Origin: an uncultured Acidobacteriota bacterium
GTDB lineage: Bacteria; Acidobacteriota; Terriglobia; Acidiferrales; UBA7541
Length of the DNA: 64,000 nucleotides
Assembly (NCBI GenBank): GCA_963839325.1
Contig: CAWIUO010000007.1
Coordinates: 6,302-70,301, forward strand
Direction of reading: 5' to 3'
Position 1 is the first letter of the stretch; the number at the start of each line of letters is the position of its first letter. The notes beneath the pieces were generated by a model, which was not told the origin of the DNA, made no database searches, and saw only the letters and a list, made by a program, of their open reading frames with translations. This document shows, piece after piece, positions 1 through 64,000 of the stretch. The position numbers and the translations under genes are program-made.

Positions 1-96
1 TAGTTGGTACAGCGTGTTCTGCAGGTTGGTTTGCGTTGTGTCGAGTTGGTTTTCCGCCACCAGCGACGGAATGTTATTCAGTACGCTAAGCGCCAT
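1..96 (-). CDS. fliC: flagellin, N-terminal 32 codons only (gene runs off the left edge)
   Basis: Too short for the ORF track. The reverse complement of 1-96 reads MALSVLNNIPSLVAENQLDTTQTNLQNTLYQL, which fits the conserved flagellin N-terminal helix pattern. An AAGGAG Shine-Dalgarno (105-110) lies 8 nt upstream of the ATG at 96. Confidence 0.65.
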   Translation of the reverse strand, partial: MALSVLNNIPSLVAENQLDTTQTNLQNTLYQL

Positions 97-223
97 GTGA
101 ATGGCTCCTTGAATCTACTGCGGTGTCCGTTTCGCGGCCGGAGCCTTTCTCACCGGCGGGTCATTCCCCTCGCGCCGAAGGCTTTTCGTCCACGGAACGG
201 ATTTTGATGATTGTTCTGGCACT

Positions 224-250
224 GAATCGGCAGAGGTTGGGCCGGGTTTA
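224..250 (-). promoter_or_regulatory. sigma-28 (FliA)-type promoter candidate for fliC
   Basis: The minus strand reads TAAA-N15-GCCGATTC, against the consensus TAAA-N15-GCCGATAA. It lies about 130 nt upstream of the fliC ATG, directly after the stop of the upstream GT2-TPR gene. Confidence 0.5.
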
Positions 251-270
251 ATCCGCGGGGCCGGGAAGTC

Positions 271-1641
271 CTACGCCGGCGCTTTTTCACCCAAACCCTG
301 CGTCGCCGAATTCAAGAGTGTTTCAATCTTGGACAGGTTTGCCCGCAGCGGTTCTGAATCGGGAAATTCCTCGATCCCTCGATTCAAGATTGCCGCCGCC
401 TGCGTCCAATTCTTCATCTGCGCTCGAATGCTCGCCGCCCGCACAAAATCTTGCGGCCGCGCCGCCACCGCCCCTAGCTTCCGTTCTGCTGCCACGGCCG
501 CCGCAGGCAGATTCTTCAGCCAGACTTCCACCGAGATCAACCGGTCGTACAAATCGGGATTCGTCGGCTCTTTCTCAATCGCTTGCCGGATCAATCGCAG
601 GCCCGCCCGTTCATTTCCCGATCGCGCCTCGGCTACTCCCATCTTGCTCTCCAGCGACGTTGACACCGCAACGCGCTTTAATCCCCGCCGGTAACACGTA
701 CCGGCCGCCTCAAAATCTCCCAGGTTGTAATACGTATCTCCTGTCATCTCCGCCGTCAGCGCCGTTGAATGCGCGAAGCGCTCCGCTCGCTGAAAACACT
801 CCAGCGCCTTCGGAAACTCGCCCAACCGGAAATGGCACACTCCCAGAAAAAACCACGCGACGCCGAATTTCGGATTAATTTTGCAGGACTCCTCAAACGA
901 GCGAAGCGCTTCCCGAATGTTTCCGAAATTTTCCAGCTCCGCTACGCCCAGCTCGAAATGCGCCTGCGCGTTCGTGGGCATGTCCGCCACTTTCAGTTTT
1001 CCGAGGTCCCGGTAGAACTTGATCTTTTGAGCGCGCTCGTGAGCGTCTCGCACGATCCCCATGTGGTGGATCAGCAACTTCGAGTCGCCGATCGTTCCGC
1101 CCGACTCCTGTATCCTCCACCCCACCGTTTCGTGAACCCTGCCCGTGAAATACACCGAAGGATCGCGCCGGAAAAGCCGCACGTTTTCGTGATCCACGAA
1201 TCCCGGAAATCCGCGCGCGGGTTCGTAGCTTCCGTCGTTCGGCGTGGCCGTCCGGTCCCAAACGGTCGTCGCCATGCTGGTCACCCAGTTGCGGATCTTC
1301 ACCTGATATCCCGCCGCGCGCTTGTTCGCCAGCAGCGCCGGCAGCAGTTCTTTCGCGCTCTCATCCAGCCGCTCGTCTGCATCCAGAATCAAAACCCAGT
1401 CTGACTGCACCCTCGCCAGCGCCATGTTTCGCGCCTTCGCAAAGTCGCTCTCCCACGGAATCGAAAACACCCGCGCGCCAAACTGCCGCGCCACTTCCGG
1501 CGAACCATCCCCCGATCCCGTATCCGCCACCACGATCTCGGCCACAATCCCGCGCACGCTCCCCAGGCAATACGCCAGGTCTGTCGCCCCATTCTTCACG
1601 ATCATCGATAGTGCGAGTGTCTCCATCGTCCCAATTCGCAA
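271..1641 (-). CDS. family-2 glycosyltransferase with C-terminal TPR repeats (candidate flagellin-modifying enzyme by position)
   Basis: 456-aa ORF. The N-terminus has the GT2 pattern (LSMIVKNGA..., VVADTGSGDGS, LILDADERL). The C-terminal half has TPR-like repeats (AHFELGVAELENFGNIREALRSFEES..., WFFLGVCHFRLGEFPKALECFQRA...). It is directly upstream of fliC on the same strand. The start could instead be METLAL at 1626. Confidence 0.8.
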   Translation of the reverse strand: MRIGTMETLALSMIVKNGATDLAYCLGSVRGIVAEIVVADTGSGDGSPEVARQFGARVFSIPWESDFAKARNMALARVQSDWVLILDADERLDESAKELLPALLANKRAAGYQVKIRNWVTSMATTVWDRTATPNDGSYEPARGFPGFVDHENVRLFRRDPSVYFTGRVHETVGWRIQESGGTIGDSKLLIHHMGIVRDAHERAQKIKFYRDLGKLKVADMPTNAQAHFELGVAELENFGNIREALRSFEESCKINPKFGVAWFFLGVCHFRLGEFPKALECFQRAERFAHSTALTAEMTGDTYYNLGDFEAAGTCYRRGLKRVAVSTSLESKMGVAEARSGNERAGLRLIRQAIEKEPTNPDLYDRLISVEVWLKNLPAAAVAAERKLGAVAARPQDFVRAASIRAQMKNWTQAAAILNRGIEEFPDSEPLRANLSKIETLLNSATQGLGEKAPA

Positions 1642-2103
1642 CCACGGCTACCCGCTCTATTCCTTTCCGCCGCGCACACAGCTCCCGGTGCAGTTATCGG
1701 CATCCGCACCTCCTCCTTCACCCATCATCGCCCCCGCTGACGCTCAAGATGCACGACCGACCTACCCTCACTCCGCTTCATCACAGGCACCCACCCCTTT
1801 TAGAGTGCGGCGGCGAGCCGCCGCTTTTGCCCACCCAACACTCCGCCCAGCACCGCCGCTGCCTCGCCACGCACCCAAACGCTCCCCACGAAGATCAACC
1901 GCCACCAGGTCTCGCGCACAACGACCTTCCCGGCTACAAGCCATCACGTTACGCTTTCCATCGTTCTCGAACTTCCCATCCCCAAGCCATCAGCCCCGTC
2001 ATCCAGAGGCCCGATTCATCGGGCCGAAGGATCTCTCCTCGCCTCTCATAGCAACGTCGCCAACGCCCCCAACGAATTCCCATTTTGGGAACATACTATT
2101 CTC

Positions 2104-2132
2104 TTTACATCATTATACCTTTGTGGTAACCT
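2104..2132 (+). promoter_or_regulatory. sigma-70-like extended -10 promoter module conserved inside repeat copy A
   Basis: TTTACA-N17-TAACCT, with TG one base upstream of the -10 hexamer. The same architecture with identical spacing occurs in copy B (TTTACA-N17-TAACGT). It reads toward flbD. Confidence 0.3.
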
Positions 2133-2241
2133 CAGTTCGGGACAAAGTATTAGCCCCACAGCAAGCGCACATGCCAAGCGGCCGCATCACTCACGCCGCC
2201 GGACGCACTCTCCCCGGCATCACGCCCTCTTCCGAACCCAA

Positions 2242-2271
2242 ATTTCTAATCGCGCTTTCGCGATTAGAAAT
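2242..2271. repeat. perfect palindromic hairpin ATTTCTAATCGCG-CTTT-CGCGATTAGAAAT within copy A
   Basis: 13-bp perfect stem and 4-nt loop, read directly from the sequence. A half-site, CATTTCTAATCG, follows at 2305-2316. Confidence 0.9.
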
Positions 2272-2650
2272 CCTCGCAACTCCAACAAAACAAACCACCG
2301 CGCCATTTCTAATCGACGCTAACCATGCATTTTTCGAGACCCAGAAATCGCCGTGGCCTATGGTCATTCGCGCCAACAACGCCGATCCACACGGTTCTCG
2401 CGGAGCGCGGAGGCGCGGCCCAACTCGCCGAACCACTGCCGGCCACTCGAGCCGCTCACACCAGCCGGTAGTCTCGTTCAACACAAAGCCCAGCATCGGC
2501 ACACTCGCCTATGAACTGTGGCGACTCATCCGCGTTAGCGAACGCACGGACGCGTTGCAACCCAAAACCTCACACACCCTCTATCGTCGCCAATCTCCGA
2601 ACCACCGTCTCGCATCGGCACTCCCGCGAAGCCCTCGTCCTCGAATCGCA

Positions 2651-2666
2651 TGGCCACGCTCTTGCA
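2651..2666 (+). promoter_or_regulatory. sigma-54-type promoter candidate for flbD-motA-motB
   Basis: TGGCCACGCTCTTGCA fits TGGC-N7-TTGCA (GG-N10-GC spacing). It lies about 45 nt upstream of the flbD ATG at 2710. Confidence 0.45.
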
Positions 2667-2709
2667 CACAATCTTCGCGCCCAACTCCGTCTCCATTAGC
2701 GAGCCTCTA

Positions 2710-2985
2710 ATGATCCATCTCACACGCCTCAACGATCGCCCCTTCGTCGTCAACGCCGATCTCATCAAGCTCATCGAAAACGCTCCGGACACCACAATCA
2801 CCCTCCTCAACGGCGAAAAACTCGTGGTCAAAGAATCCATTCACGAAATCCTCGCCCGCATCGAAGATTTTCATCAACGTTCCGCCCGCCGCGTCCACGC
2901 GCTCTCTATCGCGGCTCCAGCCGATAACGAAGTGCTCGCGGCCGAGCATTCGCACGCACACGCAGCGCAAGTGAAGGCCGGCTGA
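2710..2985 (+). CDS. flbD: flagellar protein FlbD
   Basis: MIHLTRLNDRPFVVNADLIKLIENAPDTTITLLNGEKLVVKESIHEILARIEDF matches the FlbD family pattern and sits directly upstream of motA. I chose the internal ATG at 2710 of ORF 2650..2985. Confidence 0.75.
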   Translation: MIHLTRLNDRPFVVNADLIKLIENAPDTTITLLNGEKLVVKESIHEILARIEDFHQRSARRVHALSIAAPADNEVLAAEHSHAHAAQVKAG

Positions 2986-2986
2986 A

Positions 2987-3820
2987 ATGTCCAACGGAAT
3001 CGACAAAGCCAGTATCCTCGGCCCGATCGTCGCTTGTGGCGGGATCATCGTCGGTCTTTCTCTCGAAGGTGGGCGCATCATGCAAATCATCCAGCCCACC
3101 GCCGCGTTGATCGTCTTCGGCGGCACGCTCGGCGCCGTTCTTCTTCAATTTCCGATGAGCGTCGTGCTGGCTGCCTTCGCCAGCCTGGCGAGCGTCTTCG
3201 TGCCTCGCACCGAAGACCCGGTTCAGGCCGTCCGCGAAATGGTCGGCTACGCTGTAAAAGCCCGCAAAGAAGGCATCATCTCGCTCGACCGCGACCTCGC
3301 CAAAGTCGGCGATTCGTTCCTGAGGAAATCCCTGATGCTCGCGGTTGACGGCACTGAACCCACCGAACTCCGCAAAATCATGGAACTGGAAATCGCCAAT
3401 CGGGCCGACCGCGATGAAAACGTTCCCCAGGTCTTCGAAGCCGCCGGCGGATTTTCTCCCACCGTGGGAATTATCGGCGCCGTCCTCGGTCTGATCCAAG
3501 TGATGCAGCACCTCGACAACATCAACGAAGTCGGCCGCGGCATCGCCGTCGCCTTCGTCGCCACGATCTACGGCGTGGCATCGGCGAATTTATTTTTCCT
3601 TCCCATTGCCGGAAAATTGAAAGGTCGCTGCAGGGAAGCGCAGCTCCGTCGCGAAATCGTCTTGGAAGGCGTCATATCGGTTCTCGAAGGGATGAACCCG
3701 CGCATGCTGGAAACCAAGCTGCTCAGCTTCATCGCCGAAGAGCGCGGCGGAAAGCTCGCTGTGAAAGAAGGCGCGGCAATCGGCGTCGGCGTGACCGCAA
3801 ACCGCGCGGTGTCGCGATGA
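2987..3820 (+). CDS. motA: flagellar motor stator protein MotA
   Basis: 277 aa with four TM segments and the C-terminal MotA/TolQ/ExbB channel region (GIAVAFVATIYGVASANLFFLPIAGKL). The stop overlaps the motB start. Confidence 0.9.
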   Translation: MSNGIDKASILGPIVACGGIIVGLSLEGGRIMQIIQPTAALIVFGGTLGAVLLQFPMSVVLAAFASLASVFVPRTEDPVQAVREMVGYAVKARKEGIISLDRDLAKVGDSFLRKSLMLAVDGTEPTELRKIMELEIANRADRDENVPQVFEAAGGFSPTVGIIGAVLGLIQVMQHLDNINEVGRGIAVAFVATIYGVASANLFFLPIAGKLKGRCREAQLRREIVLEGVISVLEGMNPRMLETKLLSFIAEERGGKLAVKEGAAIGVGVTANRAVSR

Positions 3821-4626
3821 AGGCCAGACGCCATCGCCCCCACGCCAACCACGAACGTTGGCTGGTTTCCTACGCCGACTTCATCACTTTGCTTTTTGCC
3901 TTCTTCGTTGTGATGTATTCCACTGCGCAGGTCGATCAACGCCGCGTCGGGAAACTCGCGAAAGCCATCCAGGCCGGATTTCAGCAGATGGGCGTGTTCG
4001 ATTCCTCCGCCTCTGCGCCTCCAATCCTGATCGGCCAGCCCATCTCTGCTACGCCTAGCCTTTCGCTCGAACATGCCGAACCGGCCGACAAACCCGACAT
4101 GGCCATTGTCCAGAAAAAACTCGAATCCGCTCTTGCCGATCAACTCGCAAGCGGCTTCGTCGCCGTCACTCCCACCAAAGAGGGAATTGTCGTCAGCCTG
4201 CGCGAAGCCGGATTTTTCGATAGTGGTTCGACGCGCCTTCGAGCGCAGGCGCTCCCGACCCTCGCCGAGTTCGTTAGCGTAATCGGCCCCGAACGTATGA
4301 AAGTCCGGATCGAAGGGCATACGGACAACGTCCCCATCCACAACCGCAAATTCGACTCGAACTGGGAGCTCTCCACAGCGCGCGCCACGGAGATCATCAA
4401 ACTGTTTATCACTCGTTTTGGAATTGATCCCGTCAGGCTCTCCGCTTCCGGCTATGGCGAGTATTACCCGGTCTCGCCGAATGACTCGGACGCCGATCGC
4501 GCCAAAAATCGCCGCGTTGATCTCGTCATTTTGAATGCGAATGCGACGCTACACCAACCCGTCGCAGATGCTGAAAAGGCCGGAACGAACAAAGCTGCGG
4601 GCGGCGCAGACGCGTCTCAACGGTGA
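3817..4626 (+). CDS. motB: flagellar motor stator protein MotB (OmpA-like peptidoglycan-binding C-terminus)
   Basis: N-terminal WLVSYADFITLLFAFFVVMY plug/TM with the conserved Asp. OmpA-like domain RIEGHTDNVP...NWELSTARA...NRRVDLVI. Confidence 0.9.
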   Translation: MKARRHRPHANHERWLVSYADFITLLFAFFVVMYSTAQVDQRRVGKLAKAIQAGFQQMGVFDSSASAPPILIGQPISATPSLSLEHAEPADKPDMAIVQKKLESALADQLASGFVAVTPTKEGIVVSLREAGFFDSGSTRLRAQALPTLAEFVSVIGPERMKVRIEGHTDNVPIHNRKFDSNWELSTARATEIIKLFITRFGIDPVRLSASGYGEYYPVSPNDSDADRAKNRRVDLVILNANATLHQPVADAEKAGTNKAAGGADASQR

Positions 4627-4656
4627 TTAACTTAAGGAATGAAGAACGCAGGAACG

Positions 4657-5523
4657 TCAGTTCGGCGCGAGCGTCATCGGATCGGCATGATCGCGCCCGC
4701 CGGCAGGTGCAAGCTTTCGAATGCTTTCCGCGCGGCATTCGGCCAATCGGTGAAACCATTCCAGGCCCGGCAGTTTCGCGATGGTTTCGTCGATCCGTTT
4801 GGCCACCGCTTCTCCGTCCGCGCCACGCAGAATGTAATCCAGGATCCAGTTCACTTCGGCGTCCGGCTTCACTCCGCCGCCTACCGGCAGCCAGAAATGC
4901 TTGATGATAAGCGTAGTCAGCCGCTGCGCGTTCGGATGATGCAACTCGATCTTCGCTTTGTTGTAGTAAAACGAAAAATGCCGCCGCTCGTCCTTTGCCA
5001 GGCGGTTCAGGACTTCGGCAAGAATCGGATTGCGCGTCCGCCGCGCCAGCACTCCATAGCCTTCCAGCGTCGAAAGTTCGGAGATCGCTCCATACGTCAA
5101 ATACGCGCCGTGAAAATGCCTCGAGAACTGGCACACCATCGACGCGCCCATATCCTTCAGCCACTCGGTCCAGGACGTCCCTTTTTGCACTTCAGCGATC
5201 CGGTTCTCCCCGAACTTGATTCCGCACGCCGAAAGAAATTGCCCAATCGTCCGCCCGTGAAAAAACTCTTCATAGGCCCAGCAGCTCAGAAACGCAGTGG
5301 TGTCCGGATCTTCGATCGCGCAGGTCGAAAGAATGCTCCGCAGGTACACCACGGTGTGCGACTCGATATCCATCATGTATGTCAGGCAGTGGATTTCGTC
5401 TTCGGTCAGCGGATACTGGGTCGCCCGCGACAAATCGATGTCGCTGATGTCCACTTTTTTCGAGTTTTTCAGATAACGTTCCAGATCGAACGTACCCACC
5501 ATTTGCGTAGCCATTCGAGCCAC
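4657..5523 (-). CDS. ferritin-like diiron-carboxylate protein (acyl-ACP-desaturase-like fold)
   Basis: 288 aa with two ExxH-type motifs (AYEEFFHGR and KDERRHFSFY), as in diiron oxygenases and desaturases. The exact family was not determined. Confidence 0.6.
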   Translation of the reverse strand: MARMATQMVGTFDLERYLKNSKKVDISDIDLSRATQYPLTEDEIHCLTYMMDIESHTVVYLRSILSTCAIEDPDTTAFLSCWAYEEFFHGRTIGQFLSACGIKFGENRIAEVQKGTSWTEWLKDMGASMVCQFSRHFHGAYLTYGAISELSTLEGYGVLARRTRNPILAEVLNRLAKDERRHFSFYYNKAKIELHHPNAQRLTTLIIKHFWLPVGGGVKPDAEVNWILDYILRGADGEAVAKRIDETIAKLPGLEWFHRLAECRAESIRKLAPAGGRDHADPMTLAPN

Positions 5524-5684
5524 CTTGGTTTAACTAATTATCGGCTGATTGAAGTACGCCGTAAGCGGGAGAACGGATTGGGAAGGAACCCGCGACTGTT
5601 GTCTATTACGCACCAGATTACTCCGCCGGAATCTTGGGCGCCGGAGGAGCATTACTTAGGAATAATTGTTCGGAAGGTTGGTGT

Positions 5685-6605
5685 CTAGTGGGGTTCCGGA
5701 GCTTGTTTCGGACGCGTATCGGGGGCATCCGCCTCGGACGCATCGGCGGGTTGCGGTTTTCCGCTCACTTGCGCCACAACTTTTGCAGCGAGGCCTTTGC
5801 TGATTGCGCAATTCGTGTCGTTGATGCGGCACTGAGCGAGGGTCAGCCCGCACCCGCAGTCGCAAGTCTCCGAATTCAGGCGTTTGAGCGTAACCGTTTT
5901 TTGTTCGGCAGTCAGTCCGGTGAAATCTACATCCGGCAACTCGGTCGCGCGATTCGCATTCTTCAGAAAGATTTGGCCGGTGTCCTCAAACGTCTGGATC
6001 GTCGCTTCCACCGGCAATCCCAGCAGCGCTCGAATCTCGCCCTCATATACCGAGCTGCGATACAGGCCGATATGCTTCTGAACGACTTTCCCGTCTTGAT
6101 TGATCACGAAAGTAGTCGGCAGCGCCGGCACGCCGCCATAGTCCGAAATAATCTGCCGCGTCGCCATAATCACCGGGTAATTGAACCGCTGCTCCACCGA
6201 GAATTTTTTCACTTCTTCCGCGGGATCGTCATCGAGCGAAACGCCCACGATGACCAGACGATCCTTGTAGAGATCCTTCAGCTGGATGAGCATCGGAATC
6301 TCCGCCCGGCATGGCGGACACCACGTCGCCCAGAAATTCAGCAGCACCACTTTGCCTTTCCACTCCGCGGTCGACACCGGAAGACCGTCGAGATCCGCGG
6401 CCAGAAACGGCGGTGCATCTTGAGGATTGCTGGCAAACCGGATGATGTGGGCTTGGTCGGAACCCGCGAAGGAGTTCGCGCTCGTTGCGCCAGAAGACTT
6501 CGCTCGCGAAAGGCGAGCCTTCCCCGGTCGTACTTTGGCAATGCCTATCGCCAGTCCCGCAAGAGCGAGAACCACGGCGAAAACAAAGATGAGCGAACGT
6601 CGCAT
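5685..6605 (-). CDS. TlpA/ResA-like membrane-anchored thioredoxin with an extra Cys-rich C-terminal domain
   Basis: N-terminal TM (LIFVFAVVLALAGLAIGIA), WATWCPPC active site, and a C-terminal ~100 aa containing CDCGCGLTLAQCRINDTNC. Confidence 0.8.
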   Translation of the reverse strand: MRRSLIFVFAVVLALAGLAIGIAKVRPGKARLSRAKSSGATSANSFAGSDQAHIIRFASNPQDAPPFLAADLDGLPVSTAEWKGKVVLLNFWATWCPPCRAEIPMLIQLKDLYKDRLVIVGVSLDDDPAEEVKKFSVEQRFNYPVIMATRQIISDYGGVPALPTTFVINQDGKVVQKHIGLYRSSVYEGEIRALLGLPVEATIQTFEDTGQIFLKNANRATELPDVDFTGLTAEQKTVTLKRLNSETCDCGCGLTLAQCRINDTNCAISKGLAAKVVAQVSGKPQPADASEADAPDTRPKQAPEPH

Positions 6606-7054
6606 TCAGTGAAGCTGGCCATGTCTATTATGCGCGAGCGCATTACGACGAACAAGCCGCGAAACACTTAATGTGCATTGCGCGAACCGAATCCTTCACG
6701 TCTGTATCTGCGTTCGCGAATTTCGAGCTTCATTCCATTCCGATTTGGAATCGGGGGTCTGTTCGAGTTCCGAAACGGTCCGCGCAAGCTGCCTATCCTC
6801 TGCGCGAATACCCGTAAGTCATTGAAAATGAAGGACGGCCAGCTCTCTCGCTTGCCCTCGTACTTGGGCATCCGGCTTGCACTAGCGACGGCGTGGGTCG
6901 CGTTCCAACGATCTGCTCCGTTTGCAAGTGGGGAGGAAGGGGCCTGCTTGTGGATGGTGTAGGTCGTTCCCACCTGCCTCTGAGAGGGAAGCTAGGATGG
7001 ATGACCCCATGGTCCGGTCACGCCTAGGCCGGGCCAAATGGAGCGCGACCTTTG

Positions 7055-7092
7055 GGGGCTCTTGATCCCAAGCAAGAGCCCCTTCCTTTTTT
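7055..7092 (+). terminator. rho-independent terminator-like hairpin
   Basis: GGGGCTCTTG-loop-CAAGAGCCCC followed by TTCCTTTTTT. No annotated plus-strand gene lies upstream of it. Confidence 0.5.
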
Positions 7093-7194
7093 CCTCTCGC
7101 TCCCGCACGCGCCTGCACTCGTTCTCGTTCGCGCCCCCTACTCCACTTCGCGCCTCTGTTCCATTGCGGTGCGTTTGTGTGATAGCTTGCCGCG

Positions 7195-7674
7195 ATGACA
7201 ACCCCTACTCTCGTGTTTCTGTTTGCGTTTCTCATCGGCGTTGTAGCCGGCCTTCGCGCTATGACGGCGCCTGCCGTCGTTTGCTGGGCTGCGCATCTCG
7301 GTTGGATCAATCTCAACGGTTCACATTTGGCGTGGATGGGTTCGATCATCGCTGTAGCGATTTTTACGCTCGCAGCGATCGGCGAGCTGGTCAACGACAA
7401 GCTGCCAAAGACTGGCCCCAGGACAGCTCCGCCGTCTGTCGTGATCCGCTGCGTAATGGGTGCGCTGTGCGGAGCTGCATTCGCGATCGCAGGAGCGCAC
7501 GGCTGGACCCTGGGTGCGGTGATCGGAATTGTCGGAGCTCTGGTGGGAACGTTCGGCGGTTATCAGGTGCGCCATCAGATAGTGACGGGCGCGAAGATCA
7601 AAGATCTGCCAATCGCGTTGATCGAGGATGTGATCGCAGTGGGTGGTGGATTCTTAATTGCTTCCCGCTTCTAG
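7195..7674 (+). CDS. DUF4126-like integral membrane protein
   Basis: 159 aa, four hydrophobic segments, Gly/Ala-rich. The N-terminal pattern LFAFLIGVVAGLRAMTAPA resembles DUF4126. Confidence 0.6.
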   Translation: MTTPTLVFLFAFLIGVVAGLRAMTAPAVVCWAAHLGWINLNGSHLAWMGSIIAVAIFTLAAIGELVNDKLPKTGPRTAPPSVVIRCVMGALCGAAFAIAGAHGWTLGAVIGIVGALVGTFGGYQVRHQIVTGAKIKDLPIALIEDVIAVGGGFLIASRF

Positions 7675-7896
7675 CCTACGAACGACCGGAATTCGGGCGC
7701 TGCGCAGCACGCTTTCTACCACGGAGTCGCGAAGTCGCGACGCGTCGTAGTCTAGATGCAAGTGATTCGTCTTTTCGTCGAGACGGAAGCTGTGGATGCC
7801 GTACGTGTTGGCGAACTGGCCGAGCGCGCGGAACTGCTCAGGCGTGAGGCGCTGCTGCAGTTCGTAGGAAGCGGTCATCAGTGTCATGCGCAGCAT
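7654..7896 (-). CDS. small hypothetical protein (80 aa)
   Basis: Balanced amino-acid composition and no recognisable family. It is convergent with the DUF4126 gene and overlaps it by 21 nt. Confidence 0.35.
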   Translation of the reverse strand: MLRMTLMTASYELQQRLTPEQFRALGQFANTYGIHSFRLDEKTNHLHLDYDASRLRDSVVESVLRSARIPVVRRLEAGSN

Positions 7897-7930
7897 TATA
7901 GCAAAGGAAGCCTGGGCACGAGCGGCGTCG

Positions 7931-8545
7931 CTAAGTTGGCTTTGTCGCCGACGCGAGTCGGCGGTGTGCGCTCGACCACGGGAAATCTTCCGGTTTGGTT
8001 GATAGCCGGGCCCAGACCGGATTCTTCGCGATGTAGTTCTGCATTTTTACGAAGTTTTCCTGATCCCGGCTGTAGCGATCGAATGAGCGGGATTCCCAGA
8101 ACTGCCCTGTCCGTTCAAGAATCAGGTTCGCATGGTGTGCGGTGACGCCTTTCAGCGACCTCATGAACACGCTGACCTCGTGAATTGGAGTAACGAGCAT
8201 GTGAACGTGGTTCGGCATTACCACGTATGCGTGAAGCGTGTAGCGATGGAATTCATTCTCTCCTCGCTCGATCGCGTCGCAGACCATTTCGGCGACGCGA
8301 ACGTCGTTGAGCCACGTAGGGCCTGTTTCTGCCGCGTCGAGTAGTTTTTCGATGCGGAGTTGGCGTTCGCGGCCCGGCAGCTTCTGGACTTCTTCGGTCT
8401 TAGCTTCGCTCAACGGCGGCAGCGAGTCGTGCAGCCTGAACGTGATGAGCATCGGAGTTCCTGGAGGGAACTGCGGCTTCTTCGGGCGAGCATCCTGCGC
8501 GAATTGCCTACGAACGTACGAGGATTGAACGGTTTTAGTGGGCAT
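7931..8545 (-). CDS. REP-associated tyrosine transposase (RAYT) / IS200-like Y1 transposase family protein
   Basis: HUH motif in YVVMPNHVHMLVTP and catalytic-Tyr region QNYIAKNPV. I chose the internal ATG (MPTKTV) at 8545 of ORF 7931..8683. Confidence 0.8.
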   Translation of the reverse strand: MPTKTVQSSYVRRQFAQDARPKKPQFPPGTPMLITFRLHDSLPPLSEAKTEEVQKLPGRERQLRIEKLLDAAETGPTWLNDVRVAEMVCDAIERGENEFHRYTLHAYVVMPNHVHMLVTPIHEVSVFMRSLKGVTAHHANLILERTGQFWESRSFDRYSRDQENFVKMQNYIAKNPVWARLSTKPEDFPWSSAHRRLASATKPT

Positions 8546-8582
8546 TCGGAATTGATAGCGCAGACGCAGGCGGCTGGATAGT

Positions 8583-8633
8583 CGTAAAACTACGGAAAAT
8601 TTACGTACGTAGTTTTGCTCCGTAAAACTACGG
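8583..8633. repeat. three copies of the AAAACTACG motif (direct-inverted-direct) able to form two mutually exclusive hairpins
   Basis: CGTAAAACTACGG at 8583-8595 and 8621-8633, with the inverted CGTAGTTTT at 8608-8616. Located 38-90 nt upstream of the RAYT start. Confidence 0.7.
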
Positions 8634-8669
8634 ATGAGGTCGGCGCGCTTCGGCGACCATGAATGAACG

Positions 8670-11191
8670 CTAGAGTTGGACACGGCGGAGGCGGAGCGCG
8701 TTGGCGATTACGCATAAAGAGCTAAAGGTCATGGCCGCGCTGGCGAAAATGGGGCTGAGGAGCAGATGCCGAAGAAGGGGTAGAGAAGCGCCGGCGGCGA
8801 TGGGGATGCCCACCGAGTTGTAGGCGAACGCGAAAAACAAATTCTGGCGGATGTTGCGCATCGTGGCGCGGCTGAGCTTGCGGGCGCGGGCGATGCCGCG
8901 CAGATCGCCCTTGAGGAGCGTGATTCCTGCGCTTTCCATGGCTACGTCAGTGCCGGTGCCCATGGCGATGCCGACGTCGGCTTGCGTCAGCGCGGGGGCA
9001 TCGTTGACGCCGTCGCCGGCCATGGCGACGATGCGCCCTTGCGATTGGAGTTTTTTCACAATCTCGCGCTTTCTGATCGGGCAGCACTCCGGCATGAAAG
9101 TCGTCGATGCCGAGCTTGCGCGCGACGCGCTTCGAGCGGTGGAGCGGCTGTCGCCGGTGAGCATTACGACGCGGATTTTCTCGCTGTGGAGCGCGGCGAT
9201 GGCCGCGCTCGGTGGTGGCTTTCACTGGATCGGCGACGGCGATGAGCGCCGATTGCACTGCCGTCGAGAGCGACGAAGATAACGGTCTGGCCGTCAGATT
9301 CGAGCGCGCTGGCGCGCGCTTCCAGAGCGCCAACAGGAATTTCGAGCTCTGCGAATAGCGCGCGGTTACCCAGAGCGGCGGCGCGGCCATCGATCGTTGC
9401 GGTGATGCCTTTCCGGTCGATCGAGAGAAAGTCGGTCACGGCAGCCTGGCGCGATTTTCTTAGCGCGCGGCGGCCGCAAGATCGCGGCGGCGAGGGGATG
9501 TTCGCTCGCGCGTTCGAGTGCAGCTGCGACGCGCAGATACGTCGTCCTCAGACACTCGTTGACGATTTGCGGCGACGATCGCGGCGACCCGCGGGCGGCC
9601 CTCGGTGAGCGTGCCGGTCTTGTCGACGACGAGCGTATCGACTTTCTCGAGGCGTTCGAGAGCCTCGGCGTTCTTCAGAGCACGCCGGCCAGCGCGCCGC
9701 GGCCAGTGCCGACCATGATCGCCATCGGCGTGGCCAGAGCCGAGCGCGCAGGGGCACGCGATGATCAGCACGGCGACTGCGTTGACCAGGCGCGTGGGCC
9801 ATGCGCGGCTCGGGTCCGAACAGCGCCCACGAAAGAAACGTTACGGCCGCGATGGCAGGACAGCGGGCACAAAGTAGCGCGCGACGCGGTCGGCAAGCTG
9901 CTGGACGGGCGCGCGGCTGCGCTGCGCCTCGCTGACCATGCGCACGATTTGCGCGAGCATGGTTTCGCTGCCGACGCGTTCGGCGCGCATGACGAATGTG
10001 CCGGTGCCGTTGACGGTGCCGCCCGTGACGCTGCGCCCGCGTTTTTTCCACAGGGATCGGCTCGCCCGTGACAGAGTGATTCGTCGACAGCACTCTCGCC
10101 GTCAAGGACGACGCCGTCGACCGGGACTTTTTCGCCCGGCCGAACGCGAAGGCGTATCGCCGGGCTGCACATGCTCGAGCGGGACGTCGATCTCCGTGCC
10201 GTCGCGAGCGGACGAGCCGCGCGGTTTTCGGCGACAAGCTTCAGCAGTGCGCGAATCGCGGTCGAAGTGCTGGCTGCGGGCGCGCAAGCTCGAGACACTT
10301 GCCCGAGCAAGACGAGAGCCGTGATCGCAGCCGCGGCTTCGAAGTAAACCGGCATCGTGCCGTCGGCGCCGCGAAAGGCGCAGGGAAAATGTGCGGCGCC
10401 AGCGACCGCCACGACGCTGAAGAGGTACGCTGTGCCGGTGCCGATCGCGATCAGCGTGAACATGTTCGGGCTGCGATTAACGAGCGAAGCCCAACCGCGC
10501 TCGAAAAATGGCCAGCCGCCCCAGAGGACAACTGGCGTCGCGAGCACAAATTCGATCCAGGCGATCGCGCGCTCGAGAGAGACGCGCTGAGATGGGCAGG
10601 CCGGGAATCATGTCCGACATCCCGAGAACCAGCACGGAAGCGTGAGCGCCACGCTGACCCAGAAGCGGCGCGACATCAGGGACGAGTTCGGGATTTTCCT
10701 CGTTCGGCGATGGCGACGGTGCGCGGCTCGAGCGCCATGCCGCAGATCGGACAAGAGCCGGGGCTCGGCGGATGATTTCGGGGTGCATCGGGCAGGTGTA
10801 TTCGACGCGTGGCGCGGGCGCGGCGGAGCATCTCGGGTTCAAGAGCCATGCCGCACTTGGGGCATGCGCCGGGATGTTCTTGGCGGACTTCGGGATCCAT
10901 TGGGCAGACGTATATGTCGTTGGACTGAGGCTGAGAAGCCTCGCTCGTGCGCTGCGCTTGCGTTCCGAGTTGAACTAGGTCGCGAGAACCGTGGGCGTTT
11001 GCCGGCGGAATTGCCGCGGCAGCCTTCGCGGCGAGGCGCTCACGATCGCGGGCGAGCATGGCTTCGGGATCGGCGCGGAATTTTTCCGCGCAGCCCTTGC
11101 CACAGAAGAAATAGTTCTTCTCGGCGTGTTCGACCTGCGCGGCGGCGCGCAGAGGGTCCACGGTCATGCCACAGACGGGATCGCGTTCCAT
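8670..11191 (-). pseudogene. copA: copper/heavy-metal-translocating P1B-type ATPase (CopA-like), reading frame broken many times as assembled
   Basis: Homology runs through ORFs 10676..11191, 10477..10842, 9765..10547, 9548..10237, 9460..9771, 9164..9439 and 8670..9164. Motifs: CGMTV...FCGKGC (YHS/TRASH), two CPM-PE...CP-CGMALEP modules, [30 protein letters not shown]. Confidence 0.85.
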
Positions 11192-11660
11192 GGTTCGTCC
11201 GATTGGATGCTGGTGGCTCCTTTGTCGATGAGTACTTTACGCTGATTCGCTACGAAACGGCGAGCGAGGCGGCAGGCTAGAAAACTGATGTTCATAGGCA
11301 TGATTTGTTGCGGCGTGGTGCGCCGGTGTCGCCGAGGTGGTGCTGGCTTGAGCAATGCGGCGATTGCTCGCCGCACTCCGAAAGCTCGCGTCGCGACGCT
11401 CGCGGATACTGAGGGGCTGCCTGAACATCCGGAGGAAGCGCGGGCCAAGTTGCGCAGTCCCGTGAAGCGGGACTACCCCACGACGAGCTGCTCGAAATGG
11501 CCAAAAAAGTGCCGACTTGGAGCCGGTTAGCGAGTAGCATCGCGCTCTGTTTTCATGAAGTTCCATAACATTTTAATCGCGGGAGCGCCGATTAGAATTC
11601 GGTTCTGCGGGGAACACATACCAGAGGACTGCAAATTCGAAGTAGCGCGAAATAATGTCC

Positions 11661-11929
11661 AGTTAGTGCCGATTAGAAATGAATTTGTGTTGCAGGCGTT
11701 GGAGTTAGGAGTGATTCTAATCGCGGATCCGCGATTAGAAATCTGTGCCGGGGAAGAAACGCTGGGAGCGAGATGCGGCGACGTGCCGGGAGTGGAGCGT
11801 CCGGCGGCTTGGGTGAGGCGGCCGCTTGGCATATCCGTTCGTCATGGGGCGCGAATTCAGCCCCGACCCACGTTACCACAATGGTAACTAGTTGTAAAGA
11901 GAATAGCGTGGGTTCCAAAATGGGAATCG
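11661..11929 (-). repeat. dispersed repeat element, copy B (inverted relative to copy A)
   Basis: Its reverse complement aligns with 2074-2324 at roughly 70 percent identity by eye, with one ~20-nt indel. Extra CGATTAGAA / TTTAATCGCG units lie at 11571-11600. The promoter-like module is at 11870-11898, reading toward copA. Confidence 0.75.
11715..11740. repeat. palindromic hairpin TTCTAATCGCG-GATC-CGCGATTAGAA within copy B
   Basis: 11-bp perfect stem. The arms are the same as in the copy A hairpin; only the loop differs. Confidence 0.9.
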
Positions 11930-11944
11930 GACGCGCGCAGTGGG

Positions 11945-12466
11945 TCAGTGCGAGGAAAGAATGGCGTTGATGGAGTCGGTCATTTGGGGGCTGGTCCAGT
12001 CCTGGGCGCCGATGATCTTGCGGACGAGCTTGCCTTTGCGGTCGATGATGTAGGTGTCGGGATACATGGTGGTGCCGTACATTAGTGGGATTTTCTTGGT
12101 GGTATCTCGAAAATTCGGGTAGGTGAGACCGTAATGCTGGATGAAAGTTTCGTAGGCGTCGCCGTTGTCGTCCACGCTGACGCCGAGGACGGTTCCTCCG
12201 AGCGGCGCAATGCGGGCCTGAAGTTGATTCAGGGATGGCGCCTCTTCGACGCAGGGAGGACACCATGTGGCCCAAAAATTAAGGAAGACAACCTTTCCGC
12301 GGAAGTCGGAAAGGTGCGCGGGCTTGCCATTCAAGGTGAGAGCGAAATCGGGAGCCGTCTTGCCCGTGAGGCTCGGTTCGCCCTGTCGATAGTCCGGGGT
12401 TGCGAATAGATAGAGAATCCCGGCAATAAAGACGAGAACCAGGGCCGTAATCAGTTTGCGTTTCAA
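11945..12466 (-). CDS. TlpA/ResA-family thiol-disulfide oxidoreductase
   Basis: FWATWCPPC active site. I chose a TTG start (LKRKLITALVLVFIAGILYLF signal anchor). The long N-terminal extension of ORF 11945..12757 looks non-coding. Confidence 0.75.
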   Translation of the reverse strand: MKRKLITALVLVFIAGILYLFATPDYRQGEPSLTGKTAPDFALTLNGKPAHLSDFRGKVVFLNFWATWCPPCVEEAPSLNQLQARIAPLGGTVLGVSVDDNGDAYETFIQHYGLTYPNFRDTTKKIPLMYGTTMYPDTYIIDRKGKLVRKIIGAQDWTSPQMTDSINAILSSH

Positions 12467-12626
12467 TCCGCTGTCCAAGCAACCTATAATACGAAATCCG
12501 CGAGCGGAACGCGAACCGCTTGGTTCGAATCGGGGGCCGCGCGCGACGCTGACTCCGCAGCATCCAATGGGCTGAGCCGCCGCAAGCACGGGTTTTCTCC
12601 AGCGCACGAGCCTCAAACGACGAGAC

Positions 12627-13674
12627 ATGACAACTGCAGTTACCATCTCCGCGATCATTCCGGCGCGAAACGAAGAAGTTTCGATAGCACGCGCCGTGGA
12701 ATCCGTTGCCGCGCAGCCGGAGATCGGCGAGGTGATCGTGGTGAACGACCAGTCCACTGACCGAACGGCGGAGATCCTTGAAGGGCTTGCGCGACGTATA
12801 GAGAAGGTGAAGCTGGTAACTACGGGCGAGCTTCCGACGGGATGGGTAGGGAAGAATCACGCGGTTTCACTGGGGGCGGCCGCAGCGACGGGCGATTGGC
12901 TGCTGTTCACCGACGCAGACACATTTCATGAGCCGGGTTCAGCGCGGCGCGCGCTGTCCGATGCGGCGGAGCACAACGCGGTGCTTGTTTCCTATTCGCC
13001 AGAACAGGAGTTGGAATCGTTCTGGGAGCGAGTACTGATTCCGTTTGTGTATTGCCGGCTCGCATCGCGGTTTTCGTTCGCGCGGGTAAGCCGGCCGGAC
13101 ACGAAGGATGCCGCGGCGAATGGGCAATACCTGATGGTTTTGCGCGACGTGTACGAATCGCTGGGCGGGCACACCGCGATTCGCGGCGAGATTTTGGAAG
13201 ATGTGGCTTTAGCGCGGCGGGTGAAGGAAGCCCACTACGGAATTTATTTCACCGCCCCCGTGGGCGCAGTGCGGACGCGGATGTACCGCAGCTTTGGAGC
13301 GATGTGGCAGGGATGGACGAAGAATCTATATCCCTTGAACGGCGGAACGGCTGGCTCGATAGTGCGCGAACTGGCGGAGGTGGTTCCGTGGTTCGAAGCG
13401 CTGCTGGTGGGTTGGTGCGTGTGGCACGGAATGCGCAGCGGGCGGATGGATTGGGAGTTGACGTTTGGAGTGGTTGCGCTCGCGCTGGTGTACCGGCTGG
13501 TGCGTTACGGCCTCGAGCTTTACAAGAATCTCTACCCAGTGGATTACATCCAATATTATCTTCCGGCGATGGCGCTGTATTCGCGCGGCGTTGACGGCTT
13601 CGTGGTGGAAGAACACGCGGGGACACGTGGTGTGGAAGGGACGCACGTACGAAGGAAGCGCCCGCAATGCGTAG
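12627..13674 (+). CDS. family-2 glycosyltransferase (HpnB/CrtQ-like membrane GT2), one apparent frameshift near 13575
   Basis: ISAIIPARNEE, VVNDQSTDRT, LLFTDADT, QGWTKNLYPL. The expected C-terminus (...SWWKNTRGHVVWKGRTY) is in ORF 13465..13674, a different frame from ORF 12627..13814. Confidence 0.7.
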
Positions 13675-13689
13675 CGACCGGCAGGAAGG

Positions 13690-14106
13690 ATGATACGAAT
13701 CACACGCAAAGTCGAGTTCTCAGCGTCGCACGTGTACCACAACCCGGCGTTGTCGGCGGAGGAAAACCGGCGAATTTTCGGGAAGTGCAACAATCCGCAT
13801 GGGCACGGCCATAACTACACGCTGGAAGTGACGATCGCTGGAGAGCCGGATCCGCAGACGGGAATGGTGCTCGACTTGAAAGAACTGAAACAGATCTTGC
13901 AGGAAGAGGTGGTCGATCGGATGGATCATCGCCATTTGAACGTGGAAGTGCCGGAACTGGCGGGAAAGATTCCAACGTGCGAAAACGTGGCCGTGGTGAT
14001 CTGGAATTTGCTGAAGCCGAGGATCACAACGGGCAAGCTGGACCGCGTGCGCTTGTACGAGTCGGCCGATTTGTACGCGGATGTGTCCGACGGAGAAAAT
14101 GGATGA
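13690..14106 (+). CDS. 6-pyruvoyl-tetrahydropterin / 6-carboxy-tetrahydropterin synthase (PTPS/QueD family), paralog 1
   Basis: [14 protein letters not shown] zinc/catalytic motif, DHRHLN, TCENVAVVIW. 138 aa. Confidence 0.85.
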   Translation: MIRITRKVEFSASHVYHNPALSAEENRRIFGKCNNPHGHGHNYTLEVTIAGEPDPQTGMVLDLKELKQILQEEVVDRMDHRHLNVEVPELAGKIPTCENVAVVIWNLLKPRITTGKLDRVRLYESADLYADVSDGENG

Positions 14107-14531
14107 GGGTTTCGCTGACGCGGCGCTACAAATTCGCGGCATCGCACCGGCTGCATTCCGTCGGTTTGAGCGACGAAGAGAATCGGCGCATCTACGGGAA
14201 ATGCAACAATCCGCATGGACACGGGCACAACTACGAAGTGCTGGTCACTGTGACGGGCCCGGTGGATCCCGCGACGGGGATGATCGCCAATTTGGGAGAA
14301 CTCGATCCATTTGTCGAGAAGAACGTGATCGAAGTGTTCGATCACAAGAATCTGAACGAAGAGATAGCGGAATTTCGAGAACGGGTGCCGACGACGGAGA
14401 ATCTTTGCGCAGAAGTCTTCCGGCGCTTGCAGAGTTTCAAGTCGGCCACGCTCGAGCGTGTGCGAATCGAAGAAACGAGCAAGAACAGCTTTGAGATGAT
14501 TGTGGAGCCCAACGCAGCCGCGTGGGCGTAG
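14103..14531 (+). CDS. PTPS/QueD family protein, paralog 2
   Basis: [31 protein letters not shown]. Starts at MRVSLTRRY, overlapping the stop of paralog 1 (ATGA). Confidence 0.85.
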
Positions 14532-14544
14532 GAGCCCAGGAATA

Positions 14545-15149
14545 ATGAGTGAAGCCACAACGATTGCGCGACCGGAGACGGTGGACACCGACAAGATTTC
14601 CGGTCTGGTGCGCCAAATTTTGAAAGAACTGGGAGAGAATCCCGATCGCGAAGGGCTGGAGCGAACGCCGGAGCGGTTCGCCAAGGCGCTGCGTTTTTTG
14701 ACGAGCGGCTATCAGCAAGATCCCGAGAAGCTGCTGAACGGCGCGATGTTCAGCGTTTGTTACGACGAAATGGTGGTGGTGCGGGACATCGAGCTGTACA
14801 GCTTGTGCGAACACCACATGTTGCCGTTTTTTGGCGTAGTGCCACGTGGCGTATATTCCGCAAAAGAAGGTGGTCGGATTGAGCAAGATTGCGCGGCTCG
14901 TGAATATGTACGCGCGGCGGCTGCAGATACAGGAACGGCTCACCAGCCAGATCGCGAATGCGATTCAGGAAGAGCTGCACCCGGCAGGGCGTGGGCGTAA
15001 TTATCGAGGCACGGCACCTGTGCATGGTGATGCGCGGGGTAGAGAAGCAAAACTCGACGACGACGACCAGCGCGATGCTGGGGGACTTCCGCGAGAGAGC
15101 GCAGACGCGGGAAGAGTTCCTGTCGTTGATTCGGACGCAGAAGCGGTAA
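14545..15149 (+). pseudogene. folE: GTP cyclohydrolase I (FolE), two 1-nt frame breaks as assembled (about 14838 and 14987)
   Basis: The protein is split over ORFs 14500..15000, 14846..15370 and 14958..15149. Motifs: [49 protein letters not shown]. Confidence 0.85.
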
Positions 15150-15411
15150 CCGCTGGACTTCACAGCCAAAACGTTAAAGTCAAAGACGTGGAACATTTCA
15201 CGGACTGGGGAGGAGAAAAGCTCCGGGCACGGAGAGGTGTGTGCGGGAGCGGGACTTGGTCCCGGAATCGGGCGCGATTCCGGCACAATTTGACGCCATT
15301 GGGAGGCGAAAACTCCGCTTGGAGCGCCGTCGCGGTGTGTGATAACATTTTTTGGTCGAAGAAGAGATAAAGAGCGCATAGGTAATCCCGGCGTTTCGAA
15401 TTTGAGGAGGG

Positions 15412-15678
15412 GTGGCGTTGAGCGAAGCCAAGGCAGCAATGATCGAGCAGTTCCGTGTGCACACCAAAGATACAGGATCGCCGGAAGTGCAGATCGCACT
15501 ATTGAGCGAGCGCATCAGCTACCTCACGAACCACCTCAAGTCCCACGCCAAGGATCACGCGTCACGGCGCGGGTTGATCATGATGGTCAACAAGCGGCGA
15601 CGGCTGCTGGATTATTTGAACCGTCGCGACCCGGACCGCTATCGCGGGATCGTGGAACGACTCAGCTTGCGGAAGTAA
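15412..15678 (+). CDS. rpsO: 30S ribosomal protein S15
   Basis: [49 protein letters not shown] is a typical S15 sequence. The classic rpsO-pnp gene pair. Confidence 0.9.
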
Positions 15679-15906
15679 CGCGGATTCCGAGTCGGAAAGT
15701 CCTGCCGCAGTTATTCACTCCGCACAAACCAGTTTTTTCAGGCGACGTGCGGGCAGGCAGGCGCCCGCGACGCGCAGGTATTTCTGTTTGAAGTGAGCAT
15801 TCCTCCCCTTCGCCGTATCTCCTTCGAAGAAATCCCCGAGAGAGGACTCTCGCATCCGAACGATCGTGCCCGGTGATCCGGGTCAAAAGGAAGTGAAGGA
15901 TGATGG

Positions 15907-18062
15907 TTGAAACAAGTAAGCCTGGAAGTGGGCGGGCGCACTCTAACGTTTGAAACGGGCAGGATGGCGCGGCAAGCGCACGGCGCGGTGGTGGCGCGTT
16001 ACGGCGACACGATGGTGTTGGCGACGGCGTGCATGGATTCGAAGGCGACGGAGAAGGATTTTCTGCCTCTGACCGTGGATTATCGCGAGTATACGTATTC
16101 GGCCGGAAAGATTCCGGGAGGATTTTTCAAGCGCGAAGGGCGCCCGTCGGAAAAGGAAGTGCTGACTTCGCGGCTGATCGACCGGCCGCTGCGCCCCCTG
16201 TTTCCGGAGGGCTGGTCGAACGAGACGCAGATCGTTTCGAGCGTGCTTTCGGCGGACAGCGAGAACGACCCGGACGTGATCGGCGTGACTGCCGCTTCCG
16301 CGGCGCTGTACATTTCGAAGATTCCGTTCACGACGCCGATTGCGGCGGTGCGCATCGGCATGCTGGAAGGCAAGCTGGTGGTGAATCCGTCTTACACCGA
16401 CCAGAAGACCAGCTCGCTGAACATCATCGTGGCGGGTTCGGAAGAAGCCATCGTGATGGTGGAGTCCGGCGCGCTGGAGGTTTCTGAAGATCAGGTGGCG
16501 GATGCGCTGGAATTCGCGCATGCGAGAGATCAAGCAAGATCATCGGTGCGATCAAAGAGCTGCAGGCGAAGGTGAATCCGACGAAGGTGGCTGTGAATGC
16601 GCCGGCGTTCGACGAATCGATCTACAAGGACTTGCAGGCGAAGTACGGCGAGAAGCTGCGCGACGCGCTCGACACAGCGAAGCATCCCAAGACGGAAAGC
16701 TACGCGCTGGTCGATGAGATCAAGAAGGAGATCTACGCCGCGATTCCCGAGACCGAAGACTGAAAAGAAGAAGCTGACCGGCCGCGCGTTTGAGCGTTTG
16801 CGCGAGCGGATTTTCCGCGACGACATGCTGGTTCGCCGTCGGCGTCCGGATGGCCGCGCGTTCGATCAGGTGCGACAGATTACGTGCGAAGTGGGAGTGC
16901 TGCCGCGCGACGCACGGCTCGGCGCTCTTCACACGCGGCGAGACGCAATCGCTTTCGACCTGCACGTTGGGTACGAAGGAAGACATGCAGCGGCAGGACC
17001 TGCTTTTCGAGAAGGACACGTTCAAGCGCTTCATGCTGCACTACAACTTCCCGCCGTTCTCTGTGGGCGAAGTGAAATTCCTGCGCGGGCCGGGACGTCG
17101 CGAAATCGGACACGGCGCACTGGCGGAACGCGCTCTGGCGAATTTGCTCCCGTCGGATGCGGACTTCCCGTACGCGATTCGCTCGGTTTCGGACATTCTG
17201 GAATCGAACGGATCGTCGTCGATGGCTACCGTTTGCGGCGGATCGCTGGCGTTGATGGATGCCGGCGTACCGATGAAGGCGCGCTTGCGCGGGCATTGCG
17301 ATGGGGCTGGTGGTGGAAGGCAACAAGTACGCCATCCTCACCGACATCGCGGGCGCGGAAGATCACTACGGCGACATGGACTTCAAAGTTGCCGGCACGC
17401 GGCAGGGAATCACGGCGCTGCAGATGGACATCAAGGTTTCCGGCGTGAGCATTTCGATGATGCGCGAAGCTCTGGCGCAGGCCCGAAAAGCGCGCATCGA
17501 AATCCTGGACATCATGGACCAGACCATGTCCACCGCGCGCGCTGAGATTTCGCATTACGCCCCGCACCTCTTCATGCTGAACATCCCTACCGACAAGATT
17601 CGCGACCTGATCGGACCGGGCGGAAAGAAGATTCGCTCGATCGTGGAAGCTACGGGCGTGAAGATCGACGTGATGGACGACGGCAAGGTGCACGTGTTTG
17701 CTTCGAGCGGAAAGTCCGCGGAAGACGCGCTGAAGATGATTCGCGACGTGACGGCTACGGCGGAGATCGGCAAGACCTATCTCGGCACCGTGGTCCGCAT
17801 CGCGGAATTCGGCGCGTTCGTCGAAATTTTCCCCGGCACCGATGGGTTGCTGCACATCAGCGAAATCGCGGAGGCGCGCATCAAGTCCGTTCGTGATGAA
17901 CTGAAGGAAGGCGATCAGATTCTAGTGAAGGTGCTTGCGATCGAAGGCAACAAGATCCGGCTCAGCCGAAAGGCTGTGCTGCGCGACAAGCAGCACGCGG
18001 CCGCCGCGGGTTCGGCGCCGGCTCCTGCGTCTTCGAGTTCGACGGAGAATTCGGGCCAGTAG
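15907..18062 (+). pseudogene. pnp: polynucleotide phosphorylase, frame broken at least five times as assembled
   Basis: Homology runs through ORFs 15907..16575, 16502..16717, 16572..16763, 16597..17448, 16790..17545 and 17301..18062. Motifs: [48 protein letters not shown], plus KH and S1 domains at the C-terminus. Confidence 0.9.
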
Positions 18063-18095
18063 TCTTCAACCGATCAGCGAAGTGGGAAGTGAAAA

Positions 18096-18130
18096 GGGAG
18101 GCGAACACATCGCCTCCCTTTTTGCTTTTG
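18096..18130 (+). terminator. rho-independent terminator after pnp
   Basis: GGGAGGCG-AACACAT-CGCCTCCC followed by TTTTTGCTTTT. Confidence 0.65.
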
Positions 18131-18326
18131 GGGGCGGTCACGGTAGTGAAGGGGCGCGTTCAGCTTGGCGGACAAAAGCTGCGCCGGCTTGCGCACAGAG
18201 CGCGCACCCCGCCCCTACAGGTGCCATTGCTGCACGGGGAAGTCCGCGATCAACCCAAGACTTTAGGGTGTTGTCGATCGCAGGAGAACAGCCTGCGCGG
18301 CAGGCTATTCCATTGCAGGCGCCGGG

Positions 18327-19604
18327 TTAATTTTCGTCGTAGCTGGTGAGGCGCTGAATGTCGGCGCCGACGGAGCGGAGTTTGTCTTCGATGCGTTCAT
18401 AGCCGCGGTCGATGTGGTACACGCGGTCGATTAGGGTAGTGTTGTCCGCGACAAGGCCGGCTAGCACGAGGCCTGCGCTCGCGCGAAGGTCTGAGGCCGT
18501 GACTGGCGCGCCGCTCAACGGCGTTGGGCCTTTCACGATCGCCAGGTTCCCGTCGATTTCGATATTTGCGCCCATGCGCATCATTTCGCTGGCGTGCATG
18601 TAGCGATTCTCAAAGATGGTTTCGCGGACCTTTGAGAAGCCTTCGGCCTGGGTAGCGAGGGCCATGAATTGCGCCTGCATGTCCGTGGCGAAGCCGGGAT
18701 ATTCCTCGGTGGTCACGTCCTGTGCGACGAGTTTTTTGGCCGCACGCACGCGCATCTTACCGTTTCCTTCGCATTTGACCTCAACGCCGCACGCGCGCAG
18801 TTTTTCGATCACGGCGCTCAGATGCTTCGGCTCGCAGGATGTGAGCAGCAGTTCGCCTCCGGTGATCGCGCCTGCGACGAGGAACGTGCCCGCTTCGATT
18901 CGATCCGGGATGATGGCGTGGGTAGCGCCATGCAGAGTTTTCACGCCCTGAATGCGCAGCGTGGAAGTGCCGACGCCGTCGATCTTTGCGCCCATCTTGA
19001 TGAGCAATTCGGCGAGGTCGGTGACTTCCGGCTCCATTGCGGAGTTTTCGAGAATGGTTTCGCCTTCGGCAAGGACCGCGGCGGTAAGGATGTTTTCCGT
19101 GCCAGTGACAGTAATTTTCGGAAAACGAAAAGTTGTGCCGCGTAGGCGTTTTGCTTTCGCTTCCACGTAGCCGTGTTCGACGGTGGTTTCTGCACCGAGT
19201 GCCTCAAGAGCCTGAATGTGAATATCGACGGGCCGCGCGCCAATCGCGCAACCTCCCGGTAGCGAAACGCGAGCGTGGCCGAATCGAGCAACGAGCGGGC
19301 CCAAGGTCAAGATCGACGCGCGCATCGTTTTCACAAGTTCGTAGGGAGCTTCGTGCATCGAAACGTTCTGCGCCTGGATGATGAATTCGCTGGGCGGCAG
19401 GTCCGGGCTTTCCACGCGGCAGCGCATGTGCGCCAGCAGCTTGGCCATCGTGATGATGTCCCGCACGCGCGGAATATTTTGCAGCACCACGGGATCGGCG
19501 GTGAGCAGGGCCGCAGCCATTGCGGGAAGTGCCGCGTTTTTCGCGCCGCTGATTTGTACCGTACCGTTCAGCTTACGGCCGCCGTGAATTTGAAACCGGT
19601 CCAT
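18327..19604 (-). CDS. murA: UDP-N-acetylglucosamine 1-carboxyvinyltransferase
   Basis: [27 protein letters not shown]... with full-length MurA similarity. I chose the internal ATG at 19604 of ORF 18327..19712. Confidence 0.9.
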
Positions 19605-19608
19605 GTGT

Positions 19609-20532
19609 TTAGCCCCGACCTTTCTTGGGATGCTGAGAGCGTATAAGCGATTCAATGGCCAATCGCGCGTTACCGCTTGTGCCTGCCAGCGCGCGCTTTG
19701 CACTGGAAGCATTTACGCCGGATTTGAGCATCACGATTGCGGTGGGCAAGTCGTGTCCGGTCTGACGCAGAGCGTGGGCCGCTGTGGACGCGGACGCACC
19801 CGTAGCTTCCCGTAGGATTCGAGTGCCGCGGCGTTCTAACTTCTGATTTGTGAGCGTCAGGTAGATCATCCAGTTCTCGTAAACCCTGCCGAGCTTCACC
19901 ATCGTCGCTGTTGAGAGCAAGTTCAGCACCATTTTTTGCGAGGTTCCCGCTTTCATCCGAGTCGAGCCCGCAACCGCTTCCGGGCCAGTGTTCGGCGAAA
20001 TCGCGATATCTGCCAGGCGCGCCAACGGCGAACGACGATTCGACGTCACGCCGACGGTGACCACGCCAACTTTCCTTGCAGCTTTCAGCGCGCCGAGCAC
20101 GTAAGGCGTTGTGCCGCTTGCGGCAATGCCGACGACCACGTCACGCCTGGTCAGCCCGGCTTTAAGCAAATCCTTAGCGCCGTTCGAATTTGAATCTTCC
20201 GCGCCTTCTACCGCACCTTGCAACGCTCGCCTTCCGCCGGCGATGAGTGCGCGCACTACCCGTCGCGAAGTCCCGAACGTTGGAGGAATCTCAGCCGCAT
20301 CGAGAACGGCGAGCCGGCCGCTCGTCCCTGCGCCCACGTAAAACAGCGTTCCGCCGGTTTTCAGTGACGCGACGATCGCATCCACCGCGCGCGCAATCGC
20401 TGGTAGCTCGCGCCGCACAGCCAGAGCGACAGTTGCGTCCTCATGATTCAGTGCGCGAACAATGCCGAGCGAACTCTTCAAATCCAAACCGCGCGTCCGC
20501 GGGTTTCGCTGTTCCGTCTTCAGGTGTTTCAA
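19609..20532 (-). CDS. murQ: N-acetylmuramic acid 6-phosphate etherase
   Basis: SIS-domain protein with [32 protein letters not shown] and a C-terminal UBA-like tail, typical of MurQ. Confidence 0.85.
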
Positions 20533-20551
20533 CGGCCGCCTCAGTCGTCCT

Positions 20552-23538
20552 TTAAGTATAACGGGTGGCCTTGCGGGGAATCAGCAGGTAGGGTGAATTT
20601 GAGGGAGATTGTGCCGCAGAAGTTATCGAGGCAATCGTAGGCGCGGCGGCGAGGCCGAGGGACGTGATTACGGCGTCGTGAAGGGCGGGGCGGACCTGCC
20701 GGATTTTTTCGTTGGCGCGGGTCGGATTCACGCGATTCGTAAGTAAAACGACGAACAGGTCGCGTTCGGGATCGATCCAGATGGATGTGCCGGTAAAGCC
20801 CGTATGCCCAAAGGCGCTAGGGGATAGCAGGTGCCCAGCGGATGAGTTCGGAGGCGTGGGCACGTCCCAACCGACGGTTCGTGCAGATTCTCCGATGGCG
20901 ACGCGCGTGGTGAACTGCTGGATCGTCGAGCGATTCAGGAGCCGCTTGTAGTTGTAGATGCCGCCGTTGAGCAGCATCTGTGAAAAAATCGACGCGTCCT
21001 TCACGCTGCTGAAAAGGCCCGCGTTCCCAGAAACGCCGCCCATCGCGAAGGCGTTTTCGTCGTGCACTTCGCCCTGAAGCAGGCGATTCCGGTAGGTGGT
21101 GTCGTTCTCCGTAGGCGCGACGCTAGACCGCATCGCTTTGGGCGGGTTGTACATGGACTCGTCCATTCCGAGCGGGTCGAAGATATTTTCCTTGGCGTAC
21201 TCGTCGAGCGTTTCGCCGGTGAGGCGCTGGATGATTTCGCCAAGAGTAATGAAATTCAGGTCGCTGTATTCGACCTGTGCGCCGGGTTCATGAATCAGCG
21301 GCTCTGCAATCACGAGCGAAACGATCGACTCGTAATCCTTCCCCACTTTGTAGAAGTCGCGATGCGCGGGCCAACCCGAATCGTGGAGCATCAGCATGCG
21401 CACCGTGACGCGTGAGCGCCATGTGGGATCGGGATCGGATTTTGCGTAATCGGCGAATTCGGGAATGTATCGCGCGACGGGCAGGTCGAGGTTCAAGCGT
21501 CCTTGCTGAACGAGCAGCATCACGGAGGTTGTGGTCACGACGACCTTGGTCAGCGAAGCCATGTCGTACATCGTATCCGGCGTGACTGCTGGGGAATCCG
21601 GGTCGCGCGTAAGATGACCGGCCGCGTGAACGGCCCATTGCGATTTGTATCCGACTGCAACAACGGCGCCAGGGAACGCATCGTCGGCCACGCCCTTGTC
21701 CACCACGTCGAAAGCAGGCTTCAGCCTATCCACCATTTCGGGTGGGGCGGGTTGAAGGGTCATCGCGGTGGCGGGAAGCTGAATGCCATCGCCGCGTTTG
21801 ACCGTGCCGGGAACGGTGACGGGGATTTGGCCCTGGATCGGAACCTGGCCAAACATCGCGCGGACGGCTGCCCGCTGCGACACGTCGTTCGTTGAAAATT
21901 CGGCGAGCCACGTCGGTGCGTCGGGAAAACTCGAAATCAAATAGGGACTACCGAAGGCCACGACCACCACAGGCTTTCCTGCGGCGAGCATCTGCGTGAC
22001 CACCGCGCGCTGGTCCGCCGGGAACGCGATGTCGCCTTTGCGATCCGCCACACGCACGAAGAGCGCGGCGATCGCTACATCGTAGCTGTCTGGCGGCGGT
22101 AGCTTCAGGCAGGCGGCGCTGACGAATTTTGTGTCCGCGCGCAACGCCGTAAGCGAACTCACGCGTCCGCGGATTTCCGGCTCGATCGTTTCGCCGGGAT
22201 AGGGGTCGGCATCGGCGCTGAGCGATACGAGCAGCACGCGCAATGGCTTGGTTGAATCGAGCGGCAAGATCTTCGGCGTGTCGCGGAGGAGAGTGACGCC
22301 GCGGTCGGCGATCTTCTGCGCTTCTTCTGCAAACTGGGGCCGGCCGAACTTTTGATCGATCTGCTCGACGTTCGTGAAACGCGATTTATCGAGACCGACG
22401 CGCGCTTTCGCGGAAAGAATGCGGCGCACGGATTCGTCGATGCGCTTTTCGGAAATGCGGCCTTTTTTGACGGCGCGAAGAAGGCCCGCCATTGCCGCGT
22501 CTGGAACTGGTGGCATCAGGAGCACGTCCGCACCTGCGAGGACCGAACGCACCGCGGCTTCGCCCGGCGGATACATGGAGGTAACGCCGCCCATGTCCAT
22601 CGCGTCGGTGATGATGAGTCCTTTGAATTGCATTTCGCCGCGAAGCAAACCTGTGAGCACGGCGCGCGAAGTGGTCGCCGGCGTATCGGGGTCAGGCTCG
22701 AAAGCTGGAATCGCAAGATGGCCCGGCATGATCGAACTTGTGCCCGCGGCGATCGCGGCGCGGAAGGGAACGAGTTCATTGCCTTCCAGCTCATCGCGGT
22801 CGCCGGGAACAGTGGCGAGCGAAAGGTGCGAATCGACGCTCACGTCGCCGTGACCGGGGAAATGCTTTGGCGTCGCGATGGCGCCATTTTCCTGGATGCC
22901 TTTCACTTCCTGGGACACGTATTCGGCGACGAGCAGCGGATCTTCGCCGAAGCTGCGGATATTGATGATCGGATTGTCGGGGTTGTTGTTCACGTCGGCG
23001 TCGGGCGCGAAGATCCACTGCACTCCGGCCGCGCGCGCTTCAATCGCCGTAATTTTCCCAGCGGTGTAAGCAAGCTTCGGATCGCCCGTCGCGCCGATCG
23101 CCATGGCCGAAGGGAATGAAGTGCCTCCGTCGAGGCGCATGCGCGTGCCGCTTTCGAAATCGGCGCCAATCAGCAGCGGAACTTTCGCTCGGCGCTGAAG
23201 TTCGTTGGTGAGAACGGCTGTAGCATAGACCTGGCCGCGCTGAATGCCGAGCGGGCCGCGCGTAGTCCCAGCGATGAATCCGCCGACGGAATTGACGGTC
23301 ACCTGGTGCAGGAGATTTTTGTATTCCTCGCTTTCGGCGGACGTGAAAGACGCCGAAATAGAGCGGCATCAACATCTGGCCGATCTTTTCGCGCAACGTC
23401 ATTTTGCGCAGCGTCGATTCCACCCAGGGATTCGTGCGTGGCGTTGCGGCAGATTTTTTTGCGGGCTTTTTTTGCGAGTGGGCTGTCGAAGTCATGAGCA
23501 AGTAAAAGGGCTAGCGAGAAAAGCCCAAATTTGCGCAT
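20552..23538 (-). CDS. fusion protein: GH3 beta-N-acetylglucosaminidase (NagZ-like) plus a serine beta-lactamase-fold hydrolase (AmiE/AmpH-like); 1-2 frame breaks near the 5' end
   Basis: GH3 motifs: KHFPGHGDVSVDSH, GLIITDAMDMGG. C-terminal domain: SLTK (SxxK) and HTGFTGT. The N-terminus (signal-like MRKFGLFSLALLLA, then WVESTLRKMTLREKIGQM) lies in other frames, with shifts near 23346 and possibly near 23500. Confidence 0.75.
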
Positions 23539-23630
23539 CGAAACCATCCGTGGCGTTGCATAATTGCGCTGTGAAACCGCACTTTTGTATAACACACGGT
23601 TTTCGGCGCAACAACGAATCAGGCTCGCAG

Positions 23631-24896
23631 GTGTTCCGTAATCGTTCTCTTTTGATTCTCGTCGCTGTGTTCTTGGTGTCTGCGGCGGTGTGCTCTTGCG
23701 GGTGGTTGACGGCTCGCGTGAGCGCGGATCGGGGCGACATTGGCGGCATCGCAGCTGCGGAGGCACGGACGCGAACTGGAATTGACGTGCTCGAAGAGGA
23801 GCAGTTTGCGCCTCTGCGCGGGAAAAAAATCGGGCTGATTACGAATCAAACGGGTGTGGATTCGGAGGGGCGCCGGACGATTGATGTGCTCGCGCACGCG
23901 GATGGCGTGAAGCTGGTTGCGCTCTTCAGCCCGGAACACGGGATTGCCGGAAAGCTCGATCAGGATCGCGTGGACAACTCGAAGGATGCGGCGACGGGGC
24001 TGCCGGTTTTCAGTTTGTACGGCGCATCGCGCAAGCCCGGGGACGAGCAACTCGCCGGCTTGGATGCGCTGGTGTTCGATATTCAGGATGCCGGAGTGCG
24101 TTTTTACACCTACACCGCGACGATGGGCTACTGCATGGAAGCGGCGGCGAAAAATCACGTCGCGTTTTATGTGCTGGACCGGCCGAACCCGCTGGGCGGC
24201 GAGAGAATCGAAGGGCCGGTGCTTGATCACGACAAGACGGCGTTTGTCGCGTATTTCCCGATGCCAATTATTTACGGGATGACGCTGGGCGAGCTGGCGC
24301 AGATGTTCAATGCTGAAAATAAAATTGGGGTGGAGCTGCACGTTGTGAAGATGGAGGGCTGGAAACGCAGCGAGACCTACTCTGCAACGGGTCTCGCGTG
24401 GATTCCTCCGTCGCCGAATCTGAGGACGGTAGCGGAGGTGCTGCCGTATGCGGGGATTGAGATTCTGCAGGCGGGAGGAGTTTCGGTCGGGCGCGGAACG
24501 GGGACGCCGTTTGAGATTGTGGGTGCGCCTTGGGTGCACGGAGAGGATCTGGCTTTAGCGCTTACGCGACAAAGCATTCCGGGCGTGGCGTTCAGGCCTG
24601 CACGGTTCACGCCGACGTCAGATCTTTACAAGGGGCTGGTGTGCGAGGGCGTCGAGGTGAAAGTGACGGACGGTGCTGTATTCGAATCGGTGAGAACTGG
24701 GATGGAGATTGCGGAAGCGCTCGGCACGTTGTATCCCGAGAAATTTCAGATTGCGAAGATGATCGTGCTGGTCGGGAACACGGCGACGGTTGAGGCGCTG
24801 CAGAAAGGCGAGTCGCTGGCGACGATCGTCGCGAGTTGGGCGGCGGCGTTGAAGGAGTTTCGCGCGATGCGGGCGAAATATCTCATTTATGAGTAG
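23631..24896 (+). CDS. DUF1343 / exo-beta-N-acetylmuramidase NamZ (YbbC)-like protein
   Basis: GLITNQTGVD, LFSPEHGI, LVFDIQDAGVRFYTY, VLDRPNP are typical DUF1343 blocks. GTG start at 23631 followed by a signal/TM segment. Confidence 0.75.
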   Translation: MFRNRSLLILVAVFLVSAAVCSCGWLTARVSADRGDIGGIAAAEARTRTGIDVLEEEQFAPLRGKKIGLITNQTGVDSEGRRTIDVLAHADGVKLVALFSPEHGIAGKLDQDRVDNSKDAATGLPVFSLYGASRKPGDEQLAGLDALVFDIQDAGVRFYTYTATMGYCMEAAAKNHVAFYVLDRPNPLGGERIEGPVLDHDKTAFVAYFPMPIIYGMTLGELAQMFNAENKIGVELHVVKMEGWKRSETYSATGLAWIPPSPNLRTVAEVLPYAGIEILQAGGVSVGRGTGTPFEIVGAPWVHGEDLALALTRQSIPGVAFRPARFTPTSDLYKGLVCEGVEVKVTDGAVFESVRTGMEIAEALGTLYPEKFQIAKMIVLVGNTATVEALQKGESLATIVASWAAALKEFRAMRAKYLIYE

Positions 24897-25863
24897 GCCG
24901 AAGCCAGAGCGGATCTGTTCGTTGCTGCCGTCGGCGACGGAGATTTTATTCGCGCTGGGGTGCGGCGAGCGCGTGGTAGGAGTTACCCACGAATGCGATT
25001 TTCCTGAAGAAGCGAAGGAGAAGCCGCGGCTCATCCGGCCGCGCGTTGATCCAACGGCAGATCCGAGAGAGATTGACCGGCAGGTGCGGGCGCTGGTGGA
25101 CGCCGGGCAAAGCATCTATGGCGTCGATGCGGATTTGCTCGAATCGCTCAGTCCGGATTTGATCGTCACGCAGGATTTGTGCCACGTTTGCGCGGCCTCG
25201 CCTGAGGATTTGGGTGCGGCGCTGGCCCGGATCGCGCGGCGGCCGGAAGTGCTGACGCTGACTCCGCACACGCTGGAGGATGTGTTCGGCGACATCGAGC
25301 GCGTGGGGCAGGCGGTGGGTGAGCGAGAACGCGCCGATGAACTGATCTCTAAGTTGCGCGGGCGAGTTGAGGCAGTGGGTCATCGGGTGTTGCAGAGCGG
25401 TGCGGCGCCGGTGCGTGTGCTGTGCCTTGAATGGCTGGAGCCATTTTACGTGGCGGGGCACTGGGTGCCGGAGATGGTGGCGCAGCCGGAGGCGTCTGAT
25501 GTGTTCGCGAGCGTGGGCCAGAAATCGATTCGCGTGACGTCCGAGGAAATCGCCCGGTGCGCGGCGGACGTGATGATCGTGATGCCGTGCGGTTACGGCG
25601 CCGAGCGGGCCGCTCGGGAATTCAGCGAGATGCGGCTTGCTGAACGCTGGGCGGAGATGCCCGCTGTGCGCAACGGCCGCGTGTTCGCGATCGATGCTAA
25701 TTCATATACGGCGCGGCCCGGACCGAGGCTCGTCGAGGGAGTTGAGATGATGCTGGCGATGTTTCACCCGGAGTTATCAACCGCGAAATTCAGCGCGAAA
25801 GTTTTTCGTTCGATTACAAGGGTGAAGACGGCCGCGCACGCACGGAGCGCGCGATCAGATTGA
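24889..25863 (+). CDS. BtuF/FecB-like periplasmic-binding-fold protein without an obvious signal peptide
   Basis: ICSLLPSATEILFALGCGERVVGVTHECDFP and LSPDLIVTQDLCHVC are characteristic of class III substrate-binding (cobalamin/iron-siderophore type) proteins. Confidence 0.6.
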   Translation: MSRPKPERICSLLPSATEILFALGCGERVVGVTHECDFPEEAKEKPRLIRPRVDPTADPREIDRQVRALVDAGQSIYGVDADLLESLSPDLIVTQDLCHVCAASPEDLGAALARIARRPEVLTLTPHTLEDVFGDIERVGQAVGERERADELISKLRGRVEAVGHRVLQSGAAPVRVLCLEWLEPFYVAGHWVPEMVAQPEASDVFASVGQKSIRVTSEEIARCAADVMIVMPCGYGAERAAREFSEMRLAERWAEMPAVRNGRVFAIDANSYTARPGPRLVEGVEMMLAMFHPELSTAKFSAKVFRSITRVKTAAHARSARSD

Positions 25864-27324
25864 GTCCGTGGAACTGGCGACGGTGTTGGAAGCCCAAGCG
25901 CGGTAGAAGAGAAGGCCGCTGAGGATGAGCGCCAAGCCGATTGAAGAGCGGATCGGGCGCTCGATCAATATATTCACCGTGAGGGCGAGCGCGCCGGCGA
26001 CGAACAGCGCTGGAACTACAGGGTAGCCCCACGTGCGGTAGGGGCGGGGCAGCTGGGGTTCGATGCGGCGCAGCCGGAACATCGCGACGACCGAGAGCGC
26101 GTAGAAGATCCACGCGGCAAACACGAAAAGCGAAGTTAAGTCCTCGAACGTTCCGGTGAGAGCCATCAAGCAAGCGAGAACTCCCTGAAACACCAGAGCA
26201 CCCGAAGGCGTGCGGAATTTCGGGTGGACGACTCCGGTGACGCGGAAGAACAGGCCGTCGCGAGCCATTGCGTACGGAACGCGCGCGCCACTCAAGAGAG
26301 ATGAATTCAACGTACCGAGCGCGGACACAACCATCGCGAGGGTGATCCATTTCGCGGCGCCGCTACCGGCGAAGCTCACCACCACGTCCGACGCGACGTG
26401 CGCTGAGCCTGCGACCGCGGCGAACGGAAGCACGTAGTAGCATACGGCGTTGAACAGGACGTAAATTCCCATCACCAGCAGTGTGCCGCCGATTAATGCG
26501 CGCGGAATGTTGCGCTGCGGGTCGGCAATTTCCGAACCGACGCGATTGAGATCTTCCCAGCCGTCATAAGCCCACAGCGCAGCGGCTAGCGCTGTGAGAA
26601 ATGCGAGGAACGTGCTGCTGGATGCTTGCACCGGCCACCACGGATGAAACCGATCGGGGTTTGCGTGGCTGAACAGGAAGCCCGCGCAGACAATCGCCAG
26701 CACGGCGAAGACTTTGGTGATCGTGAGTGCCACTTGAACGCGGCCACCGAGGCGGACGCCGAGGTAGTTGATGAAGGTAAAGATGGCGAGAGCTGCGACG
26801 GCGAAGGGTTGCGCCCACGTGAAGACGAAGTTGTAAGGCGTACTCGAAAAGGGAACTGCGATCTTCCATGTAAATATCGGCGCAGCGACTGCGGGAATCA
26901 GAAAACTGGTAAAACGCGCCAGACCGGCGGCGATCGACGCGGCCGAGCTAGACTCGCCGATCGTGGAATGCATCCAGCCAAAGAGAAATCCGAAAACAGG
27001 CCCCAGGCCGCGCCGAAGATACGCGTACTGGCCTCCGGCTTTGGGAAGGGCCGCGCCAAGTTCCGCAAAAGAAAGCGCGCCGAAAAGCGAGAGTAGTCCG
27101 CCCGCGATCCAAGCGGCATAGACGACGCTGACCGATCCGCCCACCGCCGCCATCTCGCTCGGCTTCAGGAAAATGCCGGTGCCGATCATCGTGCCGACAA
27201 CGATCGCCCCGGCCGCCCAAGGCCCGAGCGCGCGGACGAGGTCCAGCCGATGTTGTGGAGCCGGTTGCTGTTCGCTTTCGATCGAAAGCCTCCAAGCCGC
27301 GAATGCGTCCGGATAGATTGCCAC
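25855..27324 (-). CDS. APC-family amino acid permease
   Basis: 489 aa, about 12 TM segments, N-terminal GTGIFLKPSE motif. Confidence 0.8.
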   Translation of the reverse strand: MAIYPDAFAAWRLSIESEQQPAPQHRLDLVRALGPWAAGAIVVGTMIGTGIFLKPSEMAAVGGSVSVVYAAWIAGGLLSLFGALSFAELGAALPKAGGQYAYLRRGLGPVFGFLFGWMHSTIGESSSAASIAAGLARFTSFLIPAVAAPIFTWKIAVPFSSTPYNFVFTWAQPFAVAALAIFTFINYLGVRLGGRVQVALTITKVFAVLAIVCAGFLFSHANPDRFHPWWPVQASSSTFLAFLTALAAALWAYDGWEDLNRVGSEIADPQRNIPRALIGGTLLVMGIYVLFNAVCYYVLPFAAVAGSAHVASDVVVSFAGSGAAKWITLAMVVSALGTLNSSLLSGARVPYAMARDGLFFRVTGVVHPKFRTPSGALVFQGVLACLMALTGTFEDLTSLFVFAAWIFYALSVVAMFRLRRIEPQLPRPYRTWGYPVVPALFVAGALALTVNILIERPIRSSIGLALILSGLLFYRAWASNTVASSTDSI

Positions 27325-27410
27325 GGATTGACTGTTTTTATTCTGCGCGAACTTAGAATTTCGTTCGACAGGAGCGGCAAGGCGACAACGCCTGAACGTG
27401 GGACGAACTG

Positions 27411-28841
27411 CTATGCGTCTGTTCGAGTGTCCGGTCTAACGGCGCTGACGGCAGAGCCGATAGCGAAGGTGATGACGGTGCCGACGAGGACGTACCATGT
27501 GAACGCCAGTGGAGTGAAGAGGCGCACCAGAATCATCGTTACGAGCGCGATGGCGAAACCTACTAGAGCTCCGGTTTCATTGGCGCGCTTGTTCCACGTG
27601 CCCAGAAGGAACACGCCGAGCGTCGCGCCGTAAGTGATTGCGGCGATGGTGAGGCCGGCGACGAGAACCGGGCCCCAGTTTACCAAGCCGAGCGCGCCGA
27701 GAACGGCGCCCCAGAGCAACGTGGTGACACGCGAGCGGCCGAGCGAGCGCGCATCATCGGTTTTCCGCCTGCCGAGGTCGATGATGCTGGACGACGCGAG
27801 CGAATTCAGCGAGCCGCTGGCATTGGACATCGCGATTGCGAAAATCGAAGCGAGAAGCAGTCCCACCGCCACGATTGGCATTCGGTGCACGATAAACCAC
27901 GGGTAGATCTTGTCGGGATCGCCATCGGGAACGATCAGGGTTTCGTGCAGCCCGTAGACGTATAGCATCACGCCGATCAGCAAGAACAGCGTGAACTGGA
28001 AAAAAACAATCACGCCGCTGGCGAGCAACGCCTTTTTCGCATCGCGCTCGTTCCGCGCAGCAAGCAGCCGTTGCACCATGGTCTGGTCGGTGCCATGACT
28101 GGCCATCGTGAGGAACGTGCCGCCGATCAGTCCCGACCAGAACGTGTAGCTCTTCGTAAGGCTGAAGGCGAAATCGAAGACACGCAATTTGCCGCCTGCA
28201 GCCGCCGCGGCTTGCGTTACCTCCATCCACCCGCCGGGTATTTTGTGAAGCAACAGAAAGAACGCGCCGAGCGATCCGAGGATGTAGAGCACGAACTGAA
28301 TCACGTCGGTCCAGATGACCGCGCGCATCCCGCCTTCAAACGTGTAAAACATGGTGAGGACAGTGATAATGAGAATCGAAGTGCGATTACCGGTTCCGAA
28401 TGCCACGCTGACGACTTTTCCGATCGCCGCGATGCGGACGCCTTCGGCCAGCGCGCGTGTGCATAGAAACACGACCGCGGCGGCCGACTTCATTCGCTGC
28501 CCGAAGCGCTTCTCCAGAAGCTGGTAAGCGGTATAGAATTCCCCCTTGAAGTACTGAGGGACCAGGACCAGGCAAAGAATCACCCGCGCCACAACATAGC
28601 CCATTACAAGCTGCAGGAAACCAAGGTTGCCGGTGTAGGCGATGCCCGGCGTGCTGATAATCGTGAGAGTGGAAGTTTCGGTAGCGACGATCGAGCAGGC
28701 GAGCGCCCACCAGGGCGCCGTGCGTCCGCCGAGAAAATAGTCGCGGAGATTCTGCTGGCCTTTGCGGAAACGGGCGCCGAACGCGGTGATCCCGATGAGA
28801 TACAGAATCAGGATCGCGAAATCGAGAAGGCTGATGTGCAT
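27411..28841 (-). CDS. sodium:solute symporter (SSF) family transporter
   Basis: 476 aa polytopic protein. DYFLGGR near the N-terminus and GGMRAVIWTDVIQ are typical SSF blocks. Confidence 0.8.
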   Translation of the reverse strand: MHISLLDFAILILYLIGITAFGARFRKGQQNLRDYFLGGRTAPWWALACSIVATETSTLTIISTPGIAYTGNLGFLQLVMGYVVARVILCLVLVPQYFKGEFYTAYQLLEKRFGQRMKSAAAVVFLCTRALAEGVRIAAIGKVVSVAFGTGNRTSILIITVLTMFYTFEGGMRAVIWTDVIQFVLYILGSLGAFFLLLHKIPGGWMEVTQAAAAAGGKLRVFDFAFSLTKSYTFWSGLIGGTFLTMASHGTDQTMVQRLLAARNERDAKKALLASGVIVFFQFTLFLLIGVMLYVYGLHETLIVPDGDPDKIYPWFIVHRMPIVAVGLLLASIFAIAMSNASGSLNSLASSSIIDLGRRKTDDARSLGRSRVTTLLWGAVLGALGLVNWGPVLVAGLTIAAITYGATLGVFLLGTWNKRANETGALVGFAIALVTMILVRLFTPLAFTWYVLVGTVITFAIGSAVSAVRPDTRTDA

Positions 28842-28908
28842 TGAGCCGGGCCGCGGACGCGGAATGCTAACCGCGCGGCGGAAACAGTGTCAAGCAAGGT
28901 GAAGAGGA

Positions 28909-29865
28909 ATGGCTGAAAAAAAATCGCACGCACATAGCGGATACTTCCTGGGTTTTGACGGCGGCGGCACGAAAACCGACTGCGTGCTGGCGAATGCAGA
29001 AGGCGAGATGCTGGAGCGCGCGACGGCCGGGCCTTCGAATCCGCTTCGCGCGGGCTATGCGAAAGCGTGGTTCACGATGAGCGATGCCGCCGATCTGGTA
29101 CTGGAACGCGCTAAGCTGAAATCGACGGATATTCGCGGCGTGTGCGCGGGAATTGGAGGCGCGGGCCGGGATAGCGTGGCAAAGCGTATGGCCACGTTCC
29201 TCGAAAAGTCGTTTCCGAACGCGGCGGTTTCGGTGACGACGGATCTTGCGATCACGCTCGCGGCGGGAGTGGGCGACGGAGAAGGCGTGATCCTCGTAGT
29301 GGGTACCGGCTCGGCGGCGCTCGGTCGTGATGCGAAGGGCAAACTGGCGCGAGCAGGCGGGCGAGGCCCGTGGTTTAGCGACGAAGGAAGCGCGTTCGAT
29401 ATTGGCAGGCTTGCCGTGGCCGCTGTGGTGCGCGCCGACGAGAAGCGGGGTCCGAAGACAGCGCTTTCCGAGCAACTTTTGAAATGGCTCGGGATGAAAG
29501 ATTGGACCCGCATGATGGACTGGGTCATCAAGAATCCGGATGATGTGTTCCCGCGAATTTTTCCGCTGGTGGGAGAACTCGGCGATAAAGGCGATGCCGT
29601 CTCGCGGGAGCTACTGACCAACGCAGCGCGATCGCTTGGCGAACTGGTGAAAAGCGTCGTCGATGAACTGAAGATGCAGGATCGCCCGGTTCCCATTGCC
29701 AAAGCGGGCGGCACCATAGGGCGAAGCAAATTCTTCGACTCGGCAATCGACGCCGAATTGCACAAGATCGCGCCACACGCGCACGTGATTCCGCTGCCGA
29801 TGAAGCCAGCCGAAGCCGCCGCGCGGATGGCGATCAAGTTGGGGAAGCGAAAGCCGCATGGCTGA
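28909..29865 (+). CDS. BadF/BadG/BcrA/BcrD-type ATPase, N-acetylglucosamine-kinase-like
   Basis: FLGFDGGGTKT, VVGTGSAA, WFSDEGSAFDIG are actin-fold sugar-kinase motifs of this family. Confidence 0.7.
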   Translation: MAEKKSHAHSGYFLGFDGGGTKTDCVLANAEGEMLERATAGPSNPLRAGYAKAWFTMSDAADLVLERAKLKSTDIRGVCAGIGGAGRDSVAKRMATFLEKSFPNAAVSVTTDLAITLAAGVGDGEGVILVVGTGSAALGRDAKGKLARAGGRGPWFSDEGSAFDIGRLAVAAVVRADEKRGPKTALSEQLLKWLGMKDWTRMMDWVIKNPDDVFPRIFPLVGELGDKGDAVSRELLTNAARSLGELVKSVVDELKMQDRPVPIAKAGGTIGRSKFFDSAIDAELHKIAPHAHVIPLPMKPAEAAARMAIKLGKRKPHG

Positions 29866-30637
29866 GAGTGTTCCCGGGCGTGCCGATGGGGCGCGCACGG
29901 CTTCGGCTGAACTGATCAAGACACTGTTGCATGATGCTGACGAGGAGACTCTCCTAGCGCTGCTCGAGAATCCGAAGCTCGATGAGAGCCATCTCTCTAC
30001 ACTTCTTTCGCGGTTCGATCTTCCGACGAAAGTTCTCTCCGCCGTGGCTGCAAAGTCGGAGTGGACGGCAACGGAAACTGTCCGCGTTGGCTTAGTACGC
30101 AACCCGAAAACACAGCGACGAACCGCACTGACGTTGTTGCGCCAGCTTTTCCTGTTCGATCTGGTGAAGGTTGCGCTCGCGCCTTCCACGCCAGCAGAGG
30201 TGAAGCGCATCGCAGAAGAAGTGATGGTCCAGCGCGTACCGCAAATTCCGATCGGCGAGAAGCTGACGCTCGCGCGGCGAGGCCCGGCACGCGTGGCAGG
30301 CGCAATCCTCGCGGAGGGCCATCCGCAGGCGATGAAGCTGGCGCTCGGAAATTCATTCCTAACGGAAAGCCAGGTGCTGAAAGTGATCGCGAGCGCGGCC
30401 GTTCCGGAACGCGTGGTCGCGGCGATCGCACAACACCCGAAGTGGTCGGTCCAGTACAATGTGCGGGTCGGACTAATTCGGAATTTGCACACACCCGTGC
30501 CGGTGGTGCTGGCATTCTTGCCAAACCTGACGATGCGCGACTTAAAGGATGTGGCGGCGCTGGAAACACTGCCCGCGCACGTGCGGCGATACATCGAAAC
30601 TGAATTGGCGCGTCGAGAGGGGAAGAGCGGTGCGTGA
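29858..30637 (+). CDS. helical-repeat hypothetical protein (LRV/HEAT-like repeats)
   Basis: Recurrent VRVGL(V/I)RN...P and LLENPKL-type repeats. The start overlaps the kinase stop (ATGGCTGA), suggesting translational coupling. Confidence 0.5.
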   Translation: MAESVPGRADGARTASAELIKTLLHDADEETLLALLENPKLDESHLSTLLSRFDLPTKVLSAVAAKSEWTATETVRVGLVRNPKTQRRTALTLLRQLFLFDLVKVALAPSTPAEVKRIAEEVMVQRVPQIPIGEKLTLARRGPARVAGAILAEGHPQAMKLALGNSFLTESQVLKVIASAAVPERVVAAIAQHPKWSVQYNVRVGLIRNLHTPVPVVLAFLPNLTMRDLKDVAALETLPAHVRRYIETELARREGKSGA

Positions 30638-30676
30638 CGCTGATGGCGAAATTTACGAATTCGGAGCGAAGCTAAG

Positions 30677-30955
30677 ATGGCGGTGAGCCGGCTGAAACTC
30701 CGTTTAATCATGGTGATTGGCGCGGTGGTACTGGTTGGCGTGCTTGTCCATTCGACCATGCAGCAGAATCAAAACGAGTATGAGGTTTGCATGACGTTTA
30801 AGGGCGCGCTGCATTGCGCGACGGCCAAAGGCGAAACGTCGGACGCTGCGATCCGCGCGGCGCGCGACATCGACTGCGAAATGCTGGCGAACGGCCGGGA
30901 CGAAAATATGGTGTGCCAGGATGTGCAGCCGGCGAGCGTGAAGCGGGTAAAGTGA
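30677..30955 (+). CDS. small membrane-anchored four-cysteine protein
   Basis: N-terminal TM (LIMVIGAVVLVGVLV) followed by about 60 aa with 4 Cys. No recognisable family. Confidence 0.4.
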   Translation: MAVSRLKLRLIMVIGAVVLVGVLVHSTMQQNQNEYEVCMTFKGALHCATAKGETSDAAIRAARDIDCEMLANGRDENMVCQDVQPASVKRVK

Positions 30956-31084
30956 GGCCGGGCGAGTTGCCAGCAACGAAAGCGCACCGGGCGGTGTCTA
31001 ATCTCAGTGAGATGCCGGCAGCGCTGGGCGCATCGGTGAATAAAAGTGCAGGATCTCATTAGCGCGCCGGATGGCGACGAATCC

Positions 31085-31672
31085 ATGACGCGGTGCATGA
31101 ACTGCGGGGCGGAGCGGGACGCCGACAAGTGTGACGTGTGCGGGCTCACGTCGTCCGCGGCGGAATTCGCGCTCCGAAGCAAGCTTCTTAACCGCACGGC
31201 GTTCTTTTTGCTGGGCGCAGTGGCGTTCGTCGTTGCCAGTGGACGTTATCCTGCGTTGGAGCTGGACGGCATCCTGATTTTCATCGGCGTGGTATTTTTT
31301 ATCACGCTGGGCATCGCAATCTGGCTGGAACGGCGCGCGGTGCAGCATCAGGACGTTGACACGCTCAAGCGCGTTTACTACGGCTTAATCCCTCTCCCGT
31401 GGCTGCTGGCGCTCTTGCTGCTTGCGAATGGAGCGTTCGATACATCGGCGGTCAAAACGGAGCCTGCGCGCGTGATCAGCAAGTTTTCGATGCCGGGCCC
31501 AATCGCAAGCCGGCGGCTGATCGTCACTTCGTGGCGGGATGGGCATCACTTGGAGCGCATCGCCGTCGATCGAGTGGACTTCGATCGCTTCACGAAGGGC
31601 GACCTGGTCGATGTGAAAGTGAAAGAGGGGCTGGTCAGCATTCCCTGGGTCACGGGCGTATCGATGCAGTAG
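31085..31672 (+). CDS. zinc-ribbon membrane protein (hypothetical)
   Basis: CMNCG-N8-CDVCG zinc ribbon, then three hydrophobic segments and a ~75-aa C-terminal domain. An alternative start is at 31046. Confidence 0.5.
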   Translation: MTRCMNCGAERDADKCDVCGLTSSAAEFALRSKLLNRTAFFLLGAVAFVVASGRYPALELDGILIFIGVVFFITLGIAIWLERRAVQHQDVDTLKRVYYGLIPLPWLLALLLLANGAFDTSAVKTEPARVISKFSMPGPIASRRLIVTSWRDGHHLERIAVDRVDFDRFTKGDLVDVKVKEGLVSIPWVTGVSMQ

Positions 31673-31744
31673 AGATCCCTTCCCCGCAGCGCCTCCCTCT
31701 ACTTATGTACGGCTTACGATTCGGGCACGAGCGCCCGACTCTGA

Positions 31745-32404
31745 ATGCACTTCTTCTCCCGCCAGTGGTTCAATCGATTTAAGGGCCGTCCCATGCAGCT
31801 ACCTGATTCACTAACTGAGCGGTTTCCGTTCCTTGAGCCACTGGAAAAACCGTGGTCGCCGGTTCCTCGCGCGCTGCTCGTCGCATGGACGCTCTTTTAT
31901 TTGTTTTTTCTGTGGGAACTGATGAGGGGCGGCATGTTTCCCGGACTAATGGATGGCGTGTTCGTACCGATCCATGAGGGCGGGCACTTGCTGTTTCGAT
32001 TCGCGGGGGAGTTTATCGGCGTCGCGGGCGGCACATTTTTGCAACTCTTTACGCCGTTCGCGCTTGCGGCCTACTTTTGTTTTCAGCGTCAGACGCAAGG
32101 AGTGGCGTTCTGTCTGTTTTTTATGTTCGACCAGTTACTGCCGACGGCAACGTATATGGCCGATGCGCGCGCGATGGAATTGCCGTTACTGACCGTCGGC
32201 GACGCGGAATACGTGATCCACGACTGGAACTATTTATTCGGGAAGTTAGGCGTGCTGGACCATGACATTCAAATTGCGTCGGCTGTTCGGGCGATCGGAT
32301 GGCTGGGAATGATCGGAGTTTGCGTGTGGTTGGTTTGGCGAGGAGTGAACGACGTGGCGCCGGCGCGGGATTCGGAAGCAGCTCGAGGCGTTGACGCGAG
32401 TTAA
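31745..32404 (+). CDS. polytopic membrane protein with an HExxH motif (putative intramembrane zincin, DUF3267-like)
   Basis: HEGGH at 31973-31987 lies at the edge of a hydrophobic segment, with 5-6 predicted TM segments. The start is uncertain (MQLPDS at 31793 is possible). Confidence 0.5.
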   Translation: MHFFSRQWFNRFKGRPMQLPDSLTERFPFLEPLEKPWSPVPRALLVAWTLFYLFFLWELMRGGMFPGLMDGVFVPIHEGGHLLFRFAGEFIGVAGGTFLQLFTPFALAAYFCFQRQTQGVAFCLFFMFDQLLPTATYMADARAMELPLLTVGDAEYVIHDWNYLFGKLGVLDHDIQIASAVRAIGWLGMIGVCVWLVWRGVNDVAPARDSEAARGVDAS

Positions 32405-32406
32405 CG

Positions 32407-32934
32407 CTAGTAGAACGCGCGGAGGTCGGCGGGGTGGGGCAGCTCGAGCTGCAGCGTGCGGCCGTAGTCTTTCAGAGTGAGCCGGACTAGTTCGGCGGGG
32501 CCCACATCTTTGAGAGTCCAGTCGTCCGTGGGCAGGATGCGAGACTCCACGAAGAGATCGCCGCTCTCCCAGTTCGATCCTCTGGCCGTCAGATCGTTCG
32601 GCAGCACGGTGTAAACCTTTTTCGCCTTGATGTCGATCGCAAGGTACCGCCGGCCAAGTAGTATTAGCGCGAGATTGGCCTGTTTTTTGTTTTCCGTTTG
32701 GTAGATATTCCAGGCAAGGGGAATTTTGTCGTCGAGCTTGCACTGTGCTGTGGGCACGGACTTCCACAGAAAGCGGTCGGGATCGGCTGCGCCGGCGGCA
32801 TTCGCAGCTACAAGTGCAGCGAAGATGAAAAGTGCCGCGGCGATGAAGAGCGAATTTTGTGCGCTGAAGTCGCGATTGCGGACGGGTATCCGATCGCGTT
32901 GGCGTGCCGCAACGCCGATCGACTTCAATCCCAT
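32407..32934 (-). CDS. secreted hypothetical protein
   Basis: Internal start MGLKS... followed by the signal-like LFIAAALFIFAALVAANAAGA. No family recognised. Overlaps the stop of the upstream exonuclease-like gene. Confidence 0.5.
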   Translation of the reverse strand: MGLKSIGVAARQRDRIPVRNRDFSAQNSLFIAAALFIFAALVAANAAGAADPDRFLWKSVPTAQCKLDDKIPLAWNIYQTENKKQANLALILLGRRYLAIDIKAKKVYTVLPNDLTARGSNWESGDLFVESRILPTDDWTLKDVGPAELVRLTLKDYGRTLQLELPHPADLRAFY

Positions 32935-33458
32935 TGCACCGTGACTTGGCGAGCGGACACCATGACGAAACCTTTGTTGCGGCCGTGCTCGACCACATCG
33001 CGGAGAATCGCGACGTCCTGCTCGCAATACTTCACCACACGATCTTTGTCTCCGGCGCGCCACCATTCGACGGCCTTCAGGCCATCGCCCGATTTCGCGG
33101 TGCCGAGAGTTTCACTGGCCAGCTGATCGAGTTTGATGCGATGGCCGAGCAGCTTGTGCATCTCTTCGAGAATGTCGAGTGAAAGCTTGCGGACGTTATC
33201 GACGGGAGCGTACGCGCGAAGAACTTCGATGTCGAAACGATTGCCGTTGTAGGTGATTACGCGGGTGAACTGTTCAAGCTCGTTGACCAGTTTGCGGGCG
33301 TCTTCCTCAAACCAACGGCGAAAGCCATATTCCTTATCCCAGGTTACGGCGACGGCCATGCCGAAGCCGCGGATGTTGCTCCAGCCGCCGTCCACTTCGT
33401 GGGAGAGGCGCAGAGTTTCAATGTCCAGAAAGATTTCGCGATCGAACAATCCTCGCAA
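32925..33458 (-). CDS. RNase H-like / DEDD 3'-5' exonuclease-fold protein (YprB/PolB-exo-like)
   Basis: FLDIET (Exo I), YNGNRFDIEVL (Exo II), YCEQDVAIL (Exo III). Confidence 0.65.
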   Translation of the reverse strand: MRGLFDREIFLDIETLRLSHEVDGGWSNIRGFGMAVAVTWDKEYGFRRWFEEDARKLVNELEQFTRVITYNGNRFDIEVLRAYAPVDNVRKLSLDILEEMHKLLGHRIKLDQLASETLGTAKSGDGLKAVEWWRAGDKDRVVKYCEQDVAILRDVVEHGRNKGFVMVSARQVTVQWD

Positions 33459-33511
33459 TTCGTGGCCTCGTTTTGTGGGGTCGGCGTGGGCGTCGGCGAA
33501 TACACGCTGCC

Positions 33512-34993
33512 TTAACGCTTGCGGCCGGTGAAGTCGATATAGACGATTTTGGTTTCCGTGTAGAACTCGATCGTGCTGTGGCCCACTTCGTGCGGGCCAA
33601 TGCTGCTGGCCTTTGCGCCGCCGAAGGGGACGTGCGCTTCGCCGCCGACTGTGGGCGAATTCACGTGGGTCATCCCGGTTTCGATTTTCTCGACGAATTC
33701 AAAAATATTGTTCGAGTTGGTGGAGTAGATCGAACTCGAGAGCCCATAACGTACACCGTTCGCGGCGGCAAGGGCTTCATCGAAATTCTTCACGCGGATG
33801 ATGCTCAGGACAGGGCCAAAGATTTCTTCCTGCGCGATGCGGGAGGTTTGTGGCACGTGGTCGAAGACCGTGGGCGCGACGAAGTAGCCGTTTTTGTGCG
33901 CAGCATCGGTGAGGCGGTCGCCGCCGCAGAGCAGTTTCGCTTCGCCGCGGCCGATCTCGATGTACTTGAGCACGGTGTCCATTTGCTTGTCATCAACGGA
34001 CGGACCCATGTCGATGGAAGGTTCCAGTCCGTCTCCGACGCTGAATGTTTTTGCGCGTTCGACGAGCGCAGCAGTGAATTCATCGGCGACCGCGTCTTCG
34101 ATAATTACGCGGCTGGTCGCGGTACAGCGTTGGCCGGTGGAGGCGAACGCGCCGGACACGACGGCGTCGAGCGCAAGCTGCAGATCCGCGTCCTTCAGGA
34201 TCACAACTGCGTTTTTACCTCCCATTTCGCACTGAATCTTTTTCTGGGTTGCAGCGCCGGCGGCGTAAATCTTCTGGCCGACGGAGGTCGAGCCGGTGAA
34301 TGAGATCGCCTGGACATGCGGGTTTTGAACGAGTTCGTCGCCTACCGTTTCACCCGTACCGAGTACGACGTTCAGCACGCCTTTGGGCAGACCGGCTTCC
34401 GTGAAAATCTCCGCCAGGCGCAGCGCGCAGAGCGGCGTCAGCTCGGCCGGCTTCAGTACGACCGTGTTGCCGCAAACGAGCGCGGGCGCGAGCTTCCAGA
34501 TCGGAATCGCGATAGGGAAGTTCCAAGGCGTGATTAGCCCAACTACGCCAAGCGGCTGCTTGATGGTGTAGGTGAAATTCTTAGGCAGTTCGCTGGGCAG
34601 CGTTTCGCCGGTGAGGCGGCGCGCTTCTCCGGCGGAGTATTCCAGAATGTTGATGGCGCGCTGCACTTCGCCCAGCGAATCCTTCAGCGCTTTGCCTTCT
34701 TCGCGAGTGAGCAGGCGGGCGAGGTCCTCGTTCTGATCCTGCATCATGCGGGCTGCGGCGAAAAGAATCTTGCCGCGGGTGGGCGCCGGCGTTTCGCGCC
34801 ATGCGGGATACGCCGCTTTTGCGGCGACAATCGCTTCCTTCATCTCCTGGCGTGTGGAAAGCGCGATGCGCGCGACGATGTCTTCCTGGTTTGCCGGATT
34901 GCGGCGTTCGAGAACCTGGGTGGACTTCGATTCGACCCATTCGCCGCCGATGAAGTTTTTGCAAAGCTGAACCGCTGATGTAGTGGTCGCCAT
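33512..34993 (-). CDS. NAD(P)-dependent aldehyde dehydrogenase
   Basis: 493 aa with ITPWNFP, VVLKPAELTP, CEMGGKNA, GQRCTA and EEIFGPV motifs. Confidence 0.9.
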   Translation of the reverse strand: MATTTSAVQLCKNFIGGEWVESKSTQVLERRNPANQEDIVARIALSTRQEMKEAIVAAKAAYPAWRETPAPTRGKILFAAARMMQDQNEDLARLLTREEGKALKDSLGEVQRAINILEYSAGEARRLTGETLPSELPKNFTYTIKQPLGVVGLITPWNFPIAIPIWKLAPALVCGNTVVLKPAELTPLCALRLAEIFTEAGLPKGVLNVVLGTGETVGDELVQNPHVQAISFTGSTSVGQKIYAAGAATQKKIQCEMGGKNAVVILKDADLQLALDAVVSGAFASTGQRCTATSRVIIEDAVADEFTAALVERAKTFSVGDGLEPSIDMGPSVDDKQMDTVLKYIEIGRGEAKLLCGGDRLTDAAHKNGYFVAPTVFDHVPQTSRIAQEEIFGPVLSIIRVKNFDEALAAANGVRYGLSSSIYSTNSNNIFEFVEKIETGMTHVNSPTVGGEAHVPFGGAKASSIGPHEVGHSTIEFYTETKIVYIDFTGRKR

Positions 34994-35084
34994 CTTCTAA
35001 TTGTATCCGATTGCGCGGTTTTCGACGCCAAGGTGCAGCGCCGCGGCTCGCGCGCCGGAAATCGTGTGGAGGCCGACGAGTTCG

Positions 35085-36407
35085 TCAGACACGGACTTCG
35101 CTGAAGCTCTTGTCGAGCAGGCGGATGCCTTCGTCCACGTCGGCCTTCGAGATGTTCATCGGCGGCGCCATGCGGATCACGTTGCCGTACAGGCCGCCTT
35201 TGCCGATCAGCAGGCCGTTGTCGCGCGCGCGCTCCATGAACTGCGTTGGTTTCCTGCGGGGCGGGCTCTTTGGTCTGGCGGTCCTTCACCAGTTCGAGCG
35301 CCTGCATCATGCCCATGCCGCGCACGTCGCCGATCAGCGGATACTTCTGCCTGCAGTTCTTCGAGTTTCTGCGCGGAAGTAGCCGCCGACCACGTGGGTG
35401 TTTTCGCGCAGGTTTTCTTCTTCGATCACTTCGATCACGGCGCGCGCGGCCACGGACGTGACCGGATTGCCGCCGAAGGTCGAGATCGTCAGGCCCTGGA
35501 ATTTGTCCGCGAGTTCGGCGGTGGTGATCGTGAGCGCCGACGGGCACGCCGTTGCCCATGCTCTTCGCGCAGGTGATGATGTCGGGCGTCACTTCCCACT
35601 GCTCGATGCCGAACCATTTTTTGCCGGTGCGGCCGAAGCCGGTCTGCACTTCGTCGGAAATGAAAAGGCCGCCGTAATTCTTCACGATGCGGTAGACGAT
35701 CTTGAAATATTCCGGCGGGGGAGTGATGAATCCGCCGACGCCTTGAATCGGTTCGGCGATGAAGGCGGCGATCTGGCCGCTGGTGCGTCGTCTGGATCAC
35801 GTTCTCGACGTCGTTCGCGCAGGCCACGCCGCAGTCGGGATAATTCAGGTGCAGCGGGCAGCGGTAGCAATAGGGATTCATGGCGTGCGAAATGCCCACG
35901 CTGATCACTCCGCCCTTGCGCCAGGCCGCTTGCGCGGTCACGCTCTTCGCGAGCGCCGAGCCGCCGGAATAGGCGTGCCGCAGCGCCACGATGTCGTAGC
36001 TCGGGCTGGCCATGCGCGCGAGCAGGATGCGCCGCTTCGTTGGCTTCGGTGCCGGAACTGGTGAAGAAGCTCTTCTGCAGTTTGCCCGGCGTGATCTGCG
36101 CGAGCTTTTCGGCCAGCGCGACGATGGCTTCGTTGGGGAAAAGCGTGGAGGTGTGCTGCAGCTTGTCGACCTGCGCTTTGATCTTCGAGGTGACTTTCGG
36201 ATTGCAGTGGCCGACGCCGATCGTGACGATGCCGCCGAAGAAGTCGAGGTACTTGTTGCCCTCGATGTCCCACAGGTATTGCATCGACGCGTGATCGGCG
36301 ACGAGCGGCTGCTGGTAGTAGTTCGTTACCGCCGGCCAGATGAATTCCTTGTGCTTGCGGACGACTTCTTCGCTGCGCGGAGCCGAACCCTCCGGCGATA
36401 CAGTCAT
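35085..36407 (-). pseudogene. class-III (omega) aminotransferase, frame broken several times as assembled
   Basis: Blocks lie in ORFs 35682..36407 (FFTSSGTEANEAA), 35489..36013 and 34840..35685 (FISDEVQTGFGRTGKKW, ITCAKSMGNG). A final block, read by hand, ends ...DEGIRLLDKSFSEVRV with the stop at 35085-35087. Confidence 0.85.
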
Positions 36408-36626
36408 GTGGTTTTCCCCGTGTCCGTACCAAACGTGAAATTCGAAATTCTTGAGCGCAAGCTTCGCAGTCGAATATTCGCTGCCGGGTCCGCGCCGATG
36501 CGACGGTTGGCGCGCAAACCAAATTTTCGTTGTTTTTGGTACGGCGAAGTTTATCGCGGGCCCGGCGGTTCATCAAGAGCGCGTCGCGCGCGGGGAAATT
36601 TAGAGGCGATCAGGGATGTTTCCTGT

Positions 36627-37506
36627 ATGATTCGGCGCGAACCACTCATGGATCGTCTGCTGACATATTTGTTCCGCGGAATGGGCCGGATCTTTCCGGA
36701 CTGCCAAACGCTGGCGCAAGCGATCGCGTTCAATATGTTTCTGGCGTTTTTCCCAATGTTGTTGCTCGCGCTTGGGTCTTGAGCGGCCAAAGCTCGTTTC
36801 ATAATGCGCTCCGGGAACTTCCCGAGCGGCTGAAGGTGATCGTTCCGCCGGGAAGCGAAGAAATCGTCGTCCAATATTTCGTGCGCAAAGCGGCGCACCC
36901 GTGGAAATGGTTTCTGGTCGGGCTGGGCGGAACTTTAATTGCCGGGTCGCAAGTGATGGCGGGATTCATCGAAGGTTTTCGGGTGATCGAAGGCGATCCG
37001 CTTCGCCTGACCTACTGGCAAATTCAATTGCGCTCGCTGATTCTTTTGAGTCTCACGCTTATTCCGACGCTGACGTTCGTCACGCTCACGGTATTCGGAC
37101 GCCAGATGCGCGGTTGGCTGCGTGAAGCCGGCTAGAGTCGCAGGCGCTCACGAACGTCCTGATTTTTTTGGCGCAGGTGGCGATCGTGTTTGTGCTATCG
37201 ATGCTAGTTCTCGTGCTTCTTTACCGGATTGGGCGGCCGGGACACAAGGGAATCATCGCTCTGTTTCCCGGTGCTGCTGTGGCGACGGTGCTGTGGTGGG
37301 TAACCGATGTCGCGTTTGGTTTCTACGTTCGGAAAATGCCCTATGACGCGGTCTATGGCGGCCTCGCGGCAGCGATTGGCTTGATCCTGTGGATGTACCT
37401 GACCGCGATGGTTGTGCTCCTTGGCGCGGCCTTCAACGCGGAGCGGAGTGCTGCGGAGCCCGCACCGTTTAACCTGTACGCGTTCAGACGCAGACTGGTG
37501 CGCTGA
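36627..37506 (+). pseudogene. YihY/BrkB-family membrane protein, two frame breaks as assembled
   Basis: AQAIAFNMFLAFFPMLLLAL (ORF ending 36782), the middle part in ORF 36530..37135, and the C-terminus YGGLAAAIGLILWMYLTAMVVLLGAAFNAE in ORF 37168..37506. Confidence 0.75.
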
Positions 37507-37716
37507 GACTCGCGTCCGGCACCATCCGTAGCCTTCTAAGGTACTGATAGATATACCCTTATCGCCTATCGCCCGCGCGAGCGCGTCTTAGAAACCTGCG
37601 CTTTTGTGCATTGGCTGTTAGGTCGCCACCCGCAACTTTCGAATCGCGCGAGGGTTAAACTGGGAGGGTCAAACGGCGTTGCTTGCCGACTTCCATCTCG
37701 TTCAGGACGTTCACTC

Positions 37717-39545
37717 GTGAAGCCCAGAAAGCGCGCAAGAAATTCACGGCTCGAGCAACTTGCAGTCGCGGGCGTCGCGGCAGCCAGCGTGCTTGGCGCG
37801 TTCGTGTTGGCAGCTCCGCGGCCAACCGCGGGCGCCGATGAAATTTCGACGGAATTCGCGACGCTATACAGCACCACCTATTCGGTTGCCTCCAATCCCG
37901 AGACCACTCCTAAAACATTCGCGCTCGACAAAAAGTTCAAGGGCAAGCTTCCGATCACGCAACTTTCCGAAGACGAAGCCATCTCGCATGCGCTGAATCG
38001 TCTGGCCTACGGCCCTCGCCCCGGCGACGTGGATCACATCCGCGAGATAGGACTCGAAAAATGGATCGACCAGCAACTTCACCCCGAGTCGCTCGACGGA
38101 TGCCGACCTCGACGCGCGCCTGAAACGCTATCCAACGCTGACCATGTCGTCGAAAGAACTGGTGGACGAATATCCGCAAGCGAATCAAGCGGCGAAGAAA
38201 GAGGGCATAACCAAGGAACAGTTTCAGGAAAAGCAGGATATGAAGCGGCAGGAAGCCGAGTCGCAAGTGATCATGACCGGCAACGACAACCTTGACAAGG
38301 CGCAGCAGCAACTCGCCAAGCTGGTCGGTCCGAACCGCATCACCGCCGAGCTTTCGATGGCGAAGGTCGATCGCGCCGTGTATTCGAACCGGCAGCTCGA
38401 AGCCGTGATGGAAGACTTCTGGTTCAACCACTTCAACGTGTACGCCAATAAAGGCGCGGACAAGTGGATGCTGACTTCGTACGTGCGCGACACGATTCGC
38501 CCCCATGCGATGGGCAAATTTCCGGATCTGCTGCTGGCGACGGCGAAAAGTCCGGCGATGCTTTTCTATCTGGATAATTTCTTGAGCGCCGATCCCGCCG
38601 CTGTCGCGCGGTTAGAAGCAGAGAAAGCCATGCGCCGCGCCCGCTACGGCGGATTCACGCCTCCGACTCCCGGGACTTTCCCGGAGCCTACGAACTCACC
38701 ACCTCCGGGCGCGCAGGCCGCTCCGCCGAAAAAGCAGGACCGAGGACTTAACGAGAATTACGGCCGTGAAGTGATGGAGCTTCACACCGTCGGCGTCGAT
38801 GCGGGCTACACGCAGCAGGACGTCATCCAGATGGCCGAGTGCCTCACAGGCTGGTCGATCAAGGAGCCGCGCAAGGATCCGACCTACAAGTTCGACGAGA
38901 AGGTTCATGACGAAGGCAAGAAAGTGGTGATGGGCCACACATTCAACTACGGCGGCGAGAAGGATGGCGAAGAAGCTCTGAAGATGCTGGCCGCGCAGCC
39001 CGCCACGGCAAAATTTATTTCCACGAAGCTCGCGCGACACTTTGTTTCGGACACTCCGCCGCCAGCACTCGTCGACCGGATGGCCAAGACCTACGAGAGC
39101 ACGGGCGGCGATATTCGCAGCGGTGATGCGCACGATGATCTATTCGCCGGAATTTTGGTCGCGCGACGCGTATCGCTCGAAGATGAAGACGCCGTTTGAA
39201 CTCGTGGCAAGCACCGCTCGCGCGTTAAACGCGGAAGTAACAATTACGTTGCCGCTCACCAATTGGGTGGCGCGAATGGGCGAGCCGCTGTTCCTTTGCC
39301 AGCCGCCGACCGGCTACTCCGATAAAGCGGAAACGTGGGTGAACACCGGCGCGCTTTTGAATAGGCTGAATTTCGCGCTGGCGTTTGCGGGCGACAAGAT
39401 GGGCGGCGCGACTACCGACCTGACGCATATGCTTGGCGAAGATGCTTCGAAGGACGCTGAGGTGGCGCTCGCGAAATCGATCGAGCTGTTCCTCGACGGA
39501 CAGATCGCGGATACCACCGACGCCAGACACTCGAGTCGCGCCTGA
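37717..39545 (+). pseudogene. DUF1800-family protein, at least two frame breaks as assembled
   Basis: LNRLAYGPRPGD, FWFNHFNV and LDNFLS blocks. Split across ORFs 37606..38295, 38144..39199 and 39042..39545. Confidence 0.7.
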
Positions 39546-39689
39546 ACGATCCGCAGATAAGCGAGGCGAGCCTCGACGATCAAGCCCAAGAACGTGAACG
39601 AAGGGTTGATCGCTGGACTGGTGCTGGGTACGCCGGAATTTCAGCGGCGGTAAAGGTTCAACTGGATCGGCGTTAGAAGGGAGGGAGCC

Positions 39690-40948
39690 ATGGCCATTTC
39701 ACGGCGATATTTTTTGAAGAGCGGCGGCGTCGCGATGCTGGGGATGGCTGCGTTGCCTTCTTTCCTTGCAGCGCGCTGTGGCCGGCACGACCTGCGGCCG
39801 AACAAAAAGAAGATGGTCGTGCTGTTTCAGCGCGGCGCGATGGACGGCTTGAACGTGGTGGTTCCGTTCGGCGAGCCGAATTACTACCGCATGCGCCCCT
39901 CGATCGCGATTCCGCAGCCTTTGCGAACTGCATCTGCGGGGACGTCCGCAATCGACCTCGACGGATTTTTCGGTCTGCATCCGAGCCTCGAGCCGATGCT
40001 GCCACTTTTCCGCAATGGGCAACTCGCGATCGTGCAAGCGGTAGGCTCGCCCGATCCCACGCGTTCGCACTTCGACGCGCAGGATTTATGGAATCCGGCA
40101 CGCCGGGAATGAAGTCCACCGAAGACGGTTGGCTGAATCGCGCGATGCAGACAATGCCCGAGCCGCAGGCGACGCCGTTCCGAGCCGTCGCGTTTGGTCC
40201 GTACCTGCCCCGCACGCTGCAAGGCCCCGCGCCGGCAGTGGCGATCCCAGACCTGAAGCAATTCAAAATGAACGGACCGCAGCAGACGGTCGAGGGCGGA
40301 TTCGAGGCCATGTACTCGCAGACGGTCGATCAGGCGCATGCGCGGCGTGGGCAACGAAACATTTGAGGCGATCGACCAGCTCAAGAAAATCAATCCAGAC
40401 TCTTACAAGCCGGGGAATGGCGCCGTAATATCCGAAGGGCCGCTTCGGCCAGAGCTTGCAGGAAATCGCGGAGCTCTTCAAAGCCGACGTTGGGCTGGAG
40501 GTCGCGTTCCTCGATAGCGGCGGCTGGGACAATCACGTGAACGAAGGCGGCGCGACAGGGCAGCTTGCGAACCTGCTGAAGCGATTTGGCGCAGGGAGTT
40601 GCGGCGTTCAATCGGACATGGGCGACCGGATGGACGACATCGTGTTCGTCAGCATGTCCGAGTTCGGGCGCACGGCTCACGAAAACGGAAATCGCGGCAC
40701 GGATCACGGCCACGCGAACTGCATGTTCGTGATGGGCGGGGCAGTGAAGGGCGGCAGAGTGTATACGAAGTGGCCCGGGACTGGAAAACGACCAGCTCAA
40801 TCAGGGCAGGGATCTGGCCGTTACAACGGATTACCGCAGCGTGCTCGGCGAGGTGATTTACAAACACCTGGGCGATCGCGATCTTGGGAAAGTGTTTCCG
40901 GGCTACGCGAACGATCCGAAGCAATTCATGGGAATCGTGAAAGCGTAG
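39690..40948 (+). pseudogene. DUF1501-family (sulfatase-fold) protein with Tat-type signal, at least three frame breaks as assembled
   Basis: SRRYFLKSGGVAMLG twin-arginine-like signal, RSHFDAQD, GWDNH, SEFGRT, GTDHG. Split across ORFs 39690..40112, 40088..40366, 40456..40992 and others. Confidence 0.75.
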
Positions 40949-41004
40949 CCGCCAAAACCGCCAAAAATCCTACGCAGCGAAGCATCACGTGAGAGCAAAA
41001 GAAA

Positions 41005-41034
41005 ACGGCCGCTCGATACTCATCGGGCGGCCGT
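41005..41034. terminator. hairpin between convergent DUF1501 and hppA genes
   Basis: ACGGCCGC-N14-GCGGCCGT, preceded by AAAA and followed by TTG. Modest as a terminator. Confidence 0.4.
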
Positions 41035-41075
41035 TTGACTTTCAATCCAAATCTTCAGATCGCGTTCAGCTCCCC

Positions 41076-43523
<2,448 letters not shown>

Positions 43524-43796
43524 TAGTTGCACCCCGTGACCGTTTTGGTCACACACAAACCATCGCACGATAGAAACTTCATTCTTCCTCCGGGTGAAGA
43601 CTCCTTGACTGGGAGCCTGCCTGACTGTAGAAAATGCAGAACAGAATTGCCTTTTTTAGCAGGATTCCAACCTTGCGTCAAGAAAAGACGGGGCTTGCGG
43701 GCGCGATTTACCGCCCAAAGTGGCCCGTTCTGTGGGCGGAGCGGCGGAATTACGTCTGAAAAAGCGTTCAAAGGTCATCGGCCCCGGGGGTGTGGA

Positions 43797-44231
43797 TTGG
43801 AATCGTCGGCACGAATCACAGTGGAGGCGAAGCGGCACATCAAGGCGACTGCGGAGCAAGTTTATGACGCATGGCTCGAGCCTAAAACAGCGGGCAAGTG
43901 GCTATTCGCCACTCCGAATGGCGAGATGGTACGCGTGGAGATTGATCCGGTCGTGGGCGGGAAGTTTGTGTTCGTCGATCGCCGCAACGGGGAGAACGTC
44001 GAACACGTCGGCGAATATTTGCTGCTCGAGCGGCCGCACAAAATCGCTTTCAACGTGACCGTGCCAAAATACTCCAGCACTCAAACGCGCGTTGAGGTCG
44101 ATATTGAACCCTTGCCCGGGGGCGGGTGCGATGTGACGCTATTGCACGATGGTGTGTTTCAGGATTTCGCGCGGCGCACAATTCAGGGCTGGACGCAGAT
44201 TCTGGCGGATCTGGAAGCGACGCTCGCCTAA
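43797..44231 (+). CDS. SRPBCC / AHSA1-domain protein
   Basis: IKATAEQVYDAWLEPKTAGKW...GGKFVF...EHVGEYLLLERPHKIAF is typical of the Aha1/START-like family. The start is uncertain (TTG 43797 or GTG 43821). Confidence 0.65.
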   Translation: MESSARITVEAKRHIKATAEQVYDAWLEPKTAGKWLFATPNGEMVRVEIDPVVGGKFVFVDRRNGENVEHVGEYLLLERPHKIAFNVTVPKYSSTQTRVEVDIEPLPGGGCDVTLLHDGVFQDFARRTIQGWTQILADLEATLA

Positions 44232-44884
44232 TTGGCGCTCGGGGCGGGCGCCGGTTTCTTACCGATCGGCGCTTCGAAGAACATCAACGGCTTATTTGAA
44301 GGCATCGAGTAAACATTTGGGACGTAAATCGACGCGCCTTCGGCGAGCTTCCATTCGCGACTGACGTTGAAGTAGAGATATCCATGAAGCGTGGACATTG
44401 GAGCAACGATCTCCCCGTCCAGCGTGAGCGGTCGAAGCTGCGCCGCAAATTTCTGGGCTTTTTTATCATTCGTCGGAAGCGGGATTCCAGCTATGCGTTT
44501 AGGCTGTTGCGGAACCGCTCCTTCCGGATGAGCGATCAGTGACGCGACCTCTTCTGCCGTGAGCCAGTCCAGGTCCTGGCGGCCGCGCGCTGGATGGACG
44601 GTCAGTTGAATTGTGTCGATGTCCACGCGGATCGGCTGCTGCGAATCGTTCTTCAGAAACACCTCCACCGGCAGGATCCCGATCGCCGTTGGATCGGATT
44701 TTCCGAAGATGGACTTCGCGCGTTCGGCGTCAGTGAGCGGGTTGGCCATCACGGTGAGGCCGCTGTGCGTATCGCGCTGAAGATCTGCGGTGGGATCGGC
44801 GTTCGCTGCTGGGGGCGCGGATTGTGCGCGCGCACCGAGCGCAAATAGCAGAACGAGAGCTGAGATCGAGCACAGTGATTTCAT
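44228..44884 (-). CDS. secreted hypothetical protein
   Basis: Signal peptide MKSLCSISALVLLFALGARAQ. No family recognised. I chose an internal start of ORF 44228..45013. Confidence 0.5.
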   Translation of the reverse strand: MKSLCSISALVLLFALGARAQSAPPAANADPTADLQRDTHSGLTVMANPLTDAERAKSIFGKSDPTAIGILPVEVFLKNDSQQPIRVDIDTIQLTVHPARGRQDLDWLTAEEVASLIAHPEGAVPQQPKRIAGIPLPTNDKKAQKFAAQLRPLTLDGEIVAPMSTLHGYLYFNVSREWKLAEGASIYVPNVYSMPSNKPLMFFEAPIGKKPAPAPSAN

Positions 44885-45012
44885 CGTCTGCCTTTCCGAT
44901 GCCGGAAATCCGGCGGAAGTTGTGCGCGTTTTCGAGTTGGCTGCCACTATAATACCGACCTTGCCGGTGCGAAAGCGCCTCTCGACCGGCGTGTGCATTC
45001 CTACACCGCTCA

Positions 45013-46350
45013 ATGTATTTCTTCTATCGCATCCTAACGGCCGCGGGCATGTTGGTGTTGGCGCCGTACTTTTTTCTGCGTGGTTGGCGTCGGGGGCATC
45101 CTAGGAACGGCTTTTGGGAGCGTCTCGGTGGAGTTCCGGCCCAGATTGCGACCCGCGCGCAGGCCGCGGCGTATAGCGCGATTTGGATTCACGCGGTGTC
45201 CGTGGGAGAAGTCCTCGCCGCCAAGCCGCTGCTCGACGGGCTCAAGCGTGTCGATCCGGCAAGGCCCGTCTTCGTCTCCACAACCACCGATACAGGCCAG
45301 GCGCTCGCGCGAGAAAGGCTTACCGGTGCCGACGGGATTTTCTATTTTCCGCTCGACTGGGCTGTGTCGGTGCGGCGCGCACTTCACGCAATTCGTCCAG
45401 CAGCGGTAATCATCATGGAAACGGAAATCTGGCCGAATTTTTTGCGCGAAGCCCGGCGCGCAGATATTCCCGTGATTTTCGCGAATGCGCGCATCTCCGG
45501 CAAGTCCTTCGCGCGATTCAAGAAGTGGGAGTGGCTCATCGGCCCGATGTTTCGCCAGGCACTCGAAGACGCAGAGTTGCTTCTGGCCCAGTCGCCGGAG
45601 GATTCGCAGCGATTAATCGACATGGGCGCGCCCGACGACCGGGTGCTCGTCACCGGCAGCCTGAAGTACGACGCTCGACCCGCTGAGCCGAACGAGTTTT
45701 CCGCGTGGCTGGAGGCCGAAATCGCTCGGCAGGAGCGCTGGCCTGTCATCGTGGCTGGCAGCGTCGTGGCGGGCGAAGAAGAGCCCGTGCTGGGCGCGTA
45801 CGACACGGTGCAGCGCCAGTGGCGGCGCACGCTGCTCGTGCTGGCGCCCCGCAAGCCCGACCGCTTCGACCATGCAGCGCGTCTCGTCGCCGAGGGCGGC
45901 TGGACGGTCGTGCGGCGCAGCGAGATTCGTCTCGATGGCCCGCTCGACGAGTCTGCCGACGTAATCCTGCTCGACTCGATCGGAGAGCTTGCGGCGTTAT
46001 ATGGCTTCGCGGACGCTACGTTCGTGGGCGGCTCGCTTGTCCCCACGGGCGGCCACAATATTCTTGAGCCTGCGCAGTTCGCGCGGCCGCCGGTCTTCGG
46101 CCCACACATGGAAAATTTCCGGCAGATGGCCGACGCATTTCTCGATGCGAAGGCGGGCGCGCAGGTGAGTTCGAGCGATGCACTCGGCACCGTCTGGATG
46201 CAGCTCATCCAGGACCCAGCGATGCGGGAGCACATCGGAACGGCCGCGAAAGGAATCGCCGAACGCAATCGCGGAGCCACTGAACGCTCACTCGAGCAAA
46301 TCGAAGCCGTGCTTCGTCGCGTGCGTACGAGCCAGGAGGATGCGCGGTGA
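45013..46350 (+). CDS. waaA: 3-deoxy-D-manno-octulosonic acid (Kdo) transferase
   Basis: WIHAVSVGE, IIMETEIWPN, and a GGSLVPTGGHNILEP C-terminal block. Confidence 0.9.
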   Translation: MYFFYRILTAAGMLVLAPYFFLRGWRRGHPRNGFWERLGGVPAQIATRAQAAAYSAIWIHAVSVGEVLAAKPLLDGLKRVDPARPVFVSTTTDTGQALARERLTGADGIFYFPLDWAVSVRRALHAIRPAAVIIMETEIWPNFLREARRADIPVIFANARISGKSFARFKKWEWLIGPMFRQALEDAELLLAQSPEDSQRLIDMGAPDDRVLVTGSLKYDARPAEPNEFSAWLEAEIARQERWPVIVAGSVVAGEEEPVLGAYDTVQRQWRRTLLVLAPRKPDRFDHAARLVAEGGWTVVRRSEIRLDGPLDESADVILLDSIGELAALYGFADATFVGGSLVPTGGHNILEPAQFARPPVFGPHMENFRQMADAFLDAKAGAQVSSSDALGTVWMQLIQDPAMREHIGTAAKGIAERNRGATERSLEQIEAVLRRVRTSQEDAR

Positions 46351-47375
46351 CTGCACTGCAATTACTCCTGACGCCATTCTCGTGGCTTTACGGCGCTGGC
46401 GCCCGCCTGAAAGCTCGCGCGTATAAGTTAGGGCTGCGTCATGTACGGCATTTGCCGGGTGTGGTGATCAGCGTCGGCAACTTATCGACTGGCGGTACCG
46501 GCAAAACGCCGGTTGTGCTTTGGATCTCGGAACGCCTGGTCGCAGAAGGGAAGCGCGTCGGCATCCTCACGCGCGGATATCGTGGCGAGCGCGTCGGCGA
46601 AGCCACGGCCGGTGCCAGTGCGGCCAACACAAGCGACGAAGTCAGGATGTTGCAATCGCGGCTCGGAGATTCGGTAATGTTCGGCGTCGGCCCTGATCGT
46701 TACGAGGAAGGGAAAAAGCTCGAGCGGGTGGGAATCGATTGGTTCGTGCTCGACGACGGCTTTCAGCACATGCAGCTCGCACGTGACGTGAACATCGCTT
46801 TGGTCGATGCAACCAATCCATTCGGCGGCGGAAAATTGTTGCCGGCCGGCCGTTTGCGCGAGCCGCGTTCCGCGATTTCTCGCGCGGATATCGTCGTGAT
46901 CACGCGCAGCGCTTCGGCTCCAGCTGTGGAAGCCATGATCCGCCATGAAACGAGCGCCCCGATTTTCCGCATCGACTTCGCTCTCGAGTCCGTTCGTCCG
47001 ATTCATGGCGCCGGGCCGAGCCTCACGCCGCCGATCGACCCCGGGATTCGCTGGTTTGCGTTCTCCGGCATCGGAAACCCGTCAGCCTTCGCGAAAAATC
47101 TGAAGCAATGGAATTTCAACGTCGTCGGACGCAAGGATTATCCGGACCACCACAAGTATTCCGCAGGAGATCTCCGGGATATTGCGAGCGCAGCTGCTAC
47201 GGCCGGCGCTGCAAAGATCGTGTGCACCGAGAAGGACACCTTTAATCTGCCGTCGGACGCCAACCTCGGCCTGCCTCTTTACTTCTATTCGATCAACATT
47301 ACTTCCCCAGAGGAGGAAGACTTGTGGCGGGCTATTCAGGAATGTGCCGCGAAGCATCGCGGCTCAGCAAAGTGA
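46347..47375 (+). CDS. lpxK: tetraacyldisaccharide 4'-kinase
   Basis: VISVGNLSTGGTGKTP P-loop and LDDGFQH. The start overlaps the waaA stop. Confidence 0.9.
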   Translation: MTALQLLLTPFSWLYGAGARLKARAYKLGLRHVRHLPGVVISVGNLSTGGTGKTPVVLWISERLVAEGKRVGILTRGYRGERVGEATAGASAANTSDEVRMLQSRLGDSVMFGVGPDRYEEGKKLERVGIDWFVLDDGFQHMQLARDVNIALVDATNPFGGGKLLPAGRLREPRSAISRADIVVITRSASAPAVEAMIRHETSAPIFRIDFALESVRPIHGAGPSLTPPIDPGIRWFAFSGIGNPSAFAKNLKQWNFNVVGRKDYPDHHKYSAGDLRDIASAAATAGAAKIVCTEKDTFNLPSDANLGLPLYFYSINITSPEEEDLWRAIQECAAKHRGSAK

Positions 47376-47450
47376 GTCGCGTTCGTCGCACAAACCGGGC
47401 CTGCGGCATTTGCCGCACTTTCAACGCTGTGATAGCTTGCCGATGGCGAC

Positions 47451-48596
47451 GTGTTCCCCCGAAATCGTGCTGGAATTCGAAAGGAAGCAAGATTGAAGTC
47501 GGCCTCGAAGAAAACGAAACGGTCGCGTCCGTCCACGCCGCGCGCGGCGACGGTCGCGAATTTTGACTGTTCGATCGATATCTCCCGTCTCCTGAATCTG
47601 GTGGCGGCATTCCCGCGCCAAACCATTTGCGTGGTTGGTGACTTCGTTCTCGACCAATTCGTCACGGGCGATATCTCGCGCGTCTCGCGCGAGGCGCCAA
47701 TCCTGATCCTTCGCCACCGCAAAACGGAGACCTATCCGGGGGGCGCCGCGAACGCCGTCAACAATCTAGCCGATCTCGGAGCAAAAGTGCTCGCCGTCGG
47801 CGTAGTCGGTGATGACGAAGGCGGCCGTGCGCTGCTCGCAGAATTTCGCAGCAAGAAGGTGAACGTCGTGGGCGTCGTTCGCAGCCGTGAGTGGGTTACG
47901 ACTACCAAGACTCGTTACCTTGCTGGCTGGACGCACACTACGGAGCAACAGGTGCTTCGCGTCGATCGCGAACCGCACAGCGTTCTCGATTCGGACACGC
48001 AAGTGCGCATCCGAAGAAACGCTCAACACGCCGCTAAAAAAGCCGGAGCCGTCCTGGTTTCCGACTACGGCCTCGGCGCGGCCACACCGGAACTCGTGAA
48101 ATCTCTCCAAGCGAATCGGATCATCCTCGATTCTCGATACCGATTGCTCGAGTATCGCGGCGCTGGGGTCACTGCCGCGACTCCAAACGAACCTGAAGTG
48201 GAAGCGGCGCACCACGCGGCCATCGGCACGGACACGGACAGGCTCGAAGACCTCGGCAGGCGCACTCTGCGGCACCTCGAACTCGAGGCCTTGGTTGTTA
48301 CACGCGGGAAGGACGGACTTGCACTGTTTGAGGGTTCCGGCGCCGCAAAGGGCGCGAAGGAGCGCGTTACCCACATCGGCATTTACGGTTCGGACGCGCC
48401 CGTTGACGTCTCTGGAGCCGGAGACACGGTGATTGCCGTCTTTACGCTCGCGCTTGCGGCCGGTGCGAGTTATCTCGAAGCCGCGCATCTGGCAAATTAC
48501 GCCGGCGGGATCGTGGTGATGAAGCGCCGCACCGCTACCGTTACGCGCGCGGAACTCGAAGCCGCGCTTCGCGCTGAAGCGACCAACCCTCGCTGA
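47451..48596 (+). CDS. hldA: D-glycero-beta-D-manno-heptose-7-phosphate kinase (RfaE domain I, stand-alone)
   Basis: PfkB-type kinase with VVGDFVLDQFV, GGAANA and DVSGAGDT. The true start may lie downstream of 47451. Confidence 0.8.
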   Translation: MFPRNRAGIRKEARLKSASKKTKRSRPSTPRAATVANFDCSIDISRLLNLVAAFPRQTICVVGDFVLDQFVTGDISRVSREAPILILRHRKTETYPGGAANAVNNLADLGAKVLAVGVVGDDEGGRALLAEFRSKKVNVVGVVRSREWVTTTKTRYLAGWTHTTEQQVLRVDREPHSVLDSDTQVRIRRNAQHAAKKAGAVLVSDYGLGAATPELVKSLQANRIILDSRYRLLEYRGAGVTAATPNEPEVEAAHHAAIGTDTDRLEDLGRRTLRHLELEALVVTRGKDGLALFEGSGAAKGAKERVTHIGIYGSDAPVDVSGAGDTVIAVFTLALAAGASYLEAAHLANYAGGIVVMKRRTATVTRAELEAALRAEATNPR

Positions 48597-48602
48597 ACCT
48601 GC

Positions 48603-49091
48603 ATGGACACCCGCGAAAAAATTGTCTCCCGCGAAGGCTTAGCCGAAATTCTGGGAGAGCATCGACGCGCCGGTCGTAAAATCACGTTCGCTAATGGCGT
48701 TTTCGATTTGCTCCACGTCGGACACGTGCGCTATCTGCAAGCGGCTCGCGAGCAAGGTGACGTTCTTGTTGTTGGCATCAATTCCGACGCGAGTACGCGC
48801 CAGTTAAAAGGCCCGGGGCGTCCGATTCTCACAGAACGTGCGCGAGCGACTTTGGTGGCTGCTCTAGCGGCGGTCAATTACGTCGTGATCTTCGACGAGT
48901 TGGACGTAAAGCCACTTTTACGCGAGCTGCACCCCGATGTTCACGCCAAAGGCACGGACTACACCGCCGAAACCGTGCCGGAGCGCGAGCTTGCCGATTT
49001 GCTGGGAATTCGCATCGCGATCGTGGGCGACGCGAAAGATCATTCGACGCGCGACCTAATTGCCCGAGTGCGCACCAAGTCCGATGGCTGA
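48603..49091 (+). CDS. hldC: D-glycero-beta-D-manno-heptose-1-phosphate adenylyltransferase (RfaE domain II, stand-alone)
   Basis: Cytidylyltransferase fold: FANGVFDLLHVGHVRYL, VGINSD. Confidence 0.85.
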   Translation: MDTREKIVSREGLAEILGEHRRAGRKITFANGVFDLLHVGHVRYLQAAREQGDVLVVGINSDASTRQLKGPGRPILTERARATLVAALAAVNYVVIFDELDVKPLLRELHPDVHAKGTDYTAETVPERELADLLGIRIAIVGDAKDHSTRDLIARVRTKSDG

Positions 49092-50085
49092 GATGCGATT
49101 CTTGCTGGTGCGCCTGGGATCGCTCGGCGATATCGTGCACGCATTGCCGGCGGCCGCTGCTTTGCGTGACGCGTTTCCGCGCGCGCAAATCGACTGGCTC
49201 GTGGAACCGAAGTGGAGGCGAATCCTGGAAGGGAATCGCGACTTGAACGAAGTTATTTCTCTGGATCGTGGCAGCCTTGGCGCGATTTGGAATACGGTGA
49301 AGGCGCTTCGCGCTCGGGAGTACTCATGCGCTATCGATTTTCAGGGTCTCTACAAATCGGCGCTCATTCCGTTTTTCGCGCGCATCCCACGGCGGATCGG
49401 TTTTCGCGAGAGTTACGCGCGTGAAGGACTCGCTTCGCGCTTCTACACCGAGCTTGTGAACCCAGCCGGCGCGCACAAAGTGGACCACAATCTCACGCTC
49501 GCACGAGCCGCAGGAGCAGAAGCGGGCCCGGCGCGATTCTCGCTTACGATTACGCCTGAAGACCGCGCTACCGCTTCTCGCGAATTCGCGAGCTGCAACA
49601 TTTCGGATTACTTCGTGTTGAATCCCGGCGGCGGCTGGAAATCGAAATGTTGGCCGGCCGAACGATACGGCGAACTGGGCGCGCAAGTGAACCAAGCGCA
49701 TGGATGGCGCGGCGTGGTCACGTCTGGGCCCGGAGAAGAAGCGATGGCGCAACAAGTAATCGCGTCATCAGGTCGCGCGTGCGTTGCGATTCCACTCGCG
49801 CTCGGCCCGCTGATGGCTGTGCTGGAGCGCGCGAAGTTCGTTGTCAGCGCGGACACCGGCCCGTTGCACCTGGCATCCGCGCTCGGCGCGCCGTGCGTCG
49901 GGCTGTTCGGACCCACCGATCCTGCGCGCAACGGTCCGTATTCGCGCGACGACGTGACGGTGCGCAACTTGCGCGGTGCCGAAACGACCTATCAGCGTGG
50001 CGCGTACTATGCGCCGTCGATGCTTTCGATTACCGTCGAGCAGGTGGCGGCGGCTGTCGTGGAGCGGTTGAGGCGAATTTCTTGA
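49084..50085 (+). CDS. GT9 lipopolysaccharide heptosyltransferase
   Basis: MRFLLVRLGSLGDIVHALPA and SADTGPLHLASALGAPCVGLFGPT are typical of WaaC/WaaF. I did not resolve which of the two it is. Confidence 0.8.
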   Translation: MAEMRFLLVRLGSLGDIVHALPAAAALRDAFPRAQIDWLVEPKWRRILEGNRDLNEVISLDRGSLGAIWNTVKALRAREYSCAIDFQGLYKSALIPFFARIPRRIGFRESYAREGLASRFYTELVNPAGAHKVDHNLTLARAAGAEAGPARFSLTITPEDRATASREFASCNISDYFVLNPGGGWKSKCWPAERYGELGAQVNQAHGWRGVVTSGPGEEAMAQQVIASSGRACVAIPLALGPLMAVLERAKFVVSADTGPLHLASALGAPCVGLFGPTDPARNGPYSRDDVTVRNLRGAETTYQRGAYYAPSMLSITVEQVAAAVVERLRRIS

Positions 50086-50105
50086 ACCAGCCCCGCAAAT
50101 TCTGG

Positions 50106-50666
50106 ATGCGATGGCGCGTTCGCGTCGGTTACCCGGTCGCCGTGCTGTATTGGATTCTCGCGCGGCCCACGCTGCGCTCGATCGCTTTCGGAGTGGGTGT
50201 AGCTGCGTTTGGCCTTGCGATTCGCGCCCTTGCGGCCGGGCATCTCTGGAAAGACCGAGAGCTCGCCGTCACCGGGCCATACGCTGCAACGCGGAATCCG
50301 CTCTACCTGGGCAGCGCGCTGCTCGCTCTCGCCTTCGCAATCGCAGGCGATTCCTACTGGGCCGGTGGGCTCGTACTGATCTACTTCTCCGTTTTCTACT
50401 ACGCGGTGATGCGCAACGAAGAAGCTGATCTGAAGCGGCGATTCGGGGCCATATACGAACAGTACGCCAGTCGCGTTCCGCTGTTCTTGCCGAAGTTCTG
50501 GGGACAAACATACGGCGCGCAAGCGCCGATCCCGGGCGCAGTGCAGAAGTCATTTTCCTTCGCGCAATACAAACGAAACCGCGAGTATCAGGCATTGCTG
50601 GGAACGGTGGCAGGATTTGTAACGGTGTTCGTGCGGATGTGGATTCGCGGCCGCTTCGGTTACTGA
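50106..50666 (+). CDS. isoprenylcysteine carboxyl methyltransferase (ICMT)/phospholipid-methyltransferase-family membrane protein
   Basis: LAVTGPYAATRNPLYLG and EEADLKRRFGAIYEQYASRVP match the ICMT/PEMT family signature. Confidence 0.65.
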   Translation: MRWRVRVGYPVAVLYWILARPTLRSIAFGVGVAAFGLAIRALAAGHLWKDRELAVTGPYAATRNPLYLGSALLALAFAIAGDSYWAGGLVLIYFSVFYYAVMRNEEADLKRRFGAIYEQYASRVPLFLPKFWGQTYGAQAPIPGAVQKSFSFAQYKRNREYQALLGTVAGFVTVFVRMWIRGRFGY

Positions 50667-50672
50667 GCGGCG

Positions 50673-50933
50673 CTACTGCAAGCGGTAAACAGCGTGCATT
50701 ACGCGCTGAAATTGCGGGCGGTAAATCAGATCGAAGGCGCCTTCTTTTCCAGGGAACATTTCGAGCGCAATGCTGCGTGTAGCCGCCACCATCTCCGCGG
50801 CCTGTTCGAGAGGAAGCCCGCCACTGGCAATTTCCGAGAGCGTGAGTTGCACTACGATGCGCAGGCGGCGGATGCGGCGCGATTCATCGTCAATCTCGGC
50901 CTGGGTGGGTGCGAAGGTCATCGCCTTTTCCAT
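50673..50933 (-). CDS. small hypothetical protein
   Basis: 86-aa version (MEKAMTF...) of ORF 50673..51011. No family recognised. Confidence 0.3.
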   Translation of the reverse strand: MEKAMTFAPTQAEIDDESRRIRRLRIVVQLTLSEIASGGLPLEQAAEMVAATRSIALEMFPGKEGAFDLIYRPQFQRVMHAVYRLQ

Positions 50934-51053
50934 CTTCACCCCGCGAGTACAACAAAGTGAGTATGGACTTACGAGGCGAGGCGCGCAATAGTACTCGAAA
51001 CGCCGATGCACAATGTTGCAGCAGAGCCGTGCAGCGAGTAGAGGAGCGATTCG

Positions 51054-51332
51054 ATGCCTGAAGAAAACCCGCCGTACGATCCAGAGCCGGTCGTAACCGC
51101 CTATATGGCGGAAAGCGCCTCAGAAGCCATGGTGATTCGCGGTTTGCTCGAAAGCGCGGGTATATCCTCCCCCGGATCGGTCTCCACGGATCCGTTTCCG
51201 ATACCGGAAAACCCGGAAAGCCCGCACGGGCTCGAAGTCATAGTTCTGGAATCGCAAGTCGACGAAGCACGCGCGCTGATCGAGGAATATCGGAAGGGAA
51301 ATGCGACGAAGGCGGCGGGCTCGGACGAGTAA
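51054..51332 (+). CDS. small DUF2007-like protein
   Basis: 92 aa. The pattern EAMVIRGLLESAGI...VLESQVDEARALIEEY resembles the DUF2007 fold. Confidence 0.4.
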   Translation: MPEENPPYDPEPVVTAYMAESASEAMVIRGLLESAGISSPGSVSTDPFPIPENPESPHGLEVIVLESQVDEARALIEEYRKGNATKAAGSDE

Positions 51333-53975
51333 TTATTGCGGATGCTCCTCCGCGAACGTTGACACGGTGAGTGAAGTGCCGTCCGTGGTTGCCGTCACGG
51401 CGCCGTCCTGGTCGGTCCGCAAGAAACGTACGCCCGCCGCTTTGTAGCGCTCGACGACTGCGTCAACGGGATGCCCGAACGGATTGTCCACTCCTATGGA
51501 CACTACCGCCACTTTCGGAGCGACTGCCGCGACGAATGCATCGGTGGATGAAGTTTTGCTTCCGTGGTGCGGCACCTTCAAGAAGTCGGCGGCGAGAGCG
51601 GCGTTTTCATCCACCAAATCATTTTCGGCGCGCTTCTCGATGTCGCCCGGCAACAAGAACTTCTCCGCGCCGTCTTGAAGCCGCAGCACGATGGAATTGT
51701 CGTTCGCGGCTTTGGTCACTGTGGAAACATCGACCGGCCAAAGAACTGAGCCGGCAACGCCGTCGAAATTGAACTGGCGTCCCTGGGCTTCTGTCACAAC
51801 CCTTACTCCGCGCGCTCGCGCTTCTGCAAGCAGGCTGATGAACGCCGGCGTTTCTTCGTCTCTGCCGATCCATAGTTCGCCCACGCGGAAGTTCTGCAGG
51901 ACGGCGTGCAGCCCATCCAGATGATCGTGATGCGCGTGCGTGAGTGCGACCACGTCGAGCCGCTTGATTCCGCGCGTCCATAGATACGGGGACACAACCT
52001 CTTCACCAATATCCGCGCCTGAACGCGAACCTCGGATAACCTCTGACCCGGCAAGCCCTCCTCCGTCGATGAGCATCGTATGCCCATTCGGAAAGGAGAC
52101 GAACAGCGAGTCACCTTGTCCCACGTCTAGCACTGTGACTTGAAATTCGCCGTAAGGAAGTCGCGGCCGGAATGGATGCGTGGCAACGAGAACCGCACAC
52201 GCCGCCACTGCCAGCATTGCGAGCCATTCCGCTGCCCGAATCGGAGCAGCCGGCAGGCGCCTGGCAATCGCACCTTTGCGTTTCGAGATCACGATTCGGG
52301 CACAACAAGCCAGCGCTACAAATGCCGCAAAGAAACAAACGACTAGCCAAACCGGCGGATCAGGAATGCGATACGAAAGCCTGGGAAACTTTGCGAACCA
52401 CGTGACGACCGCAAGAAGCGCCCCGACGCACGCTCCTAGCAGCTTCGCGAGCAGCGCCGCGAATCCAGACCATACATACGAGACAAGCAGCGTGAAAAAT
52501 CCCAGCGGCACGATGATTGCGGTGAGCAGCACGGCCGGCACATTGCTGGCCGGGCCGGAAACACTGATGCGATGAAAATCTTTCGCCATCAGCGGCAGCA
52601 TGCCGACTTGGATCACCAACGAGAGCAGGACGATCTCCCAAAGCCGGAGTCCCACTCGCAGCGGTGCGGCGAGAATCGGTTCCATACGCGATGCCAGCCA
52701 CGTGGGACGCTGCCGGGCAAGCCACGCGGCAAGTGCGCGCAACTCGATTCGAAATTGCGCCACGCGAGGAGCGTGCGCCGTGTCGCGCGTCACGTCGCCC
52801 AGATGATCCAGGCCCGTGCGGTAGGGTGCGCTGGTTCGATCGATCCACGGAATCGCAAGCCCTGCGATCACTCCAGCCGCGAGAAATGAGAGTTGGAAGC
52901 TCGAATCGGTAAGAGAGGACGGTCGCCAGATCAGCAAGGCAAGCGCCGCGAGCGCGATCGTGTTCAAGAGGTCGATACGCCGGAAAAGCGGTCGCGCGCA
53001 TAGATAAAACGCCGCAATCAATGCAGCACGAAGAACCGGCGTTCGGTCTTCAACGATCCCAACGTAGGCGGCGAGCGCAGCCAAAGTGAGGATCGCCGTG
53101 CCTAAGCGGCCCAAACGCAGTCTGGGTCCGAGCCACAGCAGAAATACAATGATCGCGCCGACGTGCAGACCCGCGATCACAAGCACGTGGTACGCGCTGG
53201 TTTTCTGAAACGCCTGCACAGTGTCGCTATCGACGAAGCTGCGGTCGCCGAGCAGCATCGCGCGCAGGACCGCCGCTCGCTCCGGATGATCGCGAAAAAG
53301 CGCATCGATCCGTGCAAGAAGCTCGCCTCGAACGATCGCGAATCGATAACGCCACGGCACCGGCGCATCGCCGAGGTATTCGAGCAGCAGCCCGCTCCGC
53401 AGCGCGCCTGTCAAATCGATCCGCTGCTGCGCCAGATACCCGCGCACATCGAACGCGCCTGGATCTTTGAAGTCCCGCGGCTGCCGCGCCTTCATCAGCA
53501 TCTGAACCGGATCGCCTGCCAGAAAATCGTCCGCGATATCCTCGGTCCGGGCGTTCATATACAAATTCGCGCGTATGCCGCCGGAGACGGAGACCATTTG
53601 ATCCGCTATCTCCACATGATCGAGATCGACTTCCACACGCCGGCCCCAAGGTAGATCGAGCGGCGTCTCGCGTAGCCTTCCGCGCCATCGCAGCGGTTGC
53701 GATAGATCGATCGTCGCGTTCGCAATCAGCTTCGTAACGTGATCGGTCGGAACGATGGCGCGCTCCACGCTCACAGCAAGCGCGCCAAGCGCGATCCACG
53801 CTCCGAGCGTCAACACCCATCCGGCTGCGCGGAATTCACGCCATAACGCAATTCCGCCAGCTAGCAGGCACAACGCAGCGATGAAGCTGAATCGCGGTGG
53901 GGAACTGCGCCAGCGGGACGCGAGTCCAATGCCTGCGGCGAAACACGCTGCAAGCCAGACCGCGGGCAGCTTCAT
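51333..53975 (-). CDS. comEC: DNA internalization competence protein ComEC/Rec2 (full three-domain form)
   Basis: 880 aa: N-terminal OB/DUF4131 region, polytopic competence domain, and a C-terminal metallo-beta-lactamase domain (VLDVGQGDS, LTHAHHDHLDG, VPHHGS). Confidence 0.85.
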   Translation of the reverse strand: MKLPAVWLAACFAAGIGLASRWRSSPPRFSFIAALCLLAGGIALWREFRAAGWVLTLGAWIALGALAVSVERAIVPTDHVTKLIANATIDLSQPLRWRGRLRETPLDLPWGRRVEVDLDHVEIADQMVSVSGGIRANLYMNARTEDIADDFLAGDPVQMLMKARQPRDFKDPGAFDVRGYLAQQRIDLTGALRSGLLLEYLGDAPVPWRYRFAIVRGELLARIDALFRDHPERAAVLRAMLLGDRSFVDSDTVQAFQKTSAYHVLVIAGLHVGAIIVFLLWLGPRLRLGRLGTAILTLAALAAYVGIVEDRTPVLRAALIAAFYLCARPLFRRIDLLNTIALAALALLIWRPSSLTDSSFQLSFLAAGVIAGLAIPWIDRTSAPYRTGLDHLGDVTRDTAHAPRVAQFRIELRALAAWLARQRPTWLASRMEPILAAPLRVGLRLWEIVLLSLVIQVGMLPLMAKDFHRISVSGPASNVPAVLLTAIIVPLGFFTLLVSYVWSGFAALLAKLLGACVGALLAVVTWFAKFPRLSYRIPDPPVWLVVCFFAAFVALACCARIVISKRKGAIARRLPAAPIRAAEWLAMLAVAACAVLVATHPFRPRLPYGEFQVTVLDVGQGDSLFVSFPNGHTMLIDGGGLAGSEVIRGSRSGADIGEEVVSPYLWTRGIKRLDVVALTHAHHDHLDGLHAVLQNFRVGELWIGRDEETPAFISLLAEARARGVRVVTEAQGRQFNFDGVAGSVLWPVDVSTVTKAANDNSIVLRLQDGAEKFLLPGDIEKRAENDLVDENAALAADFLKVPHHGSKTSSTDAFVAAVAPKVAVVSIGVDNPFGHPVDAVVERYKAAGVRFLRTDQDGAVTATTDGTSLTVSTFAEEHPQ

Positions 53976-55282
53976 TTTCGTCTTCGAAGGCGAACCAAGG
54001 TCTCGATGTGGAGAGTTTGCGGAAACAGATCGAAAAGTTGTACGTCAACAATTTCGTAGTCGCCTTGCTGCAGCGCGCCGAGATCGCGCGCTAGTGTCGG
54101 GGGATCGCACGAAACATAAGTGATACGGTCCGCCGCGAGCCGTGCGATTCGCTCTGCGTCGCCCGGCTCAAGGCCCGCGCGGGGCGGGTCGAGCACCACC
54201 AGCTGCGGCCGCTCTTTGTTTTTCGCGAGGAAGCGCGAGACGTCCGCGGTGCGAACTTCAATCGCGCCGGCACCCTTGATATTCGATTCCAGATCGCGCG
54301 TAGCTGCAGGATTCGATTCCACCGACACAACCCTCCCAAAACGCTTCGCAAGCGGGACCGTAAAAAGCCCCACACCGGAAAACAGATCGAACGCCAGCCG
54401 CCCGCCCGGCTCTTTATCTACAACTTCGCGCGCCATCTCGTCCACTAATACTTTGTTAACTTGAAAGAAAGAGAACTGCCCGACACGATATGCCGTACCG
54501 TTCGCTTCATACTCGATAAAGCCAGGTCCAAACAGTTCCATCCGGTCGCTGCCGGGATCATGAAACAGCAGCGAGGCCATCTCGGGAACCACTTCGCGAA
54601 ACGTCGCCGCATGCTCGGACGCTCGCGAAGGAAACCCCGCGCACGTCGCCGTCAGCATCACTTTCGTGTCGGAATCATTCGCCACGGCCTCGATTTCGCG
54701 CAATCCGCGCGGAAGCTTTGCCGCAGCCAACGCATCACGCAGAGCGAGCAGTGTCTTTTCGAGCAGCGGCGACACGATCGGGCACTCCTGCACCGCGCAA
54801 AGGGACATCGATCCAGCGCGGAAGTAGCCGATCCGGAGCGCAGCCTTGCCCTCCACCGACTTCGCCACGCCGTCTTCGCCGATCTCCATCGGCCGGACTT
54901 TCCACTGCGCGCGGTTGCGATATCCATAGGGCTGCGAAGGGTGCGTCGTAATCTGCCCTGTCCATTCCACTTTGCCGATCCGCCGCAGCGTCTCGCGCAG
55001 AATTTCCGATTTGAACTCCACTTGCCGCTCATACGGAATGTGCTGATAGTCGCAGCCGCCACAATCGCCGAAATGGCGGCATTTCGGAGCGATCCGCTCG
55101 GGCGAAGGTTCGAGCACCTCATCGAGCTTCGCGCGAACGAATTTCTTTTTCTGCTCCGTGGGCGTCGCGCGCACCGTCTCGCCGGGAATCACGAACGGGA
55201 CGAATACCGTCGCGCCTTCGTGGTGGGCAAGGCCCTCTCCGCCGTAAACCAGTTTCTCGATCTTTACGTCAATGGATGGCAT
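53972..55282 (-). CDS. 23S rRNA (uracil-C5)-methyltransferase, RlmD/RumA family
   Basis: TRAM-like N-terminus, Fe-S cysteines (CRHFGDCGGCDYQH), SAM motif DLFSGVG, and catalytic YVSCDP. Confidence 0.8.
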   Translation of the reverse strand: MPSIDVKIEKLVYGGEGLAHHEGATVFVPFVIPGETVRATPTEQKKKFVRAKLDEVLEPSPERIAPKCRHFGDCGGCDYQHIPYERQVEFKSEILRETLRRIGKVEWTGQITTHPSQPYGYRNRAQWKVRPMEIGEDGVAKSVEGKAALRIGYFRAGSMSLCAVQECPIVSPLLEKTLLALRDALAAAKLPRGLREIEAVANDSDTKVMLTATCAGFPSRASEHAATFREVVPEMASLLFHDPGSDRMELFGPGFIEYEANGTAYRVGQFSFFQVNKVLVDEMAREVVDKEPGGRLAFDLFSGVGLFTVPLAKRFGRVVSVESNPAATRDLESNIKGAGAIEVRTADVSRFLAKNKERPQLVVLDPPRAGLEPGDAERIARLAADRITYVSCDPPTLARDLGALQQGDYEIVDVQLFDLFPQTLHIETLVRLRRRK

Positions 55283-55321
55283 TCGTTTTGAGCTCGAAAG
55301 GTGCGATTGCAGGATGGCGAT

Positions 55322-56083
55322 CTACGTCAGATAAAAAAGGCTTAGGCGTGGCACGCCGAAGTGCTCGAAGGTTCGCTTTTGTAAATATTGGCGCTCGAGC
55401 TGAACCAATTGTTCGGCACTCATCTTACGCCGGTACGGCGCCAGCGAACGATCCATTTCGCGGCGAATCGAGAGCATAGCGTTGTCGTCCGCATCGGCGG
55501 CCAGCGAAGCCGAAAGCTTTTCTTCCAGCACCGTCATCCGCCGCTCCAGATCTTCCAAATCCAACGCCGCCGGCGAATCGATCAGTGGCAGGGCTTCGTC
55601 GAGCCGTGAGGCGGCTTCGTCGAGCCGGGCAGCAAGCTGGGGCAATGCCACTCGTTGTTTTTCGGCTGCAGCGCGCAGGCGCGCAGCATTCCGTTCGACG
55701 TATTTGCGAAGCTCGACGCGCGAAAACGGCTCTGCATTCGCCTTTGAAGATGGAACCTGAGGTCCCGTACCCGCGGACGCTTCTTGCGCTTCCGCCGCCG
55801 CATCCAGCACCGCGTCCACGCAATACGCGAGACTCTTCAACTGCCGCCCGCCCGCGGCCCGCTTCGAGCGATTCCAACTCTCAAATGCGCGGTCGATGCC
55901 TTTCAGCACCGTTGCAACGGGAATTCCGGCCTTCTGCCAGGTCTCCACAATCGCCCAGTCGAGCGGCGACACCAGCAAATGCGCCCCGCGCTTTTGCCAG
56001 AAATATTCCTCGATCTCTGTGAAATAGTTGAAGTAGTTGAACGTTTCCATCGGTCCGATGAGTTTGTAGCGAACGCGAAGCAA
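55322..56083 (-). CDS. conserved hypothetical protein (N-terminal winged-helix-like, C-terminal coiled coil)
   Basis: 253-aa ORF with no family recognised. The start may be METFNY at 56050. Confidence 0.5.
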   Translation of the reverse strand: MLRVRYKLIGPMETFNYFNYFTEIEEYFWQKRGAHLLVSPLDWAIVETWQKAGIPVATVLKGIDRAFESWNRSKRAAGGRQLKSLAYCVDAVLDAAAEAQEASAGTGPQVPSSKANAEPFSRVELRKYVERNAARLRAAAEKQRVALPQLAARLDEAASRLDEALPLIDSPAALDLEDLERRMTVLEEKLSASLAADADDNAMLSIRREMDRSLAPYRRKMSAEQLVQLERQYLQKRTFEHFGVPRLSLFYLT

Positions 56084-56116
56084 TGAAGGCAGAGCGAAAC
56101 AACGCCAAAGCAGAGC

Positions 56117-56908
56117 CTATTTTTTTCGCAACTTGGCAGGCGCCGGTTGGTTCCGTTCCCAAATGATCCGCAAACCTTCCAGGGTCAGAAATTCGTCGAT
56201 TTTCTGAATGTGCCGTGAAGCCGTGCCAATCAGCGACGCTTGTCCCCCGGTCGCCACCACGGTTGTCTTTGGGCCGAGAACTTTCTTCATGCGATTCAGA
56301 ATTCCGTCCACAAGGTCGGTGTAGCCGTAGAACAATCCGGACTGCATCGACGCCACTGTGTTGGTCCCGATCACTTGTCCGGGGTCCTTGATCTCCACGC
56401 GGAACAACCGAGCGGCGCGCGAGAACAGTGCTTCGGCCGAGATTCCTATACCGGGGCAGAGAACGCCGCCCAGATACTCGCCTTTCGCTGAAACCGCATC
56501 GAAATTGATCGCGGTCCCGAAATCCACAATGATGCAGGGGCCGCCATACTTCGCCAGTCCCGCCACGCTGTTGACGATGCGATCCGCGCCCACTTCGTTC
56601 GGGTTGTCATACTTCACCGGCATTCCCGTCCTGATTCCCGGAATCACGAACATCGCGTCGCGCCCGAAATAACGCTCCGCCATTCCAGCTAGGGTCGCGT
56701 TTAGCGGCGGCACGACGGAGCTGATGATGACGCCGTCGATTTCTTTCGAGCCAAGCTTCGCGAGCGTAAAAAGATCGCGGGTCAGTATGCCGTACTCGTC
56801 GATGGTCTGGTCGCGCGCGGTCGTCAGGCGCCAATTCGCCACCAGCTTCGGCCCGCGAAAAACGCCCAGCACCGTGTTCGTGTTTCCAACGTCCAAGGTC
56901 AGGAGCAT
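56117..56908 (-). CDS. coaX: type III pantothenate kinase
   Basis: [19 protein letters not shown] and TGG blocks. Confidence 0.9.
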
Positions 56909-57927
56909 TACTTGGCCTCCGCCACATCGCCCGAAATCACCGGCTCGATTCCGCCGCCGTCGTCTCGTAATACTCTCAGCACGCCGCTCGGTTCAAGCCC
57001 TGCGGTCGCGCCAGTGAACGATTCCGTCGCAGTCGTGATCCGCACGCGCTTGCCCTGAAAATAGCTCGAAACTTCCGCGAACCGTCTGAGAATCGGCGCC
57101 GCTCCGCCCGAAAGAAACAGATCGTAGTAGCGGTCGAAATGTCGCAGCAACCGCACCAGTACATCGTTCCGCGAGTGAACTTTTCCGGTCTCCATCCGCA
57201 GCGAGGTGGCGAGACCGGTCAGTTCCGGCGGCATCTTCGTCTGATTCACGTTGATCCCGATTCCTACCACTGCGTACCGCACTCGATCCGGCTCCGCATG
57301 CATCTCCGTCAGAATCCCGCAGAATTTTCTCCCGTTCACCAATACGTCGTTGGGCCATCTTATGTCGGGAATGCCGTCGAGTTCTTCCGCGGCGGCATCG
57401 CGAGCTGCGAGCCCCGCCACGATGGTGAGCAGCGGCGCGTGGGCCGGTGAAATCTGAGGACGCAGCAACAACGTGCAGTTGATGCCAGCCGATTTTTCAG
57501 TGAGCCACTTTCTTCCCGCGCGTCCGCGACCCGCGGTTTGCGATTCGGCAAGCACTACGGCGCCGTGCGGTTCGCCTTGCGCGCCCAGCTGCATCGCCAC
57601 CGTATTCGTCGATTCGGTTTTGAAGTAGTGGTAAAGGCGCTTGCCGAACATCGTGCCGTGCAGCCGCGGTGCCAGCATTTGCGGTACGAGGATGTCCGGC
57701 GCCTGCTCCACGTGATAGCCGCTGCGCGCGTGGCCTTTCACTTTGACGCCCAGCTCACGCAGCGTCTCGATCCATCGCCACACGCTCTGCCGCGAAACGC
57801 CGATTTCTTCGGCGATCTTCGCGCCGCTGATCACAATCGTTGAGTTTTCGGCGAGCAGGGCGACGAGCGCGTCGATCCTGCGGTCTGTTACGCCGGGCAA
57901 GTCCCCGGCAAGGCGTTTTTTGGTCAT
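56908..57927 (-). CDS. birA: bifunctional biotin-[acetyl-CoA-carboxylase] ligase / repressor
   Basis: N-terminal HTH ([21 protein letters not shown]) and GRGRAGRKW ligase motif. I chose an internal start of ORF 56908..58038. Confidence 0.85.
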
Positions 57928-57994
57928 GGCGCGAAGGTCAGGATACGCGCCTATTCGAGGGGCGACAAGCGGCGGGGGCGCTTCAGGACGGTAC

Positions 57995-60817
<2,823 letters not shown>

Positions 60818-61074
60818 CGGTTCCTTACATCCGGGAATTTCAGCGAGACAGTAATTTATGAATATAAGCGGCGGGGAAGTGCGGCGTCAAATCGAGGCGT
60901 TACGGGAATTGGCACACAATCGGCTTGCCTGATGACGCCCCACGCTATAAACTCCCCGACCATATCACTCGGAAGGTATCGCATTTCGACAACAATCTTA
61001 GTCTGCGCCCGCTCCAGCGATACGCTTCAGGCACGGCGGTACGCTGTTCGCGACTCGGGCCGGGGAGTTCCCTC

Positions 61075-62436
61075 ATGATTGTGGACCGATTCAAGAAATC
61101 CGTCTCAGTCCTTCAATGCGCCGCTCTTTTCCTCTTCGTTACGCCGGTCGCAAACCTAGAAGCGCAAGACTCCGCTTCGAACCAGGACGCGTCGTCCAGT
61201 TCAACGTCGTCCAGCGCGGCGTCATCGACTTCGGCTACGACCGCGCCGCTCACTACCGATCAACTCGATTCGATGGTCGCGCCGATCGCGCTATATCCAG
61301 ACGCGCTGGTCGCGCAAATCCTCGCAGCGTCCGCTTATCCCGACCAAGTGGCGATCGCGGATTACTGGCTCGGCCAGAACAAGAGCCTCAGCAGCACCGA
61401 CCTCGCGAGCGCGGTCAATCAGCAAACCTGGGATCCGAGCGTGAAAGCGCTTTGCCAGTTTCCGTCGGTTCTGGACAATCTCGCGCACAATCTTGCCTGG
61501 ACTTCGAGCCTCGGCCAGGCGTTTGAAAATCAGCAGGACGACGTGATGAATGCTGTGCAGGCTATGCGCGCGAAAGCTCAGGCCGCGGGTAATTTGCAGT
61601 CGAACCAACAAATCAGCGTGGTGCAACAGACGCCGCAGACGATCATTATCAAGCCGGCCAACCCGCAGGTGGTTTACGTTCCGGAGTACAACCCGACTGT
61701 CGTGTACGGCTCTCCGTACGTTGTGCCACTGTACACTCCTCCGCCGGTGGCTGTGGCAGTGGCGGCAGGCATCGGGTTCGGAGCGGGCATCGCTATCGGT
61801 GCCGCGGTTGGTGGAGGCGGATTCGTCGGCGGAGGCGTCGCTTTTGGCGGCGGTTGGGGCGGCTTTGGGTGGGGGTTCAACACGTGGAACTGTGGCTGGG
61901 GCGGCGGCGGCGGAGGCAACACCTACATCCACAATACGATCATTCACAACAACAACACCTACATCACTCGAAACAACTGGAACCACACCAACAACAATTA
62001 CAACAATTATCACCCGTGGGGTCCCGGCCCGCACGGCGACGGCCCATATGGCCCGCACCCGTATGGCCCGAATGGCAACCAGCCCGACGGCGGCCGTAAC
62101 GGAGACCGCGGGTTGATTGGCGGCAACGGCGGCGTTCAACATCAGCCCGACGGCGGCCGCAATGGCGATCACGGTTTAATTGGTGGTAATGGTGGCGTTC
62201 AACATCAGCCGGATGGCGGTCGCAACGGCGATCACGGCTTGATCGGCGGCAATGGCGGTGTCCAGCGGGACAATGATCGCGCGAATCGTTCCCATATGAG
62301 CGGTAACGGCTTCGACGCGCGTGGCGCGAGCAATCGCGGTCGAGAGAGTCGCACGAATTCCCGCCCGGCTCGGGCGCCCCGGCCGCAGCGTGCGTCTCGG
62401 CCCTCGCGTCCGTCCGGCGGCGGGCGCCGCCGCTAG
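61075..62436 (+). CDS. DUF3300-family secreted protein with Gly/Trp/Asn-rich low-complexity region and tandem repeats
   Basis: Signal-like N-terminus. LDSMVAPIALYPDALVAQILAASAYPDQV and WDPSVKAL are DUF3300 blocks. I chose the internal ATG of ORF 60925..62436. Confidence 0.7.
   Translation: MIVDRFKKSVSVLQCAALFLFVTPVANLEAQDSASNQDASSSSTSSSAASSTSATTAPLTTDQLDSMVAPIALYPDALVAQILAASAYPDQVAIADYWLGQNKSLSSTDLASAVNQQTWDPSVKALCQFPSVLDNLAHNLAWTSSLGQAFENQQDDVMNAVQAMRAKAQAAGNLQSNQQISVVQQTPQTIIIKPANPQVVYVPEYNPTVVYGSPYVVPLYTPPPVAVAVAAGIGFGAGIAIGAAVGGGGFVGGGVAFGGGWGGFGWGFNTWNCGWGGGGGGNTYIHNTIIHNNNTYITRNNWNHTNNNYNNYHPWGPGPHGDGPYGPHPYGPNGNQPDGGRNGDRGLIGGNGGVQHQPDGGRNGDHGLIGGNGGVQHQPDGGRNGDHGLIGGNGGVQRDNDRANRSHMSGNGFDARGASNRGRESRTNSRPARAPRPQRASRPSRPSGGGRRR
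62080..62268 (+). repeat. 3 x 63-bp in-frame tandem repeat (QPDGGRNGD[R/H]GLIGGNGGVQ[H/R]) inside the DUF3300 gene
   Basis: Units at 62080-62142, 62143-62205 and 62206-62268, read directly. The copies differ mostly at third codon positions. Confidence 0.9.
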
Positions 62437-62527
62437 TTTGTTCGCTCTGGCGGCATGCTCGGATTGAAGACTTCGCTCGAAACCGTCCGCGTAAACGGAA
62501 GCGGTATAAGTTCACGGAGAGGAAGAA

Positions 62528-63520
62528 ATGGGATTCGTCGATTCACTTCGAATCAAGAACACGGCACAAATAAATTGGCTTCGTGCGGCAAGCGCGATTG
62601 TGCTCAGTTCGGCGCTTTTACTTGTCGGCTGCAGCGGTTCAAAAACGTCTGAAGTGCCCGTGGAATCAAGTTATGCGACTCCAGAAGAAGCCGGTCAGGC
62701 GTTGCTCGCCGCGTCCAAGTCCGCCGCCGAGAGCGGTCTCGTCCAGGTGCTCGGCTCGGGGTCGCAGCCGATTTTCAAGTCCGGTGACGCGACTGAAGAC
62801 AAGGCCGGCCTCGACTCTTTCGTGGAGAAATATGATCGGATGAACCGGTGGGCCGCGCTGACCGACGGATCGCTGGTGCTCTACATCGGCGCCGACAATT
62901 ATCCTTTTCCCGAGCGTTTGAAGAAAAACGCCGCCGGTCGCTGGCAGTTCGACACGCAGAGCGGGCTTGATGAGATTGTGTCGCGGCGCATCGGGCGCAA
63001 CGAAATTCTGACGATCGACGCCGTCCAAGCGGTGGCCAACGCCGAGGAGCTTTACGCAAAGACGGGGCACGATGGAAATCCTCCGCATCAGTTCGCACAG
63101 CGGGTGATTAGCACGGCTGGCAAGCATGACGGACTCTACTGGCCATCAACCGATGACAAAGACGTCAGCACTCTCGGGCATGTGAAAGAGTTCGCGAATG
63201 ATGCCATCGCGGCAGCAGAGAACGGCAAGGAGCCTGTTTTCGACGGTTACTACATCAAGATCCTCACCGCACAGGGCGACAAGGCAGATGGCGGCGCGAA
63301 GAGCTACCTCGTGAATGGGAAGCTGACGGGTGGCTTTGCCGTAGTTGCGTACCCGGCGAAGTATCAGGATTCGGGGATCATGACGTTCCTAGTGAGCCGC
63401 GAAGGCGTGGTCTATCAGAAGGATCTCGGCGCGAATACCGCGACCGCCGCGGCGGCGATTGATTCCTACAATCCCGACGAAACGTGGGTGGAGGCGGAGC
63501 AGATCCCGGCGCGGAAATAA
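62528..63520 (+). CDS. DUF2950-family secreted protein
   Basis: N-terminal signal/lipobox-like LLLVGCSG, DGLYWP motif, GGFAVVAYPAKYQDSGIMTFLV block. The usual partner of DUF3300. Confidence 0.7.
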   Translation: MGFVDSLRIKNTAQINWLRAASAIVLSSALLLVGCSGSKTSEVPVESSYATPEEAGQALLAASKSAAESGLVQVLGSGSQPIFKSGDATEDKAGLDSFVEKYDRMNRWAALTDGSLVLYIGADNYPFPERLKKNAAGRWQFDTQSGLDEIVSRRIGRNEILTIDAVQAVANAEELYAKTGHDGNPPHQFAQRVISTAGKHDGLYWPSTDDKDVSTLGHVKEFANDAIAAAENGKEPVFDGYYIKILTAQGDKADGGAKSYLVNGKLTGGFAVVAYPAKYQDSGIMTFLVSREGVVYQKDLGANTATAAAAIDSYNPDETWVEAEQIPARK

Positions 63521-63523
63521 AAA

Positions 63524-63548
63524 GGCGCGAACGACAACCGTTCGCGCC
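63524..63548. terminator. hairpin terminator between convergent genes
   Basis: GGCGCGAACG-ACAAC-CGTTCGCGCC, flanked by AAAA on the plus side, which gives a T-run for the minus-strand gene. Confidence 0.5.
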
Positions 63549-63567
63549 CGTTCCGTCTCGGAAATTC

Positions 63568-64000
63568 CTACCGGTCTTTTTTCTGAAGTTCGCTCTGGAC
63601 CAGATTTTCGAGCAGCGGCTTCATGCCCTGCGAGAGCATTTCCTGCAGTTGCGGCTGAAGCTTTTCGAGGACCTTGCGGACCACGTCATCGACGACCACG
63701 TTCGAGTCCGATCCGTTCCCGCCGGCGTGGGTTTCTAGGGCCGGCGGCATGAGGAACGGAATGTCCGAGAGCGCCTCGCGATTGGTGGGCGGCAAAGTCG
63801 GGATGCGTTCGCCGAAGTCTTCTTCTTTCGCGACAGCCTCGGAAGTTTCGAAGAACGACGACGGCGCAGGATCGAGCAATCCTTCCTGCGAGTCCACAGT
63901 TTCGGCGAACGCCGGTTCCGGTTGCGGATCGGCGGCCAGCGGCTCTTCGGTCTGCGCTGCGTAACCGGAAGTCGAATCCAGATTCTCGGTGACAAAGAGC
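63568..64000 (-). CDS. C-terminal part of a hypothetical protein (open to the right edge of the window)
   Basis: Read by hand, the frame of ORF 63568..63897 stays open upstream to position 63999. It has an acidic/Pro-rich linker and then a helical tail, VVRKVLEKLQPQLQEMLSQGMKPLLENLV. Confidence 0.45.
   Translation of the reverse strand, partial: LFVTENLDSTSGYAAQTEEPLAADPQPEPAFAETVDSQEGLLDPAPSSFFETSEAVAKEEDFGERIPTLPPTNREALSDIPFLMPPALETHAGGNGSDSNVVVDDVVRKVLEKLQPQLQEMLSQGMKPLLENLVQSELQKKDR

Follow-up and report, generated by a model that had tools for sequence, protein, structure and literature searches.

In the 64-kb stretch of acidobacterial DNA analysed here (the window), two hairpin-bearing regions lie in inverted orientation some 9 kb apart, with a RAYT transposase-like gene between them. 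The locus raises the question of what these elements are, and whether the RAYT mobilises them and the segment that they appear to bracket, as an earlier note on this DNA suggested.

Two paralogous cassettes

The reverse complement of 11648-11929 aligns with 2074-2336(+) at 207 identical columns of 250 (83%), with one indel block of ~19-22 nt. This local alignment scores 134-137, against 19 +/- 2.6 in 500 dinucleotide shuffles (z ~45) and a top score of 30 among 1000 random window segments used as a control. The similarity claimed earlier, for which a statistical alignment had been named beforehand as the test, therefore stands well above shuffled sequence, at an identity higher than the ~70% then estimated, and the two regions are confirmed as true paralogues, copies of a non-coding cassette referred to here as A and B.

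2074..2350, + strand: composite cassette A, one TTCTAATCG module preceded by the promoter-like module and 5' domain; sits ahead of flbD-motAB in the same orientation
11499..11929, - strand: composite cassette B, two tandem modules preceded by the promoter-like module and 5' domain
2650..4626, + strand: flbD-motA-motB operon (ORFs), downstream of cassette A
8670..11191, - strand: copA, encoding a P-type ATPase; follows cassette B and is split over several reading frames in the window

The conserved blocks GATTCCCATTTTGG (one mismatch in A), CTATTCTCTTTACA, ATGCCAAGCGGCCGC and GCCGCCGGACGC, the perfect hairpin TTTCTAATCGCG-N4-CGCGATTAGAA and the CATTTCTAATCG half-site were each located where the earlier note had placed them, and the exact 9-mer TTCTAATCG occurs seven times in the window, always within these elements. 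Long gaps without ORFs, of 1008 nt and 753 nt, hold the two copies, which share, as observed before, one polarity toward the next operon: A reads toward flbD-motAB and B, which follows a TlpA-like gene and precedes copA, has the orientation of the latter. A and B face inward. The gene assignments are based on Pfam FlbD, MotA_ExbB and MotB_plug/OmpA matches on identical or orthologous flbD-motA-motB genes, and on YHS, HMBD and Hydrolase domains in the copA ORF fragments; copA is intact in relatives (826-839 aa).

A three-armed module

At its 3' end A carries ~100 nt that, like the two tandem units of B, belong to a widespread, dispersed intergenic repeat family, named here the TTCTAATCG module. 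Its order is arm1, (T)TTCTAATCG; a loop of 6-12 nt; arm2, CGATTAGAA(A); a conserved spacer of 35-36 nt containing ..GTAAC..AAAACAAA..; and arm3, an exact repeat of arm1 plus the next 4 nt. An A-run and a T-run are often present.

2237..2350, + strand: TTCTAATCG module of A (nhmmer profile E=3e-20, profile columns 6-121); arm1 2243-2254, loop 2255-2258, arm2 2259-2270, arm3 2306-2315, T-run ~2332-2338
11645..11748, - strand: module B1 (nhmmer E=2e-12); exact arms, arm1 11740-11732, arm2 11723-11715, arm3 11678-11670
11499..11604, - strand: module B2, a tandem degenerate copy (nhmmer E=1e-9); arm1 11597-11589, arm2 CGATTAAAA 11579-11571, arm3 TCGCTAACCG

The spacer of the A module contains AACTCCAACAAAACAAAC. 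Module B2, which is conserved at the orthologous site L133, includes a terminator-like hairpin with T-run at 11526-11512. The "two additional units" previously noticed in B at 11571-11600 do exist, but they are rather the hairpin of this second tandem full-length module, 11604-11499(-). The earlier note had overlooked that across genomes the conserved unit is the 3' ~100-nt module only, and also its third arm, its private 4-nt tag and its occurrence in tandem arrays of one orientation.

The third arm lies at a constant offset of 35-36 nt in 102 of 127 hairpins. The tag following arm1 equals that following arm3 in 86 of 120 modules (k=3), compared with 22.6 after permutation, and the boundaries of the repeat are sharp; no complementary partner for the tag is found nearby. 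All three arms have changed in concert at loci L006 and L002, and the arm sequence is extremely conserved across ~75 assemblies. In old copies and in the L133 orthologue, arm2 is the first to decay, while arm1 and arm3 stay intact.

Distribution of the module family

Further copies are plentiful. A GTDB scan returned at least 119 loci, with a full module in 110 of the 119 matches listed, and the full-module hosts are Acidobacteriota/'Ca. Acidiferrales' MAGs (Terriglobia), including many soil Acidobacteria genomes. A profile search of ~1 Mb of locus sequence gave 139 full-length copies. Among 120 modules, 117 (98%) sit between genes. The gene that follows has the orientation of the module in 62-63 cases and the opposite one in 45-47, about a quarter of modules sit between convergent genes, and no Pfam enrichment was found nearby (~150 families among 103 neighbouring proteins). 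Modules often stand in tandem arrays, and adjacent modules are co-oriented 40:3. A single SNP among four assemblies indicates an element that is stable within a population.

No Rfam 15 model (4227 models) matched anywhere in the window at gathering thresholds, nor in the two cassette regions at E<=10 or in eight typical module loci at E<=1. Membership of a known RNA family such as Acido-1 or Acido-Lenti-1, both named for checking in the earlier note and assumed to be included in Rfam 15, is thereby not supported: those motifs are likewise non-coding, hairpin-containing and acidobacterial, but our elements match neither them nor any other family in the collection. The module appears to represent no described family in the resources searched.

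It could be speculated that a lineage-specific DNA-binding protein recognises the three TTCTAATCG arms in double-stranded DNA, as operators or nucleoid-protein sites, the cassettes then being regulated promoters. Conservation of the arm sequence itself, beyond pairing, the persistence of arm1 and arm3 where arm2 decays, the fixed arm2-arm3 spacing, and the intergenic position with promoter-like motifs sometimes present would all suit such sites. We nevertheless judge this distinctly unlikely, as inverted arms spaced by 6-12 nt are incompatible with a dimer on a fixed palindrome, a covarying 4-nt tag is unexpected for a protein site, half of the copies are not upstream of a co-oriented gene, and no exact solo arms occur outside modules in the 64-kb window.

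The 5' domain

Upstream of the module or modules, a 5' domain of ~170 nt is fused in the lineage of the window. It comprises a promoter-like TTTACA-N17-TAnnnT, a conserved sigma-70-like motif (TTTACA-N17-TG-n-TAnnnT with its TG included), and two small hairpins.

2104..2132, + strand: promoter-like module of A; TTTACA 2104-2109, 17-nt spacer, TAACCT 2127-2132, TG 2124-2125
11870..11898, - strand: promoter-like module of B; TTTACA 11898-11893, 17-nt spacer, TAACGT 11875-11870, TG upstream
2139..2157, + strand: small hairpin 1, GGGAC-N9-GCCCC (GGGGC/GCCCC in L125 and B)
2178..2199, + strand: small hairpin 2, GCGGC-N12-GCCGC, within the conserved ATGCCAAGCGGCCGC...GCCGCCGGACGC block

The promoter-like module described earlier is indeed conserved, as CTTTAC(A/T)-N17-TAnnnT, across five sequences (A, L125, B, L133 and L038), but its -10 hexamer is weak (3/6), and for this reason a consensus promoter scan of A and B called no promoter. 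Support for hairpin 1, from an alifold consensus of four sequences, is weak: L038 has a single G:C to G:U change, and in A one pair is mismatched. Hairpin 2 keeps its pairing in L038 through one compensatory swap, G:C to C:G (GCGCC/GGCGC). The 5' domain is rare, being present in A, B, their orthologues (L125 and L133-136) and L038, and a metagenome pattern scan for it found nothing beyond three independent loci. Composites stand at no fewer than three loci, before flbD-motAB, copA and a hydrolase gene in OY969716.1, and are co-oriented with the downstream gene at all of them. TGGTAAnnT-like -10 regions also occur upstream of other modules; a good sigma-70-like site is present upstream in only ~12% of arrays, a difference from controls that is not significant.

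Gain, loss and constraint at orthologous sites

At the flbD site, L125 carries a composite, L126 an inverted module only, and L127 and L128 an empty spacer of 202 nt. At the copA site, L133-136 carry a composite with two modules, and L132 (75 nt) and L137 (133 nt) are empty. No transposase, classical target-site duplication or exact empty-site junction could be defined, the intergenic DNA at orthologous positions having diverged beyond alignment.

Where retained, the cassettes are well conserved. A and its L125 orthologue are 82% identical, compared with 68% at codon position 3 of neighbouring genes, and B is colinear with L133-136 over ~460 nt at 80.5% identity. Overall, composite identity is 80-83% versus 58-78% at codon position 3 of flanking genes, and the composite is under purifying selection.

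A small protein gene could in principle be read here, as an ATG conserved in five sequences (ATGCCAAGC...) starts an ORF of ~100 codons, whose 306-nt frame is open and gap-free in B and L133. Such a gene is scarcely credible, however. Identity is flat by codon position (0.87/0.80/0.81 for B versus L133; 0.88/0.85/0.83 for A versus L125), unlike that of real neighbouring genes (~0.90/0.94/0.66), and so marks the cassette as non-coding. Moreover, amino acid identity (68%) is below nucleotide identity (82%), the A and B frames diverge past the 19-nt indel, and a Shine-Dalgarno sequence upstream of the ATG is not obvious by eye.

It is conceivable instead that the module, or the cassette in its entirety, acts as a structured RNA, either an sRNA or a cis-regulatory leader, in which arm2 would alternate between arm1 and arm3 in the manner of an attenuator or riboswitch and the C-rich 5' region would serve as a Rho-loading site. 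A variable loop between conserved arms speaks for a single strand that folds; arm2 complements arm1 and arm3 alike, with two three-way compensatory changes, and the 5'-domain hairpin adds one compensatory swap. With a promoter-like motif on one side and a gene on the other, the cassettes are better conserved than synonymous sites and lack indels over 306 nt; a C>G skew of ~-0.13 precedes 88 of 103 modules, and the fold z-score of A is -2.3. We consider this reading fairly unlikely, since module orientation to flanking genes is unbiased, with the quarter between convergent genes noted above, no gene family is associated, and no Rfam match appeared even at permissive thresholds. The repeated tag, moreover, has no pairing partner, and arm2 is lost first while the remainder is conserved; A and B suggest a long-range helix, but L125 and L038 do not keep it, and the fold z-score of B is only -1.0.

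The RAYT gene and comparison with REP elements

7931..8545, - strand: RAYT (Y1_Tnp HUH transposase-like, Pfam PF01797), judged to lie outside the element system
8583..8634, no strand assigned: RAYT 5'-flank repeat, CGTAAAACTACGGA twice plus a ACGTACGT palindrome, GTAG on the RAYT strand

The model of REPIN/REP-like hairpin repeats mobilised by the RAYT has some appeal. A genuine Y1 HUH gene lies between the copies, the hairpin-plus-tetranucleotide logic of the module resembles that of REP and IS200/IS605 ends (PMC6006769), and atypical HUH-associated hairpin families have been reported from Acidobacteria. Modules share several traits with REP, BIME and REPIN elements, whose enzymes are RAYTs (TnpA_REP): they are palindromic hairpins, short and conserved, that occur strictly between genes, in many copies and in clusters; they are specific to a lineage, in which they persist for long, and a tetranucleotide beside the hairpin matters.

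The model is nonetheless highly unlikely and already largely refuted. Distances of 2.8 kb and 5.6 kb separate the RAYT from the elements. In all relatives its flanks carry a palindrome of its own, of GTAG type and different from the module, which is conserved upstream of the gene as CCGTAGTT(T/C)TACG in L129-L137; modules have no GT[AG]G foot. The copA-RAYT-ORF80-DUF4126 synteny is kept in L132-L137, so that the RAYT remains downstream of copA even in the species without B (L132, L137), and ~950 kb of module-bearing loci hold one unrelated Y1_Tnp gene only, 1.3 kb from the nearest module. The RAYT is thus a vertically inherited syntenic gene not tied to modules, which leaves the REPIN link unsupported. 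The same applies to bracketing: gene order is unchanged in relatives without A (L127) or B (L132, L137), and the 9-kb segment is therefore no unit delimited by repeats. Unlike alternating REPINs, module clusters are co-oriented; they also possess the extra third arm and conserved 36-nt spacer. REPs are species-specific (PMC6006769), whereas module arms are conserved across many species, at a modest observed copy number (at least 4-8 perfect copies per genome among the matches listed). The earlier note was right that A and B exceed a classical REP in length and in degree of structure.

A proposed two-layer portable cassette and systems that resemble it

Paralogy, hairpin and promoter-like module thus survive from the earlier interpretation, and of its three options a promoter-carrying MITE-like element or shared 5' leader fits the evidence best. 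With modest conviction, we favour a two-layer non-coding cassette, a REP/MITE-like module with a fused promoter/leader 5' domain. At orthologous sites modules come and go, they stand in co-oriented tandem arrays, and they lie beside unrelated genes in either orientation; they therefore behave at the DNA level like a non-autonomous REP/MITE-like mobile element. The cassette may then act as a portable promoter and long structured 5' leader for the operon downstream of its landing site, the composite having spread to at least three loci, always aimed at the downstream gene. Several results weigh against this reading: the weak -10 hexamer and uncalled promoter, the small share of arrays with a good sigma-70-like site upstream, the failure to define a transposase or an exact junction, the stability of the element within a population, and the three independent loci to which the 5' domain is confined in the scans. 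Retention across species and purifying selection could equally reflect a host function with occasional loss.

We hypothesize that each module arose as a greater-than-unit-length (~1.2x) copy of a 65-nt unit, whose 13-nt terminal redundancy would account for the private 4-nt tag. The variable loop may point to a single-stranded hairpin intermediate, and such an origin would suggest a strand-specific, hairpin-recognising enzyme acting in trans. The neighbouring RAYT was considered for this role and rejected, given its different cognate palindrome and its synteny independent of B.

IS200/IS605 ends (PATE-like) and the class 3 HUH-Y1 "REPtron-like" systems of Acidobacteria and Planctomycetes (Quentin et al. 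2018, PMC6006769) share with the module a conserved stem with variable loop, a 4-nt element beside the hairpin foot and a direct, strand-specific rather than inverted organisation; class 3 also shares its acidobacterial host range, with a dispersed hairpin family reported in Solibacter (PMC6006769). The reported class 3 foot, CnGA, lies 5' of the hairpin (PMC6006769), whereas the module tetranucleotide lies 3' of arm1, in the loop, and is repeated by identity, not complementarity. The module sequence was not found in the PMC6006769 supplements searched. Also unlike these systems, no HUH gene adjoins the module, and its orientation shows no bias to local GC skew.

Pneumococcal BOX elements are modular mosaics, boxA-(boxB)n-boxC, and the Correia elements of Neisseria are promoter-carrying MITEs. 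Neither is related to the cassette in sequence. Correia elements end in inverted repeats with a simple target duplication at their flanks, which the cassette lacks, and the 13-nt terminal redundancy with private tag is found in neither family. In organisation the likeness is closer: a 5' unit and a variable number of co-oriented tandem middle units make up a composite, the whole is intergenic, and promoter-like sequences and hairpins can be brought before genes, which can alter their expression.

Two related cassettes in the window

The inverted likeness between the two cassettes, A upstream of flbD-motAB and B upstream of copA, lies far beyond chance. Positions 2074-2324 and the reverse complement of 11661-11929 give a local alignment score of 134; 500 dinucleotide shuffles give 19.0 +/- 2.6 (z about 45), and none of 1000 random window segments exceeds 30. 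When extended flanks are taken in, the similarity covers 2076-2336 and 11927-11648, with 207 of 250 columns identical. Reading and aligning both regions recovered all of the sequence blocks that an earlier note had described, and its account of polarity is borne out as well, with A and B facing inward and each directed at its own downstream operon. Within the 64-kb window the diagnostic blocks are confined to A and B, as are all seven occurrences of the exact 9-mer TTCTAATCG. A profile search places one copy of a ~100-nt repeat, here called the TTCTAATCG module, at the 3' end of A and two at that of B (B1 and B2). The two additional units that had been noticed in B are therefore present, but they are the second tandem module of B rather than separate units.

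Features of the window around cassettes A and B
271-1641, minus strand: glycosyltransferase-TPR (GT-TPR) gene, preceding A
2074-2350, plus strand: composite cassette A
2237-2350, plus strand: module of A (profile match)
downstream of A, plus strand: flbD-motA-motB (ORFs, Pfam)
4657-5523, minus strand: desaturase-like gene
5685-6605, minus strand: TlpA-like gene
7195-7674, plus strand: DUF4126
7931-8545, minus strand: RAYT, a genuine Y1 HUH protein
8583-8634: RAYT flank palindrome/repeat, CCGTAGTT(T/C)TACG + ACGTACGTAC (in the orthologous loci L132 at ~3948, L133 at ~3951 and L137 at ~3779)
8670-11191, minus strand: copA, split over several frames, downstream of B
11929-11499, minus strand: composite cassette B
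11748-11645, minus strand: module B1 (profile match)
11604-11499, minus strand: module B2 (profile match)
11945-12757, minus strand: second TlpA-like gene, flanking B

Distribution of the module

The module belongs to a dispersed, lineage-wide family. When one genome for each GTDB species was scanned with the pattern TTTCTAATCG-N6-12-CGATTAGAA, at least 119 stretches matched. Among the matches listed, nearly all come from Acidobacteriota, 'Ca. Acidiferrales' or Terriglobia MAGs (about 75 assemblies, often several matches per genome, with four to eight or more perfect-arm loci per genome), and 110 of 119 loci carry the full module. Matches in Ruminococcus, Bdellovibrionota and Pseudacidobacterium have the hairpin only and were discarded as chance. 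The module profile, built from the copies among these matches, finds 139 full-length copies in about 1 Mb of sequence, and in the window it finds three. The "promoter" and "core" blocks that stand upstream in A and B are missing at nearly all of the listed scan loci, and no population-level polymorphism of the element was seen. Many full modules occur in MAGs labeled Ca. Aquilonibacter, Baltobacteraceae or Dormiibacterota (loci L015, L030, L043, L046, L059, L077, L086, L095 [DATJOL01], L085 and L036), and MotA homologues labeled Ca. Aquilonibacter share about 72-73% identity with the window MotA; the taxonomic labels or the binning of these MAGs look doubtful.

The possibility raised earlier that the pair represents a structured RNA gained nothing from Rfam, whose models we assume to have included Acido-1 and Acido-Lenti-1. 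There were zero relevant matches at the gathering threshold in the whole window, and permissive searches gave nothing relevant at E up to 10 in the A and B regions or at E up to 1 in eight typical loci. Motif strings retrieved only unrelated primers and barcodes from the full-text literature, and the motif is absent from the supplements of PMC6006769.

Anatomy of the module

The recurrent order within a module is arm1 (TTCTAATCG), a loop of 6-12 nt, arm2 (CGATTAGAA), a spacer of 35-36 nt and arm3, which has the arm1 sequence. GTAAC and AAAACAAA are conserved in the spacer, and an A-run and a T-run often follow arm3. With arms of 9-10 bp (12 bp in A and B), arm1 and arm2 make a short hairpin-forming palindrome. 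The loop is variable in length and the arm2-arm3 spacing is fixed, which speaks for a folded single strand rather than for duplex DNA bound by a dimeric protein.

The 4 nt that follow arm1 recur after arm3 of the same module as a private tag, in 86 of 120 cases at k=3 compared with 22.6 when partners are permuted. These tags are diverse (ACAC, GGAA, TCAC, ATAG and others), and the edges of the repeat are sharp on both sides. Pseudoknot or guide pairing of the tag was rejected, since no complementary 4-mer covaries with it within 150 nt and none exceeds permutation. Repeated by identity and with no covarying complement, the tag therefore forms part of a 13-nt direct repeat, not of a helix; this repeat consists of 9 constant element nt and 4 variable nt, and the inverted arms lie inside the module rather than at its ends. 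In decayed copies outside the ascertained set, arm2 erodes first, and arm1, arm3 and the tags stay matched. All three arms have changed in concert in two modules, at L006 (C:G to T:A) and L002 (A:T to C:G), where it should be borne in mind that covariation statistics are biased by seed copies chosen for exact arms. At L002 (4630-4950, minus strand) a variant-arm module (TTCTACTCG/CGAGTAGAA) is flanked by two copies of TTCTAATCGACACAGATCGGG(A/G)CC, as though it had been inserted, or had arisen by duplication, at an arm of a module already in place.

Two or three modules are present at 40 of 120 loci. Neighboring modules share the same orientation in 40 cases and oppose each other in 3, and they lie about 105-370 nt apart without regularity. 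The distances between forward arms show a single peak at 64-66 nt. Because this peak has no multiples and the "spacer" is conserved across genomes, a 65-nt periodic or CRISPR-like array was rejected, and the module differs from a CRISPR mini-array on the same two points.

In 88 of 103 loci, C exceeds G on the module strand (skew about -0.13) for at least 400 nt upstream. Gene orientation was rejected as the cause at a coding-strand skew of about 0, and far-flank GC skew (60 negative, 52 positive) gives no replication-strand bias that would explain the C-rich flank. That the flank might be a "graveyard of older modules" left by directional array decay is not supported either, at 22:18. Tandem heptamers (CACGAAT/CACTAAT/CACCAAT, 4-10 units) lie immediately 5' of arm1 at L002, L004, L008, L035, L056, L058, L104, L108, L113, L114 and L118 and add to this C-rich, G-poor flank.

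The palindromes of A (2243-2270) and B (11743-11715) are "perfected" 12-bp versions, TTTCTAATCGCG-N4-CGCGATTAGAA. Unlike A and B, their orthologues L125 and L133 have ordinary loops and an eroded arm2, a contrast that points to quasi-palindrome correction, or to conversion between the two cassettes within the genome.

Genomic context

Of 120 modules, 117 are intergenic. The gene that follows downstream is co-oriented with the module in 62-63 cases and opposed in 45-47, and divergent, convergent and tandem contexts occur at ~1:1:2, as chance predicts. No neighbor-gene enrichment was found among the proteins adjoining modules, which represent about 150 Pfam families, and transposase families are not enriched among them; rRNA, tRNA and tmRNA genes show no association with modules. 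In orientation (62 vs 45) and in having no enriched gene set, the module differs from a cis-regulatory RNA leader or riboswitch. These results bear on the main rival to a mobile-element interpretation, an RNA-level switch that would have arm2 pair with either arm1 or arm3. The module itself has neither orientation bias nor gene association, which speaks against such a switch; for the composites, in which a 5' domain precedes the module, it is possible.

A good sigma-70-like site lies upstream of only about 12% of module arrays, which is not significant, and a general sigma-70 promoter upstream of modules was accordingly rejected. A boxB-boxA-like GCTCTTTGAAAA element stands upstream of 12 modules. 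An rRNA leader reading was rejected, as a 16S gene is close by only at L084, where the rrn promoter lies downstream of the module. At loci without an rRNA gene, and several times per genome (three in CAVUDN01), a hairpin with (A/G)CGCTCTTTGAAAA behind it recalls the boxB-boxA antitermination element known from rRNA leaders; it stands 60-280 nt upstream of the modules at L034, L050, L051, L106, L046, L107, L105, L010, L007, L078, L114 and L118.

The RAYT gene and the 9-kb segment

A REPIN/RAYT link had been proposed for the pair, with A and B bracketing the segment that contains RAYT. Between the gene and the nearest modules lie 2.8 kb and 5.6 kb. In several species RAYT, at 62-66% identity, keeps its place in the order TlpA-copA-RAYT-ORF80-DUF4126, and some of these species are without B: L132 and L137 have a RAYT orthologue and no module in the locus, and in L133-136 the modules are about 2.9 kb from RAYT, beyond copA. 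The 5' flank of RAYT contains in every relative a conserved GTAG-type palindrome, CCGTAGTT(T/C)TACG...ACGTACGT, that is unrelated to TTCTAATCG. About 950 kb of module loci contain just one other Y1_Tnp gene, which is separated by 1.3 kb from the module closest to it. On the basis of its own GTAG palindrome, its synteny without B and the single Y1_Tnp gene in ~950 kb, RAYT was rejected as a partner, and there is no link between it and the modules; the pattern fits a domesticated, vertically inherited gene with a REPtron-like flank. Nor does the bracketing hold, as gene order in the 9-kb segment is unchanged in relatives without A or without B, and the inverted pair thus does not delimit a mobile unit.

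Composite cassettes at orthologous sites

The composite cassette is rarer than the module. Its 5' domain (~170 nt) was found in only one fetched locus besides A and B, L038 (chromosome OY969716.1), upstream of a hydrolase gene, and a metagenome pattern scan for it gave four chance matches only. All three independent composite loci are co-oriented with the downstream gene (3/3), which is too few to judge a position rule.

Orthologous loci, reached via MotA and RAYT homologues, document gain and loss. At the GT-TPR / flbD site, the full composite is present in a 94% relative (L125). In an 88% relative (L126) there is one module only, oppositely oriented and lacking the 5' domain, and in an 85% relative (L127/L128, which is also the genome of L038) the 202-nt spacer is empty. 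At the TlpA / copA site, L133-L136 contain the 5' domain followed by two modules in tandem and align colinearly with B for about 460 nt, and the site is empty in L132 (75-nt spacer) and L137 (133-nt spacer). Presence and absence at the two sites mean that gains or losses of the composite have occurred as species diverged. A second type of composite is found at L023, L063, L096 and L109, where a TTGAAA/TATCAT-like promoter region, GGAGG and ATG precede one or two modules; its conserved region spans about -190 to -80 from arm1 and lies upstream of unrelated genes (aconitase, ribBA).

The composites are under purifying selection. B and L133 are 80-83% identical across the full 750-nt spacer, compared with 58-78% at third codon positions of the flanking genes, and A and L125 are 82% identical compared with 68% at third positions. 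A conserved ATG frame is gap-free in B and L133. A small protein gene was nevertheless rejected, because identity by codon position in this frame is flat (0.87/0.80/0.81 for B vs L133, 0.88/0.85/0.83 for A vs L125; about 0.9/0.94/0.66 in neighboring genes) and because A and B do not share the frame. Two small hairpins of the 5' domain are conserved in five sequences, with one compensatory swap; a long-range closing helix from the A and B folds is not kept in L125 or L038 and was rejected. The promoter-like architecture described in the earlier note stands as a conserved motif, CTTTAC(A/T)-N17-(TG-n-)TAnnnT, in 5/5 sequences, but a consensus scan makes no promoter call: the -35 hexamer TTTACA matches at 5/6, and after N17, with a TG extension, the -10 hexamer TAACCT or TAACGT matches at 3/6, below the 4/6 rule of the scan.

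Relation to known repeats

REP and REPIN elements are imperfect palindromes of 20-65 nt, with a cognate RAYT flanked by repeats within about 1 kb (REPtron); they form alternating or inverted clusters (BIMEs, REPINs) and usually exceed 100 copies per genome. The module shares with them a short hairpin-forming palindrome. It differs in its foot, which in the profile consensus is (A/T)TTTCTAATCG with no GTAG or GTGG (GTAG occurs instead in RAYT's own flank repeat), and in that RAYT is not flanked by modules and adjacent modules are co-oriented by 40:3. Published definitions of a REP call for a GT[AG]G foot together with a cognate RAYT alongside, and the literature also reports atypical hairpins with a CnGA foot surrounding the class 3 HUH genes of Acidobacteria (PMC6006769; PMC3733652). 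The module falls under neither published definition. Presence/absence polymorphism at the orthologous flbD and copA sites is shared with MITEs, but the module has a 13-nt direct repeat instead of terminal inverted repeats with a host target-site duplication. The module can be classed with the REP/MITE/BOX intergenic repeats as an architecturally unusual variant; its direct-inverted-direct arms, private 4-nt tag and co-oriented arrays distinguish it from REP/BIME, MITE, BOX and CRISPR-type repeats.

The reading that we favor is that the module spreads, or once spread, as a non-autonomous element via a single-stranded hairpin intermediate, and the 13-nt terminal redundancy suggests that it may be a greater-than-unit-length copy of a 65-nt unit. 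The cassette, for its part, may provide the downstream operon with a promoter and a long structured leader. Taken to its furthest point, this would make the module a miniature mobile element of a new kind, a reading that we regard as improbable: each copy would be a ~1.2x linear copy of the 65-nt unit (hairpin plus 36-nt spacer), made via a single-stranded or circular intermediate, conceivably by rolling-circle/HUH-type nicking or polymerase template jumping, and the promoter-fused element would have been co-opted by the host to serve as a portable leader. Copying of this sort would account for the redundancy with its private tag, the concerted arm changes and the co-oriented arrays.

Terriglobia Acidobacteriota are among the most abundant soil bacteria and are seldom cultured, and to our knowledge their non-coding DNA is largely uncharted. 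An order-wide, sequence-conserved intergenic repeat now has a profile and a clear anatomy, and annotation pipelines could mark it. As the repeat is fused to a promoter-like domain before flagellar motor, copper ATPase and hydrolase genes in some species and not in others, the composite makes repeat-driven rewiring of gene expression directly testable, and the architecture of the module hints at a copying mechanism without published description. Should the family be only a decaying MITE-like one, it would still offer a genotyping and synteny marker for MAG-only lineages.

Neighboring genes and base composition

The window copA occupies at least four reading frames, whereas its orthologues are intact at 826-839 aa in L132, L133-135 and L137; the copA of L136 is fragmented like that of the window. 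The split in the window reflects either a pseudogene or assembly consensus errors. The flbD ORF (2650-2985) has 111 aa from its first ATG and its orthologues are called at 90-91 aa, so translation probably begins at an ATG inside the ORF near 2710, and the leader that follows cassette A would then be longer. GC skew is -0.205 over window positions 1-4000, compared with +0.05 to +0.16 across most of the next 44 kb, and the C-rich region 5' of cassette A accounts for part of it.
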